A stretch of DNA of 59,682 nucleotides, taken from positions 1 to 59,682 of the forward strand of contig DAOUVJ010000003.1 in assembly GCA_030667705.1 (NCBI GenBank). The letters are read 5' to 3'. This stretch comes from Promethearchaeota archaeon (GTDB lineage: Archaea > Asgardarchaeota > Lokiarchaeia > Sigyniarchaeales > SOKP01). Of the stretch, positions 1 to 59,682 are shown piece after piece. The notes below the pieces were generated by a model. It was not told the DNA's origin and did no database searches. It saw only the letters and a list, made by a program, of their open reading frames with translations. Numbering within the stretch: the first letter of the stretch is position 1; the number at the start of each line of letters is the position of its first letter. A program made the translations under genes and the position numbers.

Positions 1-287
1 TAAGTTTCACAGGTATACCAGATATAATACTGCTATATTTTTTGATAATGACTTCATTTATTCCTTATTTATTGTTCCTTATAATTTTAAAAAATACAGG
101 AAAGCCAAAAAAGAAATCATTGAAAATAATTGTAGGTGTAATTCTTATTGGATTGGGAAGTATTTTTAAAACAGAAATATTCTTAATAGAACTGTTGAAT
201 ATTACTTCACCTATAATATTAATAATCGGAACTATGTTTATATTCGATAGTTTCCGCAAAGAAATATTTGTTCGAACTAATACTTAA
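1..287 (+). CDS. Membrane protein, C-terminal part (5'-truncated by window edge)
   Basis: The frame of ORF 42..287 is open back to position 3 (SFTGIPDIILLYFLIMTSF...). It has about three hydrophobic segments. Confidence 0.6.
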   Translation, partial: SFTGIPDIILLYFLIMTSFIPYLLFLIILKNTGKPKKKSLKIIVGVILIGLGSIFKTEIFLIELLNITSPIILIIGTMFIFDSFRKEIFVRTNT

Positions 288-462
288 ATTGATTTGATTC
301 CAGTAAAAATTACTTTTTTTTATTTAAAAATCTCAGTTTATTTGCGTCATATATTATTTTTTTCCTTTTTACTCAATATAATGCTTTACTATTTCTAATC
401 AATTTATAAGTTTACTTAGTTTACTTATTACTTAATCTATTATTTATTGAATTGAGAAACCT

Positions 463-1488
463 ATGAGAAAGAAAATTAAAATTTTAATAATTTCTCTCAG
501 TATACTTATTGCTAGTAGTATATCTATTACTTTTGGAATACTTTTTTCTATTAATACACCTTCAGCGAGGTATGGCTGTGGTTTGGTTTATGATGAAAGT
601 GTTAATAAATTGATTCTCTTTGGTGGAGGCTTTCAAGACAGTAGTTCATATACCTATTATGGTGATACTTGGATTTATGATCCTATCCCTAATTTATGGT
701 CTGAAATTTTTCCCCAACAACATCCTACAGCAAGATCGAGTCACTCGATGGCTTATGATCCAATAGCCCAAAAGATAATTTTATTTGGAGGAATTGACAT
801 AAATGATAATTGGATAGATGATACATGGATATTTGATTCTCGAACTCAAGTATGGACTCAAATATACCCTGATAATCATCCTTCATATAGAGGAAGCGCT
901 TCTATTTTCTACGATCCACAAGCTCAGAAAGTGATACTTTTTGGGGGATATAGATCCATTGGAGGACATTTAGATGACACATGGGCATTTGATTATTCCA
1001 CTAACAATTGGACAAATCTCAACCCTTCCATAAGACCAACGGGACGATATGGGGCTCCTATGGTTTATGATCCAATCAATCAAAGAGGATTCATGTTTGG
1101 AGGTCGTACTTCAAGTATTACCGACGAAACTTGGGTGTATTATTATTCTAACAATACTTGGGCTGAGTTGACTATGCTAACTAAGCCACCAAACCGATAT
1201 TGGGAATCATTAACTTATGATGATACCGTACAGAGAATAATCCTTTTTGGAGGGTCTGATGGAACTGGAGAAGGGTTGGATGATACTTGGACATACAATC
1301 CTTTTACTAATCAATGGACTCAAGAGCTTCCAAGTTCCTCTCCAGTAAATAGGTTGTTTGCTTCTTTTGTAAACATTCCTGGAACTGGTAAATCTATCCT
1401 TTTTGGAGGATCCAGAGATGTAAATACTTGTCTTGGTGATACTTGGTCATACATTTACAATAGTAATGGCTGGAATAAATTAAAATAG
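463..1488 (+). CDS. Kelch/galactose-oxidase-type six-bladed beta-propeller with N-terminal signal/membrane anchor
   Basis: Six repeats of LILFGG...DDTW.YD...N.W..P..R. The N-terminus is basic then hydrophobic (MRKKIKILIISLSILIASSISITFGILF). Confidence 0.85.
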   Translation: MRKKIKILIISLSILIASSISITFGILFSINTPSARYGCGLVYDESVNKLILFGGGFQDSSSYTYYGDTWIYDPIPNLWSEIFPQQHPTARSSHSMAYDPIAQKIILFGGIDINDNWIDDTWIFDSRTQVWTQIYPDNHPSYRGSASIFYDPQAQKVILFGGYRSIGGHLDDTWAFDYSTNNWTNLNPSIRPTGRYGAPMVYDPINQRGFMFGGRTSSITDETWVYYYSNNTWAELTMLTKPPNRYWESLTYDDTVQRIILFGGSDGTGEGLDDTWTYNPFTNQWTQELPSSSPVNRLFASFVNIPGTGKSILFGGSRDVNTCLGDTWSYIYNSNGWNKLK

Positions 1489-2199
1489 CAATTTTTTTTT
1501 TCAGTTTTCAATATAGCTACAAATTTATTGATGGGTAACGCTGCTTTTGTCAATAACTTTCTACTGCAGTACGCTCCTGGTGACGAATTTATAATATTTG
1601 TAATCTTTATGCTAGGTGCTTTTGTCTCATTTCCTTTTTGGATAATATACCTCAAACGAATTAAAAACAATAAAAAAGTTCTAGTGATAGGTGGTTTCCT
1701 TCTATCTTTTGCTCTTTTTCCATTAAGCTTTTTCCAAACTGATATCGATTTATTCATCATGCTCTTCATTCTCGGATTAGCTATGGAGAGCATGTGGGCA
1801 TTCTTTTATACGATCATTCAAGCAAGCGTGGTAGATGATTTTGTTGCCAAAACTAGAAATAATCAAAAAGGTATACTTCTTGGAGTATCAACGCTCCTTG
1901 GTCGCCTTGTTGCTACTATTGATGAAATTATATTAGCACTTGTAAATTGGGCCACCGGATTTCCAGAAGGGGTAACAACCTATACTGGGTATATCCAGGA
2001 TAGTATGTACTATCCTGGGTTAACTGATATACTTTCAGGTGCTGATCTGGATTTAGCATTAATGGGGATACGGCTTCTTCTTGGTATTATTCCAAGTGTT
2101 ATTTTAATAGTTGGAACACTGGTCTTTTGGAAGTACTTCCCTCTAACTCAAGATAAAGTATTAGAAAACAAGAGAATATTAGAAGAACTAGGGTTTTAA
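1489..2199 (+). pseudogene. C-terminal half (about TM7-12) of a GPH/MelB-family MFS transporter
   Basis: PFWIIYLKRIKNNKKVLVIGG aligns by eye with PFWTRYSKKVKNNKKVMLISG of 10693..12120. The N-terminal half is absent, and the frame is open from immediately after the kelch TAG. Confidence 0.7.
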
Positions 2200-2204
2200 A
2201 AAAC

Positions 2205-2225
2205 CTTTTTTTTTTTATTTTTTAC
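2205..2225 (+). terminator. Oligo-T tract, archaeal-type terminator
   Basis: cctttttttttttattttttta directly follows the stop at 2199. Similar tracts follow several other genes. Confidence 0.45.
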
Positions 2226-2274
2226 TAAATTTTAAGAGATCTCTGGAATTTTTAAGATCAAGCGAGGAATAAAA

Positions 2275-5022
2275 ATGATTAAAGAACTAGCAAAAGTTTA
2301 TGATCATCGTACAATTGAGAAAGAATTGTATGAATGGTGGGAGAAAGAAGGTTTCTTTCGACCTGAAAAATCTCATGAATTAGGCATTACCGATGAAAAA
2401 TCTGAGAGATATTGCATTACAATTCCGTTACCTAATGTAACAGGACAACTCCATTCAGGTCATGCCCTTGTGATTTCCCTTGAGGATTTAATGACCCGTT
2501 ATGAACGCATGCGACAGAAAGAAACTCTCTATGTCCCGGGCACTGATCATGCTGGAATTGCGACTCAAAGTGTTGTTGTTAGGGAACTATTAAAACAAGG
2601 TATTAATCATAAAGATTTAGGGCGTGAAAAATTCATAGAAAAAGTCTGGGAATGGAAAAATAAATACCACGCCCGAATTACTGAGCAGTCGAAAAGGATG
2701 GGTATCAGCTGCGATTGGAGCCGAGAATATTTTACGCTAGATCCAAATTTATCACGAGCCGTTCGAGAAGCATTCTACAGATTATATCATAAAGGATTAA
2801 TATATCGAGGAGAATATATGGTTAATTGGTGTCCGGGAAGGTGTGTTACCGCTATATCAGACTTAGAGACTGAAGCTATTGATGAACAAGGTCACTTATG
2901 GTATATCAAGTATCCAATTATTACTAAAGCTTGGAAGGGCTCCCAACATCCTTGGGCGAGTGGTAAATGGGCAGAAGGTGTTACAGATTTTATTATTGTT
3001 GCTACCACAAGACCCGAGACGCTATTAGGTGATTCTGCAGTAGCTACAATTAAATCCCATCCTAAATATGCTAAATATATTGGTAAACAAGCAGTTATTC
3101 CAGCTGTCGGTCGTTCCGTCCCAATAATTGCCGATCCATATGTGGATCCCGAATTTGGGACTGGAGCTTTAAAAATAACACCCGCTCATGATCCTAATGA
3201 TTTCGAAATTGGTAAAAAGCATAATTTAGAATTCATAAAAATCTTTAATGAAAAAGCTCAGATTCTCCCGGGGTTTGTTGAAGCTTATACAGGCCTAGAT
3301 CGATTAGAGTGTCGGAAAATAATCATAAAAGATCTTGAAAAAGAAGGATTAATAACTGATATCGAACCTTACGATCATGCTGAACCACATTGTCAACGAT
3401 GTCAGGCAACCATAGAGCCACGAGTTTCTATTCAATGGTTTGTGAAAACAAAGCCTCTCGCGGGACCAGCAATGGAAAAAGTTCGGAATGGTGAGACAAT
3501 TATAATCCCTGAAAGAGAAGAACGTCGTTTTTTCCAATGGATGGAAAATATACACGATTGGTGTATATCTCGTCAGCTTTGGTGGGGTCACAGGATTCCG
3601 GTTTGGTATTGTGATGAATGTGGCGAAGAAATTTGTCCCGAACCTGATGTGGAAACGGTTTCAATTTGTCCTAAATGTAATAGTTCTAGAGTTCATCAAG
3701 ATGAAGATGTGTTAGATACTTGGTTCTCAAGTGGTATATGGCCTTTTTCAACCTTGGGGTGGCCTAATACCGATCATCCTGATTATAAACGCTTCTATCC
3801 AACCGACGCTAGAGAAACTGGTTATGATATTCTCTTTTTTTGGGTTGCAAGAGAACTCATGATGGGAATCGAGCTAACAGGAAAAACGCCATACCATACT
3901 GTTTATTTACATGGTATGATTCGAGACGAAAATGGAAAGAAGATCAGTAAAAGTATGGAAAATATCGATCAATATGATCCTCTAGTAATTATAAAGGATT
4001 ATGGAGCAGACTCCCTCCGGTATGTAAACATATCAACTAGTGTTCCGGGATTAGATACTAATTTAGATCCCAAAAATATTGATGTTGCTCATAAATACTG
4101 TAATAAAATATGGCAAGCTTCTCGTTATGTATTGAATAACATTGATCCTGACGAAATAATTTATCGAATTGATGAAATTGAGCTAGAAAAATTAAATTTC
4201 CCTGATAAATGGATACTTTCCAGGCTAAACTCGCTGATTCGAGATGTACAAATTCACATGGATAATTTTGAATACTTACAAATGACTAGAATTATTAAGT
4301 CATTTTTCTGGAGCGAATTTTGTGATTGGTATATTGAAATGAGCAAAATTTTTCTCTATGATGATGGTTATTCTGATAAACACATTCAAAAAGCAATACT
4401 ATTACACGTATTAGATACTTTCTATAGGTTATTGCATCCTGTCATGCCTTTTATCACTGAAAAATTATGGCAAGCTCTTCCAAGTAATATAAAAGAGGTG
4501 CCCACGATAATGTATGCTCAATGGCCTAAGGTTAATGAATCATTCATTGACTCAAAATTAGAAAAAAGTTTCTTGTTAATGTCCGATTTTGTCCGAGAAG
4601 TGAGACGAGTTAAGCATGATTTTGGAATCCCGTTAAAAACACTAGTACCACTACAAATTGAGACGAATAATAAAGAATTATTTGAAATCTGCAAAAACGA
4701 ATTGGTTAAGATGGCATTCATAGACGAGGAAAAATTTATAATCGATGAAAAAATCGTTCCACCTCCTCAATCAGCACGAATCGTGCTCAGTGGAATACCT
4801 GCGTTTATTCCTCTTTCTGGAATGATTGATATTGAAAAGGAAAAAATAAGAATTCAAACTTCTATTGAAAAAGCTAAACTTGAGAAATCCAAAATAGAGA
4901 AAAAATTGCTAAGTCAATTTTCAGAGCGAGCTCCAGAAGAGTTGGTTGAGAGAGAAAGACAGAAACTTGGAGAATTGCAGTTTAAAATTGATCAGTTCGA
5001 AGACCAATTGAAGATTTTATAA
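2275..5022 (+). CDS. valS: Valine--tRNA ligase (bacterial/eukaryotic type with C-terminal coiled coil)
   Basis: PNVTGQLHSGH (HIGH), GTDHAGIATQ, ATTRPETLLGD, GTGALKITPAHD, DWCISRQLWWGHRIP, KISKS (KMSKS), FCDWYIE and a C-terminal coiled-coil arm. Confidence 0.97.
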   Translation: MIKELAKVYDHRTIEKELYEWWEKEGFFRPEKSHELGITDEKSERYCITIPLPNVTGQLHSGHALVISLEDLMTRYERMRQKETLYVPGTDHAGIATQSVVVRELLKQGINHKDLGREKFIEKVWEWKNKYHARITEQSKRMGISCDWSREYFTLDPNLSRAVREAFYRLYHKGLIYRGEYMVNWCPGRCVTAISDLETEAIDEQGHLWYIKYPIITKAWKGSQHPWASGKWAEGVTDFIIVATTRPETLLGDSAVATIKSHPKYAKYIGKQAVIPAVGRSVPIIADPYVDPEFGTGALKITPAHDPNDFEIGKKHNLEFIKIFNEKAQILPGFVEAYTGLDRLECRKIIIKDLEKEGLITDIEPYDHAEPHCQRCQATIEPRVSIQWFVKTKPLAGPAMEKVRNGETIIIPEREERRFFQWMENIHDWCISRQLWWGHRIPVWYCDECGEEICPEPDVETVSICPKCNSSRVHQDEDVLDTWFSSGIWPFSTLGWPNTDHPDYKRFYPTDARETGYDILFFWVARELMMGIELTGKTPYHTVYLHGMIRDENGKKISKSMENIDQYDPLVIIKDYGADSLRYVNISTSVPGLDTNLDPKNIDVAHKYCNKIWQASRYVLNNIDPDEIIYRIDEIELEKLNFPDKWILSRLNSLIRDVQIHMDNFEYLQMTRIIKSFFWSEFCDWYIEMSKIFLYDDGYSDKHIQKAILLHVLDTFYRLLHPVMPFITEKLWQALPSNIKEVPTIMYAQWPKVNESFIDSKLEKSFLLMSDFVREVRRVKHDFGIPLKTLVPLQIETNNKELFEICKNELVKMAFIDEEKFIIDEKIVPPPQSARIVLSGIPAFIPLSGMIDIEKEKIRIQTSIEKAKLEKSKIEKKLLSQFSERAPEELVERERQKLGELQFKIDQFEDQLKIL

Positions 5023-5040
5023 ATCCTTCTTTTATTTCTT

Positions 5041-5952
5041 TTAATAGAACGGTAGATCTTTAATATTTGGTAGATCAATTTGGGGAGCAAATTTTTTAAT
5101 GTATTCAATCGATTTTAATGCTTCACTTCTTGGTAGTTCAAAAACTACAGGACCTGAAAAATCTCTCTGGTGAAGTAAGTTTAAAAATTCTGGTGGAAAG
5201 TTCTTCCCCGTACCTAAAGCACCGTGATCAATAAGTCCTTTTTCAGAATAGTCTTGTAGATGGATTTCACCTGTGATATCTAAATACTTTTCTGCAATAT
5301 CAACCAAATCGATTTCTCCCGAGAATCCTCCTAGAACGTGTGCCGTATCAATGCATAATTTCGTACCTAATTTCTCAACCATTTTAATTGTTTTTTCAAA
5401 TGGAAACTTGAGATTTTCGATCGCAATTTTCTTTCTATCGATTCCTGTCTTTTTAATAATTTCTTTTATACTCTGGATTGATAAATCTGCAAACAAATTT
5501 GTTGCAATGGGATAGAAATCGGGATCCATTATAAATTTCATTGCATCAGCAATAAATTCGCCCGTTGCATGTAATACATAGACTTCTATATCATCTTCTA
5601 ATTGAATAAAGGTTTCATACGCATCAACAATCGAGTTTACACTCCCTTCTCGAATGAACTTGTTAGGACTGGCAAGTTCAATGCTTATGAAAGGAAGATG
5701 TGCTGAATAAGTAATGCCATATTTTTGTTTTATGTTTTTTATTTTCTCGATTTCTTCCTCTGTTATTTTAATAGGAAAAAGTTGGAAGGGGTCTAGTACA
5801 ATTTCGCAGTGTTTATATCCCGCTTTAGCAACACCCTCGATTAAATCTGAGAGGCTAAACTGTGCTAATCCCGCCAAGCCCTTTTCTTTTAGGATTTTAT
5901 TTATGACTAGCTCTAAACTTAAAGGAGAGATACCTATCCTATTCAATGGCAT
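5041..5952 (-). CDS. Sugar phosphate isomerase/epimerase (AP endonuclease family 2) TIM-barrel metalloenzyme
   Basis: SAHLP, IAIENL, CIDTAH, IHLQD, DHGALG and VVFE metal-binding motifs. Confidence 0.75.
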   Translation of the reverse strand: MPLNRIGISPLSLELVINKILKEKGLAGLAQFSLSDLIEGVAKAGYKHCEIVLDPFQLFPIKITEEEIEKIKNIKQKYGITYSAHLPFISIELASPNKFIREGSVNSIVDAYETFIQLEDDIEVYVLHATGEFIADAMKFIMDPDFYPIATNLFADLSIQSIKEIIKKTGIDRKKIAIENLKFPFEKTIKMVEKLGTKLCIDTAHVLGGFSGEIDLVDIAEKYLDITGEIHLQDYSEKGLIDHGALGTGKNFPPEFLNLLHQRDFSGPVVFELPRSEALKSIEYIKKFAPQIDLPNIKDLPFY

Positions 5953-6053
5953 GATATAAATTAAAATGAAATCAAGATAAAAAGTTTAATTATGATTACG
6001 CTTAATTTAGAAAGTCATAAAATTTAATTTAAAATAAATTCTTTTTAGTATGC

Positions 6054-7205
6054 ATGATTAGTAATTATGAAAAAATAGCGAAAAAAATGGGCGTTCCTTG
6101 GTCAGAAGAAATGGAGAAGATTTTAAAAGCTCTGTATTCCCCCGAGGAAGCTGAGATTCTCCTCGTCTTCAACGGTCCTTACTTGGATCGTTTTGATGCA
6201 AAAAAAATAGCGAAAAAACTCAAGCGCCCAATTGATGAGGTTGAGTCCTCATTAAAGGAAATGGCGCGCACTCAAAGACTCTTTTCTGCTTCAAAAGGAG
6301 ATGAAACAACGTATTCAATGTTTCCACTACTTCCAGGGCTTTTTGAACTGTATTTCTCTAACTACGAAAGAGCCATGAAAGAAGAAAAAGAAGTTTTAGA
6401 ATTATTCACTAAAGAATATGAAAAATATTACAATCTAGGTCATGTTGTAAACTCGATGAGCTCTTCCTATCCTTTCATGAGGGTGTTTGTGGACGGGAAA
6501 GTCATTAATGATACTGTTGAGAGAGGAAAAGGAACCACTATTGAAGTTGGTCAGGAAGTCGAACAATATAAGAATAAAATATTACATTTCGAACAAGTTA
6601 GAAATTTAGTTGAGAATTCTCGCAGAGTTTCTGTAATGGATTGTGCTTGTAGGACTCACATGAAACTACATAATGATGGTGTTCCCGTAAATGATTATCC
6701 TATCAATGTATGCATGAGCTTTAACGTGTTTGCAGATTATTGCATTGAAAATGGATTTGGAAGAGAGATGTCGAAAGAGGAAACTCTTAAAACCCTGACT
6801 GAAGCAGCTAAAGCAGGTTTAGTTCACACTACTCAAAATATGACAGAAAAGACGACATTTATATGCAACTGTGATCGGGACTGTTGTGTAATGCTACGAG
6901 GAATTCGCCAATTTAATGACCCAAATTTAGTCGCTACATCAAATTTTATACCAGAATATGAGAGAGAAAATTGTATTTCTTGTTTAAAATGTGTAGAACT
7001 CTGTCCTATGAGTATTATAGAAATGGTTGATGATGGAAGCGAAGATCAATTAATCTCAATTAATCTCAATAGATGCATAGGTTGTGGAGTTTGTGCTTTT
7101 AACTGCCCTGAGGAGGCATTGACAATGGTCAAAAAGTATGATAAAGTTCCAGTTGAAAATGCGATGTTGATGATGACAAAATCTATTGAGGGAAGGAAAA
7201 ATTAA
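6054..7205 (+). CDS. Iron-sulfur protein with C-terminal 2x[4Fe-4S] dicluster domain
   Basis: CACR, ICNCDRDCC, CISCLKCVELCP and CIGCGVCAFNCP. The N-terminus is HTH-like. Confidence 0.85.
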   Translation: MISNYEKIAKKMGVPWSEEMEKILKALYSPEEAEILLVFNGPYLDRFDAKKIAKKLKRPIDEVESSLKEMARTQRLFSASKGDETTYSMFPLLPGLFELYFSNYERAMKEEKEVLELFTKEYEKYYNLGHVVNSMSSSYPFMRVFVDGKVINDTVERGKGTTIEVGQEVEQYKNKILHFEQVRNLVENSRRVSVMDCACRTHMKLHNDGVPVNDYPINVCMSFNVFADYCIENGFGREMSKEETLKTLTEAAKAGLVHTTQNMTEKTTFICNCDRDCCVMLRGIRQFNDPNLVATSNFIPEYERENCISCLKCVELCPMSIIEMVDDGSEDQLISINLNRCIGCGVCAFNCPEEALTMVKKYDKVPVENAMLMMTKSIEGRKN

Positions 7206-7339
7206 ATTTCTCTTTTCTATTTTATTTTAGTTTAATTTGGATATCGACCATATTTTTTCGCAGCAGAAATCATTGTAAGAATAATATAATAAGTACCTCG
7301 ATATATAGAATTTAATATATGAATTAATAAAAATAAATC

Positions 7340-8110
7340 ATGACAGTTCGAATTGAAAAAGATTTTCCCGTTTTCACAGTCATAATTGATAATCCTGATG
7401 TCAAAAACGCGGTTGATGGACCCACAGCTCAACAATTATCAAATGCTTTCAGAGAATTTGAAAATGAAGATGCAGCTAAAGTAGCCGTATTATTGGGCTC
7501 TAATGGAACGTTTTGTTCTGGAGCAAATTTAAAGGCGATTACTGAAGGGCGAGGAAATAAAATAGAAAAAGATGGAGATGGTCCGATGGGACCAACAAGG
7601 ATGATATTATCGAAACCCGTTATTGCAGCCATTGCAGGTTTTGCTGTAGCTGGTGGATTAGAACTTGCTTTATGGTGTGATATGAGAATAGTCGAGGAAA
7701 ATGCAATTTTTGGCGTATTTTGTCGCAGATTTGGTGTTCCATTAATTGATGGTGGAACTGTTCGCCTTCCACGGCTAATCGGTCTAAGTAGAGCAATGGA
7801 TATGATATTAACGGGAAGACCTATAACTGCGACGGAAGCTTATCAATGGGGGTTAGCAAATCGAGTTGTTAAACAGGGAGAATCAAGAAAGGAAGCGGAA
7901 TCAATAGCAAAACAAATCGCTTTATTCCCTGAAACCTGCATGAGGAATGATAGACTATCAGCCTATGAACAAGTTGGATTAGATATTAAAGATGCGATGA
8001 AAAACGAATTTGAATATGGTTTAAAAACCTTAGAAAGTGGAGAATACATCGAGGGAAGTCAAAATTTTACTAAGGGTAAAGGTAAACACGGTAATTTCGA
8101 GAAGATATAA
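7340..8110 (+). CDS. Enoyl-CoA hydratase/isomerase (crotonase) family
   Basis: FCSGANL, KPVIAAIAGFAVAGGLELALWCD, GVPLIDGGTVRLPRLIG. Confidence 0.92.
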   Translation: MTVRIEKDFPVFTVIIDNPDVKNAVDGPTAQQLSNAFREFENEDAAKVAVLLGSNGTFCSGANLKAITEGRGNKIEKDGDGPMGPTRMILSKPVIAAIAGFAVAGGLELALWCDMRIVEENAIFGVFCRRFGVPLIDGGTVRLPRLIGLSRAMDMILTGRPITATEAYQWGLANRVVKQGESRKEAESIAKQIALFPETCMRNDRLSAYEQVGLDIKDAMKNEFEYGLKTLESGEYIEGSQNFTKGKGKHGNFEKI

Positions 8111-8153
8111 AAGAACATTTAGTTTGGTGATTAGATGATTGGGTTTACTGAAT

Positions 8154-9368
8154 TTAATATTTCTTATCCACTAAAAATTTAGATATAATAAGGGAAATAA
8201 CCATCAAACCAAAAACAACATAGAAGGGAAATAAGATTTCTATTTCACCTAATGGGCTCATGATCATTGGAGCAATAGCCCCACAGAAAAACCCAATCGC
8301 ATTATTGAATCCGATCCCAGAACCCTTTAAGTCGGGTTGAATATCTTCAATTACTTCTAATAAAAGAGTATTCCCTGCGGGATCAAACAACGCTATTCCT
8401 ATTCCTAAAAAAGAAACTATAATTATGAAAACAGGGAGGTTCAAAACAAAATCTGGGAAAAAGAAAGAAATTCCGAAAACCATGGCCATAATTTGCCCTA
8501 CCATCATCACTTTTCGAGGACCATATCGATTTAATAACTTGCTGGAAATATAAATAAACACGACATAAAGTGCTAGAATAAACAACATTATATAACTTGA
8601 AGTGATTTCACTTAAACCAAAACCTAATACTTTGTCCTGCAAAACCCAAATCAAATAAGCAGTAATAAATCCAAATAAAAACAATCTCACACTATTAGTT
8701 AATAATGTAAAGATATATTGACGCTCTTTAAGGAGAATCTTTATATTTTTCAAATTGAAATCCATATTCTTATCTTGGTCCTTAATCGTTTCAGTAATAT
8801 TATTCTCTTTCATAACAAAAAAAACAAATATCATGCTAAAACAAATTAGAAATCCGGATATCAAGAAAATGCTCCTAAATCCTAAGAAACTCGAAACGTA
8901 TCCACCTATGATGAATCCAAGGAAGTATCCTACATTCATATATAATGAATAGTAGCCCATTCCCTTACCGTGTTGATCTTTTTTGTATATATCGCCAATA
9001 ATTGCTTGTAGAATTGATGTGTAAGCACCTGCTCCTTGAATTGCTCTGTAGATGATCAATTGGATTACATTTTGAGCTGTAAAGCATAAAAATGTTCCTA
9101 ATAGATAAACTATCATCCCGAAAAGTACTATTTTTCGACGACCTAATTTATCTGAGGCTGCTGCATAAGGAAATTGCAAAATACTTTGAGTCACGGAAAA
9201 AATACCAACAATTATTCCATAAGAAGTTAGAGAACCACCTAGGCTATCAACAAACGAAGGTAAGCCAATTTGGATGATGCTCATTCCCAGACTTCTGAAC
9301 GCTGTTGACATTAGAACTACAATTAATAAAATTTTTGTATGCTTGCTTAATTCTCTACCTAAAGAAAT
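8154..9368 (-). CDS. MFS transporter (DHA1/YajR-like); ATG-called ORF starts at 9311, probable ATT start at 9368
   Basis: SDKLGRRK (motif A), YRAIQGAG and about 12 TM segments. The upstream in-frame extension completes TM1. Confidence 0.85.
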   Translation of the reverse strand: MSLGRELSKHTKILLIVVLMSTAFRSLGMSIIQIGLPSFVDSLGGSLTSYGIIVGIFSVTQSILQFPYAAASDKLGRRKIVLFGMIVYLLGTFLCFTAQNVIQLIIYRAIQGAGAYTSILQAIIGDIYKKDQHGKGMGYYSLYMNVGYFLGFIIGGYVSSFLGFRSIFLISGFLICFSMIFVFFVMKENNITETIKDQDKNMDFNLKNIKILLKERQYIFTLLTNSVRLFLFGFITAYLIWVLQDKVLGFGLSEITSSYIMLFILALYVVFIYISSKLLNRYGPRKVMMVGQIMAMVFGISFFFPDFVLNLPVFIIIVSFLGIGIALFDPAGNTLLLEVIEDIQPDLKGSGIGFNNAIGFFCGAIAPMIMSPLGEIEILFPFYVVFGLMVISLIISKFLVDKKY

Positions 9369-9495
9369 TTTAGTCTCCTCTCGTTTTCTCCGAATTTAGT
9401 TAGAAAATTCTATAAACAATATAAATTTATTTTTCCTAACATTTTGGATTATAGACCTCACGGTCAATTAAAAAACTAAGTAAGGGATATTTTTT

Positions 9496-10554
9496 ATGAA
9501 AATCGGAATGAATTCTTTATCAAATTTGGCTCAGATTAGGAAAGATGTGAAGAGGAAAAGAATTTCTAGTTATGATAAAACGGGGGCAAATGCTGATTTC
9601 TTTACTTTCAAGGGTAATGAAATAAGGGAAATTTGTAACGTTGAAGGTGCTGGAATGATAAAGCATATCTGGATGACGATTGCCTCGGGAGATTTATATT
9701 ACTTGAGAAAAACTGTTATTAGAATGTGGTGGGATAACGAAGAGCACCCTTCAGTAGAATGCCCAATAGGAGACTTTTTTGGGGTGGGACACGCAAAAAC
9801 TGTAAATTTTTGGAGTCTTCCGCTTTCCATGGGACCAGAAGATGGAAAAGGATTTAATTGTTTTTTCCCAATGCCATTTTCAAAACGGGCTCGAATAGAA
9901 ATTGAAAATGAAAGTGATACCGCCTTGGTAGTTTATTTTTATATTGATTATGAAGAATATAGCGAGTTAGACTCTACTTATGGTAGATTTCACGTTTTTT
10001 GGAATCGTGTAAATCCTTGTGAAGGAAGTGATTATAGCAAAAAGAAGAAAGTGGAATTGTCTTTTAGAAAGAATCCAACGCATGAGAAAGATTATTTTGT
10101 CATGAACGCCGAAGGTGAAGGTCATTTTGTCGGATTTCATTTGGATATTCATAATTTATATGAAACTGAGAAGCACAATTGGCCTGGTGAAGGAGATGAT
10201 TATATGGAGATCGATGACGGTGAAATTACGCTTTACGGGACTGGTACTGAAGATTATTTTTGTACTTCGTGGTGTCCAACTCAATACTATTGTTCACCCT
10301 ACTTTGGAATTCCATTGCCGGGAGGTAAAAATTGGAGCGGTAAAATATCTTATTATAGGTATCACATAGAGGACCCAGTCTATTTTCACAAAAATATTAA
10401 AGTAAAGATAGAACACGGGCACGCAAACCAAAGATCTGATGATTGGTCCTCGACAGCTTATTGGTATCAAACAGAGCCTCATAAAAAGTTAAATGATTTA
10501 TTACCTGTTGAGCAAAGATTACCTAGAGAGGAGCCAAATGAAATAATTGAGTAA
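9496..10554 (+). CDS. DUF2961 protein (GH172-like glycoside hydrolase)
   Basis: PSVECPIGDFFG, FNCFFPMPF, WPGEGD, GTGTEDYF, YRYHIEDP, IEHGHAN. Confidence 0.85.
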   Translation: MKIGMNSLSNLAQIRKDVKRKRISSYDKTGANADFFTFKGNEIREICNVEGAGMIKHIWMTIASGDLYYLRKTVIRMWWDNEEHPSVECPIGDFFGVGHAKTVNFWSLPLSMGPEDGKGFNCFFPMPFSKRARIEIENESDTALVVYFYIDYEEYSELDSTYGRFHVFWNRVNPCEGSDYSKKKKVELSFRKNPTHEKDYFVMNAEGEGHFVGFHLDIHNLYETEKHNWPGEGDDYMEIDDGEITLYGTGTEDYFCTSWCPTQYYCSPYFGIPLPGGKNWSGKISYYRYHIEDPVYFHKNIKVKIEHGHANQRSDDWSSTAYWYQTEPHKKLNDLLPVEQRLPREEPNEIIE

Positions 10555-10692
10555 AGTTAAATGTAAATTCATATGTTATCTAACATAAAATTATTAAATT
10601 TAAAGGAATAATTTATGTCTTCTCCATGAGAATACATTTGATTTTATATCTGAAAAAATAAATAAAAAAAAAGTTATAGATGGTAAATGTTA

Positions 10693-12120
10693 TTATATCC
10701 CCATTTCTTTAATTTTTTCCTGATTTGCTTGTACTTTTTCTGGGGTCAACTTGTACCACTTCCAAAAGACAAGAGCACCTATGATAACAAAGATTGCAGG
10801 AATAAGTGCCTGATGAAAATGTATGCCCCAAATTGCCGATTCTGGTTGATTTAAACCCAAAGTCTCGTCAAAACCAGTGAGCTCATGAACTATTGCAAAT
10901 GTGAGAGCTTGAATTATAATTCCTACTCGACCGAAAAATTGTTGAAATCCAGTATAAACTCCTTCTTCGCGCTTCTTTGTTGTTACTATTGCGTTATCAA
11001 TTACATCTGCCGATACCGGGAAAATCATTATCCAAAAACCTCCCATAGCTATTCCCCATAAAAACATCTCAAAAACTATTAACAGATAAATTCTATAAAA
11101 TGTTATTGGTATTGTAAAAGCAGCTAGAAGTAAACCAGAAATCAACATTACTTTTTTATTATTTTTGACTTTCTTTGAGTAACGGGTCCAAAAGGGTGTG
11201 GAAATTAACACTCCAACAAGAAATGCAGCAAATATTAAAGTGGTGGCTGATTCGTCCATTTTCAGGGAATATTTAACCGTGTATAGGACGGAAGCTTGCA
11301 TCGTTTCTACTAAAGACTGATAAAGCAGATAAAATATCATGAATGCTATGAATGGCGTCTGCTTCAATGCTGTCCACAGGCTTTTGAAAAAAGGAGTTAT
11401 TTCTCGTTCTTCCGTTTGAGAAGCCAAATAAAGATCAATTGTAGCCTGATCTTCGCGTGAACCTGGTATGGCTAACGCGAAACCAATAAACGTAATAATA
11501 GCTACTATTAGACCTTGAACAGCAAAAGAAGGGTAGTTTGTGATTCCACCTGTTGTTGTGGTTTCAAAGATTAAAGGTGGTAAAATAGAGCCTAAAGCGA
11601 CACCTACAACGCCTATCATAATATAGATACCACTGGCAGTTCTACGCTCCTGAACTGATCGATATTTATCAACGAATAACGACTGAAAGTTAACAAATAA
11701 TATTGAGTGAAACGTATCAAACAAACACGTAGTAAAGAGAAGCCAAGCGAACAAAATCCAAGCACCTGACACGGCATCATAAGTTGGTGGCGTAAATATA
11801 AGTATATAAGTAAAACCCCAGGGCAGCCCACCAAGTAAAATCCAGGGGAATCTTCGCCCCCATTTTTTAGTAAACTTGAAGGTTTTGTTCGTTAAATATC
11901 CAATAAGTGGGTCGTTAAACATATTATAAATCGCAAAAATAAAATATGCTAAAAATATCAACCAGACATTTAGACCTAATTCAGACTCGTAAAAAAAGAA
12001 ACAATAAGTTGTAAATGCTATTCTAAGAAGTTCTCTTGAAAATGAGTTGAATCCATATGAAACCATGCCCATTTTGCTATGTTTAATAACTAATTCATCT
12101 TTTTCCATATTATTAACCAA
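10693..12120 (-). CDS. GPH/MelB-family sugar:cation symporter (MFS)
   Basis: FNDPLIGYL, KWGRRFPW, ADVID...RREG-like REEGVYTG and 12 TM segments. Confidence 0.88.
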   Translation of the reverse strand: MVNNMEKDELVIKHSKMGMVSYGFNSFSRELLRIAFTTYCFFFYESELGLNVWLIFLAYFIFAIYNMFNDPLIGYLTNKTFKFTKKWGRRFPWILLGGLPWGFTYILIFTPPTYDAVSGAWILFAWLLFTTCLFDTFHSILFVNFQSLFVDKYRSVQERRTASGIYIMIGVVGVALGSILPPLIFETTTTGGITNYPSFAVQGLIVAIITFIGFALAIPGSREDQATIDLYLASQTEEREITPFFKSLWTALKQTPFIAFMIFYLLYQSLVETMQASVLYTVKYSLKMDESATTLIFAAFLVGVLISTPFWTRYSKKVKNNKKVMLISGLLLAAFTIPITFYRIYLLIVFEMFLWGIAMGGFWIMIFPVSADVIDNAIVTTKKREEGVYTGFQQFFGRVGIIIQALTFAIVHELTGFDETLGLNQPESAIWGIHFHQALIPAIFVIIGALVFWKWYKLTPEKVQANQEKIKEMGI

Positions 12121-12301
12121 TTTTTATTTTTAAAATAAAATATTTAGTATTCTTAAATATTAGATACACCTCTTTTTATAGTTTTAAGTTTCCAATTAGA
12201 AAGTCCATTAACTTTGAGTAATTGAGATTAATTAATTTTAATTAGTCTAGGTCTTTAGTTAGATTGTATACTTATTAATCAAAAACAAGTGGAAAAAAAT
12301 C

Positions 12302-14008
12302 ATGAGTAGTCCTTCGTTTCTTTCTTTCGAACGTGTAAGAAATGCCATAATTGGGCGAAATTTTACATTTCGGACCCCATATGGAGTTCGTTTACTTACA
12401 TATGCCGATTATACAGCTTCTGGACGATCTTTAGAATTTATTGAACAATTTTTAATTAAGGTTCAACGAGAGTATGCTAACACGCATACAGAGGATGATA
12501 TTACGGGGCGTCACATGACCAGTCTCTTGCACCATGCTGAAGCTCTCATTAAAAAGGCTTTAAACGCTGAAGATAATTGTAGTGTAATATCAGTTGGAAC
12601 AGGGGCAACGGGAGCGATTTCAAAACTACAAGAAATTTTAGGAGTTAAGATCCATCCCGCCACAAAAAAATTGGCTTTAACACTAGTACCTGAGCTTGAT
12701 AACCTACTAACTCGTTTTAATGAGCGAAAACCCGTCGTGTTTATTGGTCCCTATGAACATCATTCAAACGATTTAATGTGGAGAGAAGCTTTAGTTGACG
12801 TAATAACAATACAGTTAACACATGAAGGATATTTTGACTTAGAAGATCTAGAATTGAAAGTCAGTAATCCTAAATTTAAAGATCGATTAAAAATAGGAAC
12901 ATTTTCAGCGGCATCGAATGTGACGGGTATTAAATCTCCAATTTATGAAATTGCACGGATCATGCATGAGTATAATGGTATTGCGTGTTTTGATTATGCT
13001 GCAAGTGCTCCTTATGTAAAAATTGATATGAATAAGGATGCTGAGTCCTATTTTGATGCAATCTATTTATCACCGCATAAATTTGTTGGTGGACCCGGGT
13101 CAAGTGGGATTTTAGTCTTTAACAATAACTTATATGACACCAATATAGCTCCAACTTGTCCCAGTGGTGGAACCGTTAAATTTGTTAGTCCAAAAGTAGC
13201 GGACTTTATAGATGATATTGAATCTCGTGAAAAAGCAGGCACGCCAGGTATATTACAAACAATTAAAGCTTTTTTAGCTATTGATTTAAAAGATGCTATC
13301 GGAATTTCAAAAATTGAAGAAAAAGAATTAGATTATATATCACGAGCCTTAAAAATACTCCAAAAAAATAAAAATATAGAAATATTAGGACCTATTGACC
13401 CACTCAATCGCATTTCGATCGTTTCCTTTAAGATCAAGCATAATGATAAGTACATCCATCCCAAATTAACCACTAATCTTCTCAATGACTTGTTTGGAAT
13501 TCAGAGTAGAGCAGGATGCATGTGTGCCGGTTCATATGGTCACATGCTTCTGAATCTTGAAGAAGAAGTAACCATAAAGATCCGTAAACTAATTAGTCAA
13601 AATATAAAGGGAATTAACCCGGGTTGGTGTAGAGTGAACTTCCATTATTTACATTCAGAATTAGAATTCCAATTTATTTGCGATGCCATTGAGTTTATTG
13701 CTGACCATGGAAAAATATTTCTTTCTGAGTATAGGTTTAATTATCAAACTGGTGAATGGAATCATTGCAAATTCAATAATAAACAAGGAGAAACCATACC
13801 AATCATAAAAAATGTTCTTGAAATGGAGCTTCGGAATTGTTTTGAGGGACCATTGATTGATCGCGAGTTAAAATTCGCAAGTTACATGAAAGAGGCTAAA
13901 AATATTATTAGTTCTCTGAAAGAGCCATCTAATTATGGAAAGTTTAAAAATCCCGTGGCAGAAGCACTTAGATGGTTCAACTTTGTCCACATTGAAAATG
14001 AGATTTGA
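12302..14008 (+). CDS. Class V PLP enzyme, long cysteine desulfurase/selenocysteine lyase-like
   Basis: YADYTASGR, YANTHT, EHHSND, SNVTG, SPHKFVGGPG (PLP Lys), SRAGCMCAG (persulfide Cys). Confidence 0.85.
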   Translation: MSSPSFLSFERVRNAIIGRNFTFRTPYGVRLLTYADYTASGRSLEFIEQFLIKVQREYANTHTEDDITGRHMTSLLHHAEALIKKALNAEDNCSVISVGTGATGAISKLQEILGVKIHPATKKLALTLVPELDNLLTRFNERKPVVFIGPYEHHSNDLMWREALVDVITIQLTHEGYFDLEDLELKVSNPKFKDRLKIGTFSAASNVTGIKSPIYEIARIMHEYNGIACFDYAASAPYVKIDMNKDAESYFDAIYLSPHKFVGGPGSSGILVFNNNLYDTNIAPTCPSGGTVKFVSPKVADFIDDIESREKAGTPGILQTIKAFLAIDLKDAIGISKIEEKELDYISRALKILQKNKNIEILGPIDPLNRISIVSFKIKHNDKYIHPKLTTNLLNDLFGIQSRAGCMCAGSYGHMLLNLEEEVTIKIRKLISQNIKGINPGWCRVNFHYLHSELEFQFICDAIEFIADHGKIFLSEYRFNYQTGEWNHCKFNNKQGETIPIIKNVLEMELRNCFEGPLIDRELKFASYMKEAKNIISSLKEPSNYGKFKNPVAEALRWFNFVHIENEI

Positions 14009-14201
14009 ACTATTTGTATAGGAGCTCATTTCTAACTCAATTTTAAATATTTTAATAAAAAAAGTAATTGATCTTTTCGGTTTCCTTATCTGTGCCATAA
14101 GATTATCACTTATGAATTTGAAAATACTTAAAAAATAAAATAGAAATATCAAATATGATTCTAAATTACTATTGATAATTATATTTTGGAGAATATAATA
14201 A

Positions 14202-15365
14202 ATGAATTCTAGAGAAAGAGTGAATGTGGCTCTCAACCATATGGAACCGGATAAAATTCCAATTGATTTTGGAGGAAATCAATCAAGTATTCATCTTAAA
14301 GCATACAAGAATTTATTAGAATATTTAGAAATAGAAGATAAAAACATTAAATTTGCAGATTTTGTACAACAAATTGCAGATCCATGTGAAACTATTTTGG
14401 AACGATTTAAAATCGATATTCGGTATATCCGTCCGATAGGTGGGATGATAAAGATCAATGAGATAGAACCTCAGTATGAGGGAAAATTCGTGGGTGTGTA
14501 TGATCAATTTGGAGTTTTCTGGGGGAATAATGCAGAAAAAGAAATTGATAATATTCTGTATTATGATCCAGTTATTCATCCTTTAGCTGACTTTAAATCA
14601 GTCCAAGAAATCAATAATTTTGATTGGCCGGATGGTAAAGATAAATCCCCTTTCAATGGTTTGCGTGAGAAAGCGAAGCATCTTTTTGAGACAACCAAGT
14701 ATGCTTTATCAGCACATCCTTCTGGATGTATTTATGAATATACGACCTTTCTTTTTGGATTTACTAAAGTTTTAAGATACCTTAGGACTAAACCAGAATT
14801 AATAATTGCTGCGATGGAAAATTTAACGAAATATTGGATTGATTACAATACAACATTTTTAGATGAAGTAGGAGAATATTTAGATGTCGTTTCCATTAAT
14901 GGAGATCTAGCTGAACAAGCTGGTCCTATAATGAATTTGAATATTTACACAAAAATGATCAAACCTTTCGAACTAAAGCTTTCACAAAAAGTACATGAGT
15001 TAGCTAGTGTAAAAATCAACTATCATTGTTGTGGCTCGATTCCCTTATTTATTCCTCATTTCGCAGAAATTGGATATGATGCGATAAATCCCGTTCAAAT
15101 CTCTGCATTTGATATGGAACCATGTTCTTTAAAAGAGCGTTTTGGGAAGAAAATCACATTTTGGGGAGGATTATGTAATAACCAAAAAACTCTACCATTT
15201 GGTACCCCAAAACAAATAAGAGAAGAAGTGAGGAAAAATTTTGATTGTTTGATGTCAGGTGGGGGGTATATTGCCTCAAGCATTCATAATATCACTGCGG
15301 AAGTCCCTCCTGAAAATATTGTAGCAATGTTCGATGCGGCAAATGAATTTAGATCTTATAAATAA
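14202..15365 (+). CDS. Uroporphyrinogen decarboxylase / MtaA-CmuA methyltransferase family
   Basis: MNSRERV..AL.H.EPDK.P, YHCCG, INPVQ, TFWGG, HNI..EVPPENIVAM. Confidence 0.85.
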   Translation: MNSRERVNVALNHMEPDKIPIDFGGNQSSIHLKAYKNLLEYLEIEDKNIKFADFVQQIADPCETILERFKIDIRYIRPIGGMIKINEIEPQYEGKFVGVYDQFGVFWGNNAEKEIDNILYYDPVIHPLADFKSVQEINNFDWPDGKDKSPFNGLREKAKHLFETTKYALSAHPSGCIYEYTTFLFGFTKVLRYLRTKPELIIAAMENLTKYWIDYNTTFLDEVGEYLDVVSINGDLAEQAGPIMNLNIYTKMIKPFELKLSQKVHELASVKINYHCCGSIPLFIPHFAEIGYDAINPVQISAFDMEPCSLKERFGKKITFWGGLCNNQKTLPFGTPKQIREEVRKNFDCLMSGGGYIASSIHNITAEVPPENIVAMFDAANEFRSYK

Positions 15366-15428
15366 GATCTTTTTAAATCAATACAATATTTTTCTACTTG
15401 TTTTTAATCTCTTCAAGATGTGTAGATA

Positions 15429-16295
15429 ATGAATTTCAGAATTTTCGATTGTCATCTTCATACCTATGGTACATTTCTAGGACGAAACAAGGATCTCATA
15501 ACTTATTTAGACGAGAATAATATAGAAAAAGCAGTTCTTACAACGATTAATCGAGCCGCTAAATCTAAAATATTCAATACAAATCCAGAGGAAAGAGAGA
15601 AAGATGGGCAAGAAAAAACAAATATCAATCAAGCTTTTGAAAATATGAGAAAATTAATGCCCAAATATCAATTGGATCATCAAGATGTTATAAGTATCTC
15701 AAATTTAGATCCTGAAAGATTTGTTAAGTTCTTTTGGTTCAATCCTAAATTTGATATGGATAAAGAAGATAAAAACTATAGAATATTAGAAGATCATTTT
15801 AAAAAAGGATTTTGTGGAGTTAAAATCCATTCGGGGATTAATCTCATTAAAATTCCTAGAGATATTAAAAAATTAGTTTCTTTCATGCAAGATTTTGATA
15901 AGCGTTTCCCTCTCTTCATTCATTCAACTCCAAAAACGTCCTATTTCGGAGGGGTTAGCTGCAAAGACATTGTAAATTTAGCAAGCAATAATCCAGAACT
16001 AACTATTATTATAGGTCATGCCGCTTTAGCGATGGAATACGCAATTGATCTCGGCTTGGCTTTAAAGAAATTTAAAAATGTTTTTTTTGAAACATCTTGT
16101 TCCATCCCATATGGTATTTTAAGTTTGATAAAAACTATAGGACCTGAAAGAATAATTTTTGGCTCTGATGCACCAGTGACTAATCCACTATCATTAGAAA
16201 TTGATAAGATTACTTGCTTACCCGTATCAAATGATATCAAGCAAGATATTTTTTATAATAACGCAAAAAAGTTATTTAACCGGTTTAACTGTTGA
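15429..16295 (+). CDS. Amidohydrolase family 2 metal-dependent hydrolase
   Basis: DCHLH, GVKIH, FIHS, IIGH, IIFGSDAP. Confidence 0.85.
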   Translation: MNFRIFDCHLHTYGTFLGRNKDLITYLDENNIEKAVLTTINRAAKSKIFNTNPEEREKDGQEKTNINQAFENMRKLMPKYQLDHQDVISISNLDPERFVKFFWFNPKFDMDKEDKNYRILEDHFKKGFCGVKIHSGINLIKIPRDIKKLVSFMQDFDKRFPLFIHSTPKTSYFGGVSCKDIVNLASNNPELTIIIGHAALAMEYAIDLGLALKKFKNVFFETSCSIPYGILSLIKTIGPERIIFGSDAPVTNPLSLEIDKITCLPVSNDIKQDIFYNNAKKLFNRFNC

Positions 16296-16530
16296 GATTG
16301 AATCACAAATCATATAGCTCTATATATATTTAACCAATTAGTTTATCTCACTTTAAATTTTATTTTTAATTCTATAATATGCTATTCATTAATCTTAAAA
16401 TTGCATGATTGAATTAACATGTAAATGTCACCAAAATCCGACAATTATTTTTGATTTAATAATAACTTAAATAAAAGAGATCGTGCAAATATAATTAAGA
16501 ATTAATTTATTAAAATTAAAAGATGATAAC

Positions 16531-17079
16531 GTGAATTATTTAGGGGATAATAACAATTACGATGACGATGGATATTGGGACATCATTGAGGTATCAAAAG
16601 TCGACGACAAAATTATTAAGAGCCTATTAAATCATTTAAAAGATAATATCTCAGAAAATTTTTTCATTTCTTTTGAAAGTTTATTAAAAATAGCACGAAG
16701 AATCCCAGAATTAGAAATAAATAACATTATTAACGAATTAGATGAATCAGACTTGTTTAAACGAGATATTTTCAAATTTATCCTTAGTTACATCAAGGAA
16801 GAAAAAATTGAATATCATTTATTACCTCAATTATTCAATCCTGATTTCATAATACGTGCGAATATTATAATGAAAATTAAAGAGTATGACGATAAGAAAT
16901 ATATTAAATTTCTAATCCCCTTACTTGATGATCCAGATGATTCAGTACGCTGGAGCGTCATTAATTACTTAAGCATGCATAAAGATGACGAAATAATTTA
17001 CAAGAATCTTAAAAACCACATGAATTATGAATTAAATCCGATAATTCTTGAAAATTTAATTAGCCTTTTTGAAGAATAA
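16531..17079 (+). CDS. HEAT-repeat protein
   Basis: GTG start. QLFNPDFIIRANII and PLLDDPDDSVRWSVINYL are HEAT/PBS-like repeats. Confidence 0.72.
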   Translation: MNYLGDNNNYDDDGYWDIIEVSKVDDKIIKSLLNHLKDNISENFFISFESLLKIARRIPELEINNIINELDESDLFKRDIFKFILSYIKEEKIEYHLLPQLFNPDFIIRANIIMKIKEYDDKKYIKFLIPLLDDPDDSVRWSVINYLSMHKDDEIIYKNLKNHMNYELNPIILENLISLFEE

Positions 17080-17166
17080 AAGATTATTTTCAATCTTCTT
17101 TATAAAACTTACACAGGAAGTATTATATTTCCTAAATATGTCGAAGTTTGTGAACTGACCTGTTAT

Positions 17167-17280
17167 ATGGTCGAAATTCCTTTTAATAACCTCTGGGGTG
17201 GATTGATTAACGGTGCTGTTTATGGTGTATTAGGATCGATGGGATATTTAGGTATTCGTTCGATATGGAGAAAGAAATGA
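17167..17280 (+). CDS. Unannotated 37-aa single-pass membrane microprotein with glycine zipper
   Basis: ATG at 17167 to TGA at 17278-80 gives MVEIPFNNLWGGLINGAVYGVLGSMGYLGIRSIWRKK. It has GxxxGxxxG spacing and a basic tail, and is G-richer than the flanking intergenic DNA. It is too short for the supplied ORF track. Confidence 0.55.
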   Translation: MVEIPFNNLWGGLINGAVYGVLGSMGYLGIRSIWRKK

Positions 17281-17415
17281 AAAAATTAAATGTCGATAAA
17301 TTATCTATTTTTTAGTAAGAAAAGAAAACAATTAAAAAAGAAATCTTAGATTAATAACATGTATATCATGTTAAAGTGACTTTCAAGTCATATTTCTGAT
17401 ATTTCAGTCGAGGTA

Positions 17416-17423
17416 TTTATAAA
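17416..17423 (+). promoter_or_regulatory. TATA-box-like element upstream of the small GTPase
   Basis: TTTATAAA ends 20 nt before the GTG at 17444. Confidence 0.35.
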
Positions 17424-17443
17424 TTTTTAATGGGTGTTCAATT

Positions 17444-17971
17444 GTGTCTAATTATGATTTTACATTTAAGGTTCTTTTGTTAGGGGATGCTAGCGTCGGT
17501 AAGACCAGTTTTACCAAGAGATACTGCTATAATATCTTCAATCCTTCTGAAAGGTTGACAATCGGGGTAGATTTTCATGTAAAAACAATTGATTTACACG
17601 GAAGGAAAATAAAACTCCAAATCTGGGATATTGGAGGTGAAGAACGATTTAGGTTCCTACTTCCAACATATTGTCTCGGAGCAAATGCTGCTTTTTTGTT
17701 ATATGACATTACTCGCCCACAAACTCTAGATAATATAAGCGAATGGACAAATATTGTCCGTCAAAAGGGAGGACCCGTTCCAATCATGTTAATTGGCTCG
17801 AAAATAGATCTTGAACCGTCTCAAAGAAACATACCTCGAGAATATGGAATTCAAATTGCTGAAAAACACAGCATGAATTCCTTTGGTGAAATTTCCAGTA
17901 AAACGGGACAAAATGTAACAAAAACTTTTGAAGTTCTCACTGAACTTACATTAGAAATGATGGAAAAATAG
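17444..17971 (+). CDS. Rab-like small GTPase (eukaryotic signature protein)
   Basis: G1 GDASVGKT, TIGVDF, KLQIWDIGGEERF, YCLGA, LLYDIT, G4 SKID, G5 SSKT. Confidence 0.95.
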   Translation: MSNYDFTFKVLLLGDASVGKTSFTKRYCYNIFNPSERLTIGVDFHVKTIDLHGRKIKLQIWDIGGEERFRFLLPTYCLGANAAFLLYDITRPQTLDNISEWTNIVRQKGGPVPIMLIGSKIDLEPSQRNIPREYGIQIAEKHSMNSFGEISSKTGQNVTKTFEVLTELTLEMMEK

Positions 17972-17981
17972 GTGTGTATAA

Positions 17982-18941
17982 ATGGAAGAAAGTGAATTTT
18001 TAGCTATCAGTTCTTTGTTTGACACAATTGGTGTCATCGAAAAAGGGATTGAAAGAATCTATCATTATCTTCTAAAAAACAAACGTATAGATAACCTGAA
18101 AGAAGTATCATCTAATTTTGGATTAACGTTAAAAAGAGGTTATAAAGTTTGTTCAATGTTAAATGAATTAGAGTTAGTTCAAATTTACGATCGTCCAATG
18201 AAAATCCACCTCTCTACACCTGTGCTTCCTCTGTGGCAAAAAATAGTAAATAATAGGATTGAGGAATTATCTCATCAATTTCAAGAAAAAAAGGAGAGAG
18301 CGGAATTTGCTTTAGAAGAATTTCTTAAATCATATAATATAAGGGAGGATTCAACCCAGGAGTTCGTTGAATTTGTCAATTATGACCTCAATAATTTTGC
18401 TGAAACATATTCTGCTTTTTTAGCAGAAAAATCATGTCAAATTGCACTAGGTATAAGATATGATAATGACTTGATATCTTTAGTTAAACAGAAAGGCATT
18501 GAAGGCATCCCGATAGAAATTAACTCATCCATTCGTAATGGAATACTAAAAATCAAGGAAAATCTTAAATCTTTAGATATGCGCGTTATATTCAATGCGG
18601 AAATAGTTAAAGATCTATTATTGAGTAAAGAATTTGAAACTTTATCAAAATATTTTGAACAATTTGATTTAATATTCAAAAATATAGATATTCATGTTAC
18701 TCCTGATGATTTCAGCAATTTCATGCTTACTGACAGGGAACTGATTCAACCTAGTTTCGATCCCTCTAATAAATTGATTGGTTCTTATCTCTCAAGGAAT
18801 AGTACGATATATAAGATATTTGATGATAAATTTAATGAGCTATTTGAAAATGGAATAAAAATAAAACAATTCTTGAAGGAACAAGATATCAAAATCAGAG
18901 ATCTGAATCAGGCTCAACTCTTTGTATTGTGTATTCTATGA
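17982..18941 (+). CDS. TrmB-like transcriptional regulator (N-terminal winged HTH, coiled coil, C-terminal effector domain)
   Basis: RIYHYLL...LKEVSSNFGLTLKRGYKVCSMLNELELV...RPMKI follows the TrmB wHTH pattern and precedes a helical coiled region. It starts 10 nt after the GTPase stop. Confidence 0.6.
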   Translation: MEESEFLAISSLFDTIGVIEKGIERIYHYLLKNKRIDNLKEVSSNFGLTLKRGYKVCSMLNELELVQIYDRPMKIHLSTPVLPLWQKIVNNRIEELSHQFQEKKERAEFALEEFLKSYNIREDSTQEFVEFVNYDLNNFAETYSAFLAEKSCQIALGIRYDNDLISLVKQKGIEGIPIEINSSIRNGILKIKENLKSLDMRVIFNAEIVKDLLLSKEFETLSKYFEQFDLIFKNIDIHVTPDDFSNFMLTDRELIQPSFDPSNKLIGSYLSRNSTIYKIFDDKFNELFENGIKIKQFLKEQDIKIRDLNQAQLFVLCIL

Positions 18942-18965
18942 AAAAAAAAAGAGAATTGTGAAATT

Positions 18966-20513
18966 TTAGGTGTTTTCAGGTTTTTGTTGTCTTAATAAAG
19001 CTTTTCTAAATTTTTCCAATTGTTGGCGCGGAGTAACAGTCAGGCGTACATAAGGTTTTAACTTCTTTTTAATACCAAACAAGTATTTAGCGATATCTTT
19101 TAACTTTTCTGTGTCATATCGCATCATCATGGTAATTGTTTCCATTTGAGGAGAACCTCCTCCATGAATACCAGCTACTTGCATTAATCCGCCTAACTCA
19201 CTTACAGCAAGGGTCTCTATACCTTTAAAGCATTTATATATGTTTTCGGTTTTTACTCTCGGGTTTCTTTTCAAATATTTCATTGCAAGTTCTCCTACTT
19301 CTTCGTTGAAAAAAGAACCTTCATAGGGTAAAGTTGCTATAAGACCTCCAGATAGATCGGCTAATATTTTATATTCTTCGTAAATCATTTCTCCTGCTAG
19401 TCTTCTTCCTGCATTAGTTAATATCTCATCCGGCACTTGTGTTCCTGAAGGTGCTTTTTCAGAATGCTTTGCACTTGATTCTCCTGCAGCAAAAACTAAT
19501 TCTGCTAAACCTATTAAATGAGAAATTTTATCCTGAGCATGACTCGTTTTTTCTATTCCATTATATTCTGCAACTAAAGCAGAAGCACTTGCAATTACTT
19601 CAGATGTGGCAGGTTTACAACCAGTGTAACTATGTCTATGATAATGAGCAAACATCAATGCAAGAAATCCAGCATAAGGAGTTTCTCGAGGGTTTCCGTG
19701 ACCATTCATGAATATTCTCTCATTTGGCACGAACACATCATCAAAAATTATAAAAGTTTCACAATCTCCTAATTTTGATGTCGGAATATCGAATACCTTA
19801 CTTTCTTTTACCCACGCGGGTCTAGTTAGGAGCTTAACCCCCTCCCAATCAGCTGGTAAAGCAAAAGCAACAGCATAGTCTTTATCATCTGGGCTCATGT
19901 ATCGACCCGGAACCACAATTATTTCATCAGCATATGCAGTATTCGTAATATTGATTTTACAACCTCTCACAATTATTCCATCTTCTTTAGTTTCTATTAC
20001 GCGAAGATATTGATCGGGATCCTCTTGTTGAAAAGGTCTTTTGAGTCGGTCTCCTTTAGGATCAGTTTGCGCACAACTGGCAACAAAATCTTTCTCCTGA
20101 AACATTTCCATGTATTTTAAAAATCTTTGATAGTACTCCGTGTGTAATGCTTGATCCATTTCGTAGGTAATAACTGAGAGAGCATTTAATGCATCAATGC
20201 CCATGCATCTCTGAATGCAACCTCCTACTCGATGACATAATCTGCGAGTCATGAGTTGCTTTTTGAGCAAATCTTCTTCACTTTGATGAATGTTAGTAAA
20301 TCGATTTATTCTATTACCCGTGATATGGCTTTTAGTGACGCATAAATCTTCCCATTCAGGATCGTGCGCTTTATCAAAAGTCTCTTTTATGATAAACATG
20401 CCACCCTTCAACCGAGGATCGGTACGATCGACTTTTTCATCACCAATATAGATGTTTGGTTTCATTTTTTTTAGATCTTCAACATATTGTTCGAATGTTC
20501 TCATATATATCAT
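18966..20513 (-). CDS. 4-hydroxybutyryl-CoA dehydratase / HpaB family FAD-[4Fe-4S] protein (divergent paralogue 1)
   Basis: INRFT, GGCIQRCMG, QTDPKGDR, FDDVFVP, HRHSYTGCK, HGGGSP. Confidence 0.88.
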   Translation of the reverse strand: MIYMRTFEQYVEDLKKMKPNIYIGDEKVDRTDPRLKGGMFIIKETFDKAHDPEWEDLCVTKSHITGNRINRFTNIHQSEEDLLKKQLMTRRLCHRVGGCIQRCMGIDALNALSVITYEMDQALHTEYYQRFLKYMEMFQEKDFVASCAQTDPKGDRLKRPFQQEDPDQYLRVIETKEDGIIVRGCKINITNTAYADEIIVVPGRYMSPDDKDYAVAFALPADWEGVKLLTRPAWVKESKVFDIPTSKLGDCETFIIFDDVFVPNERIFMNGHGNPRETPYAGFLALMFAHYHRHSYTGCKPATSEVIASASALVAEYNGIEKTSHAQDKISHLIGLAELVFAAGESSAKHSEKAPSGTQVPDEILTNAGRRLAGEMIYEEYKILADLSGGLIATLPYEGSFFNEEVGELAMKYLKRNPRVKTENIYKCFKGIETLAVSELGGLMQVAGIHGGGSPQMETITMMMRYDTEKLKDIAKYLFGIKKKLKPYVRLTVTPRQQLEKFRKALLRQQKPENT

Positions 20514-20696
20514 TCCACTTTATTTTATATAGTAAATTGTTTATGAAAATAAATTCCCATTTATTAATTTTCTAATTTTTCATTGTTTTTTTTTTAATTA
20601 GAAAAATAATAACATTTATAATAGATTTTGATGAAGTAATACAATCATTAATCAAAAAATAAATTTACCTAAAAAGTTATTAATAGCTGAACGGAA

Positions 20697-23225
20697 ATGT
20701 CTACAGAAATTAGTGTTCCTAGAATTTTTTTTTATTATCTTAAAGAAAGAATAAAACACCCGTTTTCTTTTAAGAAGAAACGATGGAGTTTTTACTCTGA
20801 ACCGGCTTTAAATCTAGGTCTTACAGACCATCCACTCGATAACTTTGCAGATCCACCGTTTGACGTATTCACTTTCTTCAAGAAGTTTTTAAGCAAAAAG
20901 GCGTATAGTATCCGAGAAATAACGTTAAAGGAGAGGATGGAAAACACATTTATATTCAGTTGTAAAGCATATAATATATATTTAAGAAAAGAAGTTCCTG
21001 AGGAATTCGCAGAGGAATACCCTTTACCCCAATTAGGAAATAAACCTACAATATTTAATTTAGCAATTGATTTTATTAGAGATGGTATTTATCGAGTTCG
21101 ATGTAAGAAAGATGGAGACATTCCTGAACATTGTACACCAATGATTTATCAAGATATCATTGATGATAAATTGATAACGGAATTTGAAGATAGAAAAGAA
21201 TATTTTTTAATCAAAACGGAATTAATATCACTTAGAATTTATAAAGCGTCGTTTCGAATAGAAATTTTTGATAACTTTGGAAATTTAATTACAGAATCAA
21301 GTGGTTTGTCAAAAAACGAATTTATTGGATCACTTGATTCATTTCCTTTAGGATTTGTATATTCTAAAAAAAAAAAGAGAATGTATGGAGTTGAAACCTT
21401 TGTATTATATCCGGGGGAGTGTATATATGGATTCGGTGAAAAATTTGGACCGCTTAATAAGATGGGTAAGACAATTACAATATGGCACACTGATGGTCTT
21501 GGAAATTCCACAGGTCGTACATATAAAAATATTCCTTTTTTTATGAGTACTCGTGGTTATGGTGTTTTTGTAAATGAAATTAAACCAAGTACATTTTGGG
21601 TAGGAACGAGAGAAACTACTAAATTAATGATTGGAATAGAAGGAGATTTAATTGATTATTATTTTTTTTATGGTCCTACATTAAAAAAAATACTCGAGAA
21701 ATATACTAATTTAACAGGTAAAGCAGAAGTTCCACCAAAATGGTCATTCGGGATGTGGATGTCGAGACTAAGCTACCGAACTCAAGAGGAGGTCTTAGAA
21801 GTTGCTAAAAAGTTGAGAGATATGAGATATCCTAGTGATGTAATTCATATTGATACAGGGTGGTTTGAAGAAGAATGGATTTGCGATTGGAAATTTAATA
21901 ATAAAAAATTTCCTGACCCAAAAGGTATGATGGATGAGTTAAAAGAAATGGGCTTTAAAGTATCCTTGTGGCAGACCCCTTATATCTCAAAAGCAGGAAA
22001 AAACCAATATAAGGAAGCAAAAAGATTAGGAATTTTAGCCAAAAATCATGGACCATTTTCTTTTCTTTTTGAGCCCGCTTTTGCGTTGGACTTTTCAAAT
22101 CCTGATCTTATAAAATGGTATCAAAATAAACTTAGAAATTTATTTAAATTAGGAGCTGCCGTGATAAAAACTGATTTTGGTGAAGCAATAGAACCACACC
22201 AAAAATTTTTAAAATATAATGGTAGAGAAATGCATAATTTATTTCCATTATTATATCAAAAGGCAGCATTTGAGGTTACAAAAGAATTCTACGGAAAAGG
22301 GATTATATGGGCAAGAAGTGGTTATAGTGGTTCTCAGCGTTATCCTGTACATTGGTCAGGAGATTCTTCAAGTAGTATAGAAACTATGTTGAGTGTTTTA
22401 CGTGGTGGTCTTAGTCTGGGTCTCTCAGGCTTTACTTATTGGAGTCAAGATGTGGGAGGATTTATTTTGAGTCCTAATGATGAAACCTATATTCGTTGGA
22501 CTCAATTTAGCATTTTTAATTCTCATATCAGATTTCATGGGAACCCTCCTCGATATCGAGAACCATGGAATTTTTCAGAAAAAACTCAAAAAATTGTAAG
22601 AGAAATGTTAAATTTAAGATATCGATTAATACCTTATATTTATACTGAATCACATATTGCTTCTGAACACGGTTTTCCCATTTTACGTCCATTGGTTCTT
22701 GAATTTAATGACGATCCGAATACATTTAATATTGAGGATGAATTCCTGTGTGGAAGAAATTTACTCATAGCACCAATTCTAACAAAATCTAATTCACGAA
22801 TTATTTATTTTCCTTTAGGAGATTGGTATGACTTTTGGACAATGAAAAGATATTGCGGCCCTAAATGGATAAATTATGATTGTGATATCGATAAAGTTCC
22901 TTTCTTTATTAAAGGCGGAACAATTCTGTTTCTTGGACCAATTATGCAGTATGTTGATGAAAAACCACGGAATAAAATTACATTATACATAACACCCATC
23001 GGTGAGAAAGATACATCTGAATGTTTCGTTATAGATGATGAAAAAATAAAGATCAAAGCAACGTTATTAAACCAAGTTATGAATATAAAACTTAGTAAAA
23101 ACATTCCTAAAATTGAGACCTATATTCCAACAAAATGTAAAATTATATCCATAATAATCAATGGTAAGAATACTCCAATTCAGCAGATAAATGATAATTA
23201 CATTAAGGGAGAAATTGAACTTTAG
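20697..23225 (+). CDS. GH31 glycoside hydrolase, YicI-like alpha-xylosidase
   Basis: YGFGE, YKNIPF, IHIDTGW, IKTDFGE (nucleophile), HWSGD, WSQDVGGF, RYRLIPYIY. Confidence 0.92.
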   Translation: MSTEISVPRIFFYYLKERIKHPFSFKKKRWSFYSEPALNLGLTDHPLDNFADPPFDVFTFFKKFLSKKAYSIREITLKERMENTFIFSCKAYNIYLRKEVPEEFAEEYPLPQLGNKPTIFNLAIDFIRDGIYRVRCKKDGDIPEHCTPMIYQDIIDDKLITEFEDRKEYFLIKTELISLRIYKASFRIEIFDNFGNLITESSGLSKNEFIGSLDSFPLGFVYSKKKKRMYGVETFVLYPGECIYGFGEKFGPLNKMGKTITIWHTDGLGNSTGRTYKNIPFFMSTRGYGVFVNEIKPSTFWVGTRETTKLMIGIEGDLIDYYFFYGPTLKKILEKYTNLTGKAEVPPKWSFGMWMSRLSYRTQEEVLEVAKKLRDMRYPSDVIHIDTGWFEEEWICDWKFNNKKFPDPKGMMDELKEMGFKVSLWQTPYISKAGKNQYKEAKRLGILAKNHGPFSFLFEPAFALDFSNPDLIKWYQNKLRNLFKLGAAVIKTDFGEAIEPHQKFLKYNGREMHNLFPLLYQKAAFEVTKEFYGKGIIWARSGYSGSQRYPVHWSGDSSSSIETMLSVLRGGLSLGLSGFTYWSQDVGGFILSPNDETYIRWTQFSIFNSHIRFHGNPPRYREPWNFSEKTQKIVREMLNLRYRLIPYIYTESHIASEHGFPILRPLVLEFNDDPNTFNIEDEFLCGRNLLIAPILTKSNSRIIYFPLGDWYDFWTMKRYCGPKWINYDCDIDKVPFFIKGGTILFLGPIMQYVDEKPRNKITLYITPIGEKDTSECFVIDDEKIKIKATLLNQVMNIKLSKNIPKIETYIPTKCKIISIIINGKNTPIQQINDNYIKGEIEL

Positions 23226-23314
23226 AAATGTTACAAATTATGTTTAGGAATTTCAAATTTTTTTGGTAAATTTTTTTAACATCATTTTCAAAATAAAAAT
23301 TTTAGGGGATTATA

Positions 23315-24152
23315 ATGAAAGAAATTAGGAAGAAAGAAATTAGGACGGAGAAGGTTTCAATAGGTCGTGTGGTAGCGTTTAGTTTAGGTCAATTCTCAGA
23401 TGCCATAGCATACTCAATGTTTTCTTTTTTAATTTTCACTTTTTATTACGCGGTCGTTGGGATTAATATAAACTATATCACAATTGGTTTTATTTTATGG
23501 TCTATTTGGAATGCTACCCACTATTGTTCCACTTTATGGCAGTTTTGTTTTAGGAATTGGTGAAGACCAATCATTATTATTAGGTTTGTTATTAGGTACA
23601 GCATTTATTTCATCAATGTGCTTTGTTTTTTTATGGCGTTACGTAGCAGTTAAAATAGGAATTAAAAGAGGTTTAATGATATCTATGACGACATTTATAA
23701 TTACTCTAATACCATTAATGTTTATTTCTGATGTTCTTGGAGGATTTATTGCATTCTTTTTGGTAGGTGTGGGTCTTTCAGGTTCATTTTTTTTCATTGA
23801 TGTGTTTATTTCCGTAATAGTAGATGAGGATGAATTAAATACTGGTATCAGACGTGAAGGCAGTTATTTTGGAATTCACGCTTTGATTGTTAGACTTTCT
23901 ACGGTTTTAATATATCTTACAATAAGTATTGTTTTTAATACTGTTGGGTGGACAGTGTTTAGTCAATTAGGATCGGATGAAGCAACTATCATTGGCCTTA
24001 GAAGTTTAATGTTTATTTTCCCAGCTATATTTTTAGGATTAGGTATTATATCACTTAGTCGGTTTCCAATTACTAAGGAAAAATATATCCATTTGAAACA
24101 AAATATCGAAGATTTACATGCTAAAAAGATGGAAAAAGTTCAAGATATTTAG
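23315..24152 (+). pseudogene. GPH-family transporter with large internal deletion and frame change near 23505-23515
   Basis: The first frame gives TM1-2 up to WSIWNA. The second frame continues with FGMLPTIVPLY...IVDEDELNTGIRREG (C-terminal half). The central region is missing. Confidence 0.75.
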
Positions 24153-24390
24153 AAACAAGATCTCATCATTTATTTTTATTTTTATTTTTAATTTTTTGTT
24201 TAGATTGTTAGTTATTTGCTGGTATTCCTCATTTGAAAATGATATTTATTTAACTTAATTAAAATTTTCGTGTAATTTTTACAAGAAAGAAACAGGGTTA
24301 GAATTTAGGAGATTTTAATGAGGAATTAATGAACTCCTTCCTATAATAAAAAAAATGAATTAGATTTAAGATTTCGGAGATTCGGCTATT

Positions 24391-24813
24391 CTAATTGTAT
24401 CTTTTATATGTGAATAAAAGCCACACGAATCCTAATACTCCTATGATTGTAGATGCCAATATTATCCAGCTTCCCCAATATGTTGCATTAAATGATCCAC
24501 CCAAAAGAGCAGCTATTCCTTGAACCGCCATGATTGCAAGAACAACGAATGCCATGCCCATTGCGTATTCCTCTTCCTTGAACATGCCTATACCTGCTAC
24601 TATGGCAAACACACCGAGCACTATAGATAATAATCCTTGACTTCCAAATAATTGTATGGCTGCGGTTTCAGTTAACCAAGTTGGTATTGCAATAGGCACC
24701 CCAGCCCAGGCTAAAAACTGCATTACCGCTTGAACCACAAATAACAATCCAACAATAATCAAAAGCCAATTTAGTAATTCATTTGAATCTTTACCTTTTT
24801 TTGTTTCACTCAT
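24391..24813 (-). CDS. Four-TM membrane protein of unknown function
   Basis: 140-aa ORF with four hydrophobic helices. Confidence 0.75.
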   Translation of the reverse strand: MSETKKGKDSNELLNWLLIIVGLLFVVQAVMQFLAWAGVPIAIPTWLTETAAIQLFGSQGLLSIVLGVFAIVAGIGMFKEEEYAMGMAFVVLAIMAVQGIAALLGGSFNATYWGSWIILASTIIGVLGFVWLLFTYKRYN

Positions 24814-24941
24814 GATTTATTCCACATCAATATTATTTCATTAAAAATAGATGTTAAAAATGAAATGGTAACTTAGGAATATAAACTTAATTTTTATAGA
24901 TTAATAGATAAAAGTAATTAAATTGAAAATTACCGTTAAAA

Positions 24942-25994
24942 ATGCAAAAATCATTATCTCCTGAGAAAATTTGTGAAGATCTAGAACATAATCTGCTTAG
25001 TAAGGCGTTTGCGATAGAATTATTATTCTCTCTAATTGAATCTAGTGAAGATCCTGATATTCGCAAGAGATCAATTGACGCTTTCAAAAGAATAGAGAGA
25101 AAGGATGATAAAATTTTTGACTTTATCGAAAATTTTCTCTTATCCGATGAAAATCCTCGTGTCAGAAGTGCTGCGGCTAAATTGATTGAGCATTCATTCT
25201 TAGCGGAGGGTGTTGAATCCTTAAAATGGTCAATCCAACATGATAAATCGCCAATAGTTCTAAAAACAATAAAAGCAATAGTTGAAAATGGTAAGGAAGA
25301 AACAAAAATTTTAAAAGAAGATCTCGTAAAGATCTTAGAATTTATCGCTAAGCAGATGGGAATTGTAAGAGAGGAAGCATCTTTTTTCTTGGATCTTGAA
25401 GCTTTATTCGCACAAGAGATTGGTGATTACACGCTTGATCTATCAACTTATTTATTGTTTCAGAAAATTAAAGATTTTGATATTAGTGATTATTGGCTAA
25501 AAATTGAAGATAAACACGTTGTTTCTTTGTGTCTCAACTATTTTAATTGGATTTACTTTAAACAACGTCCTCAGATATATTCTTCTCTCTCAAAACTTCA
25601 AGATCCCTTCATCTATTTGAATACCTTAAAAAGATTAGAAGAAACCAATCAAAAACCTCTAACTTTACCAAAATCGATTGGTTCTTTAAGGGAATTGAAA
25701 TACTGTACTTTAATCGATAACGGCATTAAAAATTTGCCCCCCGAAATTAGTTCTTTAGAGAAGTTAGAATACCTTGATTTAAGTTGGAATCAATTGACTA
25801 ATATTCCTGATGGAATATTTAACCTTGAAAAATTAGATTATCTAAATCTTAGTCATAATAATCTTGCAATCTTTCCATTAAAATTAGATAAACTTAAAAA
25901 TTTGAGAGATCTCAAGTTAAATAACAATCATATAAAGGAAATCCCTCCATCCTTAGAACATTTCGCTAATTCTTTAAGTAAATTCAAGATATGA
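24942..25994 (+). CDS. HEAT-repeat + leucine-rich-repeat protein
   Basis: N-terminal LLSDENPRVRSAAA HEAT motif. C-terminal LxxLxLxxNxLxxxP repeats (LEYLDLSWNQLTNIP, LDYLNLSHNNLAIFP). Confidence 0.88.
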   Translation: MQKSLSPEKICEDLEHNLLSKAFAIELLFSLIESSEDPDIRKRSIDAFKRIERKDDKIFDFIENFLLSDENPRVRSAAAKLIEHSFLAEGVESLKWSIQHDKSPIVLKTIKAIVENGKEETKILKEDLVKILEFIAKQMGIVREEASFFLDLEALFAQEIGDYTLDLSTYLLFQKIKDFDISDYWLKIEDKHVVSLCLNYFNWIYFKQRPQIYSSLSKLQDPFIYLNTLKRLEETNQKPLTLPKSIGSLRELKYCTLIDNGIKNLPPEISSLEKLEYLDLSWNQLTNIPDGIFNLEKLDYLNLSHNNLAIFPLKLDKLKNLRDLKLNNNHIKEIPPSLEHFANSLSKFKI

Positions 25995-26089
25995 TTCCAA
26001 TTAGGAAGGAATTAGATAGAGGGAAAAAACTATATATATATTAAAAGTCTAATTAAGTTCATTGTTTAAAATTAACAGATGATACGAAT

Positions 26090-27802
26090 ATGGAAGAAAA
26101 TAAGAAAATGATTAGTGGTGGAGACGTTTTAATTAAGTGTCTATTGGAAGAAGATATTAAATATCTTTTTGGAATTATTGGTGGACAATTTTTGAAAATG
26201 TTTGAAGCAATACGTGAATGGGGTCGAGAAAAAGGAATAGAAACGGTAATGTTTAGACATGAACAAGCAGCAGCACATGCTGCGGATGCGTGGGCAAGAG
26301 TTACTAATAAACCCGGTGTTTGTTTTGGCACCGTCGGTCCTGGAGCAACCCATCTTGTACCCGGTGTGGGTGCCGCTTGGTCTGATAATATCCCAATGAT
26401 CGTCATTGTCCCTCAAGTTAACTCGAAGTTTGCGGATTCCTTTACTTTACAAGGAAATCTAGATCAAGTTACAATGTTCAAGCCGATAACAAAATATCAA
26501 AAATCAGTAAGAAACATTGATGAAATTCATGATGCTGTTCATAAAGTATTTCGTGAAGCTACGAGTGGTCGACCAAGACCCGTGTTACTCGAGATTTACG
26601 AAGATGCGTTCTTAGCTGAGAAGGAAGAAAGTGAGATTCCCATCCTACCCTCACAAAATTATCGAGCTATAGCTAAACCTGCTGTAGATGGCGAATCTAT
26701 AAAGCAAGCACTTGAAATGCTGAAGAATGCCAAAAAACCCTTGATAGTCTCTGGAGGAGGCGTATCTAGGTCAGAAGGTTGGAATGAACTACAAGAGTTT
26801 GCTGAATATTTAAAAATACCTGTAATGACTACTCTCATGGGCGTGGGGACGATCTCGAATAAATCTGACAGCTTTATTGGAACAACCATTAATGGTGCTG
26901 GGTTGAAGGCAGGACCAGAAGCTGATGTACTTCTTGTTTTAGGATGTAAATTCACTCACATAATGGCTCACGGTGATGAACCATTCTGGAGCGATTCCCA
27001 AGACATGATTCAAGTAGATATTGATCCTTCAATAATTGGACGTGCTAAACCAATAAGTCTTGGAATAATCGGGGATTGTAAACAATTCTTGAAACAAATC
27101 CTTGAAGAAACAAAGAAATCGGAGAAAGTAGAAAAAAGAGAATGGCTAGAAGAATTAGTTCAACTACGACAATCACAAATGACTAGTTTGATTAAAAAGG
27201 CTTCAAGAGATAAAATACCAATAATTCCACAACGCTTAGTAAAAGAATTCTGGGAATTCATGGATGAGGATGCTACTGTTATTTTAGACGGTGGAGATAT
27301 TACTTGTTATGCGCTAGAACAAATTGATTTTTATAAAGTCCGACCTCCTCTTTCCCTATTACAACCTGTTGGCATGGGTCATCTAGGTGTTGCTGTTGGG
27401 TATGGAATTGGTGCGAAGTTAGCTAAACCAGATAAACAAGTTATAGCGATGTGTGGTGATGGAAGTTTCATGATGAATGTTCAAGATTTAGAAACCACTG
27501 TTCGATTAGGGTTGAAAAATCTTATCTTCGTGATTGCTAACAATAATGCCTGGGGGATGTTAAAATCCGGCCAGAAACTATTCTGTGGTAAACGCTATAT
27601 TGACGTAGACTTCGATGACTTTGATTATGCTAGAATGGCAGAGGGGTTTGGTTGTTATGGAGAAGTAGTGACAGACCCAAGTGAAATAAAACCCGCTTTA
27701 GAGAGAGCTAAAAATTCCGGAAAGCCAGCGGTCTTAGATGTAAAAATAGCCTGGTCCATTCCAGATTCGACAAAATTGCTCGGCTCAATGGGGATTCTCT
27801 AA
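26090..27802 (+). CDS. ThDP-dependent enzyme, acetolactate synthase-like / 2-hydroxyacyl-CoA lyase-like
   Basis: FRHEQAAAHAAD, TVGPGAT and the GDGSFMM...NNNAWG ThDP motif. No small regulatory subunit is adjacent. Confidence 0.88.
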   Translation: MEENKKMISGGDVLIKCLLEEDIKYLFGIIGGQFLKMFEAIREWGREKGIETVMFRHEQAAAHAADAWARVTNKPGVCFGTVGPGATHLVPGVGAAWSDNIPMIVIVPQVNSKFADSFTLQGNLDQVTMFKPITKYQKSVRNIDEIHDAVHKVFREATSGRPRPVLLEIYEDAFLAEKEESEIPILPSQNYRAIAKPAVDGESIKQALEMLKNAKKPLIVSGGGVSRSEGWNELQEFAEYLKIPVMTTLMGVGTISNKSDSFIGTTINGAGLKAGPEADVLLVLGCKFTHIMAHGDEPFWSDSQDMIQVDIDPSIIGRAKPISLGIIGDCKQFLKQILEETKKSEKVEKREWLEELVQLRQSQMTSLIKKASRDKIPIIPQRLVKEFWEFMDEDATVILDGGDITCYALEQIDFYKVRPPLSLLQPVGMGHLGVAVGYGIGAKLAKPDKQVIAMCGDGSFMMNVQDLETTVRLGLKNLIFVIANNNAWGMLKSGQKLFCGKRYIDVDFDDFDYARMAEGFGCYGEVVTDPSEIKPALERAKNSGKPAVLDVKIAWSIPDSTKLLGSMGIL

Positions 27803-27854
27803 GAGGAAGATAGCTCTAAACTAATAAATAAATCAATTTAAAATGTGAAATATT

Positions 27855-28874
27855 ATGAAAGGCGCTGTATTTGAAGGAAAGCATAAAATAATCATAAAAG
27901 AAGACCTGATAAAACCAAGTATTGAAGAAGATGAAGTCTTAATTAAAACAAAAAAAGTAGCCATTTGTGGCACTGATGTAGGATCTTATGAAACGGGAGG
28001 TCCATATTTCCCAGGAATCGTTCTTGGACACGAATTTTCTGGAGAAATTGTGGAAGTTGGTGAAAAGGTGAAAAAATTAAAAGTTGGGACAAGAGTCACC
28101 GTAAATCCACAAATTCCTTGTAATGAGTGCTATTACTGCTTACATGATCAAGAAAATATGTGTAAAATTAAGAATTATGCTTTAGGAACAACAGAAAATG
28201 GTGCTATGAGAGAATATCTCAATGTTAAAGCAGAAAGAGTTCATGTATTACCTGATGATATTTCTTTTGAGCAAGCAGCATTAGTTGAACCCATTTCCGT
28301 AGCATTATATGCTGTAAAAGAATCTGAATTTCAAATTGGACAAACTGCGGCTGTTATTGGGGCAGGACCTATAGGCCTTTTTGTAATTCAAGTTTTAAAA
28401 GCAGCAGGTGCGGCTAAAATATTCGTACTTGAACCCGTAGAATTCAAACAAAAAAAAGCATTAGAATTCGGAGCAAATAAAGTATTTCTCCCCAATGCTT
28501 GGAAAAAAATTTCTAGAAAAACAAATAATATTGGACCAGACCACGTCTATGATTGTGTTGGATTATCATCAACGTTTACTAATTCATTAAACCTCATCAA
28601 AAAAGGCGGAAAAATTACTCTGATCGGAATGCACGCAAACTCCTTAGATATTAGCAATATTTTAAGCATGACCACTAATAACATCACAGTACGGGGAGTT
28701 TATGGTTATAACCAAGAAATTTTTAAAATTGCAATCAATTTACTTGAGCAAGGAAAAATATTGGTTGATCCTCTCATCACTAAAAATATAAAACTAGAAG
28801 AAGTCCCCGATATTTTTGAAAAATTATCAAAACCAGAGCATGATGAATTAAAAGTAATAGTTGAATTGGATTAA
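27855..28874 (+). CDS. Zn-dependent medium-chain alcohol dehydrogenase
   Basis: ICGTD, LGHEFSG, CNECYYC...C, GAGPIG. Confidence 0.92.
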   Translation: MKGAVFEGKHKIIIKEDLIKPSIEEDEVLIKTKKVAICGTDVGSYETGGPYFPGIVLGHEFSGEIVEVGEKVKKLKVGTRVTVNPQIPCNECYYCLHDQENMCKIKNYALGTTENGAMREYLNVKAERVHVLPDDISFEQAALVEPISVALYAVKESEFQIGQTAAVIGAGPIGLFVIQVLKAAGAAKIFVLEPVEFKQKKALEFGANKVFLPNAWKKISRKTNNIGPDHVYDCVGLSSTFTNSLNLIKKGGKITLIGMHANSLDISNILSMTTNNITVRGVYGYNQEIFKIAINLLEQGKILVDPLITKNIKLEEVPDIFEKLSKPEHDELKVIVELD

Positions 28875-29008
28875 ATTTTTTACTTTTTTTTTCTTATTTT
28901 AGCAGACTTTTTACATTTTATAGACCATTTTGATAAAGATTTATAAATTTCTGAAACAATAAATGAGATATTCACCATGTTAGTGAATATTAAAAAGAGG
29001 AAATTATT

Positions 29009-30751
29009 ATGAAAAATAAAATGAGTCCATATGATGCAAAAATCTGGACTAAATCTTACGATAAACATGTGAAACCCAGTTTATCCTATCCTACAGATAA
29101 TTTGGGTATATTATTCGATAAAGCAATGAAGAAGTATCCTGATCGAATTGCATGCTACTTTATGGAAAGGGAAATGACATTTCAAGAACTTGATGATTAC
29201 GTGCATAGATTTGCAACCTTTTTACAAAAAAATGGTTTGAAAAAAGGAGATCGGGTTGCTATAAATTTAGCGAATTGTCCACAGTACTTGGTAGCTCATT
29301 TTGGCACATTATTAGTTGGGGGGGTTGCTTCTGGATGTTCACCGTTAATGAGCCCAACCGAGATTGCTTATCAAATTAATGACAGTGAAGCTAAGTTTTT
29401 TGTTACACTTGATGCTTTTTATGAAAAAGTATTAACAAAAGTCTTAGATAAAGTACCAAACTTGGAAACAATTATCACTACGAACATTAGCGATTACATG
29501 GGACTTTCTGGGATAAAAGTAGCACTAGGAAAACTGATAGGAAAGATCCCAAAGGGAAAGGTGATTCCTTATCCCGCTAAAAACGTCCTTGATTTTAATG
29601 AGGTAATTAAAACTGAGGATGATGTGGATGACGTAAAAATCGATTCAGAAAATGATCTTGCTTTATTACAATATACTGGGGGTACTACAGGCTTACCTAA
29701 AGGAACAGAACTCACACATAAAAATATTATCTCAAATATCGTTCAAATCTCAACTTGGATTGATAGAACTGAAGAGGAACAAGAAGACAAAGTTAACTTA
29801 TCTGCTTTCCCGCTTTTTCATTTAGCGGGTTTAGCAATGAGCATGGTTACACTTTATCTATCAGCTTCACAAATTCTCATCGCGAACCCAAGAGATAGTG
29901 ATCATATCATTAAAGAAATGATGGATAAAAAACCAATGATGATGGTGAACGTTCCTACGCTGTATTTGGCTATAAAGAACAGAATTAACGAAAAATGGCC
30001 AGTTGAAAAGATTCCAAGAGATGTTTTAAATGATATAGAGGTTTTTATTTCAGGAGCAGCTCCTTTTCCCGCAGAAGCTATTAATGATTTTGAGTCTTCT
30101 TTAGTAGCTAAAAATAAAGTGCTAGAGGTTTACGGAATGACGGAAACAAGCCCTATAATCTCCATGAATCCCTATTATGGTAAAAAAAAGATCGGAACTG
30201 TTGGTTTACCCGTACCAGATATAGAAGTTCGACTTGTTGATGTAGAAACTGGAGATCAAGTTGAGCTTGGAAAACCAGGAGAGATAATATGCAAGGGTCC
30301 TCAAGTTACAAGAGGATATTATAACAAACCAGATGCAAATTCAAAAACAATCATCGATGGCTGGTTTCATACTGGTGATGTTGGTGTAATGGATGAGGAT
30401 GGATACATTACAATCGTAGATCGGACAAAGGACATGCTTATTGTCAGTGGATATAAGGTATATAGCGTTCACGTAGAAGATATCTTAACAAAACATCCCA
30501 ATATTGAAATGGTAGCAATAATTGGCTTAAAAGATCCCGATCGGCCTGGAAGTGAAACTGTAAAAGCTGTAGTTCAGCTTAAAGAAGGATTTGAACCAAC
30601 GAATAAAGTAAAAACAGACTTAAAGAATTATGCAGCCGAACATCTGTCGAAATATGAAAATCCAAGAATATGGGAGTTTAGAGAAACACTCCCGCTGACA
30701 ACTGTGGGGAAAATTCTTAAACGTGCTTTACGAGAAGAATCAACTAACTAA
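29009..30751 (+). CDS. Long-chain fatty acid--CoA ligase (FadD-like)
   Basis: QYTGGTTGLPKG, EVYGMTETSP, WFHTGD, DRTKDML, TVGKIL. Confidence 0.92.
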   Translation: MKNKMSPYDAKIWTKSYDKHVKPSLSYPTDNLGILFDKAMKKYPDRIACYFMEREMTFQELDDYVHRFATFLQKNGLKKGDRVAINLANCPQYLVAHFGTLLVGGVASGCSPLMSPTEIAYQINDSEAKFFVTLDAFYEKVLTKVLDKVPNLETIITTNISDYMGLSGIKVALGKLIGKIPKGKVIPYPAKNVLDFNEVIKTEDDVDDVKIDSENDLALLQYTGGTTGLPKGTELTHKNIISNIVQISTWIDRTEEEQEDKVNLSAFPLFHLAGLAMSMVTLYLSASQILIANPRDSDHIIKEMMDKKPMMMVNVPTLYLAIKNRINEKWPVEKIPRDVLNDIEVFISGAAPFPAEAINDFESSLVAKNKVLEVYGMTETSPIISMNPYYGKKKIGTVGLPVPDIEVRLVDVETGDQVELGKPGEIICKGPQVTRGYYNKPDANSKTIIDGWFHTGDVGVMDEDGYITIVDRTKDMLIVSGYKVYSVHVEDILTKHPNIEMVAIIGLKDPDRPGSETVKAVVQLKEGFEPTNKVKTDLKNYAAEHLSKYENPRIWEFRETLPLTTVGKILKRALREESTN

Positions 30752-30882
30752 ATTAAATCTTTAAATCTTATTTTTTTATTTTCTCAATTTTATAAACCTA
30801 TTTTAATGATTTTGTTGAATAGTTAATCATAGATATAAAAAAATAAATCAAAATTCAAAAATAATGGGTTGAATGTGCAAAA

Positions 30883-32157
30883 ATGAAAAAAGGACAAGTT
30901 CAATGTATAAGTGATGAGATATTAAACAAACTCTCATTAAAGAACCGCTATAAATTCCTAAATTATAATTTAATGAGTTATTTGGAACCTAAACATTTTA
31001 ATCTGCTTAAGGAGGCTGAAAAGTTTTTTAGGAATTTCGAGAAAAAGCATGACATAAACCACACCGAAGATTTCTATGATTGGATACCTGAAGTAGGTAA
31101 AGCAGGGTTTATCACGCGCGTGCATAAGTTTGATAATCTAGGGTTAGATTTTGAAACGTATGGGATGACTGCTGAGTTCATGAGGGTGCTTGCCATGGAT
31201 TTCTTTGACCCTCAATTTGCGATGGGTGCTGGTGCTACAGTTTTAGCAGTTAATCCTTTAATGCTTCATCACGAAAATGAGGAAATACGATTACGTGCTC
31301 TCAAAGAGCTAGTTACCGGTGAAAAAATTGGATGCATCTGTATCACGGAGCCTGAAAGAGGTTCGGATGCAGTTCACATGCTAACCACTTGCGATGAACA
31401 ACCAGATGGCAGTTTTATTGTGAACGGAGAAAAAATTTATCAAACGAATGGTCCTAAAGCAGATTGGGCTGTGATTTATGCAGTAACCGAAAAAAATAAT
31501 GGGAATACGATGTCTCAACTTCTTGTAGATACTAGTTGGGAAGGATGGGAAGTTGAAAGAGTAAATATTCCGTGGACGCCAAGGATCTTTATTGGAAAAG
31601 AAACAATGACTAACTTAAAAGTCCCAAAAGAATGTGTCTTGGGAAAACCAGGTCAAGGACGTTCACATTTATTTGAGGGATTAAACTTAGAACGAATTGG
31701 TATAGTTTGCCTGAACGCAGCAGAAGCATGGAATGCTTTTACTCATGCTGTAATCTATTCAAACATGCGCAAGCAATTTGACTTAGAAGTACTTAAATAT
31801 CAAGGAGTGGGTTTTCCTTTAGCTGATATATGGTCTGAAATCATGAGCTTAACTTTAGCAACCTTGAATCTCTGTCAAATGATTGATGCTAAATTGGAGA
31901 AATTAGGAACACTACCTAAAGAATTTAACTTGGCTTTAATGGCCACAGCTTCTCAATTGAAACTTTTAAGTACTAAATTAAACCAACGCGCGTGTTATGA
32001 ATGTGCGAATATCATGGGCGGCGCAGGAGTATGTGACAACACCTTAATGCATGATTTATTAGGTATCTCAAGAATCCAAGAGATTGGTGGTGGAACAAGG
32101 CAAGTGCAGGAATATATCCTCAGTATGGGCTTGAGACAATTATTCAAGGCATTGTAA
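30883..32157 (+). CDS. Acyl-CoA dehydrogenase family
   Basis: ITEPERGSD, VNGEKIYQTNG, RKQFD, IMGGAG, QEIGGGT. Confidence 0.9.
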   Translation: MKKGQVQCISDEILNKLSLKNRYKFLNYNLMSYLEPKHFNLLKEAEKFFRNFEKKHDINHTEDFYDWIPEVGKAGFITRVHKFDNLGLDFETYGMTAEFMRVLAMDFFDPQFAMGAGATVLAVNPLMLHHENEEIRLRALKELVTGEKIGCICITEPERGSDAVHMLTTCDEQPDGSFIVNGEKIYQTNGPKADWAVIYAVTEKNNGNTMSQLLVDTSWEGWEVERVNIPWTPRIFIGKETMTNLKVPKECVLGKPGQGRSHLFEGLNLERIGIVCLNAAEAWNAFTHAVIYSNMRKQFDLEVLKYQGVGFPLADIWSEIMSLTLATLNLCQMIDAKLEKLGTLPKEFNLALMATASQLKLLSTKLNQRACYECANIMGGAGVCDNTLMHDLLGISRIQEIGGGTRQVQEYILSMGLRQLFKAL

Positions 32158-32295
32158 ATTTTTCATTTTTCTTTTTCTATTTATTTTTTCTAAATTAGAA
32201 TTAAGAGTCAATTTTCCAACTGAACATCATAAAACTATTTAAATTTTAAAATTCAGATCTAATTAGAAGAATTTCCGTATTTATAAGGTAAAAAA

Positions 32296-33123
32296 ATGAA
32301 TATTGAAGATTTTGAAGACATAATTTATAAGAAAGAAGAAAATGGGATATGTACCATCACTTTTAACCGACCCGAGAGAAGGAATGCATTATCTTTTGTT
32401 ACCTTCTTAGAGATCCAAGCAGTATTGGATGACATGGAAAAGGACAAAAATGCTAGGGTGCTAATAATGACAGGTTCTCCGGAAGGAAGGGCTTTTTCTT
32501 CAGGAGGCTACTTTAACATGAAAATGGTGACAGAAATTCCCAAAGATATCATGAAAGATATAGATTTAAAGGATATTGCTCAGAAAAAAATTTGCATGAA
32601 ATTTTGGAATTTTAAAAAACCTGTAATTGCTGCTATAAATGGTTTAGCACTTGGAGCGGGTTTTACAATGCCTTTAGCTTGTGCCGATTTAATATATATG
32701 GCTGACGATCCTGAGACTTATTTAGGACTAATATTCGTTAAACGAGCAATTATCCCCGAGTTTGGTCTCTCATTCCTTCTACCATTTTATGTTGGGTTTC
32801 AAAAAGCAAAGGAACTCTTGTATTTTGGGGATAAAATTCATGCTAAAGAAGCTGAAAGACTAGGACTGATAAATAAAGCGCTTCCTCCTGAAGAGTTATT
32901 GCCATTTGTTAGGAAACAAGCAGAAAGATTAATCCCACCTAAAGGTCCGAGTTTATCTTTAAAATTAATGAAAAAAACAATGCATGATTACTTCAGAGAA
33001 ATAATTTCAAGTACATTGGATAAAGAAAATGAAGCTCTCCAAGCAGCATTTAAAACACATGACATGAGAGAATCCACGAAAGCTCTCATGCAAAAACGAG
33101 AACCAATTTTCAAAGGAAAATAA
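32296..33123 (+). CDS. Enoyl-CoA hydratase/isomerase family
   Basis: FNRPERRNAL, KPVIAAINGLALGAG, KREPIFKGK. Confidence 0.9.
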   Translation: MNIEDFEDIIYKKEENGICTITFNRPERRNALSFVTFLEIQAVLDDMEKDKNARVLIMTGSPEGRAFSSGGYFNMKMVTEIPKDIMKDIDLKDIAQKKICMKFWNFKKPVIAAINGLALGAGFTMPLACADLIYMADDPETYLGLIFVKRAIIPEFGLSFLLPFYVGFQKAKELLYFGDKIHAKEAERLGLINKALPPEELLPFVRKQAERLIPPKGPSLSLKLMKKTMHDYFREIISSTLDKENEALQAAFKTHDMRESTKALMQKREPIFKGK

Positions 33124-33223
33124 CTCAATTTTTAATATATTCTTAATAGAAATGCTTTTTTATGTTATTAATTAAAAGTGATTTATACTATTTTTTGCAA
33201 CACATAAAAAGTGATATCTAAAA

Positions 33224-34744
33224 TTGACTATTGAGGAAATCGGTTTTAATAATAGTAAGTACCTAAAAGAGCAATCTAAAAGCATAATGGATCGAGCTGC
33301 TCAATTTGGAGATAAATTATACTTAGAGTTTGGTGGAAAATTGATATCTGATTATCATGCTTCAAGAGTTCTCCCTGGTTTTGATCCAAACGTAAAGTTG
33401 GAACTCTTAAAGAGACTTGAAGATAAAATTGAGGTTATAATCTGTATCTACTCCGGAGATATTGAAAGAAGAAAGATGCGAGCAGATTTTGGAATCACTT
33501 ATGATACTGATACAATGAAATTGATTGATGAACTTCGAGAGGGAGGAATTAATGTAATTGCAGTGGTAGTGACACGTTTTAATGGTCAACCTATTGTAAA
33601 GCAATTCATAAACAAGCTAGAAAGGCGGAATATAAAGGTGTACACGCACCGTTCAATCAAGGGTTATCCTACTAATATTGATTTAATAGTAAGTGAAGAA
33701 GGATATGGCGCAAATAAATATATTGAAACTACTAAACCAATCATTATTGTGACGGCACCTGGACCTGGAAGTGGAAAAATGGCAACGTGTCTCTCTCAAA
33801 TATATCATGAAAATCAAATGGGTCTAGAAGCAGGTTATGCTAAGTTTGAAACCTTTCCGATTTGGAATTTACCTCTAAAGCATCCCATAAATATGGCGTA
33901 TGAGTCTGCCACGGCTGATATTGGAGATTTTAATCAAATAGATCCCTTCCATCTTGAAACTTATGATATTACTGCAATCAATTATAACAGAGATGTGGAG
34001 ATTTTTCCCGTAGTTAAGAAAATCATGAGTCGGATTATGGGAAATAAATTAGTATACAAATCTCCAACTGATATGGGTGTAAATAAGGCAGGATTCGCAA
34101 TAACTAATGATGATTTGGTGCAACATGCCGCTAAACAAGAACTAATCCGGAGATATTTTCGATATAGGTGTGAATATGTAATGGGTTTAATGGATAAGAA
34201 GACTGTACAGAAAGCTGAACTATTAATGAAAGAATTAAATCTTTCTCCACTTGATCGTAAAGTAGTGAAAAAAGCACATAACGCTTCCATACTTGCCCAA
34301 AGAAAAGGAAAAGGTAATGAAGGGGTATTTGCGGGAGCTGCTTTAGAATTAAAGGACGGTACAATTATAATGGGTAATAATTCTTCACTAATGCATGCTG
34401 CCTCTAGTCTAATCTTAAATGCTATCAAAGTATTAGCTCATATTCCTGATGATATTCATCTCTTATCCCCAAATATATTACAATCCATAAGTAACTTGAA
34501 GTCAGAGATTTTTAACAATAAAAGATTGAGTCTCAATCTTGAAGAAGCTCTTATTGCCTTAAGTATAAGTGCTGATTTCAATCCCTCAGCAAAGGTTGCG
34601 ATGGAAAAACTTAAAGATCTCAAAGGTTGTGAAATGCATTCAACTCATATACCCACACCTGGAGATGAAGCCGGATTAAGAAGATTGGGACTTAATATAA
34701 CTTCTGAACCGAATTTTTCATCAAAAAGTCTTGTTATTACTTAA
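33224..34744 (+). CDS. DUF1846 (UPF0371) family protein
   Basis: KLYLEFGGKL..DYHASRVLPGF, TAPGPGSGKMATCLSQ, KFETFPIWNLPLKHP, SPTDMGVN. Confidence 0.9.
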   Translation: MTIEEIGFNNSKYLKEQSKSIMDRAAQFGDKLYLEFGGKLISDYHASRVLPGFDPNVKLELLKRLEDKIEVIICIYSGDIERRKMRADFGITYDTDTMKLIDELREGGINVIAVVVTRFNGQPIVKQFINKLERRNIKVYTHRSIKGYPTNIDLIVSEEGYGANKYIETTKPIIIVTAPGPGSGKMATCLSQIYHENQMGLEAGYAKFETFPIWNLPLKHPINMAYESATADIGDFNQIDPFHLETYDITAINYNRDVEIFPVVKKIMSRIMGNKLVYKSPTDMGVNKAGFAITNDDLVQHAAKQELIRRYFRYRCEYVMGLMDKKTVQKAELLMKELNLSPLDRKVVKKAHNASILAQRKGKGNEGVFAGAALELKDGTIIMGNNSSLMHAASSLILNAIKVLAHIPDDIHLLSPNILQSISNLKSEIFNNKRLSLNLEEALIALSISADFNPSAKVAMEKLKDLKGCEMHSTHIPTPGDEAGLRRLGLNITSEPNFSSKSLVIT

Positions 34745-34897
34745 TGGTTTTGTTTGCCCTCAGCTCTCAGAAAGAGGTTAGAGAGTTCAATAAATTCATG
34801 AGAGAAATTCAATTTGCTAATTTCTCGAAATTCTTATAAATTGTGTTTTATATTTAATATTTTTATATTGTAATACTTAAAAAAATGGTTTCAAAAT

Positions 34898-36592
34898 ATG
34901 ACAGATGAGAGGAAGAATGAAACACGTTTCATATTCGTCACTGGCGGCGTTATGAGTGGAATTGGCAAGGGTGTTGTAACCGCCAGTATCGGTAAGGTTT
35001 TACAATTCAGAAGTTTTAATATTTCGGTAGTAAAGATTGATCCATATCTGAATGTTGATCCAGGCACTCTTAATCCCGTAGAACACGGTGAGTGTTTTAT
35101 TACTGAAGATGTATGGGAATTTAAACCAGTACCGGATTCAGATGAAAGAATATATAAGATTTCTGAGATAGATCAAGATTTTGGAACCTACTCCCGATTT
35201 CTTGGTCTTGATATGCATCCTTCCCACAATATAACATCTGGTCAAATCTATCTCACTACTATTCTTGGTGAGAGAAAGGGTAGATTTCTTGGAAAAACTG
35301 TACAGATTATTCCACATGTAACAACGATAATAAAAGAAAGATTAATAGAAATATCTAGATGTGAGAATTTAGATGTACTTCTTATAGAATGTGGTGGTAC
35401 AGTCGGTGACTTAGAATCAAGCATATTTCTAGAAGCTTTTCGTCAAATCAAAATAGAATATCCTAATCGCACAGCTTTGGTGCATGTAACTCTTGTACCA
35501 TATTCTCAAGCAGTTGGACAGCAAAAATCTAAACCTAGTCAACATTCAGTGAAAATGCTTCAGAGTCTTGGATTAAATCCCGATATTATTATTGGTAGGA
35601 GTGAAAAACCTTTAGCAGATGACATCAAACAGAAAATTTCTTTATATTCCAATATTCCTGAAACAGCAGTAATTTCTAATCCCGATCTTAAAGTTGTCTA
35701 CGAGTTACCTTTACTCTTTGAGGAACAAGGATTAGGCGATTATCTTTGTGAGATGATTGATTTAAAGGCGAAACTGGTTTCTTATAATGAGGTTACCAAT
35801 TACTCAGAATGGGTAAAAATGATCAATATTTATAAATCTGCCAATAAAACGATAACAATCGGAATGCCTGGTAAATATTTCAACATTTCTGATTCATATA
35901 TTTCAATTAATGATGCTTTAGAACATGCTGCGGCTCATCAAGGATATAAAACAGAACTAAAAATGATTAATTTATCTGAAGATACAAATGTAGGAGAAGA
36001 GTTAAGCGATTGTGATGGAATATTATTAACACCTGGGTTTGGAGAGAGAGCTGTTGAAGGAATGATTCAGTCTGCAGAATATGCCATGGATAAAAAAGTG
36101 CCATTTTTAGGCATCTGTTTTGGTGCTCAACTATTTTATGTAGCCTTTTGCAGGAAATATTTGGGCTTAAAAGGTGCAAACTCTACTGAAATAGATCCCG
36201 ATACGCCATACCCCGTGATTGATCTTTTAGAAAGCCAGAAAGTCGTGATTGAGAAAGGAGGTAGTATGAGATTAGGAGCTCATAAAATAATTGTTGAGAA
36301 ACACACTAAACTTTACAAAGCTTATAACCAAAAAGAAATTAAAGAAAGGTTTAGGCATAGATATCATATTCAAGAAAGATTTATCACAGAAGAAGCCAAA
36401 CAAAAAGGTATGGTTGTATCAAGTAGAGATGAAACCGGGAAAATAATAAATAGCATTGAATTAAATCGAGAAGACCATTGGATGGTTGGAACCCAATTTC
36501 ACCCTGAATTTAAATCTAGGCCATACGCTCCTAGTAAATTGTATTTTGATTTTATAAAAGCGTGTATTACAAAAAAAGCAGGAAATAATTAA
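34898..36592 (+). CDS. pyrG: CTP synthase
   Basis: FVTGGVMSGIGKG, KIDPYLNVDPGT, GGTVGD, GICFG, ERFRHRY, QFHPEF. Confidence 0.97.
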   Translation: MTDERKNETRFIFVTGGVMSGIGKGVVTASIGKVLQFRSFNISVVKIDPYLNVDPGTLNPVEHGECFITEDVWEFKPVPDSDERIYKISEIDQDFGTYSRFLGLDMHPSHNITSGQIYLTTILGERKGRFLGKTVQIIPHVTTIIKERLIEISRCENLDVLLIECGGTVGDLESSIFLEAFRQIKIEYPNRTALVHVTLVPYSQAVGQQKSKPSQHSVKMLQSLGLNPDIIIGRSEKPLADDIKQKISLYSNIPETAVISNPDLKVVYELPLLFEEQGLGDYLCEMIDLKAKLVSYNEVTNYSEWVKMINIYKSANKTITIGMPGKYFNISDSYISINDALEHAAAHQGYKTELKMINLSEDTNVGEELSDCDGILLTPGFGERAVEGMIQSAEYAMDKKVPFLGICFGAQLFYVAFCRKYLGLKGANSTEIDPDTPYPVIDLLESQKVVIEKGGSMRLGAHKIIVEKHTKLYKAYNQKEIKERFRHRYHIQERFITEEAKQKGMVVSSRDETGKIINSIELNREDHWMVGTQFHPEFKSRPYAPSKLYFDFIKACITKKAGNN

Positions 36593-36638
36593 AAACACCT
36601 GATTTTAAATTAATATTTACCATCTTAAAGGGATTCAG

Positions 36639-37553
36639 ATGAATGAAAAGTATTTTAAATATAAAAATGCAGTAATTACTGGAGCAGCAAGCGGGATTGG
36701 CCGAACGTTAGCCTTAGAACTCGCCAAAATGGGAACTAACCTAGTGATTTCAGATATTAACTTGGAGAGGTTAGAAAAAGTAAAAAAAGAAGCGGAAACC
36801 TATAAAGTCAAAGTGACCTCACAGAAGTGTGATGTCACGAAAAAAGCAGATATTAAAAGCTTGCGAGATACAACACTCTCAAACATGCAAGATGTACATT
36901 TTCTTTTTAGCAACGCCGGAATAGCGGTAGGTGGGCATTTTGAAAACTTTTCAAAAGAAATATGGAGGAATATCTTCAATGTAAACATATGGGGCCTGAT
37001 TAATTTAGTTGATGCGTTTATTCCAAAAATGTTAGAACAAGGTTTTGGACACGTTATTGTAACCAGTTCTATTGCGGGAATAATTGGAGCCGGCGGATTG
37101 ATCCCATATAGCACCTCTAAATTTGCTAATTTTGGATTCTGTGAAGCTTTGCATGGCGAATTTAAAGATGAAGGAATAGATGTTTCGATTATTTGCCCGT
37201 TTCCTATTAAAACTAATCTAATTGAGACTGCGAAAATAAGTTATTCTCCCGATTTACTTAATAAATATAGTCAAGAACAATTAGCTAAAGGCATTGAAAT
37301 TGGAAAAGAACACTATTGGAACGAATTTACAAAAGGAGGATACGAATTAGAGACCGCAATACGCATTTATCTCAAAAAAATCGCTAAAAAGAAGCTTTAT
37401 ATTAGCGAACGTAAAAAAGCAAGATTTCTCTTCTTCATAAAAGGGCTATGGCCAAATTTTTATAAAAAGATCGTGAGGAAAGTAGGCACCGAACACCTTC
37501 GTATAGTGGACGAATCAACTCAAAAAGCAATTGATTTCATAGAAAAAACTTAA
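36639..37553 (+). CDS. Short-chain dehydrogenase/reductase
   Basis: TGAASGIG, SNAG, YSTSK (YxxxK). Confidence 0.9.
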   Translation: MNEKYFKYKNAVITGAASGIGRTLALELAKMGTNLVISDINLERLEKVKKEAETYKVKVTSQKCDVTKKADIKSLRDTTLSNMQDVHFLFSNAGIAVGGHFENFSKEIWRNIFNVNIWGLINLVDAFIPKMLEQGFGHVIVTSSIAGIIGAGGLIPYSTSKFANFGFCEALHGEFKDEGIDVSIICPFPIKTNLIETAKISYSPDLLNKYSQEQLAKGIEIGKEHYWNEFTKGGYELETAIRIYLKKIAKKKLYISERKKARFLFFIKGLWPNFYKKIVRKVGTEHLRIVDESTQKAIDFIEKT

Positions 37554-37556
37554 TTC

Positions 37557-39002
37557 TTAGTTTATTTCAAGTATCTTTTTTACCAATTCTTTCTTATCAT
37601 CTAAATTTGATTGTCGAGAAATCATTATTCTCTGTGCTTGTGGACTTCCTGCTCCGTGAAGGGATTCGGTTCTATAACTGACAGAGGCAACTCCCATGGT
37701 TAAATTTTCAATGAAGCGAAGCACTTTATATCGATCTTCAGCATTTGTTCCTTCACAAGTCGTTAAATACTTTTCAATTAAAGAGCCTATCTCTTTTGAT
37801 TTAAGATCTGCCTCAGAAGGCATGGTACATATCATCCCTCCCGCAATATCTTCAGCTAATCTTCCTATCTCATATGGAAAGCGAGTGACATTTAGTTTAC
37901 AAACATTAGCCAATAACATGTCCATTTCATAATTCCCTGATTCTCTTTGAAATCCTAATGAACTACAAGCAACACCACAACTATATAATGTTTCATTAAG
38001 ATGAGTCATCTCAACTAGCTTATCTTTCACATGTGATGCTTTTTCCGTTCCATTATATTCAGAAATTAATGCTGTTGCACCTATCAACACATCTCCTACC
38101 CCAACTTTACATCCTCCATAAGATTGTCGATGAAAACCAGCAAATCGGTTGACTAATTCTCCGGAAAAATCAATTTCGCCGTTCATGAAAATATTTTCCT
38201 TAGGTACAAACACATCATCAAATACAACGAAAATTTCTTGACCACCGTACTTAAAATTTCCAATATCTAACTTACCCTGTTCCATTTTTCGGGTATCACA
38301 AGATTGCCTTCAATAAATCATTGTAATTCCTTTTGTGTTTGTGTCTATTCCAAAACTTACGGCATAATCTTCCTCTCCTTTTCTTAAAGAAAGTGTTGGC
38401 ATGATTATAGCTCGATGCGAGTTTAAAAATCCAGTTTGGTGAACTTTAGCTCCTCGAACAATGATTCCATCCTCGTTTGAATCTATGACATGTAAATATG
38501 CATCGGGATCTGGTTGATCTTTCGGTCTTTTACTCCTATCACCTTTTGTATCTGTCATTGCTCCATCAACCATGAGGTCTTGATTTTGGACTTCAATCCA
38601 ATAATTTTTAAATCGGGAATGGTAATCTGTACCATATTTCTTGTCAATTTCATGAGTCACACTATATAACGCATTAGCAGTATCAAACCCTACACATCGC
38701 ATGAAGCAGCAGGCAGTTTTTTGTCCTAATAATCGTTGCATTTTAACTTTATTAATCAGATCTTCAACCGATTGATGGATATGGGTAAATCGATTGATTA
38801 TTTCTCCAGTTAAATGAGATTTTGTCGTCATTAAATCCTTATACTCGTCCATCTGGGCTAATTCATAAATCTTCATGACCGTGTTTATCGAAGGTTTAAT
38901 GATTGGATGATTATAAAATTCTTGGACTTTCTCGCCAAACATATATAGATTAACTGGGCGTTTTATACTTTTTAAGTACTCTTCTGGAGTTTTTAACGGC
39001 AT
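37557..39002 (-). pseudogene. abfD: Canonical 4-hydroxybutyryl-CoA dehydratase/vinylacetyl-CoA isomerase interrupted by an in-frame TGA (38310-38312)
   Basis: The two ORFs are in the same frame: GITMIY*RQSCDTRKME. Motifs CFMRCVG, MTDTKGDRS, GGQE, FHRQSYGGCK and TESLHGAGS are present. Confidence 0.82.
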
Positions 39003-39279
39003 TTTTTTTATACCTTTTCTACTAATAATTACTATTTAGATAAAGAGCTTTTAGTTATTAAAAATGATTCTAATATTTGTTAATTCTTCTTTCATCATTA
39101 CTTTTTAATTTCTCTTTCTAATTTATTTTAGCTAAGGTTTCTTTTTAAATTCGCTTTTTTAACTAGAAATTTACTGATTGAAAAAATGAAAAAAAGATGA
39201 AATATTTATAACTATTATTGGTTCTCTTGCTTTTATTCAGTTTCTAAAATGGTTGTAATTCTGACATTTATTATTCAAT

Positions 39280-40071
39280 TCACTTGCCTATAAACTCTGG
39301 TTCTTTTTTGTCGTTAATAGCAAACACTCCAATTTTAAAATCTTGTGTTTCTGCAGATTTGATCTGCATTTGTCGTTCGTTTTCAAGATGATTTATTAGA
39401 GGTTCGCTTAAAGCATCAAAAAATAATTTTTTTGTGCGTGCGTATGTTAGCGTAGGACCACTAGCAAGTTTAGATGCCATCTCATTAGCTCTATCTATTA
39501 ATCTTTCGGGGTCAACAATTTCATTAACTAATCCTAGTTTAAACATATCGTCTGCTGTATATGTATCTCCAAAAAACGCCATCTGAGATGCTTGTTGCCA
39601 CGTTAACTGGCGGCTAAGTAGTATGGTTCCAGCAAATCCTGGAATTAACGCAAGTTTGCTAAATGATTGTCTGAATTTCGCGAATTTTGATGCTATGACT
39701 AAATCACAAGAGAGTGCAAGATTCATTCCTGCACCCACGGCCCATCCATTTACAGCTGCTATAACGGGTTTTGGATATTGGCGCAATATAAGTGCGATTT
39801 TATATAGATTCTTTAATAAATCATCCATGAATTCACCTGGTCTCCCCATTTCAATACTTTCCTTAAAAGCTTTAATGTCTCCACCTGCAGAAAAAGCTTT
39901 ACCAGAGCCCGTGATAATTAAGCATCTTACTTCCTCTTTATTCCGAAGCTGTTCTAAAACTTTAAGTAACTCTTTAGCTATCTCTTGATTTAAAGGATTG
40001 TAATTTTCTTGATCATTAAGAACAATTCTGGCAACTTTTTCATTTATTTCAAATTTTACTTTACTTTCCAT
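39280..40071 (-). CDS. Enoyl-CoA hydratase/isomerase (PaaG-like)
   Basis: AFSAGGDI, PVIAAVNGWAVGAGMNLALSCD. Confidence 0.9.
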   Translation of the reverse strand: MESKVKFEINEKVARIVLNDQENYNPLNQEIAKELLKVLEQLRNKEEVRCLIITGSGKAFSAGGDIKAFKESIEMGRPGEFMDDLLKNLYKIALILRQYPKPVIAAVNGWAVGAGMNLALSCDLVIASKFAKFRQSFSKLALIPGFAGTILLSRQLTWQQASQMAFFGDTYTADDMFKLGLVNEIVDPERLIDRANEMASKLASGPTLTYARTKKLFFDALSEPLINHLENERQMQIKSAETQDFKIGVFAINDKKEPEFIGK

Positions 40072-40083
40072 TTAATTTCACCT

Positions 40084-41301
40084 TTATTTACCCCACATTC
40101 GAACCATTTCTCTTGTAATGAGATATCTCATGATTTCTGATGTACCTGCTGATATTTGTCCAATTTTTGAATCTCTATAATATCGTTCTAAGGGGTATTC
40201 TTCTGAATATCCCAAACCACCAACAACTTGAATCGCTTCTTGCGTGATTCGTACAGTAGCGTCTGCTATTCGAGCTTTAACAGCAGCAACGGAAGCTCTA
40301 CAGTTATGTCCCTCATCAAGCATTCTAGCGATTTGAGCTATTGCCATTCTATTAAGCTCTGTATCCATAAACATTTCGCTAAGTTTAAAAGAGATACCTT
40401 CAAAGGAATAAAGAGGTTTCTTGAATTGGACGCGTTTATGAGCGTACTTGTAAGCAATTTCAAAAGCACTTCGAGCAAGACCAAGGTATTGAGAAGCGGT
40501 AAATGTTCTCTCACCATCAAGACCGAATAACAAAACATCCAAACCTTCGTTCTCTTTATGAAGTATATTTTCAGCTGGCACTTTACAGTCTACAAATCGA
40601 AGATGAGAATTGGGCATCCCTCTACGTCCCATATGCTTATATTCCTTAATAACTTCAAATCCCGGAGTATCAGTTTCGAAAATAAATGCCGAAATCCCTT
40701 GATGTGCTTTCACTTGATCGTTTGTTTTAGTGTATAAACAAATATAATCAGCAACGCTACCATTTGTTATGAAGCATTTTTCTCCATTAAGAACATAGTG
40801 ATCACCTTCTCTCACTGCCTTTAATCTCATACCACCTATCGCATCCGACCCTCCTGTAGGTTCAGTGATGCCTATAGCACCTAATTTTGACCCATCAGCT
40901 ATACCTGATAAGTATTTCATTTTCTGGTCTTGAGTTCCAAACTCTATTACTGGACCAGCAAAAAGGCATGATGAAGCTCCAAAGATACCTGCTAAGGCAT
41001 AACTAAAAGCAGTTAATTCTTCCCCTAAAATCGTGCGATAAAGAACCCCTTTACCTTGACCTCCGGCTTCTTTTGGAATGGTCATATCAAGATAAGGCAT
41101 TTTCTTTAAAATCTCTACCGCTAATTTAATATCCCTATTTCTATCTATCTGTTCTGCATCTGGAGCTACGTGTATTTCACACCATTCACGAACTTCCATT
41201 CTAAAATCGTTTTCTTCTTTAGAATAATAACGTAACCGGTTTGGCATACAAGTATATCCAAACTTTAATTCCAAGTCTTCAAAATTTATATGTCCCGACA
41301 T
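40084..41301 (-). CDS. Acyl-CoA dehydrogenase
   Basis: ITEPTGGSD, LNGEKCFITNG, RVQFKKP, QVVGGLGY, ERYYRD, GTSEI. Confidence 0.93.
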   Translation of the reverse strand: MSGHINFEDLELKFGYTCMPNRLRYYSKEENDFRMEVREWCEIHVAPDAEQIDRNRDIKLAVEILKKMPYLDMTIPKEAGGQGKGVLYRTILGEELTAFSYALAGIFGASSCLFAGPVIEFGTQDQKMKYLSGIADGSKLGAIGITEPTGGSDAIGGMRLKAVREGDHYVLNGEKCFITNGSVADYICLYTKTNDQVKAHQGISAFIFETDTPGFEVIKEYKHMGRRGMPNSHLRFVDCKVPAENILHKENEGLDVLLFGLDGERTFTASQYLGLARSAFEIAYKYAHKRVQFKKPLYSFEGISFKLSEMFMDTELNRMAIAQIARMLDEGHNCRASVAAVKARIADATVRITQEAIQVVGGLGYSEEYPLERYYRDSKIGQISAGTSEIMRYLITREMVRMWGK

Positions 41302-41414
41302 AATTCAATAATTATATATCTAACATAACTTTTTAATTTCGTTAATTATTATACACTTTACAAATTTACTTCAGAATAATCATAAAAGATTTAAAAATTA
41401 CTTACTTAGTTTGG

Positions 41415-41471
41415 ATTAATTGAAATAGCAAGACTAGTATTCAATTAATTTGAATCTGTTAAAAACAGATT
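41415..41471. promoter_or_regulatory. Two adjacent perfect inverted repeats in a divergent promoter region
   Basis: ATTAATTGAA-N15-TTCAATTAAT (41415-41449) and AATCTGTT-AAA-AACAGATT (41453-41471). Confidence 0.4.
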
Positions 41472-41514
41472 TAATGAAAAATCAAAAATAAGAATAAGAA
41501 AAAAGTGATTATTA

Positions 41515-42564
41515 ATGCCCATAGTTGATAAATCAAAATTAAAACGACCTGAAATTCTTGAAAATTTTGAATTTCGCCAAAATATCAATAATCAAGTCGT
41601 TGAAGCTTTTTTTAATAATGTAGTTTATACAATGGATGATTACAAACCGATTTGGAAAAAAGTAGGAGAATTAAATGAACGTTGGCTTAACGGAGAAAAC
41701 GTGACAAATATGCTATCCTTGAAAGAGAAGTTACTTTTAACAGAACATCTTAGATTTTATATGGAATATAGAGCAGATTATATGGAAAAGCTATCTCCAA
41801 TTCCAAAAGATGCAGTAAGAAAACCAGTTAAGGCCAATAATGTACCGTGCGAATGGTTTTTCCACGTTGGAGCAAGAGAAGATCAAGTTATCTTATTCAT
41901 TCATGGTGGAGGTCATATTATGGGGTCTTCCAATAGTCATAAGTTACTTACATTTAAATTAGCAAGAATAACTAATATGAAGGTTTTAAGTATAAACTAT
42001 CGTCTTGCTCCAGAGGAACCTCATCCGGCAGCCTTAGAAGATTGTGTTTCGGTTTACAAATGGCTTCTTTCCTCTAAATTTCAATCTAAAAACATTATCA
42101 TTGCTGGAGACTCTGCAGGAGGTTATTACACGCTTCTAACTCTGCTCAAACTACGAGATGAAGGAATTTCGTTACCTGCAGGAGCAATATGTTTTTCACC
42201 TTCCACAGATATGGCGCAAACGGGTGAGTCAATAAAAAAAAATTGTTATACTGATATTGTTTTAGGAGATTTAGGGTATATCTGGTGGATTGAATCTCAT
42301 TTAGCTGGCAAGGATCCTTTTGATCCATCAATTTCTCCTCTTTATGCTGATTTAAAAAGCTTACCTCCCATTTTGCTTCAAGTAAGCACAAGCGAAATGC
42401 TGTTTGATGATTCCAAAAGATTTTATGAAATGGCTAAGAAAGCAGGGGTTGATATTTCAATGCAAACATGGGACGACACCATACATGTATTTCAAAATAC
42501 CGATTTACCTGAAGCAGAGGAAGCAATGGAAAAGATTAAAAAATTCACAGAAAAATTTTTGTGA
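41515..42564 (+). CDS. Alpha/beta hydrolase, HSL-family esterase/lipase
   Basis: HGGG, YRLAPE, GDSAGG, HVFQ. Confidence 0.92.
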   Translation: MPIVDKSKLKRPEILENFEFRQNINNQVVEAFFNNVVYTMDDYKPIWKKVGELNERWLNGENVTNMLSLKEKLLLTEHLRFYMEYRADYMEKLSPIPKDAVRKPVKANNVPCEWFFHVGAREDQVILFIHGGGHIMGSSNSHKLLTFKLARITNMKVLSINYRLAPEEPHPAALEDCVSVYKWLLSSKFQSKNIIIAGDSAGGYYTLLTLLKLRDEGISLPAGAICFSPSTDMAQTGESIKKNCYTDIVLGDLGYIWWIESHLAGKDPFDPSISPLYADLKSLPPILLQVSTSEMLFDDSKRFYEMAKKAGVDISMQTWDDTIHVFQNTDLPEAEEAMEKIKKFTEKFL

Positions 42565-42593
42565 ATCAGCTATATTTTTAATAAAACAATGGA

Positions 42594-43430
42594 TTATTTA
42601 TCCATATAAACGGTCCATTCTGGTTTTAATATGAAATATTGATCAATTGCATCTTTCATGGTTTTTCGACAAACTTGGATTTCTCTGAGGGTAGGTGGTT
42701 CAACTTCTTTCACTTCCTTAGCAACTATTAGATCCCAATCAGTCTTTTCTTTTACCTGTTCTATTGTCACATTTGGGTGTAGAGCGTCTAAATACGCTTC
42801 TTTTGTAATGGAATCAAATCGCATTATGCAAAGAGGTGAAATAATGGCTTCTGGACCGGTATCAGGAGGATATCCTGCTTTAACTCGACTATCATAACCT
42901 TCTAGATATCCTGGATCAGTGATAAAATCCAATTTTTTAACAAATCTGCGTTTTGAATGATCATCTACAAGATAAATCACTCTTTTTGATAAACCTGCGA
43001 TTTCTGTAGCTCCACCACCTCCTGGTAATCGATAAATTGGCTTTTGATAAGGTCCAATTACAGTAGTATTGCAGTTTCCATATATATCAATACTAGAAGT
43101 ACTTAATAGTGCCAGAGTGATTTCACCTCGTTGAAGAACTGATAATGCATCTATAGAATCTCCGATAAACAATGAATTGGGAATTAAAACAGGATCACTA
43201 ATTGAATATGGCATCTTAATTGGTTTTGGAAGCTCATCTTGTGTCAAACCAACTTCTAAAACCGTGAATAGATTGGGTGCATGAAGCAGTTTTGCCATGT
43301 GAACCGCAAGAAAGGGCCAATGAAAAGCGTTAAATACGAGATCATCATCCTTAATTTGTCTACATGCTGAGACTAACATCATTTCAAAATCAGTGTATTC
43401 TTCACAAAATTCTTTTTTATTAATAACCAT
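42594..43430 (-). CDS. Family I CoA-transferase beta subunit (glutaconate CoA-transferase GctB-like)
   Basis: LEVG (candidate catalytic Glu), IDIYGNCNTT, RLPGGGGA, LDFITDPG. Confidence 0.85.
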   Translation of the reverse strand: MVINKKEFCEEYTDFEMMLVSACRQIKDDDLVFNAFHWPFLAVHMAKLLHAPNLFTVLEVGLTQDELPKPIKMPYSISDPVLIPNSLFIGDSIDALSVLQRGEITLALLSTSSIDIYGNCNTTVIGPYQKPIYRLPGGGGATEIAGLSKRVIYLVDDHSKRRFVKKLDFITDPGYLEGYDSRVKAGYPPDTGPEAIISPLCIMRFDSITKEAYLDALHPNVTIEQVKEKTDWDLIVAKEVKEVEPPTLREIQVCRKTMKDAIDQYFILKPEWTVYMDK

Positions 43431-44349
43431 AGTTAACTGCTCCTTGGATAATGTTTTTCGCTTTCAATTTTTTTATATTATCATTTCCGAGTACTTTCAA
43501 ATATTCTTGTCGATTATTTACACCTGTAACCCATTTTTCAAGCCAATTCTCCCAGTCTTCGATTGTTTTTGTATCTTTTGAGTAATCAAATCTATATGCT
43601 AAATCTTGATAATAATGACCCTGCATATAACCAGGATGTGCACCCCAAGGTTCATGTATAACGGCATCCACTTTATTAGCTGTTACTATTGTTCGTTCGG
43701 GAGACTCCATAATAACTTTTTTATCAACGATTTCCTCGGCAGCTACAATTACTTTTTTACATGAATTAATTCCAAATTTAGTGTCTCCAATTAAACCCCA
43801 CATTTGAGCATTGCCATCTCTATCCGCTCGCTGTACTTGGATAAAACCGACATCAGGTGTTATAGCTGGTACAACACAAATCTCTTCTCCTGTAAATGGG
43901 CATTTTACCTTCGCTGCTTTTAAACCAACATTTTTTGGGTGATCATAGATATTAGTGCCTACAATTGAACGAAGTGGCATAAATGGAACTCCCATGTAGC
44001 CCGCGAAAAATGACATGTTAATCATGAAGAGAGATTGTTCATTATAGATGATCTTTTGAGGTATCCCTTTTTCCATAGCACGTTTAAGATTCCAAGCTGG
44101 TTGTGGACCGGTTGGATTCCAGCAATGAGAAGTTATTATATGGTCCGTAACTCCTGCTCCTATTAATTGGTCAAAGAGGAGCCCCCCGCTGCATTTACAT
44201 ATTTTTAAATTCTGTAAATTTTGTCTAATTATTTCATGAGCTGCAGAGAATGTAATTCCATTTCCAAATCCTCCTAAAAATACTAAATTTCCATCTTGAA
44301 CATGCTTTTTAACTGCTTCTTCCATTGATATTAACTTATCAGAGATTAT
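43420..44349 (-). CDS. Family I CoA-transferase alpha subunit (GctA-like); ATG-called start 44325, probable ATA start 44349
   Basis: DQLIGAG, GVPFMP, CPFTGE, QRADRDGN, AEEIV, EPWGAHP. It overlaps the beta subunit by 11 nt. Confidence 0.88.
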   Translation of the reverse strand: MISDKLISMEEAVKKHVQDGNLVFLGGFGNGITFSAAHEIIRQNLQNLKICKCSGGLLFDQLIGAGVTDHIITSHCWNPTGPQPAWNLKRAMEKGIPQKIIYNEQSLFMINMSFFAGYMGVPFMPLRSIVGTNIYDHPKNVGLKAAKVKCPFTGEEICVVPAITPDVGFIQVQRADRDGNAQMWGLIGDTKFGINSCKKVIVAAEEIVDKKVIMESPERTIVTANKVDAVIHEPWGAHPGYMQGHYYQDLAYRFDYSKDTKTIEDWENWLEKWVTGVNNRQEYLKVLGNDNIKKLKAKNIIQGAVNYGY

Positions 44350-44393
44350 ATTTTCACCTTTTTATAAAATTGATAAAGAAAACATGTAAGACT

Positions 44394-44696
44394 TTATTTT
44401 CTATAACTTTTTTTTACGAGTTCGTCAATATCTTTAAGATCAGCTAATTTTGGATGAAAAGTATAGTTTGGAATATTCATAGAATCATCCACTATAGCCT
44501 TTAGATCACTCTCAGATACATCTTTATCTTCTAAACTTATCCACAAACCAATTTTTTTTATGAAGTCATCCATTTCATCGCAAGCTCTTTCTGCTGCAAC
44601 CTCATCAGATTGATTTTTTAATTCTGTATTAAATAATCTCCCAACTGTAGCATATTTAGATATAGCACTTTCCCAAGTCCACCGATTAATTTCAGG
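44394..44696 (-). pseudogene. C-terminal remnant of an iron-containing alcohol dehydrogenase
   Basis: PEINRWTWESAISKYATVGRL...MDDFIKKIGLWISLEDKDVSESDLKAIVDDS...HPKLADLKDIDELVKKSY resembles the Fe-ADH helical C-terminus. The upstream part of the called ORF is only overlap with the neighbouring gene. Confidence 0.6.
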
Positions 44697-45687
44697 ATTG
44701 GAGCATCTCATCCAGAAATAAATCAGGTTTAATGTTGTTGAAATCATTCCACCATGTATTTTTCTTCTTGAAATCATCATTATAATCTTTCGAGTCAATT
44801 ATAGTTATAACATTTTCTTCAATCAAGATTGAGGGATTTAAAAGTTTTTTTTCATTTTCTTCTAAGTATTTTAAATTCAGTAGCATGCATTCTTGCAAAT
44901 CATCATAGAACAATAAAGGGATGTATTTTTTTTCTTGTTTCTCTATTTCATCTTTAGTAGTTGTATCTTTAGACCAATTACTGATGGAATAATCAAATAT
45001 TTCAATATCAACTAATTCTGGATGAATCTGCTTCTCTGATACTTTTTTGAGTTTTTTATAGTATGTATAGACTTTTTTTTTATACAATTTTACAGTAGAT
45101 TCCTCCCCATCCATCTCCACTAAAATCCGGTTTTGTTCCATTCTTTTCTTACAAATATCTTCTAAAATCTGGCAATATTGAATTGCAGCACTCACGAGAT
45201 CATCCCCTTCAACATGACTTTTAACCATTGTATGCAAGTATGCTCTTAAAAAAGCAGAGAAATCTTCTTCGAGTCTATAAAGATTTCCATATATAGATCT
45301 CGTTGCTTCCCACCACGATATCACATCTTTACTAGATAAAGATTTAAAAAATTTTTGAGAAGAACGTATTTCAGAGAAATATATTAAATTTTTAACTCCG
45401 TTATGAAGAAAATGATAAGGGTTAATAACCGCAAGTTGTTCCTCTGAAATTTGAAAGGAAGTGACTTCCCTAGGACGAATAATCACTGATTTTTCACCAT
45501 TAGATACGCGATCGACACGCATAGGAATTGGAACTATTGGATTTCTTTCGATTGTTTTTATAAGAGAAGATATATACGGACCGTTATATAGAGAAGTATC
45601 AAAAGGAAAAATCTCAATGTAAAAGAAAAACGGAGCGGCATCAGATTTATATGATGCAAATTTGTATTGAGTTTTTTTATTGAACAA
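44692..45687 (-). CDS. Hypothetical soluble protein, no recognisable family
   Basis: 331-aa ORF with TTG start, 18 nt downstream of the co-oriented CPBP-like gene. Confidence 0.75.
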   Translation of the reverse strand: MFNKKTQYKFASYKSDAAPFFFYIEIFPFDTSLYNGPYISSLIKTIERNPIVPIPMRVDRVSNGEKSVIIRPREVTSFQISEEQLAVINPYHFLHNGVKNLIYFSEIRSSQKFFKSLSSKDVISWWEATRSIYGNLYRLEEDFSAFLRAYLHTMVKSHVEGDDLVSAAIQYCQILEDICKKRMEQNRILVEMDGEESTVKLYKKKVYTYYKKLKKVSEKQIHPELVDIEIFDYSISNWSKDTTTKDEIEKQEKKYIPLLFYDDLQECMLLNLKYLEENEKKLLNPSILIEENVITIIDSKDYNDDFKKKNTWWNDFNNIKPDLFLDEMLQS

Positions 45688-45705
45688 TTATATCACGCTA
45701 TTTTT

Positions 45706-46770
45706 TTAAACACTAATTAAAATACCAAAAAGATACAATAAGAATGCAAGAAAGATATCAAAAAGGATGCGGAATACCTTATCACCTGATGATACTTCTA
45801 ACTTTTCATCATTTTTAAAATAAGATTTTATCATCCTTTTTCCTATTTGTAAACTTTCCTTAACTCTAGAGCGCTGTACTATCAAGATAATTAAACTAAT
45901 TATCAATAATGGGCAATATATAAAAATTAAGAGTTGAGTAAAATTACCCCCTCTCAAATATTCCCAAATAATCACGCTCGATATAATAGAATCAAATGTT
46001 TTTGCAATTATCAAAGGTAATAACCATTTTCTTCTTATTATTGTCATTGATAATATTAGACCTATTACGAAAGACTTAATAAACCAAATAATTCCATAGT
46101 AGCTAACCGTAAGAATTAAGGGATTTAAAAATAATTCCATAAAAGCAAAGAAAAAAGTTGATATCATTACAGCTGAAATCTTGCTAAAATGTTCGCTCCC
46201 TCTTTTTGTTATTAAACCTCTAAAAATAGTTTCTTCCGAAAATGACAAAGAAAATTGAATAACAACTGAAAAGAATAAAAATTGAGCAAAATTGTCTAAT
46301 AACAGAAATGTGTTTTCTTTTTTAAAAACTAATGAAAAAGCACGAGCTGGTATCATATTTGGTAAAGAAATTGAAATTAAAAATTCTAAAGGGATTAATA
46401 TTAAGAAAAACAATAAAAAACCATAAAGGAGTTGATAAGTATAGTTTTTCCTCGTCATACTGTAAAGCCTTAAATAACCTATATGAAGCGGTAATTCTTT
46501 TTCAACCTTCTGTGAGTTTTTTGTTGATATTTTGTTCAATATGATTAGAAATAATATTATAACTAAAACTAACACTAATGCCCGAATAAGATAAAATAAC
46601 ATTCCGTATAGCGCTGTAGATTGATTTACTATAAGTGGTAATAAATTCCATTCTAGGATTAAAATTATAAAAATTATTGAGAATATTGGAACGATTTCAT
46701 AAAATAGAAATTTCAACCGTTTTAAAGCTATTTTTTTTCGATTAATCGATATTATTCTACCCATAAACAT
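45706..46770 (-). CDS. CPBP/Abi (CAAX protease type II)-like membrane protein, catalytic motifs degenerate
   Basis: SEETIFRG (motif 1) and multiple TMs. The His motifs appear replaced (FFFAFME, IIAKTFD). Confidence 0.7.
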   Translation of the reverse strand: MFMGRIISINRKKIALKRLKFLFYEIVPIFSIIFIILILEWNLLPLIVNQSTALYGMLFYLIRALVLVLVIILFLIILNKISTKNSQKVEKELPLHIGYLRLYSMTRKNYTYQLLYGFLLFFLILIPLEFLISISLPNMIPARAFSLVFKKENTFLLLDNFAQFLFFSVVIQFSLSFSEETIFRGLITKRGSEHFSKISAVMISTFFFAFMELFLNPLILTVSYYGIIWFIKSFVIGLILSMTIIRRKWLLPLIIAKTFDSIISSVIIWEYLRGGNFTQLLIFIYCPLLIISLIILIVQRSRVKESLQIGKRMIKSYFKNDEKLEVSSGDKVFRILFDIFLAFLLYLFGILISV

Positions 46771-46860
46771 CCATTTTTAAAGCAAAAATTAACCATCAAT
46801 AAATATTCTTTAAAGAATGTTTTAATCCTTTTTAAGTTCAATTTTTTCGGATTAACAATA

Positions 46861-48522
46861 TTAATTCTTAGTATATTGACCTCCATATTCTATTCTTATC
46901 CGTTTTTTATCGAGTTTCCCTACGCTTGTTCTAGGGATTTTATCAACAAATATTATAGCATCAGGTATTTGCCACTTCGCAAATGATTTCGCAAGGTGTT
47001 TACGTATTTCTTCTTTAGATGTAAGTTTATTTTCTTCACGCAAAACTACCAAAGCTAAAGGTCGTTCATCCCATTTGGGGTGAAAAATTCCAACAACAGC
47101 TGCTTCAAGAATATTAGAATGTGACATTAAAGAATTTTCCATATCTATTGAACTAATCCATTCCCCGCCACTTTTAATTACATCTTTTATTCTATCAGTT
47201 ATTTTAAGATATCCTTCAGAATCAAGACATCCTGCGTCACCTGTCTTAAAATAACCTCTCTCTGTGAAACTATCTACAGTTTGTGGTGCATTGAAATAAT
47301 TTTCTGTTATCCAAGGCCCTTTTAATAGAATCTCACCAGACGATTTTCCATCGTGAGGGAGTTCTTTTCCATTTTTATCTACAATCTTAATCTCTAATCC
47401 TGAAACAATAATACCTTGCTTTTTCTTTAGATTCCAGAGTTCTTCTTCAGATAATTCTGTTTCAAGCCACGGTTTAAAAATGTTTAATGTTGTAATTGCC
47501 ATTGCTTCTGTAGAACCATAAGAATGAATTATCTCTGCTCCTGTTTCGTCCCAAAATCCACGCATCAATGCAATTGGGGGTTCTGAACCACCACAAATTA
47601 AACGAGCACCTGTTAGGTCTGGTTTTTGTTCCATCTTTCTAATAAATTCTAGCATTGCCATGAATACTGCTGGAACAGCAGCTGATGCAGTAACTTTCTC
47701 TTGAACAAAGATATTTGTAAGTTCTTCAAGATCGTTTAAATTCCATTTGCCGGAGAAAATTAATTTTGCGCCTACATAAGTTGCAGCCTGAGGTTTAGAC
47801 CATCCGAGAACATGGAACATTGGCACTAATTGAAAAATTATATCATTTACACTCATCGAAAAATGAGTTGCAAACATTATCGCTTGTAAATATACATTGC
47901 GATGAGAATAATAAACACCCTTGGGTTTACCCGTAGTTCCTGTCGTATAACAAGCCGCATATGCTGAATTTTCATCTAAATTCAGCCATTCATAATTAGG
48001 TAATGCTTCCATCAAAAGATCTTCATAAGAATATATAGGTTTAAGAATTGTTTCTACTTCGTTAAGAGGTTTGTGTGTGATAATTATATAGCCTAATAAT
48101 CCTTTGCATAAAGGGATAACAGATTCAACCACTTGAATCAGATCTTCGTCAATGATAAGATATTTTATTCCAGAATGATTTATTACATGTGCTAAATCTT
48201 GTGGAGCAAGTCTTAAATTTAAAGACACCATTACGGCACCCATCCCGGGCAATCCAAAATATATCTCAAAATGCTGATAAGTATTCCATGCAATTACACC
48301 TATCCGATCTCCGACTTTAATTCCGATAGATTCTAATGAATTTGCTAATCGTTGCATTCTCTCATAAGCATCTGAATATGTATATCGAAATAGAGTTCCA
48401 TCAAGATTTCTGCTCGCTATTTCCTGTCTGCTATAATTCCTAATAGCATGTTTCATAAGATCTATTACGTTAAGCTGATAATTGCTGTTTGAATTCGCTT
48501 GAAAACCTTTTACAATTTTCAT
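46861..48522 (-). CDS. Medium-chain acyl-CoA ligase (AlkK/DmdB-like)
   Basis: CYTTGTTGKPKGVYYSHR, VPMFHV, YGSTE, KTGD, DRIKDVIKSGGEWISS, HPKWDERP. Confidence 0.92.
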   Translation of the reverse strand: MKIVKGFQANSNSNYQLNVIDLMKHAIRNYSRQEIASRNLDGTLFRYTYSDAYERMQRLANSLESIGIKVGDRIGVIAWNTYQHFEIYFGLPGMGAVMVSLNLRLAPQDLAHVINHSGIKYLIIDEDLIQVVESVIPLCKGLLGYIIITHKPLNEVETILKPIYSYEDLLMEALPNYEWLNLDENSAYAACYTTGTTGKPKGVYYSHRNVYLQAIMFATHFSMSVNDIIFQLVPMFHVLGWSKPQAATYVGAKLIFSGKWNLNDLEELTNIFVQEKVTASAAVPAVFMAMLEFIRKMEQKPDLTGARLICGGSEPPIALMRGFWDETGAEIIHSYGSTEAMAITTLNIFKPWLETELSEEELWNLKKKQGIIVSGLEIKIVDKNGKELPHDGKSSGEILLKGPWITENYFNAPQTVDSFTERGYFKTGDAGCLDSEGYLKITDRIKDVIKSGGEWISSIDMENSLMSHSNILEAAVVGIFHPKWDERPLALVVLREENKLTSKEEIRKHLAKSFAKWQIPDAIIFVDKIPRTSVGKLDKKRIRIEYGGQYTKN

Positions 48523-48553
48523 AAAAAATCCTCTTTTTAATAGTATAATGTTT

Positions 48554-48958
48554 TTAATCTAAGAAATCTTGAATTTGGTTATCCCAGATTTTACTATTGG
48601 TAACATTCTTTTCCCATTCATTCCTTATTTCATTCTTAAGATATTCTGTACTTGGACCTATTGGTAAATTTTCTAAAAATCCAATATATCTAGGGACATG
48701 ATAATAAGCAAGGTTACGATATAAAAAGTCACTTAATTTTTTTGGTGTAAGGGAAGAATTTTTCACTTTTAATTCACTTTGATATTATACGGCGTATAAT
48801 ATCACTTCAGTTTTAGGTCTTGAATTCACATTTCTTGAATCATTTATGAGGGAAATACATATACTTGAATGAATTGAAGGATGCGAATTAACCATGCGTT
48901 CAATTTCTTTTAAATAGATTTTTTCTCCAGCTATATTAAGAATCTCATTTTTTTTACC
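48554..48958 (-). pseudogene. C-terminal domain remnant of an acyl-CoA ligase (CaiC-like) with internal TAA
   Basis: GKKNEILNIAGEKIYLKEIERMVKSHPSI...YAV*...LAYYHVPRYIGFLENLP in one frame, with the stop at 48785-48787. Confidence 0.65.
48780..48804. repeat. Perfect 11-bp inverted repeat with 3-nt spacer
   Basis: TGATATTATAC-GGC-GTATAATATCA. Confidence 0.8.
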
Positions 48959-48980
48959 AAAAAAAAAAAACGAAAAAAAA

Positions 48981-49127
48981 CAACTTAGTAATAATATACT
49001 TAATAATGATATAGATGGGGCAATGAGACTTCAAGAATGGCTTTTTAGAAGATTTATTGGCTCAGAAGATAATCATGAGAGAATTGATGAACTTATAGAA
49101 AGCTTGAAGAAAAGAAAAAAAAAATAG
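48981..49127 (+). pseudogene. C-terminal remnant of a crotonase-family gene
   Basis: QLSNNILNNDIDGAMRLQEWLFRRFIGSEDNHERIDELIESLKKRKKK* resembles the enoyl-CoA hydratase C-terminal helices. It begins at a poly-A tract. Confidence 0.5.
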
Positions 49128-49135
49128 TTGTTTTT

Positions 49136-49702
49136 TTATTTTTCCTTTGTTTTATTATTGAATATTATTGATGGTTGATATTTATCTTTAAACTCGAAAC
49201 CTATTGCCTCCTTTGAAAATCCGTATTTTTTCTGAAGTTCTTCGATTGGGGCGATATCTAAGGCATACATGGGACACGCTTCTACACAAATAGGATTTTT
49301 TCCCTCGTCTATTCGATCCACACATAGATTGCATTTTTGCATCTTTGCTTCTTTGTGGTTTTCAAATTGTGGGACATCCCATGGACAAACTTTCAAGCAT
49401 TTTGCTCCACATTCCTCATATCCCAAACATTTTTCACTATCCACAATAACAATTCCATCACGTTCTCTTTTTATTATGGCTTTTGTAGGACAAGCGAGTA
49501 AACAAGGAGGGTTCTTGCAATGGTTACATGCGATTGGAAGATAAGATAGGGTGAGATTGGGGAATTTACCTTCCTCGATTTGAGTGATTCTCATCCAATT
49601 AACTGAAGCTGCCGTAATATCGTGCCAATCCTTACACGCAACTGAGCATGTAAAACATCCAATGCATCTAGATTGATCAATGTAAAACCCGATTTGTGTC
49701 AT
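49136..49702 (-). CDS. DmsB-like four-cluster iron-sulfur subunit
   Basis: CIGCFTCSVACK, CNHCKNPPCLLACP, CLGYEECGAKCLKVCP, KCNLC...CVEACP. Confidence 0.92.
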   Translation of the reverse strand: MTQIGFYIDQSRCIGCFTCSVACKDWHDITAASVNWMRITQIEEGKFPNLTLSYLPIACNHCKNPPCLLACPTKAIIKRERDGIVIVDSEKCLGYEECGAKCLKVCPWDVPQFENHKEAKMQKCNLCVDRIDEGKNPICVEACPMYALDIAPIEELQKKYGFSKEAIGFEFKDKYQPSIIFNNKTKEK

Positions 49703-51987
49703 TTGTTAGCATCCTCCCTTTTTTTTGAGTGTAATTCGACTTGAACCAAAGAACTATTCATTGGAAATGCTCCACCTGGAGAATAACCATCATTTGTTAG
49801 TACATTTGCACATCCACCCCGATCCACACCGTTCTCGGTAGGATTATACCAAGCTCCTTGATAAACACAAATAACCCCCGGCATGATTCTTTCTGTTACT
49901 TTAGCAGGAATTCGAATTCTACCTCTATCGTTGAAAACATCAATGAGGTCTCCATTATTTATCTCCCTTGAAGTTGCATCTACAGTACTAATCCATGCTT
50001 CATGAGCCTCTACTTCTTCCAACCAAGGCATGTTCAAGCTTGAATGAGTCCTCCGTTTATTATGAGGCGTAATAAGTTGTAAAGGATATTTTGATGTTTT
50101 AGGCGAATCATAATTCTCATCGTGAGATAAATATTTTGGTATTGGAGGTATCAATGGATTTTCCATCTCAGCAAGAGCCTCACAATAGATTTCGATTTTA
50201 CCAGATGAGGTGGGGAATTCATATTTTTCTGGATCCTCTACTTGTTTTTTAAAAGCTATGAAAGGTTCGTCGACTTTTACTTTATAATAGCCATCTCTCT
50301 TCATTTTATTAAAATTTTTAATATCTTTACGAGGAGCAGCAAGCATTTTTAGGATTTGTTCTTCTTCCATATCCAATAATCCTCCTTTAATACCTAATCT
50401 TTTTGCTAATTCCTTACTAATCTCTAGATCTGATTTAGATTCGTAAAGAGGCTCAATCGCTTTATTTAGATAAAGATAATAAGGCGAACCTAGCCATGGG
50501 ACGGCTATATCATTTCTTTCCATGAATGTATTCACAGGTAGAACTATATCAGCGAATTTAGCGGTTGGAGTCATGAACTGATCTTGGACGATGACAAAAT
50601 CTAATGCCTTTAAAGCCTTGATTCCCTTATTAAGATTGCCATATTGATTAAGTCTATTACTTGCGACTATATATGCTAATTTAATATCTGCCGGAAAACC
50701 ACCCTCACGGCCTTGTAAAATTGCATCATAATAATCATTGTAATGTATTCTTGTTTTAGCGGGATTCGTACCTCCGCGGAGTTTAAATAAGGTATTTTTT
50801 CGAGGAAGTGCATTAAAATCTACGGGATTATCTTGTGGTCTTAATTTTTTTATTTTAGGTTTTTCGATTTTAGCACCATCGGCATGTTCTTGCTTCTTTT
50901 TGCCTGGTATTATTGTTTCTCTACTATAATATGCTCTCATAAATCCTGAAGCATAACCTCCATTAATTCCAATATTTCCAGTGATTGCTGTAAGAACGGC
51001 AGCTGCACGAGCGAATTGTTCACCAAACATTGTTCTAGCGGGTCCCCAACCTGCAATAAGGGCAGCAGGTTTTTTAGTTGCATATTCCCTCGCTAGATTT
51101 TCAATTAATTTTGAAGGGACATTGGTAATGCTTTCTGCCCATTGAGGTGTCTTTTCCACTCCATCTTCTTTACCCATAACATAAGATTCATACTCATCAA
51201 ACCCAATTGTATATTTTTCAATGAAATCTCTATCAAGAAGATTTTCTTTAATAATTACATACGCCATTGCTATCAACATGGCTGTATCTGTATTAGGACG
51301 GATTGGTATCCATTCACTTGCTAAAACTGCGGCTGAATCCGTAAATATAGGATCAACTGCTACTATCTTGACTCCTTTTTCTCTAGCTTTTGATAATATG
51401 AGAGGTGTTCCGGGATCCCAAATGGTACTTGCTGGATTCCAACCCCACATTATGATGAGTTTAGAGTTTAAAAGATCTTCTCTAGAGTTTCCAGACATGA
51501 TTGTACCATAAGTAGCCATTGAAGCAAATAAAGCACCTTCATATGAAGGAGCACCCCACATTCTGGTATATCCTCCAAATTGGTTTAACATTAAACCCAC
51601 AGAAGTCACTCCATGGAGCATTCCTTGATTTCCAGAACCCGCTACAAAAAGAATAGAGGAGTTATCATATTTCTCTTTAATTAATTTAAGTTTTTCAGCA
51701 ACGGAATCTAACGCTTCTTCCCATGAAATACGTTCAAACTTACCTTCTCCGCGTTCTCCAGTACGGCGCATGGGATACTTAAGTCTATCATCTGAATAGA
51801 CTCGTTGACGGTATGCTCTCCCTCTCAAACATGCTCTTAATTGTGGTTCTTCATCATGATCAGTTTCAAATCTAATTATCCTGCCATTTTTAACATGTGC
51901 TTTTAAAACACAGCGCCCACCACAATCATGGCAACAAGCTGTATTAATAATTTTAGTTTCATTATTATTTATATTCTCTTCAGTCAT
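49699..51987 (-). CDS. Mo-bisPGD oxidoreductase catalytic subunit, DmsA/YnfE-like, lacking Tat signal
   Basis: CCHDCGGRC, LRACLRGR, RLKYPMRRTGERGEGKFERISWEEA, PIRPNTD, MTPTAKFADIVLP, YQGAWY...DRGGCANVLT. Confidence 0.92.
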   Translation of the reverse strand: MTEENINNNETKIINTACCHDCGGRCVLKAHVKNGRIIRFETDHDEEPQLRACLRGRAYRQRVYSDDRLKYPMRRTGERGEGKFERISWEEALDSVAEKLKLIKEKYDNSSILFVAGSGNQGMLHGVTSVGLMLNQFGGYTRMWGAPSYEGALFASMATYGTIMSGNSREDLLNSKLIIMWGWNPASTIWDPGTPLILSKAREKGVKIVAVDPIFTDSAAVLASEWIPIRPNTDTAMLIAMAYVIIKENLLDRDFIEKYTIGFDEYESYVMGKEDGVEKTPQWAESITNVPSKLIENLAREYATKKPAALIAGWGPARTMFGEQFARAAAVLTAITGNIGINGGYASGFMRAYYSRETIIPGKKKQEHADGAKIEKPKIKKLRPQDNPVDFNALPRKNTLFKLRGGTNPAKTRIHYNDYYDAILQGREGGFPADIKLAYIVASNRLNQYGNLNKGIKALKALDFVIVQDQFMTPTAKFADIVLPVNTFMERNDIAVPWLGSPYYLYLNKAIEPLYESKSDLEISKELAKRLGIKGGLLDMEEEQILKMLAAPRKDIKNFNKMKRDGYYKVKVDEPFIAFKKQVEDPEKYEFPTSSGKIEIYCEALAEMENPLIPPIPKYLSHDENYDSPKTSKYPLQLITPHNKRRTHSSLNMPWLEEVEAHEAWISTVDATSREINNGDLIDVFNDRGRIRIPAKVTERIMPGVICVYQGAWYNPTENGVDRGGCANVLTNDGYSPGGAFPMNSSLVQVELHSKKREDANK

Positions 51988-52035
51988 ATTCGGTTCATCA
52001 AATGTGTTTTTATTAAGATTCTACTCACAAAATCT

Positions 52036-52860
52036 TTATCGTCCTTGGAAAACAGGTTTCCTCTTCTCAAAAAATGCTGTTATTCCTTCACTAACATCTT
52101 TAGATTGTGAGTTAATTCCATACCCAAACTGTTCGAATTGAAGCCCAACATTTAATGGCACTTGGGAACCATACTGAACGCATTTCTTAATGACAAACAA
52201 ACTATTTGTAGCCGCATTCCCTAACCAACTAGCTTTCTCGTGAACAGTATCTTCAAATTCCTCTTCAGAAACTAGAAAAGCAACAAATCCAAAATCATTC
52301 ATCTGTTTAGCAGTATAATGCTCACCAAAAAACATCATTTTTTTAACTTGCATCAATCCTAAACTTCTTACTAAGCGTTGGGTTCCACCATTTGCTGGAA
52401 AAATACCTCTATTGACTTCTGGTAATCCAAAAACAGAACGATTAGTAGCTATTACGATATCACAGACTAATACTAACTCCAATCCACCACCTAAGGCGAA
52501 ACCATCAACTGCGGCTATAATTGGTTTGTGAAAAGCTTCTATCAAATTGTAATATTTATGCTTAACATGCATGGCATGGGTTCGATGTCTAGGGTTTTTT
52601 GGATCCATATTTGGAAGTGGAGCTGATGATAAATCTGCACCAGCTGAAAATGCCGGTTTTTTTGTAAAGTCTTTTGTTCCTCTAATGACAACACACCTTA
52701 TATTGTCATTCATTTCCATGGGCTCAAGAGCTTCAGCAATTTCTTTCAATGTATGCGTTTGAAGTGCATTTAATTTATCTGGCCTGTTAATTGAGATTAC
52801 AGCGTAATTCCCATCTTCTCTCATTTCTACTTTTAAATGTTCAAATTCTTTTCCATTCAT
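52036..52860 (-). CDS. Enoyl-CoA hydratase (crotonase)
   Basis: INRPDKLNAL, AFSAGADL, GFALGGGLEL, GLPE...GGTQRL, with both catalytic Glu present. Confidence 0.92.
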   Translation of the reverse strand: MNGKEFEHLKVEMREDGNYAVISINRPDKLNALQTHTLKEIAEALEPMEMNDNIRCVVIRGTKDFTKKPAFSAGADLSSAPLPNMDPKNPRHRTHAMHVKHKYYNLIEAFHKPIIAAVDGFALGGGLELVLVCDIVIATNRSVFGLPEVNRGIFPANGGTQRLVRSLGLMQVKKMMFFGEHYTAKQMNDFGFVAFLVSEEEFEDTVHEKASWLGNAATNSLFVIKKCVQYGSQVPLNVGLQFEQFGYGINSQSKDVSEGITAFFEKRKPVFQGR

Positions 52861-53077
52861 TAGAATACCTTCTTTAAATCATATTAATTATTGATAGATT
52901 TTCCTTCATTACTAATAAATTTTTATTAATCCTTTAAAAATCGAAATTAAGAGAAGAAGAGAATTATATTTATCATTACTTGTCATAGTTTTTCAACACA
53001 AAAAACTATATATTTTGTTATTGTTAATTAAAATTAATTTTAATAATAAATAAGAAAATCAAACAAGGAGAAAACGA

Positions 53078-54556
53078 ATGTTGAGAACAAAAGAAGAATA
53101 TATGAAAGCCTTAAGCAAAATGAAAAAAAATATCTATTTTGATGGGGAAAAAATTGATCGTTTGGATGAACGGCAAATACCATGCATCAATACAATTGGA
53201 ACTACATATGATTTGGCTGAAGATCCGGAATATAAGGATTTAATGCTTGTAAAATCTCATCTTAGTGGTGAAATTATAAATAGATTTACACATATTCATC
53301 AAAGTACTGAAGATCTTCATAAAAAGCAAGATATGACACGAAAACTCTGTCAGAAAGTTGGTGGATGTATTCAACGCTGTATGGGTTGTGATGCAGCAAA
53401 TGCAATCTATAATGTGAGCTATGAAGCGGATAAAGTAAATAAAGGAGAAACTAATTATCACGAGAACTTTAAAAAATGGTTGGAACGGTTTCAGAAGGAA
53501 GATTTAATTGCAGCTTGTGCTCAAACCGATGTTAAAGGTGATCGGATAAAACGTCCCGCAGATCAAGCTGATCCAGATATGTATGTTCATGTTGTAGAAA
53601 AAAGAAATGATGGTATTATAGTTCGCGGATGTAAGGTTCACATTTCTGAAGCTTCAGTTTCTGATGAAATATTAGTTGTTCCTACAAGGGCTTTAAGAGA
53701 AGTAGATAAAGACTATGCAGTTGCATTTGCTGTACCTGCAGATCATGAGAGGGTTATACAATCAGTTACCATTCATAATCTTCGAAAGAGGGAAAAATTT
53801 GAACGTGGATTCATGGGCGGCGCTACAGATTCATATATCATTTTTGATGATGTATTTGTTCCATGGGAACGAGTCTTTTTATGTGGCGAATATCAACATG
53901 GTGGCGTTCTTGCCTTATTATTTGGTCTATTTCATCGTCATAGTTATTCCGGGTGTAAGCCTGCCATCGGAGATTTAACTGTAGGTACAGCCGCTTTAGC
54001 AGCAGAATATAATAATATTCAGAGAGCCTCTCATGTAAGGGGTAAATTAGCTGAATTAATCATGATTACAGAACTGGGCTATGCTGCGGGATATACTGCA
54101 TCTGATCTCGGTAAACCTGAAGTATACATGCCTGGTATAGGCTTTATACCCTATGGCCCTGGAAGCTATATTCCAAATTCAATTTATTGTAATGTAGGAA
54201 GATGTTTAACTGGAGAAAGTGTATATCGAGAAGCAGAAATAATATGTGATCTCTCAGGTGGAATGCCAGCAACGTTCCCTCATGAAAAAGACTTCTTAAA
54301 TCCAGATCTTAAGGATCATCTTTATAAATACATAACTAGAAATCAAAAGATCGCACCTGAAAATGCAGCACAATTCTGGAGATATGTTGGAGATGTGCTT
54401 TGTTCCGCATCAGGAGGGATTGGTCAAGTTGGAGGTTATCATGGCGGAGGTTCCCCCGTAATGGAGCAAATCGCTATTACATCTCAATATGATATAGAAT
54501 TCAGAAAAAAATTGATAAAAGATATTGCTGGAATTAATGATGGATTGAATAAATAA
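53078..54556 (+). CDS. 4-hydroxybutyryl-CoA dehydratase / HpaB family protein (divergent paralogue 2)
   Basis: GGCIQRCMG, QTDVKGDR, FDDVFVPWERVF, HRHSYSGCK, HGGGSP. Confidence 0.88.
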   Translation: MLRTKEEYMKALSKMKKNIYFDGEKIDRLDERQIPCINTIGTTYDLAEDPEYKDLMLVKSHLSGEIINRFTHIHQSTEDLHKKQDMTRKLCQKVGGCIQRCMGCDAANAIYNVSYEADKVNKGETNYHENFKKWLERFQKEDLIAACAQTDVKGDRIKRPADQADPDMYVHVVEKRNDGIIVRGCKVHISEASVSDEILVVPTRALREVDKDYAVAFAVPADHERVIQSVTIHNLRKREKFERGFMGGATDSYIIFDDVFVPWERVFLCGEYQHGGVLALLFGLFHRHSYSGCKPAIGDLTVGTAALAAEYNNIQRASHVRGKLAELIMITELGYAAGYTASDLGKPEVYMPGIGFIPYGPGSYIPNSIYCNVGRCLTGESVYREAEIICDLSGGMPATFPHEKDFLNPDLKDHLYKYITRNQKIAPENAAQFWRYVGDVLCSASGGIGQVGGYHGGGSPVMEQIAITSQYDIEFRKKLIKDIAGINDGLNK

Positions 54557-54703
54557 GGATTTCTACATTTAATACTATTTTTTCCCTTCTATTTTATTTT
54601 TTTGAGCTATGCTACGAGAATTTATCTTGTTAATAAATAAGCTTAAAAAAAGTTATTTGTTATCTATATGTTAAGAATATAACCAAATATAAGTTAATTT
54701 TTA

Positions 54704-55840
54704 TTGATGTTATACAAGAAAGAAAGACCCGCTATTTTAATGTTTAAAGATGGCCGTTACTTCGAAGGGATCGGATTTGGAGCGACGAAAAAAGTACATG
54801 GTGAAATAGTATTCACGACGATTACTGGTGCTGGGTACAATGAAACTTTAACAGATCCCTCATATAATGGTCAAATTGTCGTCATGACACACCCCTTAGT
54901 AGGAAATTATGGAGTTCCTGCTTGGGAAAAGGATGAATCAGGCATTCTCAAGTATTTTGAATCTGATTCAATAAAAGTGAGAGGATTTGTAATTAATGAA
55001 TGTTGCAAGAATCCGAGTCATTATGAGAGTGTAAAAACTCTAAATGAATTCCTTTTAGAAGAAAATGTCCCTGGGATAGAATGGATTGATACTCGTGCTA
55101 TAACCAAGATTTTAAGAGATGAAGGAGTGAAGTTAGGGTTATTAGCAGTTCTAAACCCTGGTGAAATCCCAAATATTGAGGAATTACGGGAGGAAGTAAA
55201 ACAAGTAGAAGATCCGAACTTAAGACTTTTATCCCGTGAAGTATCAACCCAAGAAGTTATTCATTATAAGCCTTTTCATGCAAAAGGCAGGGTTGTTGTT
55301 TTAGATATGGGTGTGAAATTAAATATCTTAAGGAATTTCATATGTCGTGATATAGAAGTAGTTGTCGTCCCTCATGATTATACGTACGAACAAATCATGT
55401 TATTAAACCCAAATGGAGTCTTCATTTCTAATGGTCCTGGAGATCCTTCAGTGTATCTAAGCGCTATAGAAGTTACTCGCAACTTAATAAAAAATAACAT
55501 GCCAACAATGGGGATTTGTTTAGGAAATCAAATAATTGGTTTAGCTGCGGGGGGGTCTTCATATAAATTAAAATACGGCCATCGAGGAGGTAATAAAACT
55601 GTTATAAATCCCTATACTAAAAGATGTTTTATAACTTCTCAAAACCACGGTTTTTGCGTTAAAGATTTTGAACAAGGTGGTTTTAAAGAATTTTTGAAAA
55701 ATATAGATGATGATTCAAATGAAGGAATAATGCATAATCAAAAACAAATAATTGCAGTACAATTCCATCCTGAAGCATCACCTGGTCCACTTGATTCTCT
55801 CTATTTATTTGATAAATTTATAGAAATGATGAGTTTATAA
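54704..55840 (+). CDS. carA: Carbamoyl-phosphate synthase small (glutaminase) subunit
   Basis: GEIVFTT, LTDPSY.GQI, SNGPGDP, GICLGNQ, SQNHGF, QFHPEASPGP. Confidence 0.97.
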   Translation: MMLYKKERPAILMFKDGRYFEGIGFGATKKVHGEIVFTTITGAGYNETLTDPSYNGQIVVMTHPLVGNYGVPAWEKDESGILKYFESDSIKVRGFVINECCKNPSHYESVKTLNEFLLEENVPGIEWIDTRAITKILRDEGVKLGLLAVLNPGEIPNIEELREEVKQVEDPNLRLLSREVSTQEVIHYKPFHAKGRVVVLDMGVKLNILRNFICRDIEVVVVPHDYTYEQIMLLNPNGVFISNGPGDPSVYLSAIEVTRNLIKNNMPTMGICLGNQIIGLAAGGSSYKLKYGHRGGNKTVINPYTKRCFITSQNHGFCVKDFEQGGFKEFLKNIDDDSNEGIMHNQKQIIAVQFHPEASPGPLDSLYLFDKFIEMMSL

Positions 55841-55843
55841 AAA

Positions 55844-58800
55844 ATGCCGTTAGATACAACAATTAAAAAAGCACTAATATTAGGTTCAGGGGGAATTCGA
55901 ATTGGACAAGCGGGAGAATTTGATTATTCCGGAAGTCAAGTTCTAAAAGCATTAAAAGAAGAAGGTATAGAAACGATATTAATTAATCCAAACATAGCAA
56001 CAATTCAAACTGACCCGGAATTATCAGATAAGGTTTACTTATTACCCGTAAATGTAAAATATGTTGAGGAAGTAATAAAAAAAGAGAAACCAGATGGTAT
56101 TTTACTGGCATTTGGAGGTCAAACCGCTCTAAACGTCGGTGTGGAGTTAAAAGAACTTGGTATTCTGGAAAAGTATAATATAAGAGTCCTTGGAACCCCT
56201 ATAGAGGCAATTGAGGTCACTGAAGATCGAGAATTATTTGTAATAGCCATGAATAAGGCAAACGCTAAAGTTTGTCGAAGTAAAGCTGTAACATCGTATA
56301 AAGAGGCATTAAAAGTAGTTAATAATTTTGGCTTTCCATTAATGCTTCGAGTAGCTTACACGCTAGGTGGGAGGGGTTCTGGAATCATAGATAATATGAA
56401 AGATTTTGAACGGATGGCAAAAAAAGGGCTCGCTCAATCCAGAATTCATCAAATCCTAATTGAAGAATCGATATGGGGTTGGAAAGAAATCGAGTATGAA
56501 GTAGTAAGAGATTCTGCCGATAATTGCTTCATAAATTGTAACATGGAAAATTTTGACCCCGTTGGAATTCATACCGGGGAAAGCATTGTAGTTGCACCGT
56601 CTCAAACGCTCACTAATGATGAATATCACATGTTACGATCCGCGTCGATCCGCGTCATAAGGGGTCTTGGGATTATCGGTGAATGCAATATTCAATACGC
56701 ATTAAATCCTTTTTCGAAAGAATTTCGAGTGATTGAAGTTAATGCACGCCTTTCAAGATCATCAGCATTAGCCTCAAAAGCTACTGGATACCCATTGGCA
56801 TACATAGCTGCCAAATTAGCAATAGGATATACTTTACCAGAACTCAAAAATAAAATAACGGGTATAACAACAGCCTGCTTTGAGCCCGCATTAGATTATT
56901 TGGTTCTAAAAATCCCCCGTTGGGATTTGACTAAATTTCAAAAAGTTGACAGACGCATAGGAAGTCAGATGAAATCAGTTGGAGAAGTAATGGCAATAGG
57001 AAGAACGTTTGAAGAAGTTCTCCAAAAAGCAGTAAGAATGTTAGATATCGGTATGAAAGGATTAGTAGCTAATAATTTAGAAGATATTGAAGATATAAAC
57101 GAGTTAAAATATGCGTTAAGAAACCCAACTGACTTAAGGCTCTTAAGAATTGCTGAGGCAATTAAAAAAGGCATATCAATTGATGAAATATATCGTTTAT
57201 CAAGAGTAGATAAATGGTTCCTATATAAACTCAAAAATATCGTAGATCTCCAAAGACAATTACAAGATATACAATTGCTTGAAACCGATGATAGTGAGAA
57301 GAAATATTGGTTGAAAAGAGCAAAAAGATTTGGTTTCTCAGATGGGCAGATCGGTAAAATCATGTCCGTAGATACGATTTTTATCAGGCAAATGCGTAGA
57401 AGATTAAATATTCATCCTTTTGTAAAACGAATTGATACATTAGCAGCGGAATGGCCAGCTATCACGAATTATTTATACTTAACATATAGTGCTTCTGAAC
57501 ATGATATCGATTTTGAAAACGAAAAAATGAGAAATCTTAAAAAAGTTATAGTTTTAGGTTCGGGGACCTACCGAATTGGGGCTTCCGTAGAATTTGACTG
57601 GGGTTCTGTAAATTGTTTGTTAGGGCTGAAAAAATTAGGTATCGATCAAGCAATCATGATTAACTATAATCCAGAAACTGTTAGTACAGACTATGATATT
57701 TCAGATAAACTATATTTTGAAGAGTTATCTGGTGAACGAGTGTTAGATATATGTGAACTAGAACAAGCTTACGGTATAGTAGTGTCGGCCGGTGGTCAAA
57801 TAGCACAAAATTTAGCATCAAAATTCTCAAAGTATTCAGAAATTTTTCGTAAAACTGGTATTAATATCTTAGGAACTCATGGAACGAGAATAGATATGGC
57901 AGAAGATCGCGCAAAGTTTAGCGCTCTCCTTGATCAACTCAATATAGATCAACCTCAATGGAAAATGCTTACTACACCTGAGGAAGCTTTATCATTCGCC
58001 CAATTAGTAGGTTATCCCGTGCTTGTGAGACCTTCATACGTGTTAAGTGGAGCTGCAATGCGCGTTTCATACGATGAAAAAACTCTACGAGATACTTTAG
58101 ATTTAGCGGCTGCAGTCTCCAAGGATTATCCCGTAGTAATCACTAAATTCTTTACAAATGCTCGCGAAGTTGAATGCGATGGTGTATGTGATGGTGAAAA
58201 CGTTTTAATTGGTGCAATTGTTGAACACATCGAGAATGCAGGAGTTCATTCTGGTGATGCTAACATGGCTATACCGCCTCAAACGGTTTCAGATGAAAAT
58301 ATACAAAAAATTGAAGAATATACAAGAAAAATTGCTCTCGCTTTAAAAATAAGAGGACCATTTAATGTTCAATATCTCGTAAAAGATCATGAAGTATCGG
58401 TAATTGAATGCAATTTAAGATCTAGTAGGAGCATGCCTTATGTTTCGAAAACGAGAGGAATTAATCTCATGAGATTAGCTGCCGAAGTAATAATGGGTAA
58501 CAAAATCCCAGTGAGATTAATGGATCTTCCTTATGGCAATTATGTATCAGTTAAGACCCCAATGTTCTCGTTTGTGAGATTAGATAAAGCAGATCCTATC
58601 TTAGGCGTTGAAATGGCAAGTACAGGAGAAGTTGCTTGCATTGATGCCGATTTCCCCGGAGCTTTAATGAAATCATTAGAAGCTTCTGAGTTGAACATAC
58701 CAGTTAATGGGGGAAATGTCTTAATTTCGGTAGGTGGTGATGAATTAAAGAATCAGGTAATACCTCTTGCCCAAAAATTGAAGGAATTAGAATTCACAAT

Positions 58801-59155
58801 TTTTGCTACTAAAGATACCAAAAAAGCTCTGAATGAAAATGGAATAGAAGCTGTTCGACTCTATAAAGTACATGAACATGGAATGGAACCAAATATCATG
58901 CAATGTTTACAAGAGGGACACATAGATATGGTAATTAACATTCCACTGCCAACTACTATCAAAGAGAAGTTTAAACAGATAATGGAGGATGAATATCAAA
59001 TAAGAAGAATGGCAGTAGATTATAATATTCCTGTAATAATTAATTTACAGCTAGCAAAAGCCGTTATCGACGCTATAAAAAACATGCGTGAAAAGAAAAT
59101 TGAAATAAAGTCGCTTAATGAGTATCATGAAACGCTAAAAGAAGTATATTGGTAA
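55844..59155 (+). CDS. carB: Carbamoyl-phosphate synthase large subunit
   Basis: IGQAGEFDYSG, HTGES, EVNARLSRSSALASKATGYP, NYNPETVSTDYD, RPSYVLSG, GVHSGDA and a C-terminal MGS domain. Confidence 0.97.
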   Translation: MPLDTTIKKALILGSGGIRIGQAGEFDYSGSQVLKALKEEGIETILINPNIATIQTDPELSDKVYLLPVNVKYVEEVIKKEKPDGILLAFGGQTALNVGVELKELGILEKYNIRVLGTPIEAIEVTEDRELFVIAMNKANAKVCRSKAVTSYKEALKVVNNFGFPLMLRVAYTLGGRGSGIIDNMKDFERMAKKGLAQSRIHQILIEESIWGWKEIEYEVVRDSADNCFINCNMENFDPVGIHTGESIVVAPSQTLTNDEYHMLRSASIRVIRGLGIIGECNIQYALNPFSKEFRVIEVNARLSRSSALASKATGYPLAYIAAKLAIGYTLPELKNKITGITTACFEPALDYLVLKIPRWDLTKFQKVDRRIGSQMKSVGEVMAIGRTFEEVLQKAVRMLDIGMKGLVANNLEDIEDINELKYALRNPTDLRLLRIAEAIKKGISIDEIYRLSRVDKWFLYKLKNIVDLQRQLQDIQLLETDDSEKKYWLKRAKRFGFSDGQIGKIMSVDTIFIRQMRRRLNIHPFVKRIDTLAAEWPAITNYLYLTYSASEHDIDFENEKMRNLKKVIVLGSGTYRIGASVEFDWGSVNCLLGLKKLGIDQAIMINYNPETVSTDYDISDKLYFEELSGERVLDICELEQAYGIVVSAGGQIAQNLASKFSKYSEIFRKTGINILGTHGTRIDMAEDRAKFSALLDQLNIDQPQWKMLTTPEEALSFAQLVGYPVLVRPSYVLSGAAMRVSYDEKTLRDTLDLAAAVSKDYPVVITKFFTNAREVECDGVCDGENVLIGAIVEHIENAGVHSGDANMAIPPQTVSDENIQKIEEYTRKIALALKIRGPFNVQYLVKDHEVSVIECNLRSSRSMPYVSKTRGINLMRLAAEVIMGNKIPVRLMDLPYGNYVSVKTPMFSFVRLDKADPILGVEMASTGEVACIDADFPGALMKSLEASELNIPVNGGNVLISVGGDELKNQVIPLAQKLKELEFTIFATKDTKKALNENGIEAVRLYKVHEHGMEPNIMQCLQEGHIDMVINIPLPTTIKEKFKQIMEDEYQIRRMAVDYNIPVIINLQLAKAVIDAIKNMREKKIEIKSLNEYHETLKEVYW

Positions 59156-59182
59156 AATAAAAAAATCTAATTATTTTAATCG

Positions 59183-59677
59183 TTATATTAAGGATTCTAT
59201 TGTAAAATCTGTTTTAAATTTTCTAATCAAAATTGTTAAAATTTCTTTTTTTGATTTCATTTTACCGTCATAAAAAATTTTGAACCTTTTTTGTTGCGGA
59301 TAGTATTCTATAGGATACTTAGAGCGATTGATATCGAAATAAAACTCTAAATCTTCGTAAATTCTTTTTATTATATATGTCTGATTTTCAATAGGTATAG
59401 GATTTACAATTTCGAATTCTAAACCTTTTTCCTTTAAAAGATTCTCTAAAAAAAGTTTTTCTTTCCTACTTAACCTTATTAACCTAAATTTCCTAAAATG
59501 CCCTAAAATCCACCAGCTAAAAGTATAAAGAAAAATCATCCATAAGGAAGTAAAATAAGTCGTTATTGGTGCCCCCAAATTGTATAAGAGCCAGTTAAAT
59601 ACGCCAAGGAAGAATCCAATAAAAAGATAAGATGTTTTCCTATCTATATTCTTAAACCATTTTTTCGACTTTTCCAT
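59183..59677 (-). CDS. Hypothetical membrane protein (two N-terminal TMs + soluble domain)
   Basis: 164-aa ORF with two hydrophobic helices near the N-terminus. Confidence 0.6.
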   Translation of the reverse strand: MEKSKKWFKNIDRKTSYLFIGFFLGVFNWLLYNLGAPITTYFTSLWMIFLYTFSWWILGHFRKFRLIRLSRKEKLFLENLLKEKGLEFEIVNPIPIENQTYIIKRIYEDLEFYFDINRSKYPIEYYPQQKRFKIFYDGKMKSKKEILTILIRKFKTDFTIESLI

Positions 59678-59682
59678 AAATA

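Follow-up and report, generated by a model that had tools for sequence, protein, structure and literature searches.

A Rab-like GTPase gene fixed upstream of a gene for a protein of predicted TrmB/TrmBL2 fold in one order of Lokiarchaeia: a candidate GTPase-coupled DNA-binding switch

Eukaryote-like small GTPases number in the dozens in Asgard archaea, and almost none of them has a known partner. On a 59,682-nt contig of a Promethearchaeota archaeon, the whole of which we refer to as the window, the gene for a Rab-like GTPase lies immediately upstream of the gene for a TrmB-like protein (P319), which raises the question of whether the two products work together. An initial annotation had combined these two genes with an upstream HEAT-repeat protein gene and an open reading frame (ORF) for a "glycine-zipper" microprotein into one signaling module. 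The coordinates and gaps agree with its description of four co-oriented ORFs on the + strand, separated in order by 87, 163, and 10 nt (Table 1). The 10-nt gap from the GTPase stop to the P319 ATG reads TAGGTGTGTATAAATG, and the GGTG noted at this junction therefore overlaps the GTPase stop codon.

Table 1. Features of the GTPase-P319 locus and its surroundings in the window
Feature	Position	Strand	Description and basis
HEAT-repeat protein gene	16531-17079	+	182 aa, GTG start; Pfam HEAT_2
Inserted DNA, genome specific, carrying the 37-aa ORF	17108-17322	+	Spacer comparison with relatives
37-aa ORF	17167-17280	+	Open frame only; no Pfam family
Upstream region of the GTPase gene, promoter-like and ribosome binding	17410-17443	+	Read from sequence; putative function
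Rab-like GTPase gene	17444-17971	+	175 aa, GTG start; Pfam Ras
GTPase/P319 coupling junction	17969-17984	+	TAG stop, GGTG at 17971-17974, P319 ATG
P319 gene, TrmB/TrmBL2-fold protein	17982-18941	+	319 aa; AF2 model and Foldseek
GH31 glycosidase gene	20697-23225		Pfam

The neighborhood comparison among Lokiarchaeia that had been proposed as a check came out in favor of the GTPase-P319 pair and, more loosely, of the HEAT gene. Of 50 loci fetched, 48 were informative, comprising the window, a further 28 from its genus, and 19 that represent 18 other genera; together they span 19 genera and three families. In all 48, the GTPase gene is directly upstream of the P319 gene on the same strand; the gap is 4 nt in 21 loci, ≤20 nt in 44, and ≤45 nt in 47, the one exception having 253 nt. 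P319 is single copy in the source genome and is present in 110 of 134, 1 of 1, and 13 of 14 genomes of families f1, f2, and f3, respectively. Outside these families, only five weak partial matches were obtained among 400 genomes of the phylum, and P319 is confined to one order of Lokiarchaeia. We note that 134 of the 161 genomes in the class sample belong to one family and that, since related genomes are not independent, there are fewer independent observations than the counts suggest. Within the order, the flanking metabolic genes differ between genera while the GTPase partner is constant, and the pair is intact in family f3, where the identity of P319 is down to about 30%. Both the fixed P319 neighbor and the looser HEAT neighbor of the GTPase gene are found in several closed genomes of the order. 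Five genomes that are 98 to 100% complete, from three genera, lack both P319 and the HEAT protein, and their best GTPase match (53 to 60% identity) is at the level of a paralog; GTPase, P319, and HEAT genes were lost together in these three genera. One genome (G156) carries two P319 paralogs that match PF01978 (E values of 4e-4 and 7e-3) and are each followed by a C92 peptidase gene. Because these paralogs stand without a GTPase gene, the P319 fold is not dependent on the GTPase.

The GTPase matches Pfam Ras (E 2.3e-42), and the best 60 of its 423 PDB sequence matches at E≤1e-10 consist entirely of Rab, Sec4, and Ypt proteins, with Rab10, Rab30, Rab3, and Rab8 at the top (E 6e-38 to 1e-34; lowest, 5.7e-38). 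The nucleotide-binding motifs (G1 to G5) are intact, with G1 GDASVGKT, switch-I Thr39, G3 WDIGGE, and G4 SKID, and the sequences IGVDF, KLQIWD, and YDIT are what we take to be RabF-type motifs. Among 28 orthologs, G4 follows [SAGTN]KxD and residues G64, G65, and E66 are invariant, such that Glu66 occupies the position of the catalytic Gln after DxxG in 28 of 28; the same Gln-to-Glu change is found in 12 of 41 GTPase matches of the genome. The C terminus (...LTLEMMEK) is without a Cys for prenylation or lipidation, and none of the 28 orthologs has a C-terminal-proximal Cys except for a penultimate one in a single ortholog (L045). These features suggest that the GTPase is of a soluble Rab-like type. 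In relatives without ATG, GTG, or TTG at the start of the GTPase gene, ATT may be the initiation codon. The orthologs together with one paralog form one clade (support, 100/97), and the GTPases linked to P319 are orthologs, not an arbitrary draw from the 42 GTPase matches of the genome. The nearest paralog (G000:C99; 56 to 57% identity) is without a TrmB-like neighbor.

For P319, the AF2 model (pLDDT 91.2) comprises a winged helix-turn-helix (wHTH; residues 3 to 77), a long helix (residues 81 to 117), and a PLD-like α/β domain (residues ~126 to 295). Foldseek aligned this model to TrmBL2 with an E value of 3.5e-12 over ~292 columns, and VIA-align gave Z scores of 11.2 for TrmBL2 (232 residues aligned) and 8.7 for TrmB 3qph (220 aligned). 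Individual domains also matched on their own with both programs, and the matches in VIA-align included the ST1889 wHTH (Z 11.0, rmsd 2.4), NucT (Z 9.6), and FAM83B (Z 9.4). Judged by its model, P319 has the TrmB/TrmBL2 fold and domain order over its full length. The alignment to 3qph stops at residue 248 of 335 of the TrmB chain, and the isolated TrmB sugar-binding domain (2f5t) matched P319 only at E 3e-3 in Foldseek; we take the sugar-binding part to be the far C terminus of TrmB. At the sequence level, the data weakly suggest membership of the TrmB family. Neither P319 nor the 37-aa ORF has a Pfam family even at E≤10, and PF01978 appears, below cut-off, in 4 of 28 P319 orthologs (best E, 2e-4). 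A P319 profile met a Pfam-positive Asgard TrmB family at E 0.0045 (probability, 8%), with 141 columns aligned in the register one would expect, and among named ESM Atlas clusters, those nearest to P319 carry PF01978 without exception (score, 0.90 to 0.91). Against PDB sequences, the profile had no TrmB match; the N-terminal domain of Legionella lpg1496 (E 0.002; matching motif LIxPS..P.NKL.G.YIS.NKEI) and E2F8 (E 0.058) matched only weakly. Thus, the initial assignments of a Rab-like GTPase and a TrmB-like regulator both hold up, the latter by fold, though sequence libraries barely detect P319.

Residues K51, R52, Y54, K55, R71, P72, and M73 are invariant in the alignment of 28 P319 sequences. 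The first four lie in the predicted recognition helix and R71-P72-M73 in the predicted wing. The PLD catalytic motif HxK(x)4D was not found in P319, the corresponding region of which reads FSNF..TD..LIQPSFDP, and the 28-sequence alignment has no invariant His; nonetheless, the PLD-like domain matches NucT, Nuc, and Zucchini by fold.

Further upstream, the HEAT-repeat assignment is supported by a HEAT_2 match above cut-off (E 4.2e-8; 33.8 versus 27.7 bits). The AF2 model (pLDDT 87.2) is all-helical from residue 26 with about 10 helices and points to a small alpha-solenoid, while the fold search gave no specific family and only generic HEAT, alphaRep, and CpcE-F matches at E about 0.02. The gene is effectively single copy; of 161 class genomes, 112 have a match, and 11 of these have another, weaker one. 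In all 94 genomes with both genes on one contig, it lies upstream of the P319 gene on the same strand, and in 60 of these 94, the distance is ≤1.5 kb. Based on these observations, we consider the HEAT gene a looser third member of the GTPase-P319 cassette. It is probably transcribed separately from the GTPase gene, given the TATA-like element gaGGTATTTATAAA (17410 to 17423) and the GGGTG (17432 to 17436) located 7 nt ahead of the GTPase GTG start, both of which are kept in an alignment of 27 same-genus GTPase upstream regions. Within the genus, a conserved 30-nt block 5' of the GTPase gene contains the palindrome AATTAAAAA-N5-TTTTTAATT, which is degenerate in the window's own copy and missing from other genera; this block could just as well be a T-rich terminator belonging to the HEAT gene. 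A search for inverted 5-mers upstream of the GTPase gene in 23 loci revealed no operator common to the genera, the best one occurring in 12 of 23 loci when 200 shuffles reached 11 at the 95th percentile and 13 at most.

The microprotein had been proposed as the membrane tether of the module, and this part of the proposal did not survive comparison with relatives. The HEAT-GTPase spacer measures 364 nt here versus 158 to 303 nt in 26 same-genus relatives; only its last ~140 nt align with the relatives at this locus, and the 37-aa ORF is absent from the locus in all 26. Eleven genomes of the genus carry homologs (62 to 89% identity) on a different contig or at a distance of 96 kb, where they form the C-terminal half of open frames of 81 to 161 aa, and a full 83-aa counterpart is present in one relative (L056). 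By sequence comparison, the 37-aa ORF is a 5'-truncated copy of the gene for a putative 83-aa membrane protein with two TM segments, and we rejected this genome-specific remnant as a member of the module.

What, then, could the GTPase-P319 pair do? Our preferred reading, plausible if somewhat short of an even chance, is that it constitutes a GTPase-coupled DNA-binding switch; the binding of the two proteins, DNA recognition by P319, the direction of signaling, and the role of the HEAT protein are what we infer. The core would be two genes, for a soluble Rab-like GTPase followed by the divergent TrmB-family protein P319, inherited vertically in one order, with the tight spacing (typically 4 to 14 nt, with GGTG at the junction) allowing coupled synthesis of both proteins. 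P319 would dimerize via its long helix and contact DNA via the wHTH, as in TrmB/TrmBL2, while its PLD-like domain without a catalytic His would accept the GTPase in place of a sugar. DNA binding by P319 would then depend on whether the switch holds GTP or GDP, and transcription or chromatin occupancy would follow from it; the HEAT protein is a candidate for regulating the GTPase or acting as its effector. A complex prediction from P319 and GTPase alignments with GTP and Mg, run without controls, gave ipSAE values of 0.11 and 0.21, which lie under a mark of 0.32 and weigh neither for nor against an interaction. No fused GTPase-P319 protein of >575 aa was found, which is weak evidence against the switch.

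Transcription factor genes often lie within the operon that they regulate without any contact between the factor and the co-encoded proteins, and adjacency is therefore no proof of binding. The gene for Thermococcus TrmB sits within the sugar transport operon under its control. P319 could likewise sense a small molecule via its C-terminal domain and control its own operon, and perhaps nearby metabolic genes, with the GTPase as cargo that P319 does not contact. We regard this explanation as unlikely, if the most serious of those that compete with the switch. It accounts for the TrmB fold, for P319 paralogs that precede other genes without a GTPase, and for the frequency of sugar-type enzymes nearby, i.e., a xylose-isomerase-like TIM-barrel gene upstream of the GTPase gene in 10 of 20 loci (adjacent in 8) and the GH31 gene in the window. 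However, the GTPase is constant where these metabolic flanks vary by genus, the match of P319 to TrmB appears to end before the sugar-binding part, and the three genes of the cassette were lost jointly. Moreover, an unrelated cassette of TrmB and GTPase genes in reverse order, which is found across classes, is hard to explain with arbitrary cargo.

In this second cassette, located elsewhere in the source genome (G000:C110), a canonical TrmB gene (PF01978, E 1.3e-15) is followed by a Ras-family GTPase gene, and 18 of 21 loci in families f1, f3, f4, f7, f10, f11, f21, and f26 preserve this arrangement. Like the GTPase-P319 pair, it consists of adjacent, co-oriented genes for a TrmB-type protein and a GTPase. 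In contrast to that pair, the order is reversed, the TrmB protein is Pfam positive, the GTPase keeps the catalytic Gln and branches far from the P319-linked clade, and the cassette occurs in several Asgard families and classes with gaps of −35 to 238 nt. A broader proposal, possible but on balance doubtful, is that Asgard Rab/Ras-like GTPases are direct inputs to TrmB-family DNA-binding proteins, so that the nucleotide state of a eukaryote-type switch is read out on DNA, that evolution has produced or retained such wiring on two or more occasions (GTPase-P319 and canonical TrmB-GTPase), and that in the GTPase-P319 cassette a dedicated HEAT protein acts as a regulator or effector of the switch. 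Under this proposal, part of the GTPase expansion in Asgard archaea would have served gene regulation and not membrane traffic.

Somewhat less probable, in our view, is that P319 is no transcription factor and instead serves as a GEF, a GAP, or a scaffold of the GTPase, with its domains as protein-binding modules. FAM83 domains are noncatalytic scaffolds, and the resemblance of the PLD-like domain to FAM83B fits such a function, as does the tight gene coupling, which suits a stoichiometric partner. There is also a precedent, on which the switch reading can draw as well, in MfpC, a DUF742 protein with a predicted HTH, for which GEF activity toward the small GTPase of its operon was shown by experiment (PMC11343762). 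Nevertheless, the Lys, Arg, and Tyr of the helix and the Arg-Pro-Met of the wing, all invariant, are those expected of a DNA-binding TrmB protein, the two-domain arrangement matches that of the DNA-binding TrmBL2 and TrmB, and a Pfam scan of 28 P319 orthologs matched 42 families, the 25 listed of which do not include DUF742. Finally, that the linkage is historical only, i.e., slow rearrangement in a young clade has kept genes of unrelated function together, is very improbable; the dominance of one family of nonindependent relatives in the class sample would favor it, but the flanks have been reshuffled repeatedly with the pair 3 to 42 nt apart in 47 of 48 loci, the pair has outlasted the divergence of P319 seen in f3, and three genera have dispensed with all three genes.

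Returning to the switch, the value of the locus is that the partner of an Asgard Rab-like GTPase is now directly testable because the GTPase gene has a fixed, tightly coupled neighbor and a looser second one. If P319 is indeed a DNA-binding regulator, a eukaryotic-signature switch would be tied to archaeal transcription or chromatin. Such a link would bear on the original purpose of the GTPase expansion in Asgard archaea.

Compared with Thermococcales TrmBL2 and TrmB (5bpd, 5bpi, 5box, 5bqt; 3qph; 2f5t), P319 has the same domain order, and it may, like TrmBL2, lack the sugar-binding C-terminal subdomain of TrmB. It differs in sharing only about 15% identity with these proteins, in lacking a Pfam TrmB match, and in being obligately paired with a GTPase gene, and its DNA binding is a prediction from the model. 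To our knowledge, pairing with a GTPase gene is not a feature of Thermococcales TrmB proteins. The eukaryotic Rabs (Rab10, Rab8, Rab3, and Sec4) are among the best sequence matches of the GTPase and have the nucleotide-binding motifs in common with it, whereas the GTPase has Glu in place of the catalytic Gln and no Cys for prenylation.

As for novelty, we found no published description of the GTPase-P319 arrangement in the literature searched, and to this extent the view of the initial annotation that the arrangement was undescribed stands; in a wider sense it does not, as operons for a small GTPase and an HTH protein are known from bacteria (PMC11343762, PMC4316618). In the actinobacterial conservons (CvnA-D/MfpB-E), the gene for a small Ras-superfamily GTPase has beside it that of an HTH-containing partner, which acts on the GTPase (PMC11343762, PMC4316618). 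There, the GTPase is MglA-type, a histidine kinase and a roadblock protein are needed, and the partner is a DUF742 protein as opposed to the TrmB fold here. No kinase, roadblock, or DUF742 gene was found among the Pfam-scanned genes of the window from 12302 to 23225 or among 14 representatives of recurrent neighbor clusters at related loci, and the conservon set of four genes (histidine kinase, roadblock/MglB, DUF742, and MglA-type GTPase) is not what is encoded here. Wuichet and Sogaard-Andersen (2015; PMC4316618) describe for the Group 3 MglA GTPase a conserved neighbor with a predicted wHTH, which they proposed to be a transcription regulator; that system is bacterial, its partner combines a receiver with the wHTH, and its GTPase is of another family. 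Among Asgard archaea, the small GTPase genes of MK-D1, according to Tran et al. (2024; PMC10933270), generally do not share operons with roadblock, longin, or TRAPPC3 genes, and because such operons are lacking, genome layout is generally unhelpful for finding partners of Asgard GTPases. In contrast to the MK-D1 small GTPase genes in general, the GTPase gene described here has a fixed neighbor.

The four co-oriented open reading frames (ORFs) proposed in the initial annotation, i.e., a HEAT gene (ORF1), a 37-aa micro-ORF (ORF2), a Rab-like GTPase gene (ORF3), and the gene for the 319-aa protein P319 (ORF4), are present in the window, with gaps of 87, 163, and 10 nt in this order. The last gap reads TAGGTGTGTATAAATG, and the GGTG at this junction therefore overlaps the ORF3 stop codon. 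ORF2 and ORF4 matched no Pfam family even at E ≤ 10, and NCBIfam contributed nothing beyond the generic small_GTP domain. The source genome (G000), of which the window forms contig C197, comprises 3.1 Mb in 228 contigs and has an estimated completeness of 92.5%. Among the flanking genes, an HpaB-family gene (4-hydroxyphenylacetate hydroxylase/4-hydroxybutyryl-CoA dehydratase type) converges on the P319 gene here, as it does in 9 of 20 loci of different genera and 17 of 30 same-genus loci, and the amidohydrolase gene upstream of the HEAT gene recurs in 0 of 19 compared loci of other genera.

Coordinates of the features in the window and on other contigs
Feature	Location	Position	Strand	Evidence
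ORF1/HEAT gene	Window	16531-17079	+	Pfam HEAT_2, E 4.2e-8, above cut-off
ORF2/37-aa ORF	Window	17167-17280	+	Open frame, no Pfam family
ORF3/GTPase gene	Window	17444-17971	+	Pfam Ras, E 2.3e-42
ORF4/P319 gene	Window	17982-18941	+	Open frame, no Pfam family
Amidohydrolase gene	Window	15429-16295
HpaB-family gene	Window	18966-20513	-
ORF2 with preceding 29 codons	Window	17080-17280
Block AAAGAATTAAAAAAGACATTTTTAATTATA	Window	17312-17353
GTPase start codon, GTG	Window	17444-17446
P319 C-terminal motif, residues ~215-278	Window	18624-18815
TrmB gene, 287 aa	G000:C110, L060	3609-4472	-	PF01978, E 1.3e-15
Ras-family GTPase gene, 190 aa	G000:C110, L060	2957-3529	-	E 4e-43, catalytic Gln kept
Closest GTPase paralogue locus	G000:C99, L051	4654-5205, 5574-6227	-
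Two P319 paralogues and C92 genes	G156:C298, L052	858-1826, 2113-3042, 3401-4384, 4661-5485

P319 is encoded by a single gene in G000. The protein query matched 127 of 161 genomes of the class Lokiarchaeia, distributed over its families f1 to f7 as 110/134, 1/1, 13/14, 0/4, 1/3, 1/2 (the f5 and f6 matches both weak), and 0/2, respectively, while a profile matched 130 of 400 phylum genomes with just five partial matches (E 1e-8 to 1e-5) beyond f1-f3. We examined 50 loci, comprising the 30 best P319 matches, all from the genus of the window (g1) and including the window itself, and 20 hand-chosen loci that covered 18 other genera plus one weak f5 match. In 48 of the 50, a GTPase orthologue lies immediately 5' of the P319 gene on the same strand; the other two are uninformative (L014, with 12 nt of upstream DNA, and L050, the weak f5 match on a 3,979-nt contig). 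In 21 loci the P319 start follows the GTPase stop by 4 nt; the distance is ≤20 nt in 44 and ≤45 nt in 47, the single exception being 253 nt.

The HEAT orthologue was found in 112 of 161 class genomes (E ≤ 1e-6), almost always as one match. For positional analysis, the best HEAT and P319 matches of each genome were paired by hand, and secondary HEAT matches in >1,000-aa frames, split pieces, P319 fragments, and the paralogues of genome G156 were dropped. Both genes are present in 107 genomes, on a common contig in 94 and on separate contigs in 13. Without exception in these 94, the HEAT gene precedes the P319 gene on the same strand, within 1.5 kb in 60, at 1.5-3 kb in 16, at 3-6 kb in 16, and farther in 2. 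The GTPase-regulator adjacency of the initial annotation is conserved, as is, more loosely, its HEAT neighbor. The most common intervening gene encodes a xylose-isomerase-like TIM-barrel (10 of 20 loci). The single-protein HEAT query mostly fails in f3; by ORF clustering, a 260-269-aa HEAT_2 protein is near the pair in 4 of 5 f3 loci. In its structural model, HEAT forms a simple solenoid of 10 helices whose structural relatives are generic only. P319 and HEAT are missing from five genomes that are 98-100% complete and represent three genera, and their best GTPase match is only 53-60% identical versus 71-95% for f1 orthologues; from these sequence comparisons, all three genes seem to have been lost together.

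The membership of the 37-aa ORF, initially described as a glycine-zipper microprotein of the module, was not borne out. None of 26 same-genus loci carrying both HEAT and GTPase genes has it in the HEAT-GTPase spacer, which is 364 nt long in the window versus 158-303 nt in those loci; of the window spacer, just the final ~140 nt can be aligned with this locus in relatives. Eleven more genomes of this genus have the peptide (62-89% identity), in each case on a different contig or at a distance of 96 kb, and within 81-161-aa open frames. At locus L056 the gene is complete; its 83-aa product has two hydrophobic segments, of which the window copy lacks the first, and the opening Met codon of the 37-aa ORF is GTA or ATA in 2 of 4 relatives. 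Because the ORF is missing at the relatives' locus, is found elsewhere in longer frames, and has lost the first segment, we rejected it as a module member and regard it as a 5'-truncated inserted copy of the 83-aa two-TM gene. In the window, ORF2 and the preceding 29 codons are in the HEAT frame, split off only by a TAA. Judged by eye from translations, the 83-aa gene in L056 is flanked on one side by an isocitrate/isopropylmalate-dehydrogenase-like gene and on the other by a 196-aa ORF, and a histone-like ORF is close by.

Upstream of the GTPase gene, a TATA-like GGTATTTATAAA and GGGTG are conserved within the genus, and with these elements in place the HEAT gene may be transcribed apart from the GTPase gene. 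A conserved ~30-nt block with a 9-bp inverted repeat and a 5-nt spacer is located 100-170 nt before the GTPase start in the window, where it is degenerate, and in same-genus loci L002-L030; it is absent from other genera and could be a HEAT-gene terminator or a genus-specific operator. Of 46 orthologous loci whose 5' end is intact, 21 lack any ATG, GTG, or TTG from the upstream in-frame stop to the conserved YDYTFK motif, and ATT (most) or ATA/ATC (the rest) is found a few nt past GGTG (aligned position in L003-L011, L015, L016, L018, L023-L026, L028, L030, L031, L043, and L048); three further loci have ATA where sister genomes have ATG. The P319 start is nearly always ATG. This pattern suggests that the GTPase gene has a conserved weak, near-cognate start codon.

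In a search of PDB sequences, the 60 best of 423 matches (E ≤ 1e-10) to the GTPase were all Rab, Sec4, or Ypt, with Rab10 on top (5.7e-38), in agreement with its initial assignment as Rab-like. All 28 orthologues keep the Gly and Lys of the P-loop, switch-I Thr39, DxxG, the G4 Lys and Asp, and one G5 Ser; in each of them DxxG is followed by Glu, never the catalytic Gln, G4 is [SAGTN]KxD, and none has a C-terminal Cys motif. G000 has 42 small-GTPase matches, and 12 of 41 tblastn hits carry the DxxGE variant with a non-Asn G4. A tree was calculated for the 28 P319-linked GTPases together with 33 paralogues of G000; 7 of 40 non-self hits were left out because they covered <140 residues or included a stop. 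The linked GTPases fall into one clade with a single paralogue, C99 (support 100/97), and possibly form a group by themselves (60/64). Ten of the 12 DxxGE GTPases group with the P319-linked clade, the other two being outside the tree sampling. As classified by sequence, the DxxGE GTPases are a lineage-specific subfamily without catalytic Gln. The C99 paralogue (56-57% identity) has no TrmB-like neighbor; the gene next to it encodes a CAAX-type intramembrane protease (Rce1-like), and another Ras-family gene is 2.6 kb off.

An AlphaFold2 model of P319, based on an alignment of 28 orthologues translated from the window and fetched loci (mean pLDDT 91.2; pTM 0.60), comprises a winged HTH (3-77), one long helix (81-117), and an alpha/beta domain (~126-295). 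With Foldseek against PDB, the top eight matches were TrmBL2 chains (E 3.5e-12 to 7e-11; ~290-300 columns, 15% identity), followed by PLD-fold proteins (Zucchini, 1e-5; NucT; Nuc) and then the TrmB sugar-binding domain 2f5t (3e-3) and MarR-type wHTH proteins. VIA-align gave Z 11.2 for TrmBL2 (232 aligned), Z 11.0 for the ST1889 wHTH (rmsd 2.4), Z 9.6 for NucT, Z 9.4 for FAM83B, and Z 8.7 for full-length TrmB 3qph (220 aligned, chain residues 10-248). The initial TrmB-like assignment accordingly holds for the fold. At the sequence level TrmB membership is weak: the Pfam scan touched PF01978 with 4 of 28 orthologues (best E 2e-4), E2F_TDP with five, and DUF6879 with six; a profile search of PDB sequences gave no TrmB match; and hhalign against a Pfam-positive Asgard TrmB family aligned the two in the expected register with E 0.0045 and probability 8%. 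PF01978 is present in all of the nearest named ESM Atlas clusters (0.90-0.91). Close homologues, from Promethearchaeota or Lokiarchaeota archaea by source label, are mostly named "hypothetical protein," and a few JGI records read "sugar-specific transcriptional regulator TrmB." Invariant residues include K51, R52, Y54, and K55 of the recognition helix and R71, P72, and M73 of the wing. The alignment has no invariant His, and the PLD-like domain is therefore not an HKD enzyme. We classify P319 as a protein that has TrmB/TrmBL2 architecture, is very divergent, and is predicted to bind DNA. The motif conserved most strongly in its C-terminal part, LIQPSFDPSNKLIG.YISRN..I, shows weak similarity to the N-terminal domain of lpg1496, a Legionella effector (5btz, 5bty; E 0.002), and to the related uncharacterised protein 5bq9. 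In G156 (contamination estimate 6%), a gene for a permuted papain-like C92 amidase comes after each of two P319 paralogues (35-38% identity; weak PF01978 matches), and a GTPase gene is absent there.

Searching G000 for PF01978 identified a second cassette, in which a TrmB gene lies 79 nt 5' of a co-oriented GTPase gene. This TrmB has matches in 164 of 400 phylum genomes (E ≤ 1e-10). Among 21 loci (own genome plus 20 from 19 genomes; families f1, f2, f3, f4, f7, f10, f11, f21, and f26), a GTPase gene follows on the same strand in 18, from eight Asgard families, with gaps of -35 to 238 nt; the exceptions are one contig-edge locus and two second copies without GTPase. Within f1, a CofC-like gene is downstream. 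Asgard archaea therefore pair TrmB-type proteins with small GTPases more than once, in two apparently unrelated arrangements whose gene orders are opposite.

The best-supported reading, which we hold tentatively, is a GTPase-coupled DNA-binding switch: P319 would bind DNA as a TrmB-type dimer, with its ligand domain now given over to the GTPase, and HEAT would regulate the switch or act as its effector. Less likely, the genes could form an ordinary operon under autoregulation in which the GTPase is simply cargo. Still more doubtfully, P319 might act as a scaffold, GEF, or GAP; the analogue is the HTH-containing DUF742 GEF found in actinobacterial conservons (PMC11343762). The pair stays intact across genera while flanking genes change, and we regard a solely historical linkage as highly improbable. 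Full-text literature searches returned no paper on the GTPase-P319 pair among the listings and abstracts, and supplementary tables of Asgard genome papers could list the neighborhood. TrmB-family regulators and Asgard Rab-like GTPases are both already known, and so are bacterial small GTPases with HTH-type operon partners (PMC11343762, PMC4316618).
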